Shown here one piece after another: positions 1 through 64,000 of a stretch of DNA of 64,000 nt (its first letter is position 1; each line of letters opens with the position of its first letter). The DNA comes from Squalus acanthias (taxonomy: Eukaryota), in contig CM059431.1 of NCBI GenBank assembly GCA_030390025.1, forward strand, positions 124,622,001 to 124,686,000, in the 5' to 3' direction. The translations under genes and the position numbers were made by a program. The notes under the pieces are model-generated. The model was not told the DNA's origin. It worked only from the letters and a program-made list of their open reading frames with translations, and searched no databases.

Positions 1-679
1 TTGAAGGTAAGCATGCAGGTGCAGGAGGCGGTTAAGAAGGCAAATGGTATGTTGGCCTTCATAGCGAGAGGATTCGAGTACAGGAGCAAGGATGTCTTGC
101 TGCAGTTGTACAGGGCCTTGGTGAGACCACACCTTGAGTATTGTGTGCCGTTTTGGTCGCCTTATCTGAGGAAGGATGTTCTTGCCATGGAGGGAGTGCA
201 GCGAAGATTCACCAGGCTGATACCTGGGATGGCAGGAATGACGTATGAAGAGAGATTGGGACGATTGGGCTTGTATTGGCTAGAGTTTAGAAGAATGAGA
301 GGGGATCTCATTGAAACTTATAAAATTCTAACAGGACTAGACAAACTAGATGCAGGAAGGATGTTCCCGATGGCGGGGGAGTCCAGAACCAGGGGTAAGC
401 CATTTAGGACTGAGATGAGGAGGAATTTCTTCACCCAGAGAGTGGTGAACCTGTGGAATTCTCTACCACAGAAGGCAGTTGAGGCCAATTCATTAAATAT
501 ATTCCAGAAGGAGTTAGATATATTTCTTCAGGCTAAAGGGATCAAGGGATATGGGGAGAAAGTAGGGACAGGGTACTGAATTTGGATGATCAGCCATGAT
601 GTCATTAAACGGCGGAGCAGGCTCGAGGGGCCGAATGGCCTACTCCTGCTCTTATTTTCTATGTTTCTATGTTTCTATA
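1..679 (+). mobile_element. CR1 LINE 3' fragment (ORF2 C-terminus, 3' UTR, (TTCTATG)n tail)
   Basis: ORF 1..579 has CR1 ORF2 C-terminal motifs ([42 protein letters not shown]); short tandem tail at about 655-679. Confidence 0.9.
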
Positions 680-1262
680 TCCTTCCTTAGGTAAGGAGTC
701 CAAAATTGTAAACAGTACTCCAGGTGTGGTCTCACCAAGGTCCTATATAATTGAAGTAAGACTTCTTTACTCCTGTACTCAAATCTCTTGTAATGAAGGC
801 CAGCATACCATTTGCCTTCCTAATGGCTTGCTGCACCTGCACATTCACTTTCAGTGACTCATGTACAAGGACACCCAATACCCTTTGAGCATCTGCATTC
901 CCCAATCTTTCACCATTTAGGAAATACTCTGCCTTTCTGTTTTTTCTACCAAAGTGGATAACTTCACATTTAGCCACATTATATTCCATCTGCCATGTTC
1001 TCGCCCACTCACTGAGCCTGTCAAGATCCCCTTGAATCTTCTTCACATCCTCTTCACAACTGACACTGCCACCTAGCTTTGTATCATCAGCAAATTTGGA
1101 AATGTTTCATTTAGTCCCCTCATCCAAATCATTGATATAGATTGCAAATAGCTGGGGCTTAAGCACCGATCATTGCGGTACCCCACTAGTCACAGCCTGC
1201 CATCCTGAAAAAGACCCGTTTATACCTACTCTTTGTTTTCTGTTCCCTACTCTTTGTTTTCT
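680..1262 (-). mobile_element. CR1 LINE RT fragment, inverted
   Basis: ORF 732..1046 ([23 protein letters not shown]); upstream revcomp encodes GVP..SVL and KFADDTKL. Confidence 0.85.
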
Positions 1263-1773
1263 GTTCACTTTCCAAGCTCAGAAGCTGTTGCTTACGGCAT
1301 TTGGAAGAAGCTTTGAGCTTTATGCAGGTTGCAAGTGTTTGGAGTAAAATCTGTATCCAATCTCATTGGAACAACCTCTCTCACCATTGAGAGATCGCTT
1401 CTGTCATCTCAATTTCACCTGCCATCTATTACATCAGCATCGGTGCCCTTGAAACTATCCCACCTTGGTCCTCGGAATCGCACCATGATCAGCCCCAACA
1501 CCAGTAGCACCTGGCACACCAGCAGCACCACCAACAACACCAACCTTCTCCACAATCAACTGATGTTGCACAGGACACAGGGCATCAGCACCTGACCACA
1601 TTGCTGCCCGGTACTCCAAAGATGGCCTCCCCATGGCCAGATTTACTTCACTTGATGCTGTAAACCCTGGCTGCCACAAGATGCGCCAGGTTGGCACCAA
1701 CCCGCACCAACACCATAAAGCATCCCTACAATGACCAAGCCATTCCTTTCACACTCATCACCATTGTGGGGGG

Positions 1774-3464
1774 TGTAAGGGTTTTGTCTCTCAGCCTGTG
1801 AGATTCGCGTGGCTCTGTGCAGCCCGGGTGCTAGTGCGGGTTTAGGCCTTGTTGCCTGTTCTGGTCTCCAGCCAGTCTGGGAGCACTAGACACACCTGTG
1901 AGTGGTTCGACCCACTCGCCCTTACGGTTCTAGACACTGGACTTAGATGCGAGAGCAGTAATGGAGATGAAACTCAGGTAGACTCGGTTGAATGGTACGA
2001 AATGGAAAATCTTTATTGCATAGTACTTAAGATTACGAAATACATGTCATACGCACAGATTAATGACAGTACAATCTTACACGCAGTTATGTAATTAATT
2101 TCAGGGAAACGAGGAACGAACGACACATCGTAAATGGGGACACACATTACAATTATCCTTAATACTTGAAACCCTCCCCTATCAATATCTGTCCTAAGCT
2201 AGATTCGTAGGATTCGAGACTCATGCTCACCACTCGTGATAACTCGGAGAATTCCGAAAACTCTGATCGGATGTTTTTCACCGCAGCGCCCACGTGTCGA
2301 TCAGGGAGTCTCCTGGCCCCACTTGTTTACTCGTTTCTGCTCCGGCTAGCAGGCTGGAACGTCTGCTGTCATGAAGATCTGTGTTGTCCTCGGAGTTCCG
2401 ACTCTACTCAAAAAAGAGTCTTCCTGTGCCCTCGCACTGATGCGATAAAATTCGAAGAAGAGTCTTCCTGTGTCAGTTCTGTAGAACTCAAAGAAGTCTT
2501 CCTGGCAAGGAAAATGTCTATTCGACCTTCAGGCGCGGTCGGGGCTTACTGACCGTGGCGATAAGTATGGTCTTCTTCTCTTCTCATCTCATCTCATCTC
2601 ATCTCATCTCATCTCGGGCCTTCGGTTCCAACACCGTTTACCGACTTATCGGAATGGTGCGCCCGCTTCAAGGCTTCAGAGCCCAGTTCTACACAGGTCT
2701 TCGCGACACGACACGAGGTAGATTCGAGCGGATCGTAAAGTTCAACAGTCTTTTGAAAAGAGACAAGAGGCAAGCAGGAACAAGACGGCGAGTCAAGAGC
2801 AGCCACGAGGATAAACACCAGCAAGATAAGAGAAAGATGGACGGTTGGAGCTTGTAATTATAGTGCAAAATCTTCCGTTTCCCGCCCAACCTTAATGTCT
2901 TCTCTTTTGTTAGGGTTTGGCGCTCAAATGTCTTGTATAGGGTGATCTTCGTTTTAATGGGTTTCGGGGCTACTCGTAAACGTCTGAGTACCTGTTAATA
3001 TTTCTCCCATTGTTTAATCGGTCGGTGTTCTCCCCGGAGGGGTTTTGGGGCTTCCAAGTGTTTTCTGTAACTACCCGCTAACGGCTCTCTCATCGTAGAG
3101 TCGTTGGGATTTTACATATTAATGTCTTTGGATGGGTTCTTGATTACTTGGTACAATAGCTTTTATTCGTACCTGGGAGACCGATTTCAGTATTTATGTG
3201 TATACTGTAAACCCATGATGTCTCGTGTATTATCTTAAATGTGCTGAGTCTTAATCGATCTTGCACAAATGTTTACTGGAACGCCATCTTGTCTGCCTGT
3301 CGAAAAGTCTAGAATGTTCTGCCACGAGGTGCGGCGGCCATTTTACAAGCTGCTTGTGTCCACTTTGAAAACCTGACAGCATTCCGCTGAAATAAAAGCT
3401 GTTTGAACGAAACTATGTGTTTTTCTCCTTATTAATAAAATCGCGATATATTGCGAATTCTACA
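1774..3464 (-). repeat. 3' LTR (1691 bp)
   Basis: TGTAAGG...TCTACA; near-identical to 9516-11206; minus-strand AATAAA at 2012-2017; internal (TCATC)n tract at about 2584-2614. Confidence 0.97.
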
Positions 3465-3476
3465 GTCCCTCCTGTT
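3465..3476 (-). promoter_or_regulatory. Polypurine tract
   Basis: Minus strand reads AACAGGAGGGAC immediately before the TGTAG start of the 3' LTR. Confidence 0.8.
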
Positions 3477-3911
3477 GATGCGAATAACTCCGCTTATCGT
3501 ATCAAAAATATTGTGGTGAGCAATATTATCTCGATTTCTCCAGATCCAGAAAATTAATCCCATAACTTAAACTATCTAGGGTCTTTGCGTCGTCCTTATT
3601 TCCCAAGAAAATTACATTTTATATCACCGTAGGCATCATTTGCCTTTAAACTTACACCACTTGTTTTCCTTCCAGGTGTAACCAGGCCGATGCCTCTCGT
3701 ATCACCTGTATATTCATCTTTTTATTTAGGGAAAGGAAAAACAAAACCCAAAACCAAACAATCATTTTTAACGACAACACCATCACCAAAATAACCAACA
3801 CCAACTCTCAACACATGTCGAGTTCCAAACGTATTTACAGTCTTTGAAAATCATGATCGAGTACAAACTTCCGCGGCGCACGTGGCAAGCGGGAGTGACG
3901 CCATTTTCCGA

Positions 3912-6263
3912 TCACACGGTGCTTTCGTCGTGCACGCGCACGTAACGTTCTCGCCACTCTCCCGTGTTTTCATGCTTGGTGAGGCGTTTGCCTCTTTTAC
4001 AATGTATGATCAATAGGTACACTACAATAAAAACTTGGCATACAACCAAAATGTGGGAGGCTATTCTGATCCATGAAGGTACTTCAATATTGGTGAACAG
4101 ATTCCACCACGGTGGAATTACTATATCCAGAATGTCTGTTCCTATTTCGACAGTTTTCTGTTCTAATGTGTAAAAATGTTTCTGTGACACCGCGACGGCT
4201 TTTAAAAGCTTGGTGAGGTGTTCAGGGAGAGGGGGAATGAGGTATCCGAAATGCGCGACGAATCGCTGCAAGTCGGTGAAATTCTCTTTTACTGTTAGAT
4301 GAACAGGGGATGGTTCAGGGATTGGGACAATTCGCTGTTGTGCTACTTGAACTTCCGCCCTGGGTTTGAAACAGAAACTGCTGTCACTCACCGGACACCG
4401 GCTACGGTTTCCATGCTGGTAGTGTTGCGCTGCAGTGGTAACACAATATGTTCCACCCCCGATGTATGCTACCTGCGGAGGCACATGATCTTGTGCCATT
4501 GCCTCCATGGTGCAATTCATGGACTTGGCGCCAGCCGTTCTGAACCCGCACTGTGGTGTTAAAAAGGCATTCAAGTGCTGGGGACACAGTATTATGTGTG
4601 CTCCCCTGCCACGACAACCAGAGAGATCTGTACCTGTCATCGTTTGCTCCCAGCGGAATGACGTAAGGTGGAACCGCTGCATAGCGAATGTGGGGTCCCC
4701 CCTGAATGACACCAATGTTCTCTACCCGATACACCGGGGCGGGCTTTGCTGTGTCGCCCAAAACCGGCATACGTAATACTATACCCATGATGGTATGGTT
4801 TGATCGTCCACAGTCCACGGGGACTGGGTATGCTTCTGAAGCTAGCCTGAGCTGGCACGGGCTTAATGCGTTCTGAAAAGGGTGGAGCGCCCGCAGGTGT
4901 TTGTTACTTATCCAGGACGGGACCAAACCTTGTTTTAAATCCTCCAAATTACTGCGGCCCTCGCCCAGTAACCACGCCCCGTAAAGCACGCACACCTCAT
5001 TCTGCGCAGCTTGATCGGATGCATTCCGATCTTCCCTAATCAGGGCATTTACCATCTTTGCATGTTTCTCCAACTCTGCTATAATTTCTTTTAAATGGAG
5101 AGTCATGGCTTGGTCCTCGTGTAAACCCGACCCAACCACTTTATTTTCATCTGTTAGAATGTCTTTTAATTGTGTCTTTAAACCATTAATCTGGGTCTGC
5201 AGCTCCACACTGTCTAGAGCGTTGACCACAGATGTACCCGTGTTAAAACCAGTGAACACGTCGTTCACTACACCCCTTCTTTGCCTCCCTACTTGATCCA
5301 AAACTTCATGTGGTGCGGTGTACAAACTTGTTTTATCAATTTCCGCGAAATCGAATTCGTAAAATTGTCTGAACATCTTGGTCAACAGGACCTGATATAA
5401 CTGTTCCGTCTTTTTGGGGCACCACTCTGGTAACCGCACCTCGGTGAGATTTAAAATCACCGAGGCCACCGCGTAATGTACCCCCTGAAATAGTATCTGG
5501 TCTGTGGGGACCAGTACCAAACCATTCCCGGGTCCCTTACTAGTTTTAGGGCACCCTTCCTCTTCAGCTAGAACCACCGGAATCGTGGGCGGGGCTTTGC
5601 GTGGGCGCGTAATGAGCTCAGTGGCATTTACCGGGATCGAAGAGTATGGGGCTCCGCACCCCCTGGTGCTCGCATCCCACCTCTTCCCCTGTCCGTTATC
5701 CTGCCATTGATTAATGAAAAATATGGAGATGCCTTTGGGGCAAGCGTACTTGGACCCCCACATGCATACATAAATTCCCTCATCCGGTTCCCACCATTTG
5801 TCCCAACAGACTCTCACTTGTCCGTTTGTCCCCGTAATTGTCCGATGGGTATTATTACCCAGTCGCTCCCACTCGACCGAAGAGTTCCTCATGTTTTTGC
5901 TCAGCTTTCGCAGCCACCACCATCGGCTCAATGGGACATTCCCACTACAAGTCAAACAAATCCGTTTGCCGACGGTGACGCTGATCCTAGGTGCGATGAT
6001 CCTTACTTTGGGGCACATTAAAGAAGTCTCTTGGTAGGCAACCCCGATGTGCTAGAATACTCCGTTGAGTTTGTTCCCAGCCATCCTGGCCACCTTCCCT
6101 TGTGGAAATAGGTGGTGGTCTCCTCAGCCTCCCGTCTTCCGGTCCCATGCACCGCGATGGGGGCCGTGTCCCCGGAGCATCCAAATACCACGACATCCTT
6201 GGTGCGGCCTCGATAGGCCAATCCACATCCGATTGCCGCGAGCAATACTAGAATTCGTTCCAT
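3912..6263 (-). pseudogene. env: env: signal peptide, Ig-like domain, F-type class I fusion protein, TM; about 780 aa when two frameshifts (about 6050 and about 4655) are repaired
   Basis: Signal peptide MERILVLLAAIGCGLA (ATG 6263); Ig motif LTC..W..DEGIYVC; RQRR furin site (5275-5286) followed by GVVNDVFTGFNTGTSVVNA and a heptad repeat; Cys-rich region; TM ILVVCQVFIVVYLLII; short tail. Built from ORFs 6018-6380, 4402-6018 and 3912-4715. Confidence 0.85.
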
Positions 6264-6554
6264 CCTTCCTTGGTTCCTGTGATCATATAGAATGAGGTAG
6301 CCAGCCTCGCAAGAGTCTCTGGCTTTTGTGAGGGGTGAGCGGGTCCCCTGACCTCGCCTCACGTAAACTTCAATGTTCACTGAATAAACTTTAACTAGAC
6401 CTATCCAAAACTCCCATCATTTTATCATTTTCTGTTAAAATTAAACTACAAACTTAACCTTATTTAAAACTATGAACTTATTACCTTAAACTTATAAACT
6501 TACAAACTTAAACTTATTACTGTACAGCGCCGCCCGTTCCCAGGGCGGCCCCTT

Positions 6555-7702
6555 TTAAATTCTGAGAAGGCTGCTGCGAGCTCTTCCCGACGGTGGGAGG
6601 GCACTGACCCCTTCCTTTGATCTGCCGCAGCCTGTTGCTGCTGCGATGGGACCGGGCCCTACCTGGGCTGCCTTAACCTTAAGCCTGCGCCTTGGGGCAG
6701 TCTGGGGACATGACCACATTTTCCTGGGCTGGGGTGCTCGACCTGACCTACGAGGAGTTGTCGGGGGCAGGAATCCCAGGACCGACGGACCGGGTTCCGA
6801 GACTTCCACCGGGACGACCTGTGGTCCCACCACAGTCGCTGGCTCCGCCCCCCCTGACTCCGCCTCCCTGACCTCGGGACTTGCAGCTTGTGGCACCGCC
6901 CTGCTCGGCCCAGCAGGCGGCCCTTCACTCGCAATCCCTACCTCCCCCGAGGGCAGGACGTTCAAGGTGGGCGGCTCGGGCTCTGAGGTTTTCACCGTCA
7001 CGCCCTGTGGTCTCACAGTGGCTGGCTCCGCCTCCCCTAGCTCCTCCCTCCTGTGTTCGGACCTGCAGGCTCGGTGTCCACCCTGTGTGGATCTCTATCT
7101 GCAGCCCCTGTCCTCCCTATACCTGAATCGGGGGCGACCCTTGCGTTCCCCGATTCCCACTCGTCCTCATCACTATCCTCATCTGACTCGAGTTCCAGGA
7201 ACTCTCCCTCATCTGACTCCCAACCCCACAAAAATGTTTCACAATTTTCCAGGATGTCTCCTCCCCTGATGCAAGCTGCTTTGCCTGCCTGTGTGCCTTG
7301 TGGTCCTACCTGGGGCTGCGAGTCCCCACTCGCAGGTCTGGCCCCTCCCCTAAGACAGGCCACCGCCCCTGCTTGTTTCTGTGAAATCTCACCTGCTGGA
7401 GGCTGCAGATTTCTATCCTGTTTTAAATCCTCATACTCCCTGCTCCTGGCTACCCTGTAGGCTGCTTTTATCTCTCTAAGCTGCCCTTCTAGCCTGAGCA
7501 CGTCTAACTTTCCCATTAAGCGGGCGTTCTCCTCCCGCAGGGCCTGCTCTCTAAGCTGCCCTTCCAGCCCATCTATTTTCCCTATTAAGCGGGCGTTCTC
7601 CTCCCGCAAGGCCTGCTCTTTTAACCTGGCCTCCTCACAGGAGACGCCCTCCTGTGCGTGTCTTTTAAAAGGACACAGGTAGGCAGGCTGCGTGGGCTCT
7701 AG
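6555..7702 (-). CDS. ORF2 in the pol position: coiled coil, acidic tract, Pro-rich repeats, RRSGR tail; in frame with gag; probable frameshift at about 7045
   Basis: Frame is open from the codon after the gag TGA (7702) through ORF 7037-7609 and probably joins ORF 6555-7016. No DTG/DSG protease, YxDD RT or HHCC/DDE integrase motif seen. Confidence 0.6.
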
Positions 7703-9511
7703 TCATTGGGTACTATTGGACGGGCCTGTGGCACCTACGGGGCCGGTAGCAACCGCCACTTTTCCATGCGCACTCATGAAGTTGCGCATGGCTCCCAACA
7801 CTGTTTCGAGGTCGTCGGGAGGGGTGGGTGCACTAGCTTCCCTAACAGAGACAGGCATCTGGGCTTGGGCTGCGGGATTTTTATCCCTGGAATCCTTCCA
7901 AGGGTTCCCGCAGTTCTTGCGCCAGTGCCCTGTCCTCCCACACCCGTAACAAGCATTACTTGCCTGCGGGGCGCGGTTACCCTCCTGATGCCACTCCTTT
8001 TGATCCGGGGCTGCGGGTCGTACCTCATGTACTTTTCCCTTAAGGGGACGTGTTCCCATACCCCTTATATTGCGATATCCTACCGTAAGTCGATTTAAGA
8101 CCGACTCTTCCGTAATGTTGGGGTCAGTGGGATCAAACCACGCTTTTGCCTGCTCTCTGACGGCTGGCAAACTGTTGGCTACTATACACCTGAGCCAATG
8201 AGTTAAACCGACGCCGTCCACAGCGTCGCGCTCTGGCGCACCTGGACAGCTGCGTTGATATACTGGCCACAGCCTGTCGGCAAAAACCTTCGGGGGTTCT
8301 CCCTCCATCTGCACTGTCTGTCCCAGTCTAGCAAACGGACCTTCATCGTCCGTCCCCAACACTTCTAGGACCTCATTTTTTAATGCCTCATATGTCTTGG
8401 TTCCCCTCTTGCTCTCGTCCGAGAGACACTGAAGGATTGAACTGCCTAACGAAAATAACAGCATTTTTGCTGTTTCCCCATCATCGCAGCCGTTAATGGC
8501 TGCGGTTTGCTCAACTTCTCTGAAGTGTACGGAAGGGTCGTCTGACTCGGTCAGCTTCCGTACGTGATTTATCATAACTCTCAGCTGGTGTGAGCTGTGA
8601 GGCAACACAAGCTGGTTGAGGAGAACCCCTGGTTCCTCCCCACCGTTTCTGTTTGGGCCCCTTTTTATACCCGTAACTGGACACAACGGTCCCTTTTCCA
8701 CTTCTTCCTCAGTGGGCTCTTTTGTTTCTTCTACTACTTCCTCCCTTACCCAGGTTTCCGACTAGCTGGGTGGCGCGGAGGGCGTAGTGGCTACTACTTC
8801 CTTTGCTTTACTTGGTGGGAATTTCTGAAACTCCTCATCTACTAGCGGCTGGTGTGCTGACGGACTGATAAGGCACACCATGCCGTGCGCTTTGTTCACG
8901 GCCCTTTTAAGGTGCACTATCTCCTTTTGGCAGGCGCTATGATTGGCCCCCTGGAATTTATCCTCAAGGGCCATCTTATATGCCGCCCTAACCCCCGTTA
9001 AGCTCTCTTCCTGGGCTCTTATTTGGGCAGCTTGGCGGGCACATCGTTCCTTTAGTCTGCCCTCACTTAACTTTGCCTCAGTGACCTGGCACTCGAGGTA
9101 ATCTATTTTTGCTTTGTGGTGACTGGTGATTTCCTGGCGTTCTCGGTGCAGCGCACTTAAATTCCTAATGAGCAACTCCCCTCCAGAGACCTTCTCATCC
9201 ATTTCCTCCTCTAAATGCCTGATCCGAGCTGTTTGCGCTGTAATGACCTGGTTTGAAATCTGGACCTGCCTTTTGTAACACATTAACCAGACTGCTTTCT
9301 CGACTGTCTTTTTATGTTCCTTACTATCTGTCCACCTCTCGGCTGCCTCTAGTGGACACTTATCCGCTAACAAGTCACTTATCCATTTTTTTGTTAAATT
9401 TACCTTTCCGAACACATAATCTGCGATCTTTTCCTGCATAACATTTCGTACATTCACACCAAAGTCTAACACACTACCCTCTCGCTGCCAGTGTCCTGCC
9501 GCGCTCGCCAT
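7703..9511 (-). CDS. gag: gag (602 codons) with one internal in-frame TAG at 8762-8764
   Basis: ORFs 8762-9511 and 7703-8701 share a frame and are separated only by one TAG. N-terminal coiled coil, PSAP (8771-8782), MHR-like QMEGEPPKVFADRL, zinc knuckle CYGCGRTGHWRKNC (7910-7951). Confidence 0.9.
9493..9510 (-). promoter_or_regulatory. Primer binding site, tRNA-Arg(TCG)-like
   Basis: TGGCGAGCGCGGCAGGAC, 5 nt after the 5' LTR; 17/18 match to the complement of the vertebrate tRNA-Arg(TCG) 3' end as I recall it (GTCCTGCCGCGGTCG+CCA). Confidence 0.85.
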
Positions 9512-9515
9512 CTTC

Positions 9516-11206
9516 TGTGAGGGTTTTGTCTCTCAGCCTGTGAGATTCGCGTGGCTCTGTGCAGCCCGGGTGCTAGTGCGGGTTTAGGCCTTGTTGCCTG
9601 TTCTGGTCTCCAGCCAGTCTGGGAGCACTAGACACACCTGTGAGTGGTTCGACCCACTCGCCCTTACGGTTCTAGACACTGGACTTAGATGCGAGAGCAG
9701 TAATGGAGATGAAACTCAGGTAGACTCGGTTGAATGGTACGAAATGGAAAATCTTTATTGCATAGTACTTAAGATTACGAAATACATGTCATACGCACAG
9801 ATTAATGACAGTACAATCTTACACGCAGTTATGTAATTAATTTCAGGGAAACGAGGAACGAACGACACATCGTAAATGGGGACACACATTACAATTATCC
9901 TTAATACTTGAAACCCTCCCCTATCAATATCTGTCCTAAGCTAGATTCGTAGGATTCGAGACTCATGCTCACCACTCGTGATAACTCGGAGAATTCCGAA
10001 AACTCTGATCGGATGTTTTTCACTGCAGCGCCCACGTGTCGATCAGGGAGTCTCCTGGCCCCACTTGTTTACTCGTTTCTGCTCCGGCTAGCAGGCTGGA
10101 ACGTCTGCTGTCATGAAGATCTGTGTTGTCCTCGGAGTTCCGACTCTACTCAAAAAAGAGTCTTCCTGTGCCCTCGCACTGATGCGATAAAATTCGAAGA
10201 AGAGTCTTCCTGTGTCAGTTCTGTAGAACTCAAAGAAGTCTTCCTGGCAAGGAAAATGTCTATTCGACCTTCAGGCGCGGTCGGGGCTTACTGACCGTGG
10301 CGATAAGTATGGTCTTCTTCTCTTCTCATCTCATCTCATCTCATCTCATCTCATCTCGGGCCTTCGGTTCCAACACCGTTTACCGACTTATCGGAATGGT
10401 GCGCCCGCTTCAAGGCTTCAGAGCCCAGTTCTACACAGGTCTTCGCGACACGACACGAGGTAGATTCGAGCGGATCGTAAAGTTCAACAGTCTTTTGAAA
10501 AGAGACACGAGGCAAGCAGGAACAAGACGGCGAGTCAAGAGCAGCCACGAGGATAAACACCAGCAAGATAAGAGAAAGATGGACGGTTGGAGCTTGTAAT
10601 TATAGTGCAAAATCTTCCGTTTCCCGCCCAACCTTAATGTCTTCTCTTTTGTTAGGGTTTGGCGCTCAAATGTCTTGTATAGGGTGATCTTCGTTTTAAT
10701 GGGTTTCGGGGCTACTCGTAAACGTCTGAGTACCTGTTAATATTTCTCCCATTGTTTAATCGGTCGGTGTTCTCCCCGGAGGGGTTTTGGGGCTTCCAAG
10801 TGTTTTCTGTAACTACCCGCTAACGGCTCTCTCATCGTAGAGTCGTTGGGATTTTACATATTAATGTCTTTGGATGGGTTCTTGATTACTTGGTACAATA
10901 GCTTTTATTCGTACCTGGGAGACCGATTTCAGTATTTATGTGTATACTGTAAACCCATGATGTCTCGTGTATTATCTTAAATGTGCTGAGTCTTAATTGA
11001 TCTTGCACAAATGTTTACTGGAACGCCATCTTGTCTGCCTGTCGAAAAGTCTAGAATGTTCTGCCACGAGGTGCGGCGGCCATTTTACAAGCTGCTTGTG
11101 TCCACTTTGAAAACCTGACAGCATTCCGCTGAAATAAAAGCTGTTTGAACGAAACTATGTGTTTTTCTCCTTATTAATAAAATTGCGATATATTGCGAAT
11201 TCTACA
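9516..11206 (-). repeat. 5' LTR (1691 bp)
   Basis: TGTGAGG...TCTACA; about 5 substitutions versus 1774-3464 found by eye; adjoins the PBS. Confidence 0.97.
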
Positions 11207-13002
11207 GGGGTACCGTTAAGTCTCACCATTCACTGCAACTCACTAAGCCACTTCCAAAGGCTCACACAATTCTGTCTAAGAACGCAAAGTGTTGAAAATA
11301 AAGGTTTCAATGTTTAACAACACATTAACAGAAACTTTACATGAACATTGCATAAAACACCCAAGTGCCTTCCCTTGTGTGTTGTTAGTTTGTATGACTG
11401 GACTAAGATGAGGGTGAGTGTGAGCTGTGGTTAGTGAGATGAGGAAGTGATAATGTAGGTAGAGAGGGATGGGTGGAGTTGCAAGGTAAGTTGGTGTGAG
11501 TAAGGATGTGCAGGAGTAGGGTAGGGAAGGCAGAGTGATGAGGATGTGATGAGAGACACAGCAGGATGAGGTTGAATGGTGGGGTCGCGACACCGCTGCT
11601 GGCTCCATCCCGCTTTTGAAAATGGGGCCTAATAAGCCCGCCCAGCGCGTTACCCGGTCCAATTATATGGTGTGGGTCTGGTGATGTCACTCATGATGCC
11701 AGGATCTTTAAATGGTCCATGGCTACATTAGATTTGAAGTTTAATCTCGCAGAGTGCAGTCAGTGCATTAGAGTGCTGCAAACACTGACAATGACTGCAC
11801 AGAAGCAGAGGGCTGCACCCAGGTTCTCTGCTGACTCCCTGCATATGGAGAGAGTCAGAGCACGCAGGGAGGTCCTCTCCCCTTCCGATGGGTGGAAAAG
11901 ACCTCCCCAGGAGACCAAAACAGATTGGTTGCAGATTGCAGAGGAGGTCACAAGCAGGAATGTGGTCAGGAGGACCTGGGTGCAGTGCCACAAATGCTTC
12001 AATGATCACATTAGATCAGGAAACAATAGTACAAAGCCACAGTCAACCTCATCCTGCTGTGCCTCTCATCACATCCCCATCACTCTGCCTTTCCTACCTT
12101 ACTCCTGCACATCCTTACACACACCAACTTACCTTGCACCTCCATCCATCGCTCTCTATCTACATTATCACATCCCTATCTCACTAGCCACCCTTCACAC
12201 TCACCTTCATCCTAGTCCAATCATACCAACTAACAACACAAAAGGGTAGCCACTTGGGTGTTTTATCCAATGTTTATGAAAAGTTTCTGTTAATGTGCTG
12301 TCAAACATAAAAAATCTTTATTTCCAACACTTTGCGTTCTTGGACAGATTTGTGTGCACCTTTGCAAGTTGCTTAGTGAGTTGCACTGAATGGCGAGATA
12401 TAATGATACCCCCCGCAATGGTGATGAGTGTGAAATGAATGGCTTGGTCATTGTAGGGATGCTTTATGGTGTTGGTGTGGGGTGGTATCAATCTGGCACA
12501 TCATGTGGCATTCATATGGGTGCACAGCTTAAAGTTACTAAATCTGGCCATGATGATGCCATCACTGGCCTCCCAGGCAGCAATGTGCTTGGGTGCTGAT
12601 GCCCTCTGTCTTGTGCAGCATTGGGTAATTGCAGAGAAGGTTGGTGTTGTTGGTGCTGCTGGTGTGCCTGGTGCTGCTGGTGTTGAAGCTCATCATAGTC
12701 CGATTCTGAGGACCAAGGTGAGGCAATATAAAGGGCACCCATGTTGATGGAATAGATGACATGATGTGGAGATGGAATAGATGGCAGACGAAGTACAGAT
12801 GATAGAACCATTCTGTCAATGGTGAGAGAGTTCTTCCAATGAGGTGACACTAGATGGAGACTTTGCTGGAAACACATGCAGCCTGCAGAATCTCTGCTGG
12901 AAATGGATTGATCAACAACTTCTGCCTGAGGAAAGTGATCATCTGTCAGGTGGGAGCTTTCACTGAACATTTGATGCTGTCAAGTAATCAGTTGGAGGAA
13001 TG

Positions 13003-16000
13003 TTAATATAATGTTAATACAAATTTAATTACATTTAATTAAATAAAACAAGGCCATATAGGGATGGCAGTGCAGGTGTGGTGCCGCAACTGCAGCATGT
13101 GGGAATTTGTGGAGAGCATTGTGATCCCGGTCAACCACGTTTGCAGTAAGTGCCTGCATCTTGAGGAACTTCAGCTCAGAGTTTTTGAGCTGGAGTCTGA
13201 GGTGCAGACATTGCGGGGCATCAGGAATGGGGAGAGTTACCTGGACACGTTGATCCAGGAGGCAGTCACACCCCTTAGGTTAGGTAGTGGTACAGGTCTG
13301 GCTAGTGGTCAGGGGCAGGAGGGTGTGACTGCAACTCAGGCAGGTAAGGGGACCCCAGGTGCAGTGCTGGAGGAGTCTCAGCCTTTGCCCTTGTCCAACA
13401 GGTATGAGGTTCTTGCTGCTTGTGTGGATGAGGGAAAAGCCTGCAGGATGGATGAGCAGGCTGACCATGGCACCATGGTTCAGGAGGCCATTCAAGTGGA
13501 GGGAGTGAAAGGGAATGTAGTTGTGGTAGGGGACAGTATAGTCAGGGGGATAGAAACTGTTCTCTGCAACCGTGACCGAGCATTCCGAAGGTTGTGTTGC
13601 CTGCCCGGTGCCAAGGTTAAAGACATCTCCTCGCGGCTGGAGAAGAACTTGGAGTGGGAGGGGGAGGATCCAGTTGTCATAGTCTATGTAGGAAATGGCA
13701 TAGGGACAAACAGATTAGAGGTTTAAATGTGTGCCTCAAAGAGTGGTGTGGGAGGAAGGGGTTTCACTTCATGGGGCACTGGCACCAGTACTGGGGAAAG
13801 AGGGATCTGTTCCGCTGGGACGGGCGCCACTTAAACTGGGCTGGGACCAGTGTCCTGGTGAACTGAATAACTAGGGCAGTAGACAGGGCTTTAAAATAAC
13901 GAAGGTGGGGTGGGAGGATTCAGGAAAGAGTAAATTTAAAAGCAGTGAGAGAAATATCAAGGCTCTAGAGCAGAGTAGAGTTTTGGGTAAAAATAAGCAG
14001 AGTGTGTAAGGAAGGGTCAGAGAGAGTAACAAAGGTAATAAGACATCAGTGACTAAAGTGACATCAGGGAAAAATAGAAATAAGTCAAAGCTAAAGGCTC
14101 TATATCTGAATGTGCAAAGCATTCGCAACAAAATAGATGAATTAATAGCGCAGATAGAAATTAACAGGTTTGATCTAATAGCCATAATGGAGATTTGGTT
14201 GCAAAGTGGCCAAGGTTGAGAACTAAATATTCCGGGATACTTAACTTTTAGAAGAGATAGGCAAAATGGAAAAGGAGGAGGGGTAGCCCTGACAATAAAG
14301 GATGGGATAAAGACAACAGAGAGAAAGGATCTTAGCTCTGAAAATCAAGAAGTAGAATCAGTTTGGGTGGAAGACACAGCAGGGGGCAGAAAACATTGGT
14401 GGGAGTTGTTTATAAGCCCCAAAACAGTAGTTGTAATGTAGGGCAGAGTATAAATCAGGAAATTAGAGGCGCATGTAACAAGGCTAATACAGTAAACATG
14501 GGGGACTTTAAACTACATGTAGACTGGGCAAACCAAATTTGCAGTAATAGTGTGGAGGACTAATTCATGGAATGTATGCAAGATAGTTTTCTAGATCAGT
14601 ATGTTAAGGAACCAACTAGGTAATAGGCTATTTTAGATCTAGTATTGTGCAATGAAAAAGGGTTAATTATTAACCTTGTCGTAAAGGAGCCTTTAGGGAA
14701 GAGTGACCATAATGTGTTGAATTTTATATTGCGTTTAAAAGTGATTTAGTTAAATCCGAAACTGGGTCTTAGATCTAAACAAAGCAAACTACATAGGTAT
14801 GAGGCGCGAGTTGGCTAAGGTCGATTGGGAAACTACAATAAAAGGTATGATGGTAGACAAGCAATGGCTAGCATTTAAATAATTAATACATAATTTACAA
14901 CAAATATACATTCTTTAAGGCACAAAAACCCCACAGGAAAAGTGGTCCAACCATGGCTAACAAGAGAAGTTAAAGATAGCATTAGATCAAAGGAAGAGGC
15001 TTATAATGTTGCCAGAAAGATTAGTAAGCCTGAGGATTGGGAGGATTTTATAATTCAGCAAAGGAGGACCAAGAAATTGATAAAGATAGGGGAAATAGAA
15101 TATGAGAGTAAACTAGCAAGGGACATAAAACAGACTGTAATGGTATGTAAAAAGGAAAAGATTAGTGAAAGTAAATGTGGGTCCCTAACAGGCTGAGACA
15201 GGAGAAATTATAATGGGGAATAAGGAAATGGCAGAGAAATTAAACAAATACTTTGGCCGTGATTTTGTCAGTGGTGTCGGGATGGGTGCGGGACAGCTGG
15301 TCTCCAGCTTCCAGTCCTGCCCCCAGCTGCCTCCGCACCACAGACGTGATTTTCCCTTGATTGGCCTTACCGGTCAATTAACAGGAAGCGGGTCTGATTA
15401 CGTCATTTGATGATGCGTCATCTGCTGGTTTCCTTAAAGGGACCATGTACAATTTTATTTTGACAGTTGATTTCTCAGTGTTTGACTGCATTGAGGTGCT
15501 GAAAACATTGACAATCACTGCACAAAGGTGAACTCTTGTACCCAGGCTCTCCAATGACTCCCTCCATATGCTGGAATAGATGGCAGCTGCAGGGGGGATG
15601 GCAAAAGCAATCTGTCACTGGTGAGAGAGGTTCTCCCAATGAGGTGGCACTGGACATGGATTTATAAACTTGTAAGATAAAGAAATCTGTAAATGTTTTA
15701 AAAATGCAGTAACCAACATTTTATTTGCTCTGAATCTCACCATGTGCAACATTGGATCCTTCACACAACTTCTGCAGTGGTCACCTTTTCACAAACATTA
15801 CACCAGACTCACAACACGCCACACTTACCTGGTGTGGTGTCTGGACATCGGGAAACCCGACCCAGAAGCGGGAAAATGCAAAAACAGGCTGAAAACTACT
15901 GACAAGTACCTGTTAATAGGCAGGTAATTGCCTTTAATCCGTTTCTCGCCATTAGGTGTCGGGTCCATGTGCAAATCGGGGACCCAACACTTGGGAAAGC

Positions 16001-17834
16001 TGTTTGGAGGCAGGTTGATGGCAGGTTTGGGACCCGCCGTCAATCAATAACACTTTAACCTCTGACCCGCTTCTCTGAGCACCGACAGAATCACGGCCTA
16101 TGTGTCTGTCTTCATGGAAGAAGAAGCAAAAAACTTCCCGGAAATACTGGAGAACCAAGGGTTTAGCGAGAATGAAGAACTGAAAGAAATTAGTATTAGT
16201 AAAAAAATAGTACTGGAGAAATTAATGGGACCGAAAGCCTATAAATCCCCTGGACCTGAAGGCCTACATCCTAGGGTTTTGAAAGATGTGGCTATAGAGA
16301 TAGTGGATGCATTGGTTGTCATTTTCCAAAATTCCATAGAGTCTAGAATGGTTCTCGGGATTGGAAGGTAGCAAATGTAACCCCACTATTTAAGAAAGGA
16401 GGGAGAGAGAAAACGGGGAAATACAGACCAGTTAACCTGAAATCAGTAGTAGGCAAAATACTAGAATCTATTATTAAGGACATGGTAACAGGGCACTTGG
16501 AAAATAATAATAGGATTGGGCAGAGTCAACAGGGATTTATGAAAGGGAAATCGTGTTTGACAAATCTGTTAGAATTTTTGGAGGTTGTAACTAGCAGAAT
16601 AGATAAGCTGGAGCCAGTGGATGTGGTGTATTTGGATTTTCAGAAGTCATTCAATAAGGTGCCACACAAGAGGTTATTAAACAAAATTAGGACTCATGGG
16701 ATTAGGGGTAATATACTAGCATGGATTAAGGATTGATTAACAGACAGAAAACAGAGAGTAGGAATAAATGGTTCATTTTCAGGTTGGCAGGCTATAACTA
16801 GTGGGGTACCGCAAGGGTCAGTGCTTGGGCCTCAGCTATTCACAATCTATATCAATGATTTGGATGAGGGGACCAAATGTAATATATTCAAGTTTGGTGA
16901 TGAAACAAAGCTGGGTGGGAATGTAAGTTCTGAGGAGATGCAAGGAGACTTCAAGGGGATATAGACAGGCTAAGTGAGTGGGCAAGAACATGGCAAATGG
17001 AATATAATGTGGAGAAATGTGAAGTTATCCACTTTGGTAGGAAAAATAGAAAAGCAGAGTATTTTTTAAGCGGTGAGAGATTGAGAAATGCTATTGTTCA
17101 GAGGGACCTGGGTGTCCTTGTACATGAATCACTGAAAGTTAACATGCAGGTACAGCTAGCAATTAGGAAATCAAATGGTATGTTGGCCTTTATTACAAGA
17201 GGATTTGAGTATAAGAGTAAAGACATCTTACTGCAATTATAAAGGGGCCTGGTGAGACCACATCTGGAGTATTGTGTACAGTTTTGGTCTTCTTACCTAA
17301 GGAAGGATATACTTGCCATAGAGGGAGTGCAACAAAGTTTCATCAGACTGATTCCTGGGATGGGGGGATTGTCCTATGAGGAGAGATTGAGTAGACTAGG
17401 CCTATATTCTCTAGAGTTTAGAAGAATGAGAGCTGATCTCATTGAAACATACAAAATTCTTCCAGAACTTGACAGGGTAGATGCAGGGAGGATGTTTCCC
17501 CTGGCTGGGGAGTTTAGATCCAGGGGTCACAGTCTCAGAATAGGGGGTCGACCATTTAGGACTGAGATGAGGAGAAATTTCTGCACTCAGATGGTGGTGA
17601 ATCTTTGGCATTCTCTACCGCAGAGGCTGTGGAGGCTCAGTTGTTGAGTATATTCAAGACAGAGATTGATAGATTTTTGAATATTAAGGTAATCAAGGGA
17701 TATGGGGATAGTGCAAGAAAGTGGAGATGAGGCAGAAGATCAGCCATGATCTTATTGAATGGCAGAGCAGGCTCGAGGGGCCAAATGGCCTACTCCTGCT
17801 CGTATTTCTTATGTTCTTATCTTATGTTCTTATG
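13003..17834 (+). mobile_element. Near full-length degraded CR1 LINE (ORF1 zinc finger + SGNH esterase; ORF2 APE + RT)
   Basis: ORF1 13064-13726 (CxxC..CxxC, VVVGDSIVRG); ORF2 fragments 14090-17647 (KSPGP, YLDFQK.F.KVPH); (TTCTTATG)n tail. Confidence 0.92.
15255..16098. mobile_element. Harbinger MITE inside CR1 ORF2
   Basis: TIRs GGCCGTGATTTTGTC / GACAGAATCACGGCC; 3-bp TSD TTT/TAT; CR1 sequence resumes on both sides. Confidence 0.85.
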
Positions 17835-17837
17835 TTA

Positions 17838-18497
17838 GGACAGGTATATAAGGTGGTTAAAAAGGCATATGGGATACTTGCCTTCATTAGCCGAGGCATA
17901 GAATATAAGAGCAGGGAGGTTATGATGGAGCTGTACAAAATGCTAGTTAGACCACAGCTGGAATACTGTGTGCAGTTCTGGTCGCCAAACTGTAGGAAGG
18001 ATGTGATTGCATTGGAGAGGGTGCAGAGGAGATTCACCAGGATGTTACCTGGGCTGGAGCGCTTCAGCTATGAAGACAGACTGGACAGGCTGGGGTTGTT
18101 TTCCTTAGAGCAGAGAAGGCTGAGGGGGGACCTGATTGAGGTGTACAAAATTATGAGGGGCATAGATAGGGTAGATAGAAAGGAACTTTTCACCTTAGTA
18201 GAGGGGTCAATAACCAGGGGGCATAGTTTCAAGGTAAAGGGGCAGGAGGTTTAGAGGAGATTTGAGGAAAAACTTTTTCACCCAGAGGGTGGTAGGAATC
18301 TGGAACTCGCTGCCTGAAAGGGTGGTAGAGGCAGAAACCTCACAACATTCAAGAAGCATTTAGATGAGCACTTGAAACGCCATAGCATACAAGGCTACGG
18401 ACCAAGTGCTGGAAAATAGGATTAGAATAGATAGGGCTTGATGGCCGGTGCGGACACGATGGGCCGAATGGCCCCTTTCTGTGCTGTATAACTCTAT
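17838..18497 (+). mobile_element. 5'-truncated CR1 of a second subfamily, inserted in the previous CR1 tail
   Basis: ORF 17721-18254 (LVRPQLEYCVQFW, RRLRGDLIEVYKIM); (ACTCTATG)n tail split by MITEs. Confidence 0.85.
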
Positions 18498-19180
18498 GGG
18501 GGAAAAATTCAGTTGGTTGCGCCTCCCGTTAGCGCCTTAAGAGGGCGCTAATGGGGCGCAAAGCATCTGGCGCCCAGGCGTGGCGAAGTTTGCGCCGCTT
18601 GCGAAATTAACTAGTCATTTTGCGGCGGCGCTAAACACTACCGCCACGATCTCCTGCACCGGCAGATCGTGACGTCAGTCGAGTGCGCAACGCCCCGGTA
18701 TCTCCCCGGAGCGGATATTGAGTGGCGCCCCCCTGCCTTACCGCTCTGACGCTAGCAACGACAGGTTGAGGGGAGCATTCTGCAGTCATGAAGGGAAAGG
18801 GGGAGCGCTATTTAAAGGTGACCGCTTCCTGCCTTTTATTGTTGGTGCCATTTTTGAACTATGCATTCTGAGAGAGAGAGGGAGAGACTTCTGGAGAGAT
18901 TCAACATTGTGTGAAGGAGTTTTGGGTACTTAGCAGCACTTTGCAGGTTCATTTTGATTTGCCATTCCTTGTATCGATTTAGCAGAGACTGTGGGGGCTG
19001 CACTCTGAGCTCTTTGCCTGGTACTCTCCATTGTGCTTTCCAGCAGATTTGATGTGCAGGACTCTCCAGGCCAAGATTCAAGGCTGCAATGAGCAGGATG
19101 TGGATGGAAAGCAAGATTAACCAACCCCTTTAAGAACTGGTCCGTGCCATTGTGTGTGTGTTCCATTGCTGACTGACATT

Positions 19181-21721
19181 TGTAAGGGGTTGCGTGTTGT
19201 GCTTGTATCGCAGACGGTGCTGGTGCGGGGTTAGGCCTTCGTTGCCCAATACTATTGCTTGCTCTGGTCTCCGGCCAGCCTTGTTGCAATAAGCACCTGT
19301 GAGTGGTTCGACCCACTCGCCCTTACCGTTCTAACACTGGACTTAGGTGCGAGAGCAGTAATGCAGAGAAAAACTCAAATAGACCTGGTTGAATCGTACG
19401 GAATGGAAATCTTTATTGCATAGCGTCTAAAATCATGAAGTACATGTCATAGGCACAAATTAACAATAGTACAAGTATACATACATTCATAAAGCTTGGT
19501 CTATGGTAATGAAGAACGCACGGCACATCGTAAAAAGGGGAACACATTATACTTTATCCTTAATAAAACCACCCTCCCCTATCAATACCTACACTACATC
19601 TAGATTTGTAGGATCGTGAAACATGCTCACCACTCGTGATACTTCGGAGAATTTTAAAATGAGGCACTCGGCTCGTTTCGCTGCAGCGCCTGACTGTCAC
19701 GTGTTTGAAGGGGTCTCTGTACCCCACTTGTTTACTTTCGCTGCTGCTGCAAGCAGGCTGGGCTCCCCGTTGTCATGAAGAACTCGACAGTGCTCGGGCC
19801 CGACTGTAGAACTCAAAGAAAAGTCTTCCTGGACCGACACCAGTTACCGGTAGAATTCAAAGAAGAGTCTTCTTGTATCGACACCGGTTGTCGATAGAAT
19901 TCGAAGAAGAGTCTTTCACTGGTTCGTGCAGCAACCTATAGAGTTCAAAAATGGTCTATATATTTTCGGGCGTGGTCGGGGTTTACTGACCGCGGCGGCA
20001 CGTGGACTCTTCTTCTTCTCTTCTCATCTTGTCTTGTCTTTTCGGGCCTTCGGGACACTCAGGATAGTGCACGCGGTTACGCGCCCTCCGTTGAGGCGGC
20101 TCGTCCCGATTGAGCTCCACCCAACATTAGTTGACAGAGTCCAGAGAAAACACAGAAGGCTGCTCGTCCAGCAGAGCGATACCCGAGGATAAGGATAGGA
20201 GAGATAAGAGAGCGATGGACATTTGTTCACTATAGTTATAGGGAGAAAAAATCCGTTGTTTGCGCCTTCCGTTAGTGCCTTAAGAGGGCGCTAATGGGGC
20301 GCAAAGCAGCTAGCGCCCGGGCGTGGCGAAGTTTGCGCCGCTTGCGAAATTAACTAGACATTTTGCGGCGGCGCTAAACACTACCGCCACGATCTCCTGC
20401 GCCGGCAGATCATGACGTCACTCGATTGTGCAACGCCCCGGTATCGCCCCGGAGCGGATATTGAGTGGCGCCCCCTGCCTTACCACCTGACGCTAGCAAC
20501 GACAGGTTGAGGGGAGCGTTCTGCAGTCATGAAGGGAAAGGGGGAGCGCTATTTAAAGGTGACCGCTTCCTGCCTTTTATTGTTGGTGCCATTTTTGAAC
20601 TACGCATTCTGAGAGAGAGAGGGAGAGACTTCTGGAGAGATTCAACGTTGTGTGAAGGAGTTTTGGGTACTGAGCAGCACTTTGCAGGTTCATTTTGATT
20701 TTCCATTCCTTGTATTGATTTAGCAGAGACTTTGGGGGCTGCACTCTGAGCTCTTTGCCTGGTACTCTCCATTGTTCTTTCCAGCACATTTGATGTGCAA
20801 GTCTCTCCAGGCCGAGATTCAAGGCTGCAATGAGTAGGATGTGGATGGAAAGCAAGATTAACCATCCCCTTTAAGAACTGGCCCGTGCCATTGTGTGTGT
20901 GTTCCATTGCTGACTGACATTACATGAGCTTCGCCAACGCTCTGAGTTAGCGCCTCACTCCTCGGCCTTTGCACCTTAAGACAGGTGTGCAGCGCCTGAT
21001 TTAGCGCTCCACTCATCCCGGGGCGTTAAAAGTGAAGTTTCCAGTCAGTGGCGATAATTAGTGCCAGGCGCTAATTTTTGCGCCCGGACGATATTTGCGC
21101 CCCAAACGGGGCACGACTGAATTTTTCCCCCATAGTGCTGTGTTTTCTTATCTCCCGCCCAAATCTTAATGTTTGTCCTTTGTGAAATATTGGCGCTCAA
21201 AACTCCCAGCATGGGGTGATTCCTGTCTTTAACGGGTTTCGGTAGCACCTGAGACTGGACAACTACCCGTTAATGTTTTCCCCATTGTTGAACCAGCTAG
21301 GAGCCTCCCTGGCTGGGTTTTGGGGATCCCGAATACTTGTTTAAACACCCGAGAATGGCTCTCTCCTTGTAGAGCCGTGGGGGTATTTGCGTATTGATGT
21401 GTCTGGATGGGCCTTCGATTGCCCAGTACAATGGTCCTTACTTGTGCATGGAAAACGATTCCAGCACTCATATCTTTTGCTATTGTCACAAATGCAAAAC
21501 AGGTTGCATCCTGTCTTTATCAGTGCTTATCGAAAATGTTTATTCGAACGCCATCTTGTCTGCCCACTGTGCTTCTGGAAACTTCTGCCACGATGCGCGG
21601 TGGCCATTTTACAGGCTTCTGTGTCTTGTTTAATCATGACAGCATTTCGTTTAAATAAACTGATCAAACGAATCTGCTTCTATCTCGTTATTTCGAATCG
21701 CGATAATTGAGAAACTTTACA
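19181..21721 (-). mobile_element. Solo LTR of the F-env LTR group (subfamily 2), interrupted by a MITE
   Basis: TGTAAGG...TTTACA; TSD CATT (empty site visible in the sister MITE at about 20915); homologous to 1774-3464 and closer to the revcomp of 61780-63518. Confidence 0.92.
20241..21131 (+). mobile_element. Harbinger-type MITE (family A) inside the solo LTR
   Basis: GGGAGAAAAA...TTTTTCCCCC; TSD ATA; empty site visible in the LTR at about 62383-62400. Confidence 0.9.
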
Positions 21722-21948
21722 CATTACATGAGCTTCACCAGCGCTCTGAGGTAGCGCCTTGCTCCTCGGCCTTTGCGCCTTAAGACAGGTGTGTAGCGCC
21801 TGATTTAGCGCTGCAATCACCTCCAGGGGCGATAAAAGTCATGTTTGCAGTCGATGGCGATAATTAGCGCCAGGCGCTAATCTTTGCGCCCGGCCTATAA
21901 TTGTGCCCCAAATGGGGCGATACTGAATTTCTCCCCCTATGACTCTAT

Positions 21949-22840
21949 GGGGGAGAAATTCAGTATCGCCCCATTTGGGGCGCAATTATCGGCCGGGCGC
22001 AAAGATTAGTGCCTGGCGCTAATTATCGCCACCGACTGCAAACTTGACTTTTATCGCCCCTGGAGGTGATTGCAGCGCTAAATCAAGCGCTTCACACCTG
22101 TCTTAAGGCGCAAAGGCCGAGGAGTGAGGCGCTATCTCAGAGCGTTGGCGAAGCTCATGTGATGTCAGTCAGCAATGGAACACACACACAATGGCACGGG
22201 CCAGTTCTTAAAGGGGATGGTTAATCTTGCTTTCCATCCACATCCTGCTCATTGCAGCCTTGAATCTCGGCCTGGAGAGACCTGCACATCAAATGTGCTG
22301 GAAAGAACAATGGAGAGTACCAGGCAAAGAGCTCAGAGTGCAGCCCCACAGTCTCTGCTAAATCGATACAAGGAATGGCAAATCAAAATGAACCGGCAAA
22401 GTGCTGCTCAGTACCCAAAACTCCTTCACACAACGTTGAATCTCTCCAGAAGTCTCTCCCTCTCTCTCTCAGAATGCATAGTTCAAAAATGGCACCAACA
22501 ATAAAAGGCAGGAAGTGGTCACCTTTAAATAGCGCTCCCCCTTTCCCTTCATGACTGCAGAACGCTCCCCTCAACCTGTCGTTGCTAGCGTCAGGCGGTA
22601 AGGCAGGGGGCGCCACTCAATATCCGCTCCGGGGCGATACCGGGGCGTTGCGCACTCGAGTGACGTCATGATCGGCCGGCACAGGAGATCGTTGCGGTAG
22701 TGTTTAGCGCCGTCGCAAAATGTCTAGTTAATTTCGCGAGCGGCGCAAACTTCGCCGCGCCTGGGCGCCAGATGCTTTGCGCCCCATTAGCGCCCTCTTA
22801 AGGCACTAACGGGAGGTGCAACCAACTGAATTTTTCCCCC
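21949..22840 (-). mobile_element. Harbinger-type MITE (family A), inverted
   Basis: GGGGGAGAAATTCAGT...ACTGAATTTTTCCCCC; TSD TAT. Confidence 0.9.
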
Positions 22841-23164
22841 TATGTTCTTAATGGCCACGGAACTCCCGCCTCAGGTTGACAGACTTGATTCCCGAGCTGC
22901 ATGAATCCCGTGGCCATGCAGGGACATTTAAAAAGTGGTAAAATGCTCTTAAGTGCCAGTAAACTACCAGATAATGATTTCAATTGGGTCGCCCGCCGTT
23001 GCCAGTCGGATCAGCTCCGCGATGACAGACACGTCTGGGGGAAAGCCACCTGGGAGCGGAATGACATCGGGTTCCCGACCCGCTGTCAAAAATAACAACT
23101 TTCCTGCCCGACCCACCCCCGATCGCGCCCACTACCACCCCGGAAAGTACCTGCCACTGTCACT

Positions 23165-23700
23165 GCGGGATGAGAGTTTCAGCAGCAGATGTGCTGAGGC
23201 GGGCCGAAGACGGGCGATGTTACGGATGTGGAAGTAGGCGGACTTGTGGTAGAGAGGATATGGAGTCTGAAGCTCAGCATCTTGTTCAAATAGGATGCCA
23301 AGATTTTGAAGAGTCAGGTTCAGCCTCAGACAGTGGAAAGTGATGGAGTTGGTGGCTAGGAAACAGAGTTTGTGGTGGGGACCAAAGTCAATGGCTGTGG
23401 TTTTTGCAATATTCATTTGGAGAAAATGCCTGCTCATCTGGATGTCGGGCAAGCAGCATGCCAAATCAAAGGCAGTGGTGGGGTCAAGAGGAGTGCTGAT
23501 GAGGTAGAGCGGCATGTCGTCAGCGTATGGGTGGAACCTGACATTAGGTTTTCGGATGTTGTAGCCAAGGGCAGCTTTTAGATGAGAAATAGGAGGGGGG
23601 CCAAGGTTAGATCCTTGAGGGACTCCAGAGGTAACCATGCTTAAGAGAAGCCATTGCAAGTGATTCTTTGGCTGCGACTGGATAGATAGGAATGGATTTT
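23165..23700 (-). mobile_element. L2-like LINE RT fragment
   Basis: ORF 23132-23659: VTSGVPQGSNLGP, FHPYADD, KSAYFHIRNIARLRP. Confidence 0.8.
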
Positions 23701-25855
23701 ATAGAAATATTCTTGCCTTATTTTGGTACTTTTTCAAATTATGAAACTCCTTCTGAACATAAAATGTCCACTGGACCTCCCTTTAGTTTCTCACAGTAGT
23801 TGTTGTTAAGTTCATGTGATTTGTGGCATATTACTATTCAGTCTTCATCTGTAGTGTTCTTGTCAGGTGTCCTCCCATACTGAAAATGTCTTCCCATTTC
23901 TCCATTGTGCATATGTCAAGGTCCTTCAAGGCCGTGTCAGTGAAACAAATGTGATGAATTTGATGCTGAGCCTTTTCTAAAATGTTTTGTTCACCCCACA
24001 GCGGGATTCACATACTTTCCCTGTTTACCCATTAAATGACTCAATTACTACTGGAAACATTTCAACGAATTATTATTAGAAGTCTGCCATGATTGGTTTG
24101 ATTCCTGTCACTCTCACTAACAAAAATCTGTTTTACAAAACCGCACCTCGCGGAATAACGTGTGCCTACGCTTTTGATTGTTGGTCATTAAAATATGTGG
24201 GAAAGTGACATTTTACCTCATTCTTTTTGAAAAAGGAGAATATGCCCCATAGTGTCTCTGTGTTAGCATAATAAATATCCTTCCATGTTCTGTACATAAT
24301 TGATTTATAGTTTTTGAGGAAACATTTAAACCTTTACCTGATGATGCTAAAGCCATTGCTTTTCCTCTCCTTTCTTTTTAGTTTGCCTGTTAGGCAAAGC
24401 AAAATGGTTGATATCCAATGCAAGTGATCTTCATGCATTGTTTACAGCTACCTTGGGTGGTACAGTAATGATAATAGCTGAAGCAATTTAACATTTTATG
24501 GAGACTATTAAATGTTGCTAAATGCAGGTCACTATTAACCTTAGTCTCACTCTGAGTGATTGCACTCAAATCTAATTCCTGGATGACAGTAACCTAATTA
24601 TAAATTTGCATTGTTCTCTGCTTTGTACTGTCAGTAAAAGGATGGCTCTTTGTGGAATTCTGTGAATAACTTGAACATGAACCATGCAGCATCTGTAACT
24701 AAATTAAGAATTGGTAACCAGCCAAATGCAAAATTTAAAGGTTAGTCCACAACCATCAAAATTGAATGCAACCTTCAGACATAGAATGTAATCACAACTG
24801 GTCAGGGAAGGATTTAAGGAATAGTTTGTATATTCAAATGTTGTACTTATTTCCTTATAATTCTGTAACTGTTCCTTTTCAGCATAGCCTAAGAATGATA
24901 AAATGTATTTCTTTTTATAAATCCAGGATCCATGTACTGGAGCTACTGGATGATGTTTATATATTAAGTTGGATTCTAAATTCAGATTCTCAGCGTGAGA
25001 CCAGTCTTCCTACATAATATAATGTTATTAAATTAGCTTGGTATTTTACAGTCACCATCGGTCATACAGTCAGTTCATGTTAAGTGGATAGCCTGTTATT
25101 CATGTGGTAGACAATCACATTGAAATATTTATAAACAGAAACTCCACTGCAAAATTTCCCAAAGGGTTTTAATCTGTAACAGAAGACTGTCCAAAATGTT
25201 AAGTCTGGCATGTCATTATTATTTTCAGCTTGTTATAATTTGTTTGTATGCTGGAATAAAAGAAGAAGCAAGTGCAGTAATCTTAAGTAAAATCTTGGTG
25301 GTTTAGGTTACCCCAATGCTGAACTGAGTACTGTGGCCATTGCAACTCTTAAACATACACATTGGGCTAGATTTTACCAGCCCTGAGGAGGCAGGTTTGG
25401 AGGTGTGTCTGCTGGCAAAATCGGAAAAAATGGCTTCAGACACCCAATCCTCCTCCATCCCGCCCCCACACGATTTTCCTGAGTGTCTGTTCAGCTGCTC
25501 TCAAACAGACCTGACTCCAACCGGTGGGACAGATAGTTAAGGCAGTTAAGAGCCTGTTAACTGCCTTGATAATCCTATTTTGACAGAGGTTTCCCATTTT
25601 CCTGCTTCTGGCTCCTGTTTCCCGTCTTGTCAGAAACAGTCCTGCTGCAAGGAGATGAGTTGGTGGAGGTCATGATCTGTAATCATTATTGGTGCAGAAC
25701 TTTAAAAGTGCTCCTGTAACATAGCTGGCATTCAAATGCAACAACTTTGTTGTTGGCGGTTTGGGATAAGATTTTGTAAATCTACTGACCTTGTGACTGG
25801 TCAAGCTGACAAACATCTGCTGTTTCAACTGATTGGAATAATTTCAGGCCACTTT

Positions 25856-26700
25856 GGGCTGGATTTTGTGAATGGAGAAGAGCTGGAGGTGGGACTGCTG
25901 CTTGTCGGGTCTCAGTCTTGACTCCATCATGTTCTAGCCAACCAGCGGGATTGTCCCCTGATTGACCTTGTTAAGCCCGCCCTGCGGGCTCAGCAGGCCA
26001 AATAGGAGGAAGTCACTGACAGAGCACGTCAATGTCTGATGTGCCATCTGTCAAGACTTCTTGAAAGAAGAAATGTCACCGTTTGACAGCTCTGTGAAGC
26101 AGTCAAACACTGACATTCTGTGTAGTTTGATGAGTCCTTGTGTTGAGGACTCATCAAACCTTTCAACTTTGTAGAAAGCAGATGACTGTTGGTTCAGAGG
26201 ATCCAACAGCCAGTCTGTAAAATCTACAATGAAGATGTCGGGACTCCGGAATCACCGCAGCTGAAGGCTGTAGGCAGAAACAAAGGTAAGTGAACATTTT
26301 CTAACACTTAACACTCACCTCACATATTTACCACTCCACACTTGCACCCATCACTCACCTATACATCTCACTTTCAGGCCCCTCCGACCCCCGCAGACCT
26401 CCTACTCGACTCCTCCAACCCGGCCGGTTTCTCCAAGGTCGGGAAGCCTTCAGCTGAAAAGGTAAAATGGGACTAATCCTTTTTTCTGCTTGTTAACTGT
26501 CTGTTAACAGGCAGTTAAAAGGATTTAATCCCTTCCCCGCCTCGAGTAGACAGGACCCGGAGCAGGACGGCTTCCCGCCTCCTGGCAAAAGGGCACGGAG
26601 GCTGGATGGGGGCGGCTTTACCATCTGCCCCCACTTTCTGCAACTTTACCGGCAGTCCCGCCTCCATACCCGCCTCCTTGGGGCTGACAAAATCCAGCCC
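25856..26700. mobile_element. Harbinger MITE (family B) nested in a longer Harbinger derivative (about 25364-27500)
   Basis: TIRs GGGCTGGATTTTGT / ACAAAATCCAGCCC; TSD TTT; inverted relative at 31530-32296. The host has a Myb remnant (ORF 27162-27500). Confidence 0.8.
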
Positions 26701-27744
26701 TTTGAGTGTGCGCTTGCAAGCTTCTTGCCTCAACTGAAATCAATAACAATGGGATGGAAACCACTTACATCCTCTCATCCTGGTCGCCAGATTCGGAGGA
26801 AGAGCAGCACGGCTTAGTGCTGCCAGATGAACAAGTGACTCAGCACACAGCCTCCTTGGAGGAAGATGAAGAGGACTATGAAGAGGATGAGGAAGAGGAT
26901 GAGGAGGAGGAAGTGGAGGAGGACGGGGAGTGACGCCTTGCGGGGTCGGATCTGGCCAATCCAGCAGAAGACGACCGCATTGCTGGCCGTCAGGCAAGGG
27001 ATGTACTCATCCATGCCAGATTCACGTCACCTTATGCTTCAACCGCAGGTGGCTGGCACATGGAGATGAATATAAGTCCAACATTCTCAAAACCCCAGGT
27101 ATCCTCTGTCCAATAAATGGTGGTTTGCGCTCAGTGTCACCACCAACATTCTACATGGAAATCACCCTGAGCCCTCACTCTTCAACTTCCATTTCCCAGA
27201 ACACAGAGGCCACACTTTAGGTGATCTCAGCAGATCGTTAAACCTTTTTCCACACTGAACCCATGTGAATCTGCACACAGACCTCGAGCTCACCAACTCA
27301 GCAATTTGCAGCCAAGCTGCCTTGGTTTGCTGAGGAGGCCTCCTCCTTCCATTTCCAGGAAAGAGGAGCTCCTGACTTCCTCTAACTCCCTCAACAAGAG
27401 CATGGAGAGAGCCCTCATTGAACCTGGGTGCATCCTTAGTTATTGGGCTGCCGTTCCTGCAGCAGCCAGCAACTTTAAGAGAAAAAAGCATTAATATCAC
27501 TAAGCCAATGATTGGAACAAATCTGGCATCTTTTTCATTTCATAGTCAGATAATAAATTGATATTTAAAAAAGTCATAAAATTCTTTCTGTGATAATATG
27601 ACCAGCAATTTCATTCATTAAATTTTGTTTAGAACAGACGCTGTCAGCTCCTCTTTCTATATCTTGCAGCATAAAACCATCACATTGACATTTTCCCCAA
27701 AGGGGACATGGCCCCTTTAAATTCTCATCCAAACAACACATCAT

Positions 27745-30700
27745 CAGAGCCACAGCAATGTGGTTGACTCTTAACTGCCCTCTGACATGGCCTAGCAAGT
27801 CACTCAGTTGTAATTAACCGCTACGAAACAAGATAATACGAATGAAACCGGACGGACTACCCGGCATCGACCTCGGCACCGGCTACGGACACGGCAATGG
27901 CACACCCAGCCCAGTCAACACTGCAAAGTCCTCCTCACCAACATCTGGGGACTTGTGGCAAATTTGGGAGAGCTGTCCCACAGACTAGTCAAGCAACAGC
28001 CTGACATAGTCATACTCACAGAATCATACCTTTCAGCCAATGTCCCAAATTCCGCCATCACTATCCCTGGGTATGTCCTGTCCCACCGGCAGGACAGACC
28101 CACCAGGGGTGGTGGCACAGTGGTATACAGTCGGGAAGGAGTGGCCCTGGGAGTCCTCAACATTGACTCCAGACCCCATGAAGTCTCATGGCTTCAGGTC
28201 AAGCATGGGCAAGGAAACCTCCTGCTGATTACCACCTACTGCCCTCCCTCAGCTGATGAATCAGTACTCCTCCATGTTGAACACCACTTGGAAGAAGCAC
28301 TGAAAGTAGCAAGGGCACAGAATGTACTCTGGATGGGGGACTTCAATGTCCATCACCAAGAGTGGCTCGGTAGCACCACTACTGACCGAGCTGGCCGAGT
28401 CCTGAAGGACATAACTGCCAGTCTGGGCCTGCGACAGGTGGTGAATGAACCAACACGAGGGAGAAACCTACTTGACCTCGTCCTCACCAATCTACCTGTC
28501 GCAGATGCATCTGTCCATGACAGTATTGGTACAGTGACCACCGCACAGTCATTGTGGAGACGAAGTCCCGTCTTCACACTGAGAACACCCTCCATCGTGT
28601 TGTGTGGCACTACCAGGTGCTAAATGGGATAGATTCAGAAAAGATCTAGCAGCTCAAAACTGGGCATCCATGAGGCGCTGTGGGCCATCAGCAGCAGCAG
28701 AATTATATTCCACCACAATCTGTAACCTCATGGCCCAGCATATCCCTCACTCAACCATTACCACCAAGCCAGGGGACCAACCCTGGTTCAACAACGAGTG
28801 TAGAAGAGCATGCCAGGAGCAGCACCAGGCGTACCTAAAAATGAGGTGCCAACCTGGGGAAGCTGCAACACAGGACTACATGCATGCTAAAAAGCGGAAG
28901 CAGCATGCTATAGACAGGGCTAAGCGATCCCACAATCAACGGATCAGATCAAAGCTCTGCAGTCCTGCCATATCCAGTCAGGAATGGTGGTGGACCATTA
29001 AACAACTAACGGGAGGAGGAGGCTCCGAGAATATCCCCATCCTCAATGATGGTGGAGCCCAGCACGTGAATGCTAAAGACAAGGCTTAAGCGTTTGCAAC
29101 CAACTTCAGCCAGAAGTGCCGAGTGGATGATTCATATCGGCCTACTCCCGAGGTCCCCACCATCACAGAAGCCAGTCTTCAGCCAATTCGATTTACTCCA
29201 TGTGATATCAAGAATCGGCTGAGCGCATTGGATACAGCAAAGGCAATGGGCCCCGACAACATCCCGGCTATCGTGCTGAAGACTTGTGCTCCAGAACTAG
29301 CCGCGCCTCTAGCAATGCTGTTCTAGTACAGCTACAGCGCTGGCAACTATCCGACAATTACCCAGGTATGTCCTGTCCACAAAAAGCAGGACAAATCCAA
29401 CCCAGACAATTATCGCCCCATCAGTCTACTCGCAATCATCAGCAAAGTGATGGAAGGTGTCATCGACAGTGCTATCAAGTGGCACTTACTCACCAATAAC
29501 CTGCTCACTGATGCCCAGTTTGGGTTCCGCCAAGACCACTCAGCTCCCGACCTCATTACAGCCTTGGTCCAAACATGGACAAAGGAGCTCAACTCCAGAG
29601 GTGAGGTGAGAGTGACTGCCTTTGACATCAAGGCAGCATTTGACCGAGTCTGGCATCAAGGAGCCCAAGTAAAACTGAAGTCAATGGGAATCAGGGGGAA
29701 AATGCTCCACTGGCTGGAGTCATACCTAATACAAAGGAAGATGGTTGTGGTGGTTGAAGGTCAATCATCACAGCCCCAGGACATCACTGCAGGAGTTCCT
29801 CAGGGCAGTGTCCTAGGCTCAAACATCTTCAGCTGCTTCATCAATGACCTTCCCTCCAACATAAGGTCATGTTCGCTGATGACTGCACAGTGTTCAGCGC
29901 CATTCATAACTCCACAGATAATGAAGCAGTCCATGCCCGCATGCAACAAGATCTGGATGACGTTCAGGCTTGGGCTGATAAGTGGCAGGTAACATTCACG
30001 CCACAGAAGTGCCAGGCAATGACTATCTCCAACAAGAGAGAGTCTAACCACCTCCCCTTGACATTCAATGGCATTACCATCGCCAAATCCCCCACTATCA
30101 ACATCCTGGGGGTCACCATTAACCAGAAACTTAACTGGACCAGCCACATAAATACTGTGGCAACAAGAGCAGGTCAGAGGCTAGGTATTCTTTGGTGAGT
30201 ATCTCACCTCCTGACTTCCCAAAGCCTTTCCACCTTCTACAAGGCACAAGTAAGGAGTGTAATGGAATATTCTCCACTTGCCTGGATGAGTGCAGCTCCA
30301 ACAACACTCAAGAAGCTCGACACCATCCAGGACAAAGCAGCCCGCTTCATTGGCACCCCATCCACCACCTTAAACATTCACTCCCTCCACCACCGGTGTA
30401 CCGTGGCTGCAGTGTGTACCATCTGCAAGATGCACTGCAGCAACTCACCAAGGCTTCTTCGGCAGCACCTCCCAAACCCGCGACCTCTTCCACCTAGAAG
30501 GACAAGGGCAGCAGGCGCATGGGAACACCACCACCTCCAAGTTCCCCACCAAGTCACACACCATCCTGACTTAGAAGTATATCGCCGATCCTTCATCGTC
30601 GCTGGGTCAAAATCCTGGAACTCCCTACCTAACAGCACTGTGGGAGTCCCTTCACCACACGGACTGCAGCGATTCAAGAATGTGGCTCACCACCACCTTC

Positions 30701-30779
30701 TCAAGGGCAACTAGGGATGGGCAATAAATGCTGGCATTGCCAGCGGCGCCCTGATCCCATAAACTAATTAAAAAAAAAT
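27745..30779 (+). mobile_element. Single-ORF APE+RT non-LTR retrotransposon (CR1-group-like), degraded
   Basis: PDIVILTES, MGDFNVH, AFDIKAAFDRVWH, GVPQGSVLG, FADD; 3' end GGGATGGGCAATAAATGCTGG followed by an A-rich tail. Confidence 0.88.
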
Positions 30780-31529
30780 GCCAGAAACTGACAGCCTCCA
30801 AGCAATTGCCTGGAGGGACCCGCACGTCGGCTGTAACAAGGCCAATTGACGCAAAATTTTAAGTTGTAGGAGGCGGCAGCCGGGAATGGGTCAGAAAGCC
30901 TCAGAGTAGTGGACCCACACTCAAGGTGCCTCCATTAAGAAAATTGCAGCCATTGGGTCAGATTTTACCGTCAAAATAACAGTGAAGCTAATGGCGCCCA
31001 CCATTACTTATGAGAAAATTGCACAGCAACTTCAGGCGAGGGCGGAGGCGAGGTTAAACGCGAAAATCCAGAAGTTGGTGTCCGAGTTGCGCCACTCCAC
31101 AGTTTGCTTTGAGAAAACGGCATCTCGCTGTCTGACTCATCACTCAACTGTATTGAACAGAGTGAAGTTCTTGTACTTGCACGGTAGGTACAAACTAAAC
31201 ACAGCACAGAAAGTTAGAGCTTGTCCATTTAAGTTGAAGTACCCTTTTTAAGGGCATGATAAGTCTCAATTACTGCCAAACAACCTCTCTGGCACTGAAA
31301 ATTAGCTATTGCAAGTATGCAGTCTCATTCCTTCAACTTTTAATTGTCGTTGGAGATTTCAAAATCGAATGTATTACGTTAGATTACTTTTTATTAACTT
31401 TTTATTTCTATCTCTTTTACTCTCTCTCTTAATCCAATCTTTCTTCCCCTCTTTTTATTTAACTTTCTGTCTCCGATATGACATTAAACTCACTAATTTA
31501 CTGGTCCATAATTTTTACCATAACACTTG

Positions 31530-32296
31530 GGGCTGGATTTTCTCAGCCCTGAGGAGGCAGGTATGGAGGCGGGACTGCCGGGAAATTTGCAGAATTTGGG
31601 GCTGGGTGGCAAACCTGCCCCCAACCCGCTTCCATGCCCTCTTTCCAGGAGGCAGGAAGCCGTCCCGTCCCGGGTCCCATCTCCTTGGAGGCGGGAAGGG
31701 ATTAAAGCCTATTAACTGCCTGTTAACAGGTAGTGTAGGAGGCGAGTAGGAGGTCTGCGGTGGTCACAGCGGGCTGAAAGTGCGATGTAGAGGTTAGTGA
31801 TGGGTGCAAGTCTGGAGCGGTAAGTATGTGAGGTGAGTATAAAGTGTTAGAAAATGTTAACTTACCTTTGTTTCTACCTACAGCCTTCAGCCGCTGTGGA
31901 GCCGGAGTCCCCGACATCTCCATTGTAGAGATCACAGACTGGCTATTGGATCCTCCGATACAACAGCCACCTGATTTCTGCAAAGTAGAAAGGTTTGATG
32001 AGTCCTGAACACGGGGTCTCATCAAACTACACAGAATGTCAGTGTTTGACAGATTCACAGAGCTGTCAAACGATGATATTTCTTCTTTCAAAAGTTCTTG
32101 ACAGATGACACGTCATACGTTGACGTGCTCTGTCACTGACTTCCCCCTAATTGGCCTGCTGAGCCTGCCGGGCGGGCTTAACAAGGTCAATCAGGGGAAA
32201 TTCCCACTGGTTGGCCAGAAGCTGATGGAGGCGGGACTGAAACCCGGCAAGCAGCAGTCCCACCTCCAAAAGCTTCCCATTCAGAAAATCCAACCC
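31530..32296. mobile_element. Harbinger MITE (family B)
   Basis: GGGCTGGATTTTCT...AGAAAATCCAACCC; TSD TTG. Confidence 0.85.
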
Positions 32297-32634
32297 TTGG
32301 AAACAGGATATTCTAATTTCCGCTTCCTTGTTCTGACTCTGCGCTGTTCATTTTACAATACTTCAATCTGATTGGTTAAGAAGATGCACAGTAGCTTGCC
32401 CTGTTCACACAGATCCCAGATGCCCTGTAGAGGGTGCTGTGCAATTCCGATCTCCCACTTACAGCAACTTCCAGTGCAAAGTCTCATGGAAATTAAACGG
32501 GCAAGGGCAAGTCTAACGAACGACAGACCCATTTGTTTGCCGGCTACAGTAAATTCTGGTCCATTATTTCTACCGAAACACTTGGAAACAGGATATTCTG
32601 TACTCGTGAGTGCAGAACATTGCAAAATGGTTTC

Positions 32635-33703
32635 AGCTGTGGCTCTGTGGATAGCACTCTTGCCTTTGAGCCAGAAGGTAGTGGGTTCAGAATCACACAC
32701 CAGAAATTTGAACAGAAAAATCAAGGCTGATACTCCACTGCAGTGCTGCAATGTCAGAGGTGCCGTCTTTCAGATCTCTCAGGTGGATGTAATGGCCCAG
32801 AAGTTCCATTCGCACGCCTCTGCGCCGAGACCGGAGGGCTCCCAGGAAGCGCAGAGTTCCGTTGTGGGCCTCTCCAAACTGCCGGTGCGCAGGGCCCACG
32901 TATCCCAGAGGCGCAGGCGGTTCGCAGCGTCCCTGGGATCACGTGGGCCATGGGGAGCCAATCAGAGAAGGGAATCTCCCTTCATACATTTGACAGGAAG
33001 ACCTGTCAAATATATGAATAGAGATCACTCCCAAAACATAGTAAAACTTTAAATAATTTTTAAAAAATCATCATATTTTTAAAATGACTTTAAACTACAA
33101 TAAATTAAGTATTTTAAAGTATTTTTAAATGATAAATCAGTGGAAACATTTTTTTTTACTTTCTTCAACTCTTATCCTGGTAAAAACAGGCCTTACGCTG
33201 CTTTTACCAGGCACAAGATTTGTAAGTGTTTTCTGCGGCGGAGGGTCTCCATAAAACGGAACTCTCCGCCCGCAGAGGCCCTGCTCCCGGGCAGGCGGAG
33301 GATCTGTCAAGACCTTTCTTGACAGATCGGAAATGCCAGTTTCCAGCGCATGCGCAGTGCATGCCTAAAACCGGCATTTCCGTTGGCCCTACGGGTACAC
33401 GCGAACAGCGCGTACATACCCGTAGGGATCGGAATTTCTGCCTCAATAGATCCCATGGCACTATTTTGAAGAAGAGTAGGGGAGTTATCCCTGGTGGCCT
33501 GGCCAATATTTATCCTTCAATCAACATAACAAAAAAACAGATGATCTGTTCATGATCACATTGCTGTTTGTGGGAGCTTGCTGTGTGCAAATTGGCTGCC
33601 GCATTTCCTACATTACAATAGTGACTGCACTTAATTGGCTGTAAAGCGCTTTGTGACATCCGGTGGTCGTGAAAGGCGCTATATAAATGCGAGTCTTTCT
33701 TTT
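32635..33703 (+). mobile_element. tRNA-derived Deu-type SINE with L2-like tail, split by a MITE (about 32794-33444, TSD AAT)
   Basis: tRNA-like head at about 32638-32700; AGATCCCATGGCACTATTT...CCTGGCCAATATTTATCC core; tail GTGAAAGGCGCTATATAAATGC. Confidence 0.65.
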
Positions 33704-34105
33704 TAGAATGACATACATGAACAGAACTATAAACTTTTTTTGTATTTGCTGTACTAGTTTAACAGATAAAAAGTAATTCACTTAATAGTAGGAAAAATAA
33801 TGAAGGAATCAGTTAATGGGAGTTCATTAGACATTTTGTAACAGTTCTCTGCTAACCAACAATAAACACCTCAGCAGGAACAGGCCCAAAAGTAAAATAA
33901 TCACATTCTACAGAACATAATGAGTAGATTCTATCTTGGAATGTATAAACAATCTCAATGCTGGCTACATTCAGGGGGGACCTTCTATCCTATCCAACAT
34001 CACTGGAATGCATTTGTATTGAATTTACTTCCTAATTGCAGATGTAACTACTATTTGCTGAACAATGGTTATTACAGCATGTGCCAGTCTACAGAAAATT
34101 GGTTA

Positions 34106-34860
34106 GGGCCGGTATTTCCTGCAACACATTTGCGCAGAATTTATGGTGAAATTTGCACCGCTTGCTGCGCCGATCTTGAAACAGGAATTAATTTCCTGTG
34201 GAGCTCATTTCCCTGCACTTGGAGCAGAAAAATCAGCACAAAACAAATGCAAATATAGTGCCATCAACAGGGGTAACAGCAAGCGGGCTGCCGTCTTCTG
34301 TCGTGACGCCTCACTCTCGGAGTCTCCTGCCTCGGCTACTCCTCCTCCATTATTATGCAGAACAGGGGTGTGCCCATTGGGAAGGTCATTTCAGCAGCTT
34401 AGTCCTTGTGAACACGGTGGGAGTTGGGTGGGGGTGCGAGAAGTTTTGGATGCATTGAGATTGACAGAACTTTGGTTAAGTAAAGTGAAGATCTCAGTAA
34501 GAATTTTTTTTTAAATCATGAAGAAAACCACCACTCCCAGTATGTCAGTTACACCAATATCAGGTGGCTTTGGGCTGTGCTGCACCTAAATGCCGGAGTA
34601 TCAATCTACGCCTGCACGTTATTCGCATGAGCCCAGGAAACTCACACAAAATGGTCTGTAGCATGGGAACGGCGCTATGTAAATCAGTGGCAGATGACTT
34701 TGGTGGATGTATCTCAGAAGCGGAGCAAATGCTTGAGGAATTTCATGCTTAGCAATGTTTTGGTGTAAAACCAGTGTAAGTCAGTTACACGTGAATCTCC
34801 TCGGAAATAAATGTCGCAAATCCTCTCTTATGCCGTAGTTACACGGAAACTTTGCGGGCC
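34106..34860. mobile_element. Old Harbinger-type MITE
   Basis: GGGCCG...CGGGCC ends with TTA TSD. Confidence 0.55.
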
Positions 34861-35609
34861 TTAGTTACATAATTTTAGCACTTCCAGTAGCTACCTGGAT
34901 CAAAATCATGATACATTGTCATTGTTACAATTGCCTAAACGTTGCGCACTAAGTTCAAAAACAAAATAACAGGACTGATTTTCTTTCTGTTCTCTTTCCC
35001 TGGGTATTAATCAGGACGATTGCACCCAAAAGGTGCAGCAGGAGCCAAGAGTCTTTCTTAATGTTTTTGTCCTCCCCAATTTTGACTCCTCTTCTGAGGG
35101 CTCTGACTATTTTCTAAGATGTGATTTTAAGAGTGTTAGCTGCCTTCTGGTACCAAGTGGCCATTCTTCATGTGTGAGTCTTGACAGCTAGTGTAAGAAG
35201 ACTATTAAACTACAAGGGCATCACCTCACCATTAGAGACCAAGCTAAGTTTGATTCTGTCCTCACTGGACATCAACAGACAGAAATCGGGAGCAGGAGCC
35301 TTGATCAATTTTCCAGCTTCTAATTCAAAAGTACTAAGATAAACAGTGGCATCCCCACATGAGTTAACTTAACTTAGCACAGAATGGTAAATGAGCCTGG
35401 GATTATTTTGGTCTACACATTCAGCAACTCATAACATGAACATGTTGAGTCACGGGGGTTGGGGAAATGGATCCTTTATTTCTTTCTTGTATACTTGTAA
35501 CATAACAGCAGTTATATGCGCCGACCTTCCTCAGTTTTACAACTGGAGAATGCTTATGTTCTGAATGCAAAGCACAGGGAAAGTGAGTCTCGTGATGCTG
35601 AGTCTCCAC

Positions 35610-35781
35610 CAATGTTCCCTTTAAGCTGCGTGGCCACGCGGTGCTCTGAAGGTCCGTGCAGCCAGCTTGCCGACTTGCCAGCTTTTAAATAGAAAAACCG
35701 CGCATGCGTGGTATTTTGAATGGGCCGCTCTGCGCGTTAAAGGGGGCGCGTGGCCCCCTCAAAAAAGTACAGGGATAATTG
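35610..35781. mobile_element. Small hAT-type MITE
   Basis: TIRs CAATGTTCCCT / AGGGATAATTG; 8-bp TSD GTCTCCAC/GTGTCCAC. Confidence 0.65.
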
Positions 35782-36338
35782 GTGTCCACCCCCTTTACAT
35801 TGTCGAAGAATTTCCCATGGATCCCATGAGGGGCAGTTGGTGCACTTGTGTTTACAGCAGATGTGGATGTGGAAATGCTTTGCAAATGAAGTGGGAGGGA
35901 TGTAGTGCCAGCAGCTGCCTCATTTTCCTGACACAGCACCAGGTGGAAGTATGGAAGTATGTCGCAAAGAAGTAGCCATTAGCTTTACAACTAACCCTGT
36001 TCAGATTGGAGGCAGAGACAGGGCTACAACATTTAGCAATGCACTCACTTTAATTGCAGCTTCCTGCTGGGATTGCAGATTTGTTGACTTCATCCATATA
36101 TAGTACACCGTTTCCCCTAGTGTGCAGTAAAACAAAACCTAGCATTATTGCAGGCTGAGTGATGTGGTACAACAGAGTTTCAATTCAAACGATGTGACTC
36201 AGTCACTGTAGCTTCCTGCTTGCTACTGTCCATCACAGCAGCAAAACAATTTAAAAGGAAAACAAGCTCACTGAATTAAAAACAGAAAATGCTGGAGATA
36301 CTCAGCAAGTCAGGCAGCATCTGTGAAGACAGAAACAG

Positions 36339-36375
36339 AGTTAACGTTTCAGGTCGATGACCTTTCGTCAGAACT
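36339..36375 (-). ncRNA. Minimal type I hammerhead ribozyme motif in a Penelope-like element end (about 36275-36495)
   Basis: Minus strand reads AGTT-CTGACGA-AGGTC(ATC)GACCT-GAAAC-GTT-AACT: conserved core, stem II, stem I and palindromic loopless stem III. Confidence 0.65.
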
Positions 36376-36549
36376 GGAAAAAAGAGGAAATGGAACAGAT
36401 TTTTAAGCAAGTGTAAGTGCTGGGAAAGGGGGAAGGGGATGAAAGAACAAAAGGGAAGGTCTGTGATAGGATAGAAGGCAGGAGAGGTTAAGTTCCAGTT
36501 TCTTTTTGTATTAGGCTCACTAAATTATTCCCTCAAGCTCCACCCATAC

Positions 36550-37137
36550 TGTAAGAATACATCATCGCTGTAAACTAACTTGATTAAACTCAAAGTTGAC
36601 CCAAATTTAATAGACCGGCATACCTTGAGAGACTGAGGGCCGTGTTACTGGGCAAATTCTGTAAAAATCACAGATAAGGAAGTGGGCCTTGAGAGTTCTG
36701 TAAAACAAACCTTCGATCCATTGTTAACAGGAACTTCTACAGACAATGGCATAACCGGCCTTCAGTCCCACTGACTAACAGATAAGGAGAGAAGAAAGAA
36801 AAACAACTACAGGCAATTGATAACGTGGTCTGGGACACATACGCATTGGGCGGTCTGCTAAGTTTTGGGGTATAAAAAGTGCAGTCGAAAGACACTAGGG
36901 GCTGCTGCAGTGAGTCGGGTGACTTGATTGGTCCCACAGAGAAGAGAACCTACTAGTCACCGCCAAACTGATCACTCGCTGGTGTTAGTACGTATGTATG
37001 CTTGTACTTGCTTGTAATTGCTGTTGATTTTATGTAAAGAATAGTTACCCTGAAATCTTTGTCTCGAGTTGTCTGTTCCAATACGGGTCCGAACTCTAAG
37101 TACTGTTAGACTGGAGTAAAGATTTACATGTCTTACA
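36550..37137 (+). mobile_element. Solo LTR of an unrelated family (588 bp)
   Basis: TGTAAGA...TCTTACA inverted ends; 4-bp TSD ATAC; TATAAAA at 36871. Confidence 0.88.
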
Positions 37138-39361
37138 ATACATAACATAAAGAACAGCAGAGTATGTTTAAAAGACTGAATAGTTCTCCGGATCAGATAA
37201 CCTTTGCTGTCATCATTTATGCATTTTCTGACTCCAGTGGCGAGTTACTGCCTTGCAACAATAATGATTATTTTAGCTCTGTCAGTTATTACCCTTCATG
37301 GACTGCAGTAGTGCTGATGCATCAATCCAAAAATATGACTGTTACATTTCTTCAGAGTACACCATGATGTAGAAGTGGTGTACAGTAAGCCCATCACATT
37401 AAATAAGGGGGTGTGAATCTCATAATAAAATGCCCAGAACACATCATCCAGATACATTTTATTCAGTAGTTTCTGGCACAGTTACATTTATATTTGTGTT
37501 TTAAATTTATTGCAAAGAAATGTGAAGTAAGAAAGAAAGCAAGCAAAATAAAGTGTTTACCAGACCTTAACAAGTAATCAGTTTTACTACTTTACAGTGT
37601 AAATGTTGTGCTGTATATTCTATGTAGTTCTATGTAAAATGGGGAGTGGCACAATGGTTTGTCTAAGTCCCATAACAACAAGTGAGGCAAATATGGCCTT
37701 GAAATATCAACAGAGATCCACACCAGCATGATGTAATTTTCTTATACAGAAGCGCCTTCATGTTCCACATTTTGAGGTGCAATTACTGTACTATCAAAAC
37801 TAAAAATAGAAATACTTAGTGCAATGAATGACTTTGCGTAAGTTCGGGGTGCATCACACATTGAAAGGGAACTGTCAACAGTTTCATCTGACTCCTTGTA
37901 CAAGAGTTGGGCACAGAAATACAGCATTTGCTGGGTCAATTGTTTTTTCTTCCAATATTTGCAAATATTTGGAAAGAAATTTGTGAAAGACTTGCCCAGA
38001 GGCAGTGAAGCAAATGTTTTTCATTGGTTCCTGGAAAATAATTCATTACTGTTTCTGCAATTATTTAAATAGGTACTGAAACTGCATAATTAAATGTGTT
38101 TATTTTAAAAAAAATATTCATTCATGGAATGTGGGTGTCGCTGGCAAGCCAGCATTTATTGCCCATCCCTAATTGCCCTTGCACAAGTGGTGGTGAGCCT
38201 CCTTCCTGAACCGCTGCAGTCCGTGTGGTGAAGGTTTTCCCATAGTGCTGTTAGGGAGGGAGTTCCAGGATTTTGACTCAGCGACGATGAAGGATCAGCG
38301 ATATATTTCCTTGTCAGGATGGTGTGTGACTTGGAGGGGAACTTGCAGGTGGTGGTGTTCCCATGTGTCTGCTGCCCTTGTCATTTTAGGTGGTGGAGGT
38401 CACGGGTATGGGAGGTGCTGTTGAAGAAGCCTTGGCGAGCTGCTGCAGTGCATCTTGTAGATGGTACACACTGCAGCCACGGTGCGCCGGTGGTGGTGGG
38501 AGTGTATATTTAGGGTGGTGGATGGGGTGCCAATCAAGCGGACTGCTTTGTCCTGGATGGTGTCGAGCTTCTTGAGTGTTGTTGGAGCTGTAGTCATCCA
38601 GGCAAGTGGAGAGTATTCCATCACACTCCTGACTTGTGTCTTGTAGATGGTGGAAAGGCTTTGGGGAGTCGAGAGGTGAGACACTCGCCACAGAATACAC
38701 AGCCTCTGACCTGCCCTGCAGCCATAGTATTTATATGGCTGGTCCAGTTAAGTTTCTGGTCAATGATAACCCCAGGATGCTGATGGTGGGGGATTCAATG
38801 ATGGTAATGCCATTGAATGTCAAGGTTAGACTCTCTCTTGTTGGAGATAGTCATTGCCTGGTACTTGTGTGGCATGAATGGAAATTGCAAGTTATCAGCC
38901 AAAGCCTGGATGTTGTCCAGGTCTTGCTGCATGTGGGCATGGACTGCTTCATTATCTGAGGAATTGTGAATGGAAATGAACACTCTGCAATCATCAGCGA
39001 ACTGTCGTACTTCTGACCTTTTGATGGAGGGAATGTCAATGATGAAGCAGCTAAAGATGGTTGGGCCTAGGACACTGCTCTAGGGAACTCCTGCAGCGAT
39101 GTCCTGGGGCTGAGATGATTGGTCTCCAACAAACGCGACCATCTTCCTTTGTGCTAGGTATGACTCCCCCTGATTCCCATTGACTTCAATTTTACTAGGG
39201 TTCCTTGATGCCACAGTCAGTCAAATGCTGCCTTGATGTCATCTCACCTCTGGATTTCAATTCTCTTGTCCATGTTTGGACCAAGACTGTAATGAGCCGA
39301 AAGGTCCTGATGGAACCCAAACTGAGCATTGGTGAGCAGATTATTGATGAGTAAGTGCCGC

Positions 39362-39625
39362 GGACCTGAGCGGGAATGGTGGGAGCAGTGGCATAAAGAG
39401 AGCTGAGCGGAGAAGGCACAGGACACAGCACGGACCTGAGCGGGAGCAGAGGCAGTGGGAGCGACTGCTTAAAGAGAGCTGAGCGGAGAAGGCACAGGAC
39501 ACAGTGTGGACCTGAGTGGGAGCAGAGGCAGTGGGAGCGACTGCTTAAAGAGAGCTGAGCGGAGAAGGCACAGGACACAGTGTGGACCTGAGTGGGAGCA
39601 GAGGCATTGGGAGCGACTGCTTAAA
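39362..39625 (+). repeat. About 3.5 tandem copies of a 70-76-bp unit at the CR1 5' end
   Basis: GGACCTGAG recurs at 39362, 39432, 39508 and 39584. Confidence 0.9.
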
Positions 39626-41511
39626 AAAACAAGGAGTGATGTCACAGGACAGCAGGAAGGTGATTGGATGGTGAGTAGTACAGCTCTTTTGCACTCTAGG
39701 TTAGATAAGTGGATTAAATTCAGAACTGGGAGAGTATTAACTACTATAACTTTATTGAATTAATAACTTAAACTATATTAACTAATTAAAACTAAAAATT
39801 ATCATTTGAATAAATACTGTAACTAATTATATAAATAAAATAAGGTTAGATAGAGATGGCAGTGCAGGTGGTGTGTCGTAACTACAGCATGTGGGAGTTG
39901 GTGGAGACCAATGAGATCCCGAGCAACCACATCTGCGGTAAGTGTCTGTAGCTCGAGGAAATTCGGCTCAGAGATGTTGAGCTGGAGTCCGCGTTACAGA
40001 CATTGTGATGCATCAGGGAAGGGGAGAGTTACCTGGACACTTTGTTCCAGGAGGCAGCCACACCCCTTAGGTTAAGCAGTACATTTGAAATAGTCAATGG
40101 TCAGGGACAGGAGGGTGTGACTGCGAGTCAGGAAGGTATGGGGACCCAGAATGTAGTGATGGAGGAGACTTAGCCCTTGACCTTGTCCAACAGGTACGAG
40201 GTACTTGATGCCTGTATGGATGAGAACAAGGACTGCAGGGAGGATGGGCAAGCTGATCATGGCACCATGGTACAGGAGGACATGGAAGTGGGGGGGAGTA
40301 AAAAGGAATGTGGTAGTGGTAGGCGACAGTATAGTCAGGGGGATAGATATTGTTCACTGCAGCCACGACCGGGAGTTCTGAAGTTGTGTTGCCTGCGCGG
40401 TGCCAGAGTTAAGGATATCTTCTCGTGGCTGGAGAAGAATTTTGAGTGGGAGGGGGAGGATCCAGTTGTCATGGTCCACGTAGGAACCAATGACATAGGT
40501 AGAACTAGGAATGAGGTTCTGCTGAGGGAGTTTGAGGAGCTAGGATCCAAATTAAAAAGCAGAACCTCAAAGGTAATAATCTCTGGATTTTTACCTGAGC
40601 CACGTGCAATTTGGCATAGGGACAAACAGATTAGAGGTTTAAATGTGTGGCTCAAAGAGTGGTGTGGGAGGAAGGGATTTCAGTTTATGGGGCACTGGCA
40701 CCATTGGGACAGGCTCCACTTAAACCGAGCTGGGACAAGTGTCCTGGCAAACCAAATAACTATGACAGTAGACAGGGCTTTAAACTAATGAAGGGGTGAG
40801 AGGGCGGGGGCGATGGGAGGATTCAGGAAAGAGTAAATTTTATAGGCCCCCAAATAGTAGCTGTAATGTAGGGCAGAGTATAAATCAGGAAATTAGAGGC
40901 ACGTGTAACAAGGGTAATACAATAATCATGGGGAACTTTAATCTACATATAGACTGGGGAAACCAAATTTGCAGTAATAGTGTGAAGGACGAATCATGGA
41001 ATGTATACAAGATAATTTTCTGGATCAGTATGTTGAGGAACCAACTGGAGAACAGGCTATTTTAGATCTAGTATTGTGCAATGAGAAAGGTTAATTAATA
41101 ACCTTGTAGTAAAGGGGCCTTTCGGGAAGACTGACCATAAAATGATAGAATTTATATTGAGTTTGAAAGTGATTTCGTTAAATCCGAAACTAGGGTCTTA
41201 AATCTAAACAAAGCAAACTATGTAGTTATGAGGTGCGAGTTAACCAAGGTAAATTGGGAAACTACATTAAAAGGCATGATGGTAGACAAGCAATGGCTAG
41301 CAGTTAAAGAATTAATACAGAATTTACAACAAATATGCATTCCTTTAAGGCACAAAAACCCCACAGGAAAAGTGGTCCAACCGAGGCTAACAAGAGAAGT
41401 TAAAGATAGTATTAGATCAAAGGAAGAGGCTTATAATGTTGCCAAAAAGATTAGTAAGCTTGAGGATTGGGAGGATTTTAGAATTCAGCAAAGAAATTAA
41501 ACAAATACTTT

Positions 41512-43313
41512 GGGCTGGATTTTCCCTGCGGTGGCGGGATGGCAGCGGGAGAGCTGGATAGCAGGTTCCGGTCCCACTCCCGTCTGCAGTCAACCTCGCA
41601 AAATGATTTTCCATAGATTGGCCCTGTTAAGCCCGCCCTGCAGGCTTCCTGGCCAATTACCAGGAAGTGGGTCTGATGACGTCATTTGATGATGCATCAT
41701 CAGCTGGTTTCCTTAAAGGGACCATGGCCATATTCATTTTGACAGTTGTGCTGTCAGTGTTCTGCAGCATTGAGGTGCTGCAAACACTGACAAGCACTGC
41801 ACAGAGGTGCACGTCTTCACCCAGGCTCTCCCATGACTCACTCCATATGCTTATGGAGGGAGTCACAGCACGCAGGGAGATTCTCTTCCCTTCCAATGGA
41901 CGGAAGAGACCTCCCCACGAGATCAACGCAGTCTGGTTGCACATTGCACAGCAGGACACAAGCAGGGATGTCGTCAGGAGGACCTGGCTGCAGTGGCGCA
42001 GGCCTTTCAATAATCTCAGTAGACCACGAAACAGTTACTGCAAAGCCACACTCAAGCTCACCCTGCTGTGCCACTCATCGCATCCCCATCACTTTGCCTT
42101 CCCTACCCAACTCCTGCACATCTTTACACCAACTTACCTTGCACCTCCACCCATCCCTCTCTATCTACATTATCACTTCCCCATCTCACTAGCCACCCCT
42201 CACACTCATCCTCATCCTACTGCAAGCATATCAACTAACAACACACAAGGGTAGGCACTTGAGCGGTTTAGCCAATGTTCATGTGAAGTTTCTGGTAATG
42301 TGTTGTTATACAGTGAAATCTGTATTGTCAACACCTCATCTTATTGGACAGATCTGTGTGCACCTTGAGAAGTGTCTTACTGAGTTCCACTGAATGTTGA
42401 GACATAACTCTTCCCCCCCACCCCGCACCCCCCCTCCCCCGCCGCTATAATGATGAGTGCAAATGGAATGGCTAGGACATTAAAGGGATGCTTTACGGTG
42501 CTGGTGTGGGATTGTGTCAACCTGGTGGATAATGTCGCAGCCAGGGTTTACAGTGTCAAGTGAAGTAAATCTGGCCATGGTGATGCCATCGCTGGCCTCC
42601 CGGGCAGCAATGTTGTCAGGGGCTGATGTCCTGTGCATCATCAGGTGATGGTGGAGAAGTTTGGTGATGTTGTTGGTGATGTTGGTGTGCCTGGTGATGT
42701 TGGTGTTGCGGCTGATCGTGGAAGGATTCAGATACCAAGGTGTGATTTTTCCAAGGGCACCGATGTTGCTGCATTAGATGGCAGCTGCAGGTGAGATGAC
42801 AGAAGCGATCTGTCAATGGTGAGAGAGGTTGTTCCAATGAGGTGGCACTGATTATACAGTTGGTTCTAAATACTTGCAAGCTAAAGAAATCTCCATAAGT
42901 CTTACAAATGCAGTCAGCAACAGTTTCTGCATTCTGAAATTGAACAGCTGCAACATGGCATCCTTTACACCACTTCTGTAGCTGTCAGCTTATCAGATAC
43001 ATCAAAGCAGACTCAACTCATGACAGGGTGAGCTATCATGTTCCCCGAGCAGTGGGTAACCCGTGGGGGAGCACATAAAATTGCAAGATGGCCTCAAAAT
43101 AGCATTAAATTGGCTCTTAAAAGCCATTTAATGATCTAAATTGTCTCCCCCGCCGCTAGGTGTCAGGTCACTTCTGCGCGGACAGACCCGACACCCGGGA
43201 GACTCGTGTGGAGGTGGGTTGACAGCAGGTTTCCCACCCGCTGTCAATCTTTGCTATTTTGACAGCGGACCCGCCTCCAAACCCGCCCTCTGAGCGCCTG
43301 CAAAATCCAGCCC
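41512..43313 (+). mobile_element. Non-autonomous Harbinger (1.8 kb) with Myb remnant, inside CR1 ORF2
   Basis: TIRs GGGCTGGATTTT / AAAATCCAGCCC; TSD TTT; ORF 41667-42254 is Myb-like. Confidence 0.88.
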
Positions 43314-45730
43314 TTTGTGTCTGTCTTCACGGAAGAAGACGCAAAAAACCTCCTGGAAATAGGGAGAACCAAGGTTCTAGCGAGAATGAGGAACTGAAAG
43401 AAATAAGTATTTGTTAAAAAATAGTACTGGAGAAATTAATGGGACTGAATAAATCCCCTGGACCTGAAGGCATACATCCTAGGTTTTTGAAAGAGGTGGC
43501 TATAGAGATAGTGGATGCATTGTTTGTCATCTTTCAAAATTCCATAGTTTCGAGAACGGTTCCCGTGGATTGGAAGGTAGCAAATGTAACCCCACTATTT
43601 AAGAAAGGAGGGAGAGAGAATACGGGAAACTACAGACCAGTTAGTCTGACATCAGTTGTAGGGAAAATGCTAGAATCTATTATTAAGGACGTGGTAACAG
43701 GGCACTTGGAAAATAATAATAGGATTGGGCAGAGTCAACATGGATTTATGAAAGGGAAGTCATGTTTGACAAATCTTTTAGAGTTTTTTGAGGTTGTAAC
43801 TAGCAGAATAGATAAGGGGAAACCAGTGGATGTGGTGTATTTGGATTTTCAGAAGGCATTCGATAAGGTGCCACACAAGAGGTTATTAAACAAAATTAGG
43901 GCTCATGGGATTGGGGGTAATTTACTAGCATGGATTGAGGATTGGTTAACGGACAGAAAACAGAGAGTAGGAATAAACGGTTCATTGTCGAGTTGGCAGG
44001 CTGTAACTAGTGAGATACCGCAAGGATCAGAGTTTGGGCCTCAGCTATTCACAATCTATATCAATGACTTGGATGAGGGGACCAAATGCAATTTATCCAA
44101 GTTTGCTGATGATACAAAGCTGGGTGGGAATGTAAGTTGTGAGGAGGATGCAAAGAGGCTTCAAGGGGATATAGACAGGCTAAGTGAGTGGGCAAGAACA
44201 TGACAAATGTAATATAACGTGGAGAAATGTGAAGTTATCCACTTTGGTAGGAAAAATAGAAAATCAGAGTATTTTTTAATTGGTGAGAGATTGGGAAATG
44301 TTGGTATTCAGAGGGACCTGGGTGTCCTTGTACACGAATTACTGAAAGTTAACATGCAGGTACAGCAAGTAATTAGGAAAGCAAATTGTATGTTGGCCTT
44401 TATTACAAGAGGATTTGAGTATAAGAGTAAAGACGTCTTACTGCAATTATATAGGGCGCTGGTGAGACCACACCTGGAGTATTGTGTACAGTTTTGTTCT
44501 CCTTACCTAAGGAAGGATATACTTGCCATAGAGGGAGTGCAACGAAGGTTCACCAGATTGGTTCCTGGGACAGGGGGATTGTCCTATGATGAGAGATTGA
44601 GTAGACTAGACCTATATTCTCTAGAGTTTAGAAGAATGAGAGGTGATCTCATTGAAACATACAAAATTCTTACAGCGCTTGACAGGGTAGATGCAGGGAG
44701 GATGTTTCCCCTGGCTGGTGAGTTTAGAACCAGGGGTCACACTCTCAGAATAAGGGGTCAGCCATTTAGGACTGAGATAAGGAGAAATTTCTTCACTCAG
44801 AGGCTGGTGAATCTTTGGAATTCTCTACCACAAAAGGGCTGTGAAGGCTCAGTCGTTGAGTATATTCAAGACAGAGATCGGTAGATTTTTGGATATTAAG
44901 GGAATCAAAGGATATGGGGATTCTGCAGGAAAGTGAAGTTGAGGTACAAGATCAGTCATGATCTTTTTGAATGGCGGAGCAGGCTCGATGGGTCGAATGG
45001 CCTACTCCTGCTCCTATTTCTTATGTTCTTATGTTGATAGCACTGTCCACTACACCTTCCATCACTTTGTTTATGATTGAAAGTAGGTTGATGGGGCGAT
45101 AATTGGCCGGATTAGATTCATCCTGCTTTTAGTGGTCTGGACCTAACTGAGCAATTTTCCACTTTGTCGGGTAGATGTCAGTGATGTAGCTGTACTGGAA
45201 CAGCTTAGCTAAAGGTGCGGATAGATCTGGAGCACATTCTTCACCACTGCAGCCAGGATGCCTTCGGGGCCCATAGCCTTTGCTGTATCCAGTGTGCTCA
45301 GTCATTTCTTGATATCACAGGGAGAGAATCGAATTGGCTGAAGACTGACATCTGTGATGGTGGGGACCTCAGGAGGAGGCCGAGATGGATCATCCATTCG
45401 GCACTTCTGGCTAAAGATGATTGCAAACGCTTCAGCTTTGTCTTTTGTCCTTATGTGAATAATCACTGATTTTAAATTTGCAGTATAAAGAGATAAATGC
45501 TGTAACCATTTAGAATGCATCAAACATATAGACATTTAACTCTCCCTCCTTCTTGTTTTCTCACTGTGTCTCTCTATGTCCTAGAAATTGGTTCTTACAA
45601 GCCAGTATGAACTGGGCGCAGGGAATGTTAAGGGCACCAGAACGGGTAGGTCAAGTCACACCCAATATTGGGCCTCATGCCTTTTTCAATTTCGGGCCTC
45701 GTTGTCATCGGCAGCGGCCCTCGGGTAGGT

Positions 45731-46470
45731 CAACAACAACAACAACAACTTGTATTTATATAGCGCCTTTAACGTAGTAAAACGCTGCACAGGAGTATTT
45801 TAAGACAACAAATTTTGACACCGATCCACATAAGGATAAATTAGGGCAGCTGACCAAAAGCTTGGTCAAAGAGGTAGGTTTTAAGGAGCGTCTTAAAGGA
45901 GGAAAGAGAGGTAGCGAGGCGGAGAGGTTTAAGCAGGGAATTCCAGAGCTTAGGGCCTAGGCAACAGAAGGCACGGCCAACAAAGGTTGAGCAATTATAA
46001 TCAGGGATCCTCATGAGGGCAGAATTAGAGCAGCGCAGATATCGCGGGGGCTGGTGGGGCTGAAGGAGATTAGAGAGATAGGGAGGGGCGAGGCCATGGA
46101 GGGATTTAAAACAAGGATGAGAATTTTGAAATCGAGGCGTTGCTTAACTGGGAGCCAATGTAGGTCAGCGAGCACAGGGGCGATGGGCAAACGGGACTTG
46201 GTACGAGTTAGGACACGGGTAGCCGAGTTTTTGATGACCTCAAGTTTACTTAGGGTGGAATGTGGGAGGCCAATCAGGAGTGCATTGGAATAGTCAAGTC
46301 TAGAGGTAACAAAGGCATGGATGAGGGTTTCAGCAGCAGATGAGCTGAGGCAAGGGCGGAGACAGACGATGTTACGGACGTGGAAATAATCGGTCTTTGT
46401 TATGCTGCGGATATGTGGTCGGAAGCTCATTTCAGGGTCAAATATGACACCAAGGTTGCGAACAGTGTCC
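45731..46470 (-). mobile_element. L2 LINE 3' end with (TTG)n tail
   Basis: ORF 46011-46604: VRNLGVIFD, IHAFVTSRLDYSNALL, LHWLPV; (CAA)n at 45731-45749. Confidence 0.88.
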
Positions 46471-47404
46471 TGGGAGAGGGGGGAACAGAGCTTGAAAGGT
46501 AGGGAAAGGGCCAATCGGGAGCCAGCAATGGTCTTCAGCACTGCAGAGGAAGCGGGAGAAGCACTTCTGCTCCTCAGTCTCCACATTTTGGATTTGGCAT
46601 CCAATGTTTACTTTAAGATCTGCTCGTTCGGCTACATGTAGACCACATTTTCCTGAACACAGCTGGCCCGGTGCCTGCTACATTTAGTCCAGCCCAATTT
46701 TACATAGGAGACCTTAGACAGGCCCAAGGTCTAATGCCTGCTTCAGGTGCGGGCCCTGGACACCCCTTTTTCTGCCTTAACGGATATGATGAATGCAATG
46801 GGTGCGAGCCCCCCACCTGCCGTATTGGATGCTAAGGTGCCTGTTCTGCACCTGAAAAACAGGCACAGCGCCATTGAATTTCTATACCGATGTCTTTCTT
46901 TATCTGCCTCCATGTCTCTTTCTGTTTTTCTATCTCTGTCTCTTTAGGGCTAATTGTAACTTCCAGCTGGAGCGGACAGAATTCCCTCCCAGGAGTTTGA
47001 GTCAGAGAACCAGCTGATTTTAACTGCTGGGCCTTCTTTGAATGCTGACAGTCAGTTGCTCGCCCGTGTTGGATGGAAAGAGTCAGGTGGCAGGTGGCAG
47101 GCTGTAAAAATCAGATGGCCTGGAGACCACCCACCAGCACCAAGGGAAGGCTGCCGGCAGAAAGGTAAGTCTGAAGGGAATGGTGTTCCCAGGGTCTTGA
47201 AGCTGGGAAGAGGGCGCCCGCTGCAGCAGATACCCGTACTTTTCTTGTAGGCCCCACAGGAGCACTCCCGCTCCTCCTATCCCCACTAAAGAAACTTTTT
47301 TCTCTTACTTTCAGTGACTCTCTGGCTTCCGGACTGCTTTAACTGGTGGGATTGACACTGCAGGCGCCCCTCTCAGGAACAGCTTAAAATACCACCATGG
47401 TCAT

Positions 47405-49360
47405 ATGATTCGGAGCAGGTGGACAGCAAAAGACGTAAGGGACAACATAAAACTACAACAAAAAGCATACAAATATGCAAAAAATAGCACAGATCCTGGA
47501 GACTGGGAAAGATACAAAGAACAACAAACGGTGACAAAACAGATAGTAAGAGCTACAAAAAGGGAGTGTGAAAAGAAACTTGCAAGGGATATCAAAATCA
47601 ACACAACATTTTTTTACAATTATATTAGGAAAAAAAAGGATGGTCGGGGCACTTGAAAACAGATAACGACGATATTGTAAGTTGCGGACGCATTGAATAA
47701 TTAATTTGTGTCAGTATTTACGTAAAGGAAACTAATATTGAATCAGGGACCGAGACTTACCAAAATTAACGTAAGCAAAATAACAGTAATGAAGAAAAAA
47801 ATGTCACTAAAGAGTGACAAATCCCCAGGACCAGATGGTTTCCATCCCAGGGTTTAAAGGAAGTAGGTGAGAACATTGCAGATGTCCTAACTATAATCTT
47901 CCAAAGTTCTCTCGATTCAGGAACCATTCCTTTAGATTGGAAAATTCCACATGCCGCTATTTAAGAAAGGTGAGAGAGAAAAACCAAGGAATTATAGACC
48001 AGTTAGCCTAACATCTGTTGTTGGGAAATTACTAGAGTCTATAATTAAGGATCGAGTGACTGGACACCTTGAAAATATTCAGCTGATCAGAGAGAGCCAG
48101 CATGGATTTGTAAAAAGTAGGTCATGCCTGATGAACCTGATTGAATTTTTTGAAGAGGTGACTAAAGTAGTGGACAGGGGAATGTCTATGGATGCTATTT
48201 ATAGGAACTTCCAGAAGGAATTTGATAAAGTCCATTATAAGAGAATGTTAGTTAAAGTTGAAGCTCATGGAATTGAAGGCAAATTATTGACCTGGTTAGG
48301 AAATTGGCTGAGTGACAGGAGACAGAGAGTAGAGATAATGGGCAGGTACTCTAATTAGCAGGATGTAACTGGTGGTGTCCCACAGGGATCTGTGTTGGGG
48401 CCTCAACTATTCACTGTATTTATTAATGACTTAGATGATGGAATAGAAAGCCACATATCCAAGTTTGCCAATGACATAAAGATAGGCGGCATTGTAAGCA
48501 GTGTAGATGGAAGCATAAAATTACAAAGAGGTATCAATAGATTAACTGAATGGGCAAAACTGTGACAATGGATTTCAATATGGCCAAGTGTAAGGTGGAC
48601 CAGTAAAAGACAGATCAGAGTGCTTTCTAAATGGTGAAAAACTAGAAACAGTGGAGGTCCAAAGAAACTATGGGGTCAATCTTCATACATCGTTATAATG
48701 TCATGGACAGGTACAGAAAATAATCAAAAAGGCTAATGGAATGCTGACCTTTATATCTAGAGGACTGGAATACAAGGGGGTAGGAGGTATGCTACAGCTA
48801 TACAAAACCCTGGTTTGATCATACCTGGAGTACTGTGTTCAGTTCTGGGCACCACACCTTAGGAAGGATATATTGGCCTTGGAGGGAGTGCAGCGTAGAT
48901 TTACCAGAATGATACCTGGACTCCAAGGGTTAAATTACAAACTAGGATTGTATTCCCTGGAATTTAAAAGGTAATGGGGTGATTTAATCAAAGTTTTCGA
49001 GATATTAAGGGGAACTGATAGGGTAGATAGAGAGAAACTATTTCCACTGATTAGGGAATCTAGGACTAGGGGACATAGCCTAAAATTTAGAGCCAGACCT
49101 TTCAGGAGTGAAGTTAGGAAACATTTCTACATGCAAAGGGTGGTAGAAGTTTGCAATTCTCTTCTGCAAATGGCATTGTGTGCTAGGTCAATTATTAATT
49201 TTAAATCTAAGATTGATAGATTCTTGTTAGCCAAAGGTATTTAGGGATATGGGGCAAAGGCGGGTATTTGGAGTTAGGTTGCAGATCAACCATGATCTCA
49301 TTGAATGGCGGAACAGGCTCGAGGGGCTAAATGGCCTACTCCTGTTCTTTTGTTCCTATA
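47405..49360 (+). mobile_element. Degraded 5'-truncated CR1 LINE
   Basis: ORF 47951-48358 ([22 protein letters not shown]); CR1 3' UTR at about 49240-49360. Confidence 0.88.
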
Positions 49361-50059
49361 TGTACGTAAAAGGACTCTGATTAGCATTTATTAATGAGAC
49401 TTCCATTAAAATGGGGAATTGTTAGGAAAGGAGCGGGAAATGGAGCTGCTCCATTTTAACTGCTTCATTCTCAACAATCAGGGAGGGTTAAAAATAACCC
49501 ATTTTGTCTCTGTCTCAGCCAGACTACCTCTGAAGTAAAAACTAAGCACTTCAAAACAGTTTTCCTTACAAAACTTACTATAAGAAAGTTCTACAGTTCA
49601 CTCTTCAGCTTGCTCTGGAATCATTTAGAAAAACAAATGTATAAGTACTTTTATAGCTTGAAGACAGGGAGCTGTTCAACAGATTAGCTGAGGAAAATGG
49701 TACCAATGCATGATGGGAGACTGACCACAGTGCATGTGTTCAGACTGCAATATCGTGGGAATTGTAGGTAAAGATTATATTTCTTCAGCTAACAGAAAGA
49801 TAACTCTAGAAAGAATATTGAATCAAAACCCATGGCTTTTCAGAGATGTTGAACCTCCAAGGAAAAAATATTATTGAAGATATAGAGACATAAAAAATAA
49901 CTTTTGTGAAATACTTACCGATGTATTATGTATTTTAGATGTCTTACACGAGAAACTATGGCCAGAATTTTCCTTACCTTGGCGAGTCCGGTGTGGCCGG
50001 TCCACTGTACAAAATGAACTTACATTAATGGGGCCTGTTAAGCCCACCCAGCGCGTTAT

Positions 50060-50658
50060 CATAGATTCATAGAATGGTTACAGCATGGAAGAAGGCCATT
50101 CGGCCCTGTCGAGCCCATGCCGACTCTCAGCTAGTCCCACTCCCCTGCCCTTTCCCCGTAGCCCTGCAATTTTTTTTCCTTCAGATAATTATCCAACTCC
50201 CTTTTGAAAGATCAGATTGAGTCTGCCTCCACCACCCTTTCAAGCAGTGCATTCCAAATCTTAACCACTTGCTGTGTAAAAAAGTTTTTTCTTATGTCGC
50301 CTTTGGTTCTTTTGCCAATCACCTTAAATCTGTGTCCTCTGGTTCTCAACCCTTCTGCCAATGGGAACAGTTTCGCTCTATCTACTCTATCCAGATCCCT
50401 CATGATTTTGAACACTTCTATCAAATCTCCTCTCAATCTTCTCTGCTCCAAGGAGAACAACCCAAGCTTCTCCAGTGTATGCACGTAACTGAAGTCCCTC
50501 ATTCCTGGAATCATTCTCATAAATCTTTTCTGCACCCTCTCTAAGGCCTTCACATCCTTCCTAAAGTGTGTTGCCCAGAATTGTGCACAGTACTCCAGTT
50601 AGGGTCTAACCAGTGTTTTATACAGGTTCATCATAATTTCTACACTTCTGTACTCTAT
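50060..50658 (-). mobile_element. CR1 3' fragment
   Basis: ORF 50212-50553 (RRLRGDLIEVFKIM). Confidence 0.85.
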
Positions 50659-50930
50659 GGCCGCGATTTTACCATTGGTGGCGGGTTGGGCGCGGGTCAG
50701 GTGGTCGGTGGGTTCTGATCCTGCCGCCGCTTTCAGCCGGTAAAAATTTGCGACTTTGCCCTAATTGGGCAATTGAGACTCTGCGTGTGCGCTCCCCTGG
50801 CCAATTAGTGTTTTGGGTCTGGAACTCGCTTCTGCTGACATCTGTGAGCCAGCTGCATTTAAGGGGCACCTGCAGCCTTGGTTCATTTTCTCATTATTTG
50901 CTGCTGGATTTCCTTGTTACAACTGCTGCC

Positions 50931-52945
50931 ATGACTACCTCAAAGGCCAAGGCATCTCCCTGATTTGATGATGACTCCCTCCATGCTCTTGTGGAGGGAG
51001 TCAGAGGGCGCAAGGAGGTACTCTTCCCATCCTCTGGGCGGAAGAAGCCACCACAGCAAACAAAAGCAGTCTGGCTGCAAATTGCTCAGGAGGTGAGCTC
51101 CAGATCCATGTGCCCTCGAACCTGGGTGCAGTGCAGAAAAAGGTTCAATGACCTGGTCCGCTTAGGAAAAGTGAGTATAACATCACACTTGGCCTTAATC
51201 TGCTCTCCATCTCCTCTCATCACCAGCACTCTGCATTGTCAACCTACTCCTGCACATCCCGCTTTACCCTTACACCCTTGCACCCTTAACCATCCCTCTC
51301 TCTCTATGTACACTTCACTTCACTATTTGACTATGCTGCCCTCACACTCGCTATCACTGTGATACTATGACAACAACTAACAACACACAGGGAGGGCCCT
51401 TGGTATTGGCACCTCCCTCCATCTTTGTCTCCTTCTAAGCATCTATGCTATGGATTCTCTGCACTCACTCCATCATTCTCACTCAAACTCATTGCAGGAA
51501 AAGAGAGCCCACAATAAGAAGGAGAGGGCTAAGACAGGAGGATGGCCACCTTCCATAGCCCATCTCACCAATGCTGAGGAGGTGGCCCTGGAGATCATTG
51601 GAGGCGATGAGGATGTGGAAGTGGGGGACGGTCAGACGGGTGCAGCAGAGCAAGCTGGTGACAGAATAGATTTGCATCTCTCTCATTTACATTGCATGAG
51701 TGACTGATATGACATCTGATACTCATACAGATTGACTTCTGATCATCTGCACAATTCTATGTGCATGCTACGTTAATATCACATGTCTAACTCATGCCTT
51801 TACTCCCCCACAGGACCATCAACAGCCCCCCTCCCTACTGTCCAGGAGGAACAGCCTGAGCCGCAAGACACCTCAGAGGAAGCTGCAACCTCTGAGGGCA
51901 CAGCGTCAGCAGAATTAAGCACACCCAGCACCAGCGCAGACACTCACACCTCGGTGGGACCTTCAGGAGATAGAGTAGTGTTGTCACCTGGTGTATCACA
52001 GCTCACAAGTGAGCATCAGCAGATGGTGGAGACAGGGGCAGCAGTGGAGAGTCCTCGTTGGAGGGCGCAGGACTCTCCCAGCTCTGCTCAGCTGCATGTT
52101 GACCCTGTGCCTGTGGGTCCATCCAGAAAGAGAGCGGTGCTGGAACTCCAGGAACAAGTGCAGGAGTCTCTGGCAGGTTTTGTCTCCAGGGTTACTACGA
52201 GTGTGGAGAGGATGGAGGAATCCAACTCTAACATGAGCAGTGCCTTTGTGGAGGCAATGGCACATGAACGCATCACCACGGAAAGGATGGCAACCTCCGT
52301 GGAAAGGATGGCTACCTCCGTGGTAAGGATGGCTACCTCCGTGGAAAGGATGGCTACCTCTCTGTGGAAAAGTTAGCTACAGTAGAGGAGAGGATGGCTA
52401 CGGCCATGGAGGAAATAAGTCACCAGAGTCAGGAAAACATGGTGAATGTTCAGAATAGACTGACATGTCTGGAGGAGCGATGGGCAGCTATTGAGCAGAG
52501 AAACCAGAGCTTCATGGAAGTCCTTTTGAGTAGGACTGCCAGTGCAGATACAGGTCCTCATGGCCACCCTGTTGTGCAGCAAGGTGCTGTCAAGCCACTT
52601 GCTAGCACTGAAGTGGGGCTGACCCATGAGAGGGATGTTGGTGGCAGGCAACAAGGAAGTGGGGGCTCCTCTCCAAGCACTCACACTCCCATGCCACTGA
52701 GTAGCTCTCGGTCAGAGCCCCACCAGAGTCCTCACCCAACCGAGATGGGCGTCTCAGCCCCTGCACAGACGCAGGAGGAGCAGACTGTTGCTGAGCCCTC
52801 ACAGGCTCGCAAACCGAGAGGACGCCCGCCAAAGGTGTCGAAGCAAGAACAGCATGAAAGTGAGCAAGGTGCCTCCACATCTGCTGAAGCCACAGGGGAA
52901 GAACCATGTAGAAGCACGCATAAGAGGAAGATAAAGCACAATTAG
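50931..52945 (+). pseudogene. Harbinger Myb/SANT-like DNA-binding protein, 3 exons (50931-51170, 51498-51657, 51814-52945)
   Basis: FDDDSLHALVEGV..WLQIAQEV..RTWVQCRKRFNDL; phase-compatible GT-AG introns; premature TGA at 50961 and frameshift at about 52362. Confidence 0.85.
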
Positions 52946-53209
52946 TTACAAGGGTAGTCACTTGGGTGTTCTGTTCTGTTGTATTTAATTTTTGTCATTG
53001 TAATCCTTTTGTGCATTGATTAAACAGAAGTGATGGCAAACAGTTGAAGTTCTGGCCTATGTGATCTGGGAAATGTAAGTTGCACATTGAGGGCTCAGGG
53101 TGACTTGCATTTGTAATGATGGTGGTCAGAGTGATAGGAACCCACAGGTTCTTGTCCATTGTCCATGGTGTGATAAGAAGGTGCCAGCCACATGTTTTTG
53201 TTCATCTAC

Positions 53210-54436
53210 CTAAGCGAATCTGTCAATGATTAGTGCATCTCTTGCATCCCGGGCAGCAATGTGCTCGCGTGCTGCTGGAACTAGGGCATCCGCCTCTGCA
53301 AGGTCTTCCTCTCCTCCTCCTCCTCCTCCTCATCTGAAGAGGCTATGCGCTGAGCCACTTGTTCCTCAGGCAGCTGCAAGCCATGATGCTGTGCAATGTT
53401 GTGCAGTGCACAGCAGATCACGATGATTCTGGAGACCCTGGCTGCTGAGTACTGCAGGGCTCCACCTGTTCTGTCAAGGCATCTGAATTGCATCTTCAGC
53501 AAGCCGATGGTTTGCTCGATGATGGATCTGGTTGAAATGTGGCTGGCATTGTAGCACTCCTCAGCTTCGTTCGATGGCCTCCTCAACGGCATCATCGGCC
53601 ATTTCTTCAGGGGATAGTCCTTGTCTCCAAGTAGCCATCCGGAAGGTTGTGTTGGTGGATTGAAGAGTGGAGGCACACTAGATTGCCGCAGGATGAACGA
53701 GTCATGACAACTGCCAGGGTACTTTGCGCAAACATGCATAATGTTCTTCCTGTGGTTACACACCAGTTGCACGTTAAGGGTGTGGAAGCCCTTGTGGTTG
53801 ACAAAAACAGCTGGTTTGTGATGGGGTGCCTTAAGGGCCACATGTGTGCAGTCTACGACGTCCTGCACCCTTGGCAAGCCTGCCATATTTGCAAAGGCAA
53901 CCGCACGCGAGGTTACATTTGCTTCATCCGTGGAGAAGTGTATGTAATTGTGCGCCTTTGCAAAGAGGGCATCGGCTACCTGCGTGATCCAAGTGTGTGC
54001 GGCCGACTGGGAGATGCCGCTGATGTCTACTGATGAGCCCTGGAAGGACCCTGAAGCAAAAAAATTGAGGGCAGTGGTGACTTTGACAGCCACTGGTAAG
54101 GAGTGTCCACCCGCTCCTCTGGGCTCCAGGTGTTGGTGCAGCATTGCGCAGATGTCACCAGACTACCTCTCGCGAAAGTCTTAGCCTCCTTTGGCACTGC
54201 TGCTCAGTCATGTTGAGGAAGGTCATCCTCGGCCTGTAAACCCTGTGTTGGGGGTATCTCCCATGGCGAGGTGCAGCCCTGCGCTGATGCCTTCTGCCCT
54301 GTGCACCATCAGGTAGCTGAGCAGGAGGTTGGCGCTCCTGCTGTTGGTGCTGCTGTTGTGCCTGGCTCTGCTGCTGCCGCGGCTGCTCTTCTTCCGAATC
54401 TGAGGACCAGGATGAAAGGAAATAAATGGTTCCCAT
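53210..54436 (-). pseudogene. Harbinger (HARBI1-like) DDE transposase, frameshifted at about 54158 and about 53310
   Basis: [54 protein letters not shown] motifs. Confidence 0.93.
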
Positions 54437-54885
54437 GCTGCTGGTAGATATCTCAGTTGAGGAAGCGCTCAGTCAATGTGGGGTGAGGGTTTTCCCAGGT
54501 GATCACAGTGGAGATGGATCTCAGCTTCACCATTTCTAGGATCAGTAGACCTGCAAAAAGTTTTCCAAGACCAGAAAAAACAAAGTTCAGCCATCTGCAA
54601 CTGAGCCTTGTTGAGAGCTCCGTTTTTATGCTGGAGCTGCAGCTGTGAAGAAGGCAGCTACTTGTGAACCCGGTACAATCAGCTGGCGAGTTTTGGGAAC
54701 GGCGTGGAACATGCAGAAAAAGTGGCAAAATGTAAAACCGCTGTCAAAATAGTATTATCCAGGCAGTTAACAAGCCTTAAGGGCCTATCCCGCTGCTTGG
54801 TGGCAGGACCGATCGGGTGTCTGGGAGGCTGCCTTTGGGAAATTTGCACGGAGGCAGGTTGACAGCGGGATCGGAACCCGCTTTA

Positions 54886-56310
54886 TGACAGATCCCCTGC
54901 ATCCCCAGGAGATGGGCCTCTGCGGGTGGAGAGTTGCGCTATTTGCACAACTTCCGCCCGCTGAATGCCTGTCAAATTCTTACGCATGGTAAAAGCAGGC
55001 ATAAGGCCTGCTTTTACCAGCATAAGAGTTTTAAAAAATAGAAAAATAAAATGTTATCACTCATTTATAAATTAAAAATACACTTCAATAAGGTAAGTTT
55101 ATTTTTAGCCCCATAAAATCATATAGGCCCTGAATTTCCGATCGGAGGCTTCCAGTGTGAGGATGCCTCCGATCGGAAAAAATCTACGCACTTACCTGCT
55201 GGCTCCATAGGGCCCGAGACTTCCGATCCTGGGCCTCTCCACTACGAAATGCACAGAGGCACAGGTATCCCAGGGGCGCAAGCAGTTCGCAAGCGTCCCT
55301 GGGATCACGTGGGCCATGGGAACCCAATCAAAGAAGGGAATCCCCCTTCACACTTTTGACAGGTCTCTGCACACAGAACTGTCAAAAGTACGTACACTGC
55401 CCTCTGTGGCAATGAGTTCCACAGGTTCACCACCCTCTGAGTGAAATGGGGATCACTTAAAAAATGCAGTTAAACATTAAATACATTTAAAAAAACATCA
55501 CATATTTAAAATTAGTTAAAATTACATTAAATTAAATATTTTAAACAAAAATTAAATTTTTTGAAAAAAATAATTAAAGTTTTTTATGGGGCTAAAAATA
55601 AACTTACCTTTTTTAAAAGTATTTTAAAATTATAAATGAGAGAATATTTTTTTTAACTTCTTATGCTGGTAAAAGCAGGCCTTATGCCTGCTTTTACCAG
55701 GTGTAAGATTTTTTAAGGCTTTCAGCGGGCGGAAGTTGTGCAGAAATCGGAACTCTCCACCCGCGGAGGCCCTTCTCCAGAGCAGGCAGAGGATCTGTCA
55801 AGAGATTTCTTGACAGATCACAAGTGCCGGGTTTTAGCACATGCGATTTGCATGCCTGAAACCGACACTTGTGAAGCCCCTATTGTTGCGTACACACCTC
55901 GTACACACCCGTGGGGGTCAGAAAATCAGTCCCATTATTTTTTTTTTCAAAAGATTTAATTTTTGTTTAAAATATTTAATGAAATGGCTCTTTAATTAAT
56001 TTAAAATATGTAATAAAAAAAATGTATTTCATGTGTGGTGCTTTTTTAAGTGATCCCCATTCATACTTATGGGAGTTTCGTACGTACGGAACTCCAATAA
56101 GTATGAATGGGGATCCCCTTCTTTTATTGGTTGGGCCGGCCCATGTGATCCCAGGGGGGCCTACGAACCGCCTGCGCCCTGGGATACGTGAGCCTCTGCC
56201 CGCGCGTACCCGAGAGGCCCAGGATCTCAAGCCTCCATATCTCCTGGGCCACCAGGTAAATGCTAAGATTTTTTGCAGGCCGGAAGCCTCCGATCGCAAA
56301 TGTTGGCCCT
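54886..56310. mobile_element. Cluster of nested AT-centred Harbinger-type MITEs related to 32794-33444
   Basis: Shared blocks (GCGTCCCTGGGATCACGTGGGCCATGGG, CCTTA.GC.TGCTTTTACCAG) and internal inverted repeats. Confidence 0.6.
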
Positions 56311-57194
56311 TTATGTTTAATCTAACATAGTGGGTGTTGAATCTTTACTTTACAATAACATAATAAAAGTTATATATGAGTGACAAAGAAATATTTCAAT
56401 AATATTATCATTAAGTAATATGACTCAGTCTACAAATACGATCAGGAACATAATTAAAAAAGTACATTAATTGTGAAATTATTGGTGCAGTAGTCACAAA
56501 TCCATCGACTTTTGTATCAGTAACTGGTACAAATAAAAGATGTGTGTGTATAGGTAATTCATAAAATTAAGCAGATTTTAAATGTAATTGCAAATGGGTG
56601 AATTTACAATCTTATGCAAGTTTAGCGGAAGAGGTGCGAAATCCCTGACAGTGTAAGTGGTGCTTACAATGTGTTTCTGGGATTTCTGCAGCTCTCCTGT
56701 TGAAATTAACAATGGACAAGTGAGAGAAACTCCACAGAAATTCACCCTAAAATCTCAGACTGAAAAATGTAATTAGTTATATTCAGGGACTGAAAGCAAA
56801 TTGAACCAATGGAATGAGTGATGAGAATGAAATTGTTACGGTTGATGACTTGATTTAATGTATAACTGAACAATCACAGTATACTGTGAGAAAACCCTGA
56901 CCAGAAACAACACACAACTTTATTTAAATGGTATATGTCATTTTTTATAGTGCAGATCAAGTCACTGCAATTACTGTTCAGTTGGAAGGCAACAGCCGAG
57001 AATGGACAGTGAAAAATTAACATTTACCAGTAGCTTTTCAAGTAAACAGAATCTCCATCAATCTGTTAGCTGATGCAATCACCATGTTTTTATTTTGGTT
57101 TGTTATTCACGCTGTCAATTAATCAGCTGGAGCAATGCCCACGGAACTCCCGCCTCAGTTTGACAAACGTGGTTCCCGAGCTGTGTGATGACAT

Positions 57195-60100
57195 TTTTTT
57201 TATTGATTCATGGGATGTGGGCATCGCTGGCAAGGCCAGCATTTATTGCACATCCCTAATTGCACTTGAGACACTGGTGGTGAGCCGCCTTCTTGAACTG
57301 CTGCAGTCCGTGTGGTGAAGGTACTCCCACAGCACTGTTAGGGAGGGAGTTCCAGGATTTTGACCCAGCGACGATGATGGATTGGCGATATACTTCTAAG
57401 TTGGGATGGTGTGTGACTTGGAGGGGAACTTGGAGGTGGTGGTGTTCCCATGCGCCTGCTGCCCTTGTCCTTCGAGGTGGAAGAGGTCGTGGATTTGAGA
57501 GGTGCTGCCGAAGAAGCCTTGGCGAGTTGCTGCAGTGCATCTTGTAGATGGTACACACTGCAGCCACGGTACGCCGGTGGTAGAGGGAGTGAATATTTAA
57601 GGTGGTGGATGGGGTGCCAATCAAGCTGGCTGCTTTGTCCTGGATGGTGTCGAGCTTCTTCTGTGTTGTTGGAGCTGCACTCATCCAGGCAAGTGGAGAG
57701 TATTCCATCACACTCCTTACTTGTGCCTTGTAGATGGTGGAAAGGCTTTGGGGACTCCGGTGGTGAGACACTCGCCACAGAATACCTAGCATTTGACCTG
57801 TTCTTGTTGCCACAGTATTTATGTGGCTGGTCCAGTTAAGTTTCTGGTCAATGGTGACCCCCCAGGATGTTGATGGTGGGGGATTCGGCGATTGTAATGC
57901 CGTTGAATGTCAAGGGGTGGTGGTTAGACTCTCGTGTGTTGGAGATAGTCATTGCGTGGCACTTCTGTGGCGCGAGTGTTAACTGCCACTTATCAGCCCA
58001 AGTCCGAACGTCGTCCAGGTCTTGTTGCATGCGAGCATGGACTGCTTCATTATCTGAGGAGTTGTGAATGGCACTGAACACTGTGCAGTCAGCAGCGAAC
58101 ATCCCCATTTCTGACCTTATGTTGGAAGGAAGGTCACTGATGAAGCAGCTGAAGATGGTTGGGCCTAGGACACTGCCCTGAGGAACTCCTGCAGCGATGT
58201 CCTGGGGCTGTGATGATTGACCTTCAATCACCACAACCATCTTCCTTTGTGCTAGTTATGACTCCAGCCAGTGGAGAGCTTTACCCCTGATTCCCATTGA
58301 CTTCAGTTTTACTAGGACTCCTTGATGCCACACTCGGTCAAATGCTGCCTTCATGTCAAGGGCAGTCACTCTCACCTCACCTCTGGAATTCAACTCCTTT
58401 ATCCCTGTTTGGATCAAGGCTGTAATGAAGTCGTGAGCCGAGTGGTCTTAGTGGAATTCAAACTGGGCATCAGTGAGCAGGTTATTGGTGAGTAAGTTCC
58501 GCTTGATAGCACTGTCGATGACACCTTCCATCACTTTGATGATGATTGAGAGTAGACTGATGGGGCGGTAATTGGCCGGATTGGATTTGTCCTGCTTTTT
58601 GTGGACAGGACATACCTGGGCAGTTTTCCACATTGTTGGATAAATGCCAGTGTTGTATCTGTACTGGAACAGCTTGGCTAGAGGCGCGGCTAGTTCTGGA
58701 GCACAAGTCTTCAGCACGATAGCTGGGATGTTGTCAGGGCCCATAGCCTTTGCTGTATCCAGTGTGTTCAGCCGTTTCTTGATATCACGTGGAGTGAATC
58801 GAATTGGCTGAAGACTGGCTTCTGTGATGGTGGGGACCTCAGGAGTAGGCCGATATGGATCATCCACTCGGCATTTCTGGCTGAAGATGCTTGCAAACGC
58901 TTCAGCCTTGTCTTTTGCACTCACGTGTTGGGCTCGACCATCATTGAGGATGGGGATATTCATGGAGCCTCCTCCTCCCCTTAGTTGTTTAATGGTCCAC
59001 CAGCATTCATGACTGGATGTGGCAGGACTGCAGAGCTTTGATCTGATCCGTTGATTGTGGGATTGCTTAGCCCTGTCTATAGCATGCTGCTTCCGCTTTT
59101 TAGCATGCATGTAGTCCTGTGTTGCAGCTTCCCCAGGTTGGCACCTCATTTTTAGGTACGCCTGGTGCTGCTCCTACCATGCTCTTCTACACTCATTATT
59201 GAACCAGGGTTGGTCCCCTGGTTTGATGGTAATGGTAGATTGAGGGATATTCCAGGCCATGAGTTTACAGTTTGTGGTGGAATACTATTCTACTGCTGCT
59301 GATGGCCCACAGCTCCTCATGGATGCCCAGTTTTGAGCTGCTAGATCTGTTCTGAGTCTATCCCATTTAGCACGGTGGTAGTGCCACACAAGACAATGGA
59401 CGGTGTCCTCAGTGTGAATACGGGTTTTCGTCTCCACCATGACTGTGCGGTGGTCACTGCTACCAATACTGTCGTGGACAGATGCATCTGCGACAGGTAG
59501 ATTGGTAGGGCGAGGTCAAGTAGGTTTTTCCCTTGTGTTGGTTCTCTCACCACCTGTCTCAGACTGGCTGCTATTTCCTTCAGGACTCAGCTGGCTTGGT
59601 CATTAGTGGTGCTACCGAGCCACTCTTGGTGATGGACATTGAAGTCCCCTACCCAGAGTATATTCTGTGCCCTTACTACTCTCAGTGCTTCTTCTATGTT
59701 ATGTTCAACATGGAGGAGTACTGATTCATCAGCTCAGGGAGGGCGGTAGCTGGTAATCAGGAGGTGGTTTCTTTGCCCATGCTTGACCTGAAGCCATGAG
59801 ACTTCATGAGGTCCAGATTCAATATTAACAACTCCCAGGGCCACTCCTTGCCGACTGCATACCACTGTGCTGCCACCCCTGGTGGTTCTGTCCTGCCGGT
59901 GGGACAGGACATACCCAGGGATGGTAATGGAAGAGTTTGGGACATTGACTGAAAGGTATGATTCTGTGTGTATGACTATATCAGGCTGTTGCTTGACTAG
60001 TCTGTGGGACAGCTCTCCCAGTTTTGGCACAGATGTTGGTGAGGAGGACTTTGCAGGGTCGACTGGGCTGGGTGTGCCGTTGCCATGTCCATAGCCAGTG

Positions 60101-60455
60101 CCGAGGTCGATGCTGCGTGTTTCGTCCGGTTTCATTCTTAATATTGTGTTTCAAAGCAGTTTGTTTCAACTTAGTGGCTTGCTAGGCCATTTCAGAGGGC
60201 AGTTAAGAGTCAACCACGTGTCTTTGGGTCTGGAGTCACATATAGGCCAGACCAGTTAAGGATGGCAAATTTCCTTCCCTAAAGGACATCAGTGAACCAG
60301 ATGGGTTTTGACGACAATCCGATCATACTAGCTTTTTATTCCAGATTTATTTAATTAACTGAATTTAAATTCCCCAGCTCCCGTGAATTCACATCTCTGG
60401 ATCATTAGTCCAGGCCTCTGGATTACTAGCCCAGTGACATTGCCACTATGCACCC
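57195..60455 (-). mobile_element. Full-length single-ORF APE+RT LINE with SINE-like 5' head
   Basis: ORFs 59734-60135, 58448-59149, 57848-58240 and 57256-57813 are colinear with 27745-30779. Confidence 0.88.
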
Positions 60456-60461
60456 GTTCCC

Positions 60462-61359
60462 TGTGACTGCACAGTGTTCAGTGCCATTCACAAATCCCCA
60501 GATAATGAAGCAGTCCATGCCTGCATGCAAAAAGAACTGGACAACATTCAGGCTTGGGCTGATAAGTGGCAGGTAATATTCGGGCCAAACAATTGCCAGG
60601 CAGTGACTATATTCAACAAGCGAGAGTCTTACCACCGCCCCTTGACATTCAACGGCATTACCATCGCTGAATCTCCTATAAGCAACATCCTGGGGGTCAC
60701 CACTGACCAGAAACTTAACTGGACCAGCCACATAAATACTGTGGCAACAAGAGCTGGTCAGAGGCTAGGTTTTCTGTGGCGAGTGTCTCACCTCCTGACT
60801 CCCCAAAGCCTTCCCACCATCTACAAGGCACAAGTCAGGAGTGTGATGGAATACTCTCCACTTGCCTGGATGAGTGCAGCTCCAACAACACTCATGAAGC
60901 TCGACACCATCCAGGACAAAGCAGCCCGCTTGATTGGCACCCCATCCACCACCTTAAACATTCAATCCCTCCATCACTGGTGTACTGTGGCTGCAGTGTG
61001 GACCATGTACAAGATGCACTGCAGCAACTCGCCAAGGCTTCTTTGGCAGCACCTCTCAAACTCGCAACCCCTTCCACCTAGAAGGACAAGGGCAGCAGGC
61101 GCATAGGAACACCACCACCTCCAAGTTCCCTTCCAAGTCACACACCATCCTGACTTAGAAGTATATCACCGATCCTTGATCGTCGCTGGGTCAAAATCCT
61201 GGAACTCCCTACCTAACAGCACTGTGGGAGTACCATCACCACACGGACTGCAGCAGTTCAAGTAGGCGGCTCACCACACCTTTTCAAGGGGCAACTAGGG
61301 ATGGGCAATAAATGCTGGCCTTGCCAGCGATGCCCAAATCCCATAAAGGAATAAAAGAA
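60462..61359 (+). mobile_element. 5'-truncated copy of the same LINE family, head-to-head with the previous one
   Basis: ORF 60474-61106; same 3' end motif at about 61297-61330. Confidence 0.88.
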
Positions 61360-61779
61360 AATCCCGTGGCCATGAAGGGAAATTTAAAAAGTTGGGGGAA
61401 AAAGGCTCTTAAGTGCCTGTAAAATAGCTCATAATGATTTCAATTGGGTCCCCCGCCGCTGCAGGTCGGGTCGGCTCCACGGTGTCAGACCCGCTGTCAA
61501 AAAACATAACTTTCCCATCCCACCCGCCACCGATCGCACCTGCTACCACCACGGATAATTCAGCCCTATATCTTGATTCCTGTCTATTTGAATTTGAGAA
61601 AGAAAACTGTTTGATGAATGGTTTATTTAGAGACTTCCACGGTCTCTAAATTGTTAGACTGCTTGTCCAACATCCAGTTCTGGATGAGCAGAAATTTTCT
61701 CCAATTAAATATTGGGAAGACCGAAGCCATTGTTTTTGGTCCCCGTCACAGACTCGGTTCCCTCGCCACTGACTACATC

Positions 61780-63518
61780 TGTAAAGTTTCGCAATTATCG
61801 CGATTCAAAACAACAAGATAGAAGCAGATTCGTTTGATCAGTTTATTTAAACAAAATGCTGTCATGATTAAAAAGGACACAGAAGCCTGTAAAATGGCCG
61901 CCGCGCATCGTGGCAGAAGCTTCCAGAATTACAGTGGGCAGACAAGATGGCGTTCGAATAAACATTTCAATATAAGATGGGATCATACTCGATAAACACT
62001 GATAAAGACAGGATGCAACCTGTTTGCATTTGTGACAATAGCAAAAGATATGAGTGCTGGAATCGTTTTCCATGCACAAGTAAGGACCATTGTACTGGGC
62101 AATCGAAGGCCCATCCAGACACATCAATACACAAATACCCCCACGGCTCTACAATGAGAGAGACATCGACGGGTGATTAAGCAAGCATTCGGGGGCCCCC
62201 AAAACCCAGCCAGGGGAGGCTCCTAGCCGGTTCAACAATAGGGAAAACATTAACGGGTAGTTGGCCAGTTTCAGGTGCTACCGAAACCCGTTAAGGAAAG
62301 AATCGCCCCATGCTGGGAGTTTTGAGTGCCAATATTATACAAAGGACAAACATTAAGATTTGGGTGGGAGATAAGGGAACACAGCACTATAACTATAGTG
62401 AACAAATGTCCATCGCTCTTATTCTCTTATCTCGCTGCTGACTGCTGAGGGTTTATTCTCTTATTCCCTTGATTCGACTCCTGACACGCTCGATCGCGGG
62501 CTGAAGCTCTTCTCTAGGGCTGGACTCTGTTGACTCTGGACTTTTAGCCGTACTGGACGGTTATTTGAATGTTAGGTGGAGCTCAATCGGAATGAGCCGC
62601 CTCGACAAGGGCAAGTGACCGGGTGCACCATCCCGAGAGTCGGTAAACGGTGTCTGGACCCGAAGGCCCAACAAGACAAGACGAAATGACAAGAAAAGAA
62701 GAATCCACGTGCCGCCGCGGTCAGTAAACCCCGACCGCGCCCGAAAATATAGGACCCACTTCTTGAATTCTACAGGTTATTGCACGAACCGGTTTTTGGG
62801 TCCATCGAACTCCTCACAACAACAAGAAAGACTCTTCTTTGAATTCTACCGACAACTGGTGTCGGTACAGGAAGACTTTTCTTTGAGTTCTACAGCCGGG
62901 CCCGAGTTCTGTCGAGTTCTTCATGACAACGGGGAGCCCGGCCTGCTTGCCGCAGCAGCGAAGATAAACAAGTGGGGCACAGAGACCCCTCCAAACACGT
63001 GACAGTCAGGCGCTGCAGCGAAACGAGCCGAGTGCCTGACTTTAAAATTCTCTGAAGTATCACGAGTGGTGAGCATGTTTCCCGATCCTACAAATCTAGA
63101 TGTAGTGTAGGTATTGATAGGGGAGGGTGGTTTTATTAAGGATAAAGTATAATATGTTCCCCTTTTTACGATGTGCCGTGCGTTCTTCATTACCATAGAC
63201 CAAGCTTTATGAATGTATGTATACTTGTACTCTCGTTAATTTGCACCTATGACATGTACTTCATGATTTTGGAAGCTATGCAATAAAGATTTCCATTTCG
63301 TACTATTCAACCGGGTCTATTTGAGTTTTTCTCTGCATTACTGCTCTCGCACGTAAGTCCAGTGTTAGAACCGTAAGGGCGAGGGGGTCGAACCACTCAC
63401 AGGTGCTTATTGCAGCAAGGCTGGCCGGAGACCAGAGCAAGCAATAGCATTAGACAACGAAGGCCCAACCTCGCACCAGCACCGTCTGTGATACAAGCAC
63501 GCCAAAAAAACCCTGACA
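61780..63518 (+). repeat. 5' LTR (1739 bp) of a second provirus of the same group, inserted in an L2 fragment
   Basis: TGTAAAG...CCTGACA; revcomp homologue of 19181-21721; AATAAA at 63282; followed by PBS and gag. Predicted TSD CATC. Confidence 0.92.
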
Positions 63519-63522
63519 GAAA

Positions 63523-64000
63523 ATGGCGACCGCGGCAGGACATTGGCAGCGAGAGAGTAATGTTTTAGACCCTGGTGCGAATAGGCGAAATGTGATGGAT
63601 GAGAGGGTAGCCGACTATGTGTTTGGGAAGGTTAACTTAACCAAAAGGTGGATAAGTGACCTGCTGATGGATAAGCGTCCGCTAGACGCCGCTATCAAAT
63701 GGACAGGCAGTAAAGAGCATAAGAAGTCGGTAGAGAAAGCGGTCTGGCTGATGTGCTACAAGAAGCAAGTCCAACTTTCGGACCAGGTCACTGTGGCACA
63801 GGCAGCTCAGATCAGGGATTTGGAAGTTGAGATGGAGGAAAAGATCACGGGAGGACAGAAACTCATTGCATCATTGAATGCGTTACATCAGGAACGCCAG
63901 ATAGTAGCCAACCACCATGAGGCAAAAATTGATTACCTAGAGTGTCAGGTCACGGAAGCGAAATTAAACGAGGGTAAGATTAGAGAACGGTGTGCCTGCC
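63523..64000 (+). CDS. gag: gag N-terminus of the second provirus (open to the window end; not in the ORF track)
   Basis: Hand translation MATAAGHWQRESNVLDPGANRRNVMDERVADYVFGKVNLTKRWISDLL...KIDYLECQVTEAKL aligns without gaps to ORF 8762-9511. Confidence 0.92.
   Translation, partial: MATAAGHWQRESNVLDPGANRRNVMDERVADYVFGKVNLTKRWISDLLMDKRPLDAAIKWTGSKEHKKSVEKAVWLMCYKKQVQLSDQVTVAQAAQIRDLEVEMEEKITGGQKLIASLNALHQERQIVANHHEAKIDYLECQVTEAKLNEGKIRERCAC
63524..63541 (+). promoter_or_regulatory. PBS, tRNA-Arg(TCG)
   Basis: TGGCGACCGCGGCAGGAC, an 18/18 complement to the tRNA-Arg(TCG) 3' end as recalled; 5 nt from the LTR. Confidence 0.88.

Follow-up and report, generated by a model that had tools for sequence, protein, structure and literature searches.

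F-type class I fusogens are textbook fusion proteins needing a separate attachment protein; F proteins work with such a partner or bind through their own head. Use of an F-type fusogen by a retroelement is already known (bioRxiv 10.1101/2023.10.26.564294); that preprint reports no homology linking the vertebrate elements to the invertebrate ones, and its text contains neither "immunoglobulin" nor "Ig-like" (0 occurrences of each). Among retroviruses, the lokiretroviruses have an env product that, according to the part of the article available, resembles the F protein of Mononegavirales (Wang and Han, Mol Biol Evol 2020/21, PMC7947760). Retroviruses with an F-like Env are known, but the literature searched gives no account of how they attach to cells. 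A conserved, selected Ig-like domain ahead of the F2-like part would answer the attachment question in a concrete way that can be tested, and would show modular exchange of entry domains on a conserved fusogen.

We analysed 64,000 nucleotides of the Squalus acanthias genome (the window; contig CM059431.1, positions 124,622,001 to 124,686,000), which extend the F-type env family to cartilaginous-fish-type genomes. An earlier interpretation of this DNA (the original prediction) had placed a captured host Ig domain at the N-terminus of an envelope protein; overall, that interpretation was partly supported.

The provirus and its env gene

An LTR provirus spans positions 1774-11207 of the window on the minus strand, and its env gene carries the Ig-like motifs. 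The provirus consists of the following features:

9516..11207, minus strand: 5' LTR, 1692 bp, with TG...CA ends
7703..9532, minus strand: gag, with a coiled-coil N-terminus, a capsid-like part and a CCHC knuckle; stop near 8762
7347..7670, minus strand: remnant at the pol deletion, ~325 bp replacing ~3.66 kb of pol (PR-RT-RH-IN) of full copies
6434..7346, minus strand: C-terminal tail of pol and pol-env spacer, assigned by blastn to L051 and L031, with ORF 6555-7094
3912..6263, minus strand: env, in three frames in the window copy, located by tblastn with the intact Env P0004
1774..3465, minus strand: 3' LTR, paired with the 5' LTR at 99.7% identity

The copy in the window is dead, its gag interrupted by a stop, its pol lost to a deletion and its env split over three frames. 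Its gag is divided into two ORFs (8762-9532 and 7703-8761) with weak zf-CCHC and DUF7041 matches; in a full copy, gag is a single 591-aa frame that shares its frame with pol, the two being separated by a single stop, as they are in gamma- and epsilonretroviruses. The pol deletion was mapped by blastn to another copy, L051 (window 11206-7671 corresponded to 1890-5409 of L051, and window 7346-6434 to 9073-10000). Full copies have the gene order LTR-gag-pol-env, with env after pol. RVP, RVT_1, RT_RNaseH_2/RT_RNaseH, RNase_H, Integrase_H2C2 and rve were detected in the pol of a full copy, and a dual RNase H (tether plus RNase H) is present. A scan of viral contigs with the RT part of pol gave no match. 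Both flanks of the provirus share CCCC, a possible 4-bp target duplication. Sequencing contigs of four runs span the whole env including the Ig part, and are uninformative on transcription or splicing; a recurrent loose end at L031:1269 was seen in three runs and is absent from the window.

With residues numbered according to P0004, the env product is divided as follows:

6207..6263, minus strand: signal peptide, Env 1-19, hydrophobic MERILVLLAAIGCGLAYRG, with a helix modelled over residues 2-17
6019..6206, minus strand: conserved N-terminal segment, Env 20-82, containing the first frame change of the window copy
5689..6018, minus strand: putative Ig-like domain (V/I-set type), Env 83-192, with C106, W117 and DEGIYVC167
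5554..5688, minus strand: Cys- and Pro-containing linker, Env 193-237, with a NAT sequon and a non-conserved RPRK
5275..5553, minus strand: F2-like region, Env 238-330, beginning at the family-wide CP-x-GP-x-GL and ending at RQRR
3915..5274, minus strand: F1-like region, Env 331-783, with fusion peptide, long helices, beta-rich head, stalk helix, anchor and tail

Position 6263 is the env ATG, and 5713 corresponds to about residue 184. In the window, tblastn placed residues 1-86 of P0004 at 6263-6006, residues 74-536 at 6045-4657 and residues 536-783 at 4658-3915. The frame thus changes twice, at residues ~74-86 (~6006-6045) and near residue 536 (~4657); the second change and the membrane anchor (~4002-4070) both lie in the F1-like region. 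Because of the first change, the window copy itself does not encode the domain joined to the signal peptide. In all ten loci chosen for long open frames among the 80 matches listed (L031-L040), env reads through as a single open frame of 783-793 aa, Ig-like domain included, and residues 1 to at least 522 lie in a single frame in 28 of 29 further copies (L002-L030). The segment is therefore translated with env in intact copies, one of the points on which the original prediction had staked its reading.

The fusion machinery of Env is predicted to have the paramyxovirus/pneumovirus F fold. When the Env core was compared with the PDB by Foldseek, each of the top 50 matches was an F protein of a paramyxovirus or pneumovirus (E 1e-10 to 6e-8), and 231 matches were obtained at E up to 0.001. 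RQRR330 is followed by a hydrophobic fusion peptide, GVVNDVFTAFNTGTSVVNAL; AF2 placed helices at residues 334-371, 391-444, 679-712 and 730-766, with a C-terminal stalk helix and membrane anchor. The F2-like region, in which the RQRR motif begins at residue 327, was modelled with pLDDT 73-89 over residues 240-300. PF00523 gave no match at E up to 1 in six full-length family members, and no F protein came up when the full-length Env alignment (A2) was searched as a profile against the PDB; the F-likeness of Env is thus a matter of structure. The models and the Foldseek results agree with the original placement of the domain, which in this F-type class I fusogen lies after the signal peptide and before the F2-like part. 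They also bear out the remark that paramyxovirus F has no such module, the matching solved F chains (416-482 aa) being too short for it.

Evidence for an Ig-like domain

The motif strings on which the original prediction was based are real, and all were found on the minus strand: DVVVFGCSGDTAPIAV in frame 6018-6416, and both RISVTVGKRICLTCSG...WWWLRK...EPDEGIYVC...KGISIFFI and ITRPRKAPPTIPVV in frame 4402-6051. The B-strand C106 and the F-strand C167 are 61 residues apart, within the V/I-set range of about 55-75. The C-strand W117, an invariant alignment column, falls in the expected interval of ~10-15 residues past the first Cys, and the strand-F pattern D-x-G-x-Y-x-C is represented by DEGIYVC (residues 161-167). 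The C106/W117/C167 triad was present in 50 of 50 genome copies, of which none had an indel in the aligned part and two had a stop; it was also kept in those skate, sawshark and metagenome-record homologues that cover the positions. Given this retention within and between species, and the purifying selection described below, the triad is not a product of chance.

A profile of 10 sequences was compared with the PDB. The best match was the V domain of CRTAM (E 0.0087), aligned over 93 of 101 residues with the Cys, Trp and DEGxYxC positions in register, so that DEGIYVC paired with DEGVYKC of CRTAM; IgSF adhesion proteins made up six of the ten matches at E up to 10. Among language-model neighbours, all ten named matches belonged to the Ig clan (scores 0.88-0.90). 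No Pfam Ig family exceeded its cut-off: Ig_3 scored 12.0-12.3 bits in the window and the intact Env, and 17 bits in the homologue P0013, against a cut-off of 30, with sub-threshold E-values of 0.0085-0.31. Comparison of the domain profile (Neff 1.7) with 20 host V-set exons, all of antigen-receptor type, gave an hhalign probability of 4% and covered strands A'-B-C only. A PDB profile search with another alignment (A1) was dominated by the zinc fingers of a chimeric gene model (P0011) and is uninformative for Env.

The alignment of the N-terminal part was shallow and the first AF2 model poor, because word-index searches for homologues gave just 2, 2 and 8 matches. Mean pLDDT was 36.6 in that first model (residues 1-235) and about 50-61 in the N-terminal region of the full-length model, where it fell below 50 over residues 171-234, in the linker region. 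Judged from the entry titles, most Foldseek neighbours of the low-confidence model were antibody-variable or IgSF chains, the best E being 0.023. A VIA comparison of the same model gave a best Z of 5.9 (rmsd 3.0, 87 aligned), and a Foldseek-independent search of 48,161 representative chains gave a best Z of 5.7 with almost all listed rows being Ig domains; these Z scores all lie below 8, in the middling range by the tool's own scale. In the fold check proposed with the original prediction, the neighbours of the AF2 models are nearly all Ig, but the models themselves are of low confidence (pLDDT 37-61).

These weak to moderate lines (motifs, the CRTAM profile match and Ig-dominated structural neighbours) agree, and an Ig-like nature of the N-terminal segment is supported but not proven. 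A coincidental occurrence of the Cys, Trp and DxGxYxC residues in some other beta-rich domain would fit the sub-threshold Pfam scores, the 4% hhalign probability, the low pLDDT and the Z scores below 8. However, independent methods converged on the Ig clan alone, and the predicted strand order and the CRTAM alignment both extend over an entire domain and keep its key residues in register; we therefore consider a non-Ig fold quite unlikely.

The suggestion of a second, degenerate Ig domain upstream was not supported. By length, motifs and AF2 models, the segment in question has 63 residues and is too short, lacks the Cys-Trp-Cys triad, and was modelled as two to three strands followed by disorder. 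Across 13 sequences, G63, N65, S66, S70, S71 and Y77 are invariant in this segment, and R57-W58-P59-G60 is nearly so. A bacterial repeat protein (P0054) that matched residues 21-88 at E 0.001 was rejected as a relative, the match being to low-complexity sequence. A second cleavage site at RPRK in the linker was rejected for want of conservation: relatives have RPSK, RPRI or RPRT instead.

Selection, modularity and origin of the N-terminal module

In comparisons with L031, dN/dS of the Ig region was 0.05-0.16 in nine of ten cases (dS 0.2-0.98), that of F1 was 0.03-0.12, and that of the 63-aa segment was 0.06-0.22 in eight of ten; these comparisons share one reference and five of them sample a single divergent subfamily, so they are not independent. 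The linker was also under constraint. The dN/dS below 1 that the original prediction had proposed as a check was therefore found in the Ig region. These findings indicate that the Ig-like domain is under purifying selection, with a constraint comparable to that of the fusion core.

Taken together, the data make it probable that the segment is a real, selected V/I-set Ig-like beta-sandwich in the surface (F2-equivalent) subunit of an F-fold retroviral Env, most likely a built-in attachment module. Once the signal peptide is removed and RQRR330 cleaved, the Ig-bearing subunit (~310 aa, five N-glycan sequons) would stay tethered to the F1-like subunit. We infer an attachment function for the Ig-like domain because a retrovirus has no separate attachment protein; the subunit would supply the receptor binding that HN/H/G provides for paramyxovirus F and SU for an ordinary retroviral Env.

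The N-terminal module may be an exchangeable accessory ahead of a conserved fusogen, since related Envs carry an Ig-like module, a Cys-rich one or none. P0015 and P0026 have a Cys-rich module in place of the Ig-like one. The CP-x-GP-x-GL motif starts at residue 238 in the Squalus Env, whereas in P0039 and P0050 it follows the signal peptide directly, at residues 22-23. The fusogen can evidently exist alone in lineages without the module, an observation that counts against an attachment role.

Such module-free lineages are also compatible with a structural or regulatory part, in which the module caps or stabilises the prefusion trimer or controls its triggering and the F-like head binds the receptor; pneumovirus F can bind its receptor through its own head, and the 63-aa segment and linker are constrained like the domain. 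However, a swap among Ig-like, Cys-rich and no module is more typical of receptor-binding parts, and the domain is less conserved between species than F1 (70-72% versus 87-91% identity to the skate protein). We regard this structural role as rather unlikely. A second alternative is that the domain acts on immunity, binding a host immune ligand or shielding the fusogen from antibody, and does not bind an entry receptor. Its nearest solved profile relative, CRTAM, is an immune-cell adhesion receptor, large DNA viruses commonly carry Ig-like immunomodulators, and some related Envs do without an N-terminal module. The domain is, however, covalently fused ahead of the fusogen and not secreted, and its constraint equals that of the fusion core; a decoy or immunomodulator is in our judgement unlikely. 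The built-in attachment module accordingly remains the reading that we prefer.

Origin from a host Ig exon, as the original prediction had it, found no backing. V-set exons abound in the host (of 2831 candidates, at least 150 exceed the cut-off) and the domain has canonical IgSF motifs, both of which would suit a recent capture with an identifiable donor gene. But phmmer with the whole Env gave no donor among 1.84 billion representative proteins (apart from one spurious bacterial repeat protein, everything that matched residues 1-235 was an env homologue), the host V-set exons did not match by profile, and records from skate, sawshark and whale shark contain the same domain at 38-78% identity. 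Distant Env relatives in other sharks and frogs also seem to carry Ig-like N-termini, and in the Env tree such N-termini appear to be found on either side of the midpoint root; any capture would thus be old or repeated, and a recent one is highly improbable. The Ig-like N-termini of four distant lineages could not be aligned by MAFFT, and shared descent of the modules is not implied.

A broader and more tentative possibility, to which we give less credence than to the attachment module itself, is that F-type retroviral Envs form a vertebrate-wide family (sharks, rays and frogs), structurally akin to epsilonretrovirus Env, in which the Ig-like cassette is the ancestral receptor-binding module and can be exchanged. 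The Env would then be a paramyxovirus-type fusogen with its own attachment domain, which some lineages retained while others lost it or took on a Cys-rich module in its place. The near-identical LTRs and many open env frames indicate that the family is young in the Squalus genome; the receptor might thus be identifiable by experiment.

Comparison with known systems

Insect errantivirus F-type Env, baculovirus F and arli/lispivirus glycoproteins are of the same fold class (ranks 1, 4-6, 10, 11, 13 and 27 in BFVD) and belong to systems with invertebrate hosts. Epsilonretrovirus Envs were among the best viral matches in the BFVD predicted structures (walleye epidermal hyperplasia virus 1, Q9WHI8, E 6.7e-14; walleye dermal sarcoma virus, A4GTG3, E 4e-11), a structural hint that epsilonretrovirus Env may belong to the same fold class; the likeness is a structural one, and at 1317 and 1159 aa these Envs far exceed the Squalus Env in length.

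For the Ig-like domain, the IgV domains of CRTAM and nectin-like proteins (PDB 4h5s and 3rbg) were the best profile matches, at marginal E-values of 0.0087 and 0.015 that do not imply descent; the env domain differs from them in its extra cysteines C103, C153 and C175.

Paramyxovirus and pneumovirus F (hPIV3 1ztm, PIV5 2b9b, RSV 3rki, Nipah 5evm) share the predicted F2+F1 core fold over 430-554 aligned columns, and in both cases a polybasic cleavage site precedes a hydrophobic peptide. However, identity to the Squalus Env is ~10-14%, and the solved F chains have no N-terminal module.

Lokiretroviruses differ in that no N-terminal Ig-like module is described for them in the part of the article consulted, with "immunoglobulin" occurring 0 times in its text, and in that cartilaginous fishes are absent from the hosts listed there (PMC7947760). 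Frogs, which are hosts of the Squalus-type Env family, fall within the amphibian lokiretrovirus hosts reported in the same portion. As far as that portion extends, the two groups share a signal peptide, an RxKR-type cleavage site, a fusion peptide, a coiled coil and a membrane anchor in Env, as well as a dual RNase H in pol (PMC7947760); this likeness is one of Env features and pol domains, whereas the lokiretrovirus group itself is defined by RT phylogeny.

The window provirus and its copies in the genome

The Ig-like env segment of the window is held by a minus-strand LTR provirus with the following parts.

Features of the window provirus
1774-3465 and 9516-11207, minus strand: LTRs, 1692 bp each, 99.7% identical (5 mismatches), with TG...CA ends
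9532-8762 and 8761-7703, minus strand: gag-like frame, split by a stop, with a weak CCHC knuckle
Between the gag-like frame and env, minus strand: pol-tail remnant
6263-3912, minus strand: env, in three reading frames
6263-6006, minus strand: first env frame, Env residues 1-86
6045-4657, minus strand: second env frame, Env residues 74-536
4658-3915, minus strand: third env frame, Env residues 536-783

CCCC was common to both flanks of the LTRs. Relative to a full-length copy, ~3.66 kb of pol was absent, with ~325 bp in its place (window 7347-7670), next to the pol-tail remnant (6434-7346). This replacement falls in a coiled-coil repeat frame (LEGQLREQALREENARL..., ORF 7037-7702). The window provirus looks like a non-autonomous derivative, and one mobilised recently, because its LTRs are still nearly identical despite the deletion of pol. 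Beside it, window 1-579 and 732-1106 contain, on both strands, pieces of the reverse transcriptase frame of a LINE of CR1/L2 type. A 356-bp inverted repeat (1423-1774 and 12408-12758; 82.6% identity) has one arm adjoining the 3' LTR and the other 1.2 kb past the 5' LTR; the provirus may lie inside another repeat.

A six-frame search of the 3.7-Gb assembly, with the 549-aa frame of the window as query, listed 80 matches; 79 of 13,296 first-look candidates were scored. Fifty loci were examined: the window copy (L001), the 29 best matches (L002-L030), ten copies picked for open frames of at least 847 aa (L031-L040), and ten picked for low identity (L041-L050). Env was a single open frame in all ten copies picked for open frames (783 aa; 793 aa in L040), showing that the Ig-like segment is translated together with env, as the original prediction had proposed. 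In L040, ~35 residues of the env stretch 520-575 were read in the alternative frame that the 29 best matches enter there.

Of the 29 best matches, 28 read Env in one frame from residue 1 through residue 522 or further; L021 also had the first env frame change of the window. All 29 had a frame change within residues ~520-575, as in the window (~4657), and an out-of-frame tail, ...LPAWKP, ended most of their frames. This shared interruption shows that a lineage whose env is defective has multiplied.

The immunoglobulin-like domain of Env

Residues are numbered on P0004, an intact 783-aa Env with 10 N-glycan sequons and 23 cysteines.

Anatomy of Env (P0004)
Residues 1-19: signal peptide
Residues 20-82: conserved segment
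Residues 83-192: Ig-like domain
Residues 193-237: linker, containing RPRK, not conserved
From residue 238: F2-like region, starting at the family-wide motif CP-x-GP-x-GL
Residues 327-330: RQRR, with hydrophobic GVVNDVFTAFNTGTSVVNAL directly after it
After RQRR: F1-like region, with a membrane anchor at ~732-754 and then a short tail

All motif strings on which the Ig domain had been predicted were found in the window, position 6263 proved to be the env ATG, and the predicted cysteine spacing of 61 separates C106 from C167. The triad C106, W117 and C167 was kept in all 50 copies and across species, with DEGIYVC at the place expected for strand F. The best PDB match of a 10-sequence profile was the V domain of CRTAM (E 0.0087; next match 0.015), profile positions 12-104 aligning with chain residues 7-98 of 101 and key residues in register. 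IgSF adhesion proteins made up six of the ten PDB profile matches at E up to 10. Ig_3 was the sole Pfam family on the region (E 0.0085 for a 51%-identical homologue; 0.25-0.31 for the window and the intact Env), and residues 83-192 reached no Pfam Ig cut-off. When 20 V-set exons from the host assembly were compared with the domain by hhalign, the probability was 4%. Language-model neighbours, which provide a lead only, belonged to the Ig clan in 10 of 10 named matches (scores 0.88-0.90).

The AlphaFold2 model of residues 1-235, built from 13 sequences, was poor (mean pLDDT 36.6). Its low-confidence strands (88-97, 102-107, 116-120, 132-135, 141-146, 149-154, 164-167, and 180-185) are arranged as a sandwich. 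The structural neighbours of this model, judged by their entry titles, were mostly antibody-variable or IgSF chains; the best Foldseek E was 0.023, with nothing at E ≤0.001. The Z values obtained for the domain lie in the range described as common for unrelated models: a second look with VIA gave a best Z of 5.9 (rmsd 3.0 Å, 87 aligned; 38 chains at Z ≥5, 0 at Z ≥8), and a Foldseek-independent search of 48,161 representative chains gave 5.7. The 50 listed rows of the latter search were almost all Ig, among them LAG3, obscurin, myotilin, titin, embigin, TREM-1, and IgNAR. Residues 83-192 probably adopt an Ig fold, as judged from these convergent, individually weak tests.

A second, degenerate Ig domain had been suggested upstream. 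The conserved segment there (63 residues) is too short for one and lacks the triad, and the suggestion gained no support. In the AlphaFold2 models, the segment has two or three short strands and then a stretch of low confidence; strands at ~31-45 pack against the Ig-like sandwich in the low-confidence model. G63, N65, S66, S70, S71, and Y77 were invariant and RWPG nearly so. The dN/dS of the segment was 0.06-0.22 in eight of ten comparisons, the other two being based on 4 and 10 changes.

These ratios were calculated by region (Nei-Gojobori) for ten copies, five of them from one divergent subfamily, all against the single reference L031. In the Ig region, nine copies gave 0.08, 0.08, 0.08, 0.09, 0.05, 0.13, 0.16, 0.11, and 0.11 at dS 0.20-0.98, all well below 1; L040 gave 0.61, from just 3 synonymous and 7 non-synonymous changes. 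Values were 0.04-0.10 in the F2-like part (0.57 for L040) and 0.03-0.12 in F1. The Env precursor includes the Ig-like domain, and selection acts on this domain. Identity to skate proteins was 70-72% in the Ig domain and 71-76% in F2, versus 87-91% in F1; judged by this cross-species divergence, greater than that of F1, the domain behaves like a surface subunit. In L041-L046, dS was higher over the Ig and F2-like parts (residues 83-331; 0.65-0.98) than over F1 (332-783; 0.39-0.49), and because of this inequality, env lineages may have recombined.

The F-like core and the N-terminal modules of its relatives

The AlphaFold2 model of full-length Env, built from a 45-sequence alignment, had a mean pLDDT of 60.5; residues 240-300 and the greater part of 420-650 scored 75-91. 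Its top 50 PDB matches in Foldseek were only paramyxovirus and pneumovirus F (hPIV3, PIV5, RSV, Nipah, Hendra, and others; E 1e-10 to 6e-8), and 231 matches had E ≤0.001. None of six full-length Env family members matched PF00523 at E ≤1, and F protein was absent from the results of the PDB profile search with Env. The predicted F-likeness of the core is invisible at the sequence level.

The best BFVD matches of this model (m006b794e25ce) were arlivirus and lispivirus glycoproteins, baculovirus F, paramyxovirus F0, and the Env proteins of WEHV-1 (E 6.7e-14) and WDSV (E 4e-11), both of them exogenous epsilonretroviruses. The presence of the latter two among the best structural matches suggests that epsilonretrovirus Env has an F-type fold. 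According to the available text of 10.1101/2021.11.05.467493, epsilonretrovirus Env was omitted from the beta/gamma classification and SU modelling failed.

The closest public proteins came from skate, sawshark, whale shark, and other sharks, which makes a cartilaginous fish the most likely host. Exhaustive phmmer of 1.84 billion representatives returned 50 proteins at E ≤0.001. Over residues 1-235, every match was an env homologue belonging to a cartilaginous fish or an unnamed record, bar one bacterial repeat protein (E 0.001), which was rejected. Portions of env are included in two annotated sawshark gene models, P0006 ('Niban 1-like') and P0011 ('zinc finger protein ZFP2-like'), the portion in P0011 spanning the N-terminal segment and Ig domain; chimeric gene models or the exonisation of ERV fragments may account for this.

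Distant full-length Envs, from Mustelus, Chiloscyllium, the frogs Pelodytes and Mantella (16 cluster members), and Logan records, aligned from residue ~221-235 onward only. Ig-like N-terminal patterns were found in four homologues: P0016, named 'Ig-like domain-containing protein' in UniRef; P0022; P0037, with a V-set match (E 0.045); and P0051, whose named atlas neighbours were of the Ig clan in 9 of 10 cases (0.84-0.86; a lead only). P0015, P0026, and P0034 had a Cys-rich module, and P0039 and P0050 had the CP motif at residues 22-23, straight after the signal peptide. The maximum-likelihood tree built from the Env core (11 rows) had Ig-like modules on both sides of the midpoint root, which serves for drawing only. 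The Cys-rich clade was sister to the clade of the window (100/100), and a module-less Env was sister to an Ig-bearing one (97/95). This pattern is consistent with an old Ig-like module that was later replaced and lost. Repeated capture is also conceivable, since the Ig parts of four lineages could not be aligned by MAFFT.

Env architecture and known viral systems

Given the F fold, and as in class I fusogens generally, RQRR cleavage would yield an N-terminal subunit that carries the Ig-like domain and stays joined to the F1-like subunit. Candidate cysteines for the link are the invariant C425, C550, C560, C584, C607, and C631 and, on the F2-like side, C238 and C282. The membrane-distal head of F contains the F2 N-terminus in the structures of PIV5 and RSV F; a module joined at this point would face away from the viral membrane, a position suiting receptor contact. 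The Ig-like module may function in receptor binding or attachment.

Neither 'immunoglobulin' nor 'Ig-like' occurs in the available text of PMC9040795, PMC13709493, and preprints 10.1101/2023.10.26.564294 and 10.1101/2021.11.05.467493, and 'immunoglobulin' is absent from that of PMC7947760 and PMC12440569. Our literature search found nothing joining lokiretrovirus with immunoglobulin, or walleye dermal sarcoma virus envelope with immunoglobulin-like. One shark homologue had already been flagged as Ig-like by an automatic database name.

In the pol tail upstream of env, three public runs (X3, X5, and X7) had contigs that ended at L031:1269 with the same 30 foreign bases; a splice junction or a deletion variant that is common might explain the break, and the 30-mer was not found in the window. 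The full copy (L051 and L031) has a 591-aa gag frame, one in-frame stop, a 1495-aa pol frame, and then env. Its pol contains RVP, RVT_1, RT_RNaseH_2/RT_RNaseH, RNase_H, Integrase_H2C2, and rve. F-like Env in retroviruses has already been published for the lokiretroviruses (available text of PMC7947760), and the full copy resembles retroviruses and lokiretroviruses in the dual RNase H layout described for both in the accessible parts of PMC7947760 and PMC9040795.

Follow-up and report, generated by a model that had tools for sequence, protein, structure and literature searches.

The gag gene of a pol-less endogenous retrovirus in Squalus acanthias ends in UGA-CUAG, and the frame behind this stop stays open for 221 codons that resemble Gag. 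We read the site as a programmed readthrough signal inherited from a gag-pol junction, by which copies of the element with an intact gag would make a few percent of an extended Gag, and we put the probability of this reading at roughly 60%. The seven-base signal is known to work in vertebrate cells, so its activity here can be tested directly with a reporter.

The element and the end of its gag gene

The window, which is the whole 64,000-nucleotide stretch of DNA that we analyzed, contains an LTR element on the minus strand, from 11207 to 1774, that carries the gag stop under study. Its features are as follows.

9516..11207, minus strand: 5' LTR of 1,692 bp, TG...CA, with 5 mismatches to the 3' LTR and a CCCC 4-bp repeat on both outer flanks
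9493..9510, minus strand: primer-binding site, overlapping the gag ATG at 9511-9509; we take it to resemble the 3' end of tRNA-Arg(UCG)
8765..9511, minus strand: N-terminal part of gag, 249 codons, coiled coil, 55% identical over its full length to the skate Gag P0001
8762..8764, minus strand: in-frame TAG that breaks gag, in the context UAG-UCG, which is no known readthrough motif
7706..8761, minus strand: C-terminal part of gag, 352 codons, with the capsid and one CCHC knuckle (~7951-7910)
7699..7705, minus strand: TGA-CTAG, the gag stop in a type II readthrough context (TGA at 7705-7703, CTAG at 7702-7699)
3912..6263, minus strand: env, F-type fusion protein with an RQRR site, in three frames in the sequenced copy (6263-6021, 6051-4405, and 4721-3915)
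1774..3465, minus strand: 3' LTR, with a short purine tract in front of it

The element is a nonautonomous endogenous retrovirus: it has paired LTRs, a target duplication, and a primer site, and in the mere ~1.4 kb that separate the gag stop from the start of env, neither its open reading frames nor Pfam showed a protease, reverse transcriptase (RT), RNase H, or integrase. The RT domains found elsewhere in the window sit in LINE-type frames and are no part of it. The LTR pair is 99.7% identical (5 differences in 1,692 bp), and the two rates given in the accessible part of PMC4422223 translate this divergence into an age of ~0.7 to 7 million years. Reads from four sequencing runs, each of a different organism, reach every one of the 30 bins of 5900-9600, and their combined depth is great, indicating that the element is a many-copy family; with such LTRs and no pol, the family looks young and copied by helper proteins. 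Despite its LTR identity, the sequenced copy has one break in gag, one near 7058, and two in env, which counts against programmed readthrough with a use for the fusion. The indels listed in the read comparison (12 of 43) include length differences of other copies near 7058 and 6039.

The F-type assignment of env comes from a single source, the Atlas features (0.95 to Baculo_F/Gypsy env clusters and 0.94 to a Fusion_gly cluster), with a recognition value of 1862 that falls below the source's own mark of 2300, and it leaves lokiretrovirus and errantivirus-type env unseparated. Pfam gave no match to env, and its single-sequence structure model was unusable (pLDDT 34).

The Gag knuckle matches zf-CCHC (E 0.0057), and the predicted capsid model appears most similar to the C-terminal domain of the MLV capsid (Z 11.7, rmsd 2.5, 86 aligned; Ty3, Z 5.1), and it also matches the Gag of retroviruses from fish and toad in BFVD. 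Gag coiled-coil matches are present as well, and the pairing of an MLV-like capsid with an SMC-like coiled coil is common to other retroviruses and not diagnostic of lokiretroviruses. The homologues with names (11 of the 24 matches were looked up) are skate, shark, and Xenopus proteins, in line with a cartilaginous-fish host. Five full-length relatives, 36 to 55% identical (P0001, P0004, P0005, P0006, and P0007), end within one alignment column of the TGA, and four of the five also have Gln as their last residue; the more distant P0015, P0018, and P0020, which align poorly at the Gag end, were left out of this comparison. By this alignment, the TGA at 7705-7703 is the conserved, real end of Gag, and a sequencing slip or a random nonsense change is ruled out as its source since the Gag of relatives ends there too.

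The TAG at 8764-8762 is a different matter. The first-pass annotation had claimed that the junction now yields a Gag-ORF2 fusion; it overlooked this codon, and for the sequenced copy the claim is not supported: ribosomes starting at the ATG at 9511 stop before they reach the UGA. Judged from these frames, a Gag-ORF2 fusion could come only from other copies, those with an intact gag. The site is open in all six homologues that span it, which are predicted proteins, open by construction, and thus show only that open forms exist.

The open frame behind the stop

Four further features lie downstream of the gag stop.

7037..7702, minus strand: ORF2, 221 codons in the gag frame, with a tandem coiled-coil repeat; residues ~42-191 (7579-7130) are colinear with the Gag coiled coil and linker
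7652..7702, minus strand: 17-codon stub, LEPTQPAYLCPFKRHAQ, a pol start or a Gag motif
7603..7695, minus strand: candidate stem that starts 7 nt after the stop, with its 5' arm at ~7695-7671 and its 3' arm at ~7634-7603
6555..7094, minus strand: ORF3, proline-rich, in a different frame from ORF2, whose end it overlaps

Around the gag stop the minus strand reads ACC CAA TGA CTA GAG CCC, and the frame behind the TGA opens with LEPTQPAYLCPFKR and runs to a TAG at 7039-7037. The first-pass annotation had described a gag that ends in UGA-CUAG with an open frame behind it, and the sequence is as it stated. None of 5,000 dinucleotide shuffles of 7702-7040 stayed open (mean, 9 stops), and the other two sense frames of this interval hold 13 and 15 stops. 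On both strands of the window, TGA-CTAG accounts for 6 of 2,369 TGA triplets and TGA-CTA for 27; the one at the gag stop is unique among the 79 TGA triplets on the sense strand of the internal region. The five other TGACTAG sites have 4 to 19 open codons before them and 17 to 62 after, compared with 352 and 221 at gag. A contig from another organism's run spans 7527-7737 with six differences and no gap, and no difference at 7699-7705 was found among the 40 of 599 read differences listed. No branch into pol at the junction was seen among 9 joints and 24 of 381 loose ends listed, which proves nothing.

The context of the stop is a proven readthrough context (accessible part of PMC4132726), as had been claimed. 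According to the same part of that paper, UGA-CUA alone yields 1.5% readthrough, genes with UGA-CUAG reach up to ~31%, and 12 bases past the stop suffice in the mammalian cases. These values imply that no RNA structure is required, and from its sequence we predict that the gag stop works like a type II readthrough signal.

In alphaviruses, a long stem begins 7 to 9 nt past the readthrough stop (accessible part of PMC3159437). Folding here is suggestive only of a comparable long stem, 7 to 9 nt after the gag stop. Taken as a duplex, the candidate ranks in the top 0.6 to 1.1% of 1,954 positions and, when only the GC-rich part is considered, in the top 2.2% of 673; in a wider context its pairs form with a probability of ~0.11. 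The downstream 150 nt, to whose fold the first-pass annotation had pointed, do fold better than shuffles (z of -3.3; -2.8 for 156 nt), but a z of -2.5 or lower also occurs in 9 of 38 windows along gag-ORF3; the first 50 nt fold no better than shuffles (z of +0.3). The stem's 3' arm lies within the Gag-like part of ORF2, and the stem is therefore not simply inherited from pol.

What the open frame encodes is, for the most part, more Gag. ORF2 shows no match to protease, RT, RNase H, or integrase and is Gag-like instead, and we therefore rejected the candidate explanation that it is a remnant of pol. On a Gag profile from seven relatives, residues 42-191 score 16.0 bits; 2,000 whole or block shuffles (1,784 scored) reach at most 9.1 bits, the reversed sequence reaches 0.8, and 103 other non-Gag window frames of at least 100 codons reach at most 0.1. 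An hhalign comparison of ORF2 with Gag gives a probability of 62% (E 7.6e-5). Pairwise scores are weaker: the best, against P0006, is reached by 2 of 500 block shuffles, and the others are reached by 8 to 82 of 500. On the strength of the profile, most of ORF2 is a second and diverged version of the Gag coiled coil and the pre-capsid linker. It has no DNA-level alignment to either gag in the window (score against the element's own gag, 22; shuffle mean, 24), which makes the duplicate old or derived from a related lineage. No homologue of ORF2 was found among 910 candidates at an E of 1, its best Atlas score (0.85) is a lead only, and Pfam gives nothing beyond a generic coiled coil. Its internal repeats, compared over 41 codons in windows picked by protein likeness, show silent differences at 11 codons and replacements at another 11, where roughly one in four silent would be expected without selection; this bias may predate the arrival of ORF2 in the pol slot.

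The first-pass annotation also suggested that the start of the frame may be the surviving start of pol. PAYLCPFK in the 17-codon stub fits the block with which the capsid begins and which is probably a protease site (background, 1.4e-4 per position), as would suit a surviving protease N terminus; AYLCPFKRHAQ fits the Gag VWLxCYKxQVQ block (background, 3.6e-4 per position), which would make the stub Gag-derived. Both comparisons were chosen after the sequence had been seen, and the two descriptions of the stub, as a protease-site-like pol start and as a Gag motif, appear to fit about equally.

ORF3 is probably the continuation of ORF2, split in the sequenced copy by a frame break near 7058, given that break and the length variation among copies there. 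The openness of ORF3 is a weak signal in itself, matched by 184 of 5,000 shuffles; in three of four runs a 39-nt duplication lies inside it and keeps its frame. A stretch of the form RRSGR-P-P in ORF3 presumably recalls integrase tails.

Gag-pol junctions of lokiretroviruses

No pol-bearing relative of the element was found in viral contigs, metagenome contigs, or prokaryote genomes; a 17-residue match in one bacterial bin of the prokaryote search was taken as chance. No Gag-Pol fusion protein of 1,100 to 3,140 residues was found either, which is weak evidence. Lokiretroviruses, as described by Wang and Han (PMC7947760), offered another comparison, for which we used 24 consensus sequences in the accessible supplement of that paper, with junction frames read by eye at the matches listed. 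Six of the seven separately annotated gag genes in this supplement end in TGA-CTA-R, with G as the last base in Ofa, Pyo, and Sau and A in Bsp, Dcl, and Lro; the seventh, Tfu, has TGN-CTA-A where Dcl and Lro have the stop. Past the TGA, the frame leads to the annotated Pol in Ofa, Pyo, Sau, Dcl, and Lro; in Bsp it leads to a matching pre-protease segment. Cne has TGA-CTA-G in frame, a junction found through the motif itself. Nine entries have gag and pol in one frame; in the two examined, where the protein sequence pointed to the junction, a sense codon stands before CTA (CGA-CTA-A in Pfl and GGA-CTA-G in Str). CTA thus stands at 10 of the 10 junctions located, in sequences that are related and do not represent ten independent events. 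Of 17 TGACTAG matches listed for the supplement only 4 are at junctions, and one at the start of Lch, out of frame with its pol, was left uncounted.

With TGA-CTA-R at six of seven gag ends, just before the protease, UGA-CUA-R readthrough looks like the Gag-Pol switch of lokiretroviruses, as far as these consensus sequences can tell. Pol production in these viruses, the sister group of retroviruses, is unaddressed in the literature that we covered. The accessible text of PMC7947760 and the text of the Odin paper mention neither readthrough nor stop codons, and we found no report that links UGA-CUA readthrough to lokiretroviruses or fish endogenous retroviruses in a literature that did not extend to subscription papers, Repbase reports, or bioRxiv supplements. 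The first-pass annotation had proposed UGA readthrough at an ancestral gag-pol junction; the conserved end of Gag and the lokiretrovirus TGA-CTA-R, in frame with protease, both favor such a junction, and inheritance from a pol of the element's own family is the part that we would add only conditionally.

Readings of the junction and known systems

Under our preferred reading, TGA-CTAG would be a programmed readthrough site at the end of Gag that came from a pol-bearing ancestor, where it would have set the ratio of Gag to Gag-Pol. Pol would have been lost in the element's family and its slot filled, in frame, by a diverged copy of the Gag coiled coil and linker with a proline-rich tail. Where a copy has kept gag unbroken, readthrough of the UGA by a few percent of ribosomes would append the coiled-coil extension to Gag. 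None of the first 61 codons of ORF2 is a start codon (the first in-frame ATG is at 7516), and readthrough would be its only simple route of expression.

The alternative that survives best, though we consider it unlikely, keeps the inherited leaky stop and denies it a present use: ORF2 would be open only because a coding piece of gag landed in frame recently, the fusion would be a harmless by-product, and the region, if maintained at all, would be maintained for reasons at the RNA level. The Gag origin of ORF2, by which its scarcity of stops is partly inherited, fits this account, as do its lack of homologues, the apparent youth and helper dependence of the family, and the spread or persistence of the sequenced copy despite several breaks. 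A recent landing is harder to reconcile with an ORF2 that has diverged past DNA alignment with its own gag and yet is fully open, with the many silent changes in its internal repeats, or with a duplication among copies that preserves the frame of ORF3. Less probable still is expression of ORF2 by splicing or by internal initiation, as for the accessory genes of complex fish retroviruses, with the UGA merely ending Gag. By eye, a pyrimidine-rich run at 7688-7667 and a CAG|G at 7652|7651, in phase 0 and upstream of the coiled coil, could form an acceptor, and donor-like sites in gag at 9406, 9250, and 9088 are also in phase 0; splicing in SnRV is complex (accessible part of PMC12193657), and the ATG at 7516 could serve as an internal start. 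However, an earlier AG lies at 7663-7662, that ATG has a T at -3, and the CTAG right after the stop and the 17 open codons before the acceptor are left unexplained. We regard as very improbable a chance motif at a recombination joint between the end of gag and a second gag piece, in a family whose pol was made by frameshifting or splicing: the fit of the stub to the Gag block would remove the need for a pol origin past the stop, but CTAG follows a given TGA in only ~0.25% of cases here, to be multiplied by one in three for the frame, and similar vertebrate elements share the TGA-CTA context.

We retain programmed readthrough as the most probable reading, and we advance tentatively, at less than even odds, a wider proposal built on it. 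Alphavirus-type UGA-CUA-R may be an overlooked and conserved Gag-Pol switch of lokiretroviruses and of cartilaginous-fish retroviruses with an F-type env, kept under selection in a pol-less, high-copy family so that a small fraction of Gag gains a second coiled coil; this repurposed product of recoding would help the family's own particles or RNA to compete for helper enzymes. If this is true, retroviruses have a third solution beside UAG plus pseudoknot and frameshifting, the annotated Pol proteins of lokiretroviruses start too late, and a parasite of a virus has turned a recoding switch to the making of a novel fusion.

By layout, lokiretroviruses appear to be the nearest published group. 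The accessible part of PMC7947760 describes an LTR-gag-(pol)-env order in fish, a coiled-coil Gag N terminus, an MLV-like capsid, and an F-type env, all like those of the element, and its sequences share TGA-CTA-R at the end of gag, several with V-Y-L/F some ten codons further on, where the element has A-Y-L. The element differs in its lack of pol and in an env site, RQRR, that is still furin-type and is not RXKR, and the published host list in that part has no cartilaginous fish. Bik-1 Gag has a glycine-rich patch where the element has its one CCHC knuckle. This knuckle, the Arg-type primer site, and the unlisted host group count against kinship with lokiretroviruses, as far as sequence features can indicate it.

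SnRV, for its part, has an arginine primer site, to which the putative Arg-type site of the element may correspond. Gag of the SnRV clade has a coiled coil and a single zinc finger (accessible part of PMC2717909), where the element has a coiled coil and one CCHC knuckle, and SnRV-like endogenous retroviruses occur in the elephant shark (accessible part of PMC4422223). The SnRV junction is UAGGGC (accessible part of PMC13517186), whereas that of the element is UGA-CUAG, and an F-type env is not described for SnRV in the accessible portions of the literature covered. TGACTAG was absent from three elephant-shark endogenous retrovirus sequences in a text search, in which line breaks can hide matches.

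Among fish and frog retroviruses, SSSV, ZFERV, and RMEV (PMC13517186) and XtERV-S (PMC8278194) have gag and pol in one frame with a UGA between them, according to the accessible parts of these papers. All four keep pol, unlike the element, and the junctions of the first three, UGAAGA, UGACGA, and UGAAGU, do not include UGACUA. The accessible part of PMC13517186, a 2026 review, gives these same three as the retroviral UGA junctions, with no mention of lokiretroviruses, and states in section 4.1.2 that readthrough in epsilonretroviruses is so far without experimental verification. That a UGA can separate gag from pol in fish and frog retroviruses is established, and only the CUA-R context is new. 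Readthrough at gag-pol is known and so is the motif; their combination here, and its survival before a Gag-derived frame, we did not find described.

The same seven bases occur at alphavirus nsP3-nsP4 and in the vertebrate genes OPRL1, OPRK1, AQP4, and MAPK10 (accessible parts of PMC4132726 and PMC3159437), and the candidate long stem after a spacer of 7 to 9 nt may be a further likeness. Type II readthrough has been measured in those systems, while that of the element is deduced from sequence and sits in a retrovirus-like gag; a sense codon variant known from alphaviruses at this stop, CGA, also occurs in the lokiretrovirus consensus Pfl (accessible supplement of PMC7947760). Gammaretroviruses, in contrast to the UGA of the element, use UAG with an 8-nt purine-rich spacer and an H-type pseudoknot.

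In its way of life, the element resembles mouse IAP 1-delta-1 and zebrafish BHIKHARI, which are pol-less, helper-dependent, and present in high copy number; Bik-2 retains gag only. A novel gag-pol fusion encoded by IAP 1-delta-1 acts in cis to promote that element's retrotransposition (accessible part of PMC6466679), and by analogy we would guess at a cis-acting role for the fusion considered here. The element stands apart from both of these families in that it keeps env, in that its fusion would depend on readthrough, and in that the part added to Gag would be a second Gag coiled coil.

Start and coding state of the element

The element, a pol-less, env-bearing LTR element on the minus strand, carries unusually long LTRs of 1.7 kb, and its primer-binding site and gag start codon overlap at 9511-9493 (-), five bases past the LTR. 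The RNA from gag through ORF3 is highly structured throughout, with the strongest window near 8986-8837 (z -5.8).

Local features of the element
10351-10315 and 2609-2573 (-): (GAGAT)n run, one inside each LTR
7649, 6974, 6854 and 6671 (-): further strong local duplexes, several within ORF3 repeats
6051-5550 (-): Ig-like segment in the first part of env (match to Pfam Ig_3 at E 1.2 only)

The coding frames of this copy are broken at four places within 5.6 kb (8764-8762, an in-frame TAG in gag, and about 7058, 6039 and 4700), yet between its two LTRs only 5 positions in 1692 differ. Two explanations are open: helper proteins copied a template that already carried defects, or assembly errors account for some of the breaks.

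Host repeat and relatives in the window

The element is inserted within a repeat that flanks it at 1423-1774 and 11207-12758. With its Myb/SANT-like frames and inverted repeat, and with a DDE_Tnp_4 transposase at 53284-54162, the repeat is probably a DNA transposon of the Harbinger type.

Repeat and family features
11620-12246: Myb/SANT-like frames in the host repeat
27165-27539 and 41631-42251: related copies of these frames
11207-11582 / 12037-12412: inverted repeat in the host repeat
53284-54162: DDE_Tnp_4 transposase
61850-64000 (+): second, diverged family member, starting here and continuing past the window end
19255-20029 and 21534-21713: further LTR fragments belonging to this family, also diverged (identity 75-79%)

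Compared with the element, the second member has an LTR identity of about 74% and a Gag identity of 72%; one base differs within the first 18 of its primer site, which alters Gag residue 3.

Gag-pol junctions of lokiretroviruses

In the available part of the PMC7947760 supplement (Dataset S1), the annotated Pol of five lokiretrovirus consensus sequences (Ofa, Cne, Pyo, Sau and Dcl) starts at TTG or CTG codons well downstream of the TGA-CTA-R readthrough context; if readthrough occurs, Pol in these five would start at the gag stop instead. In two further consensus sequences in that part, Pfl and Str, sense codons stand where the stop would be. These are either a consensus artefact or counterparts of the opal-to-sense variants of alphaviruses, which they resemble.
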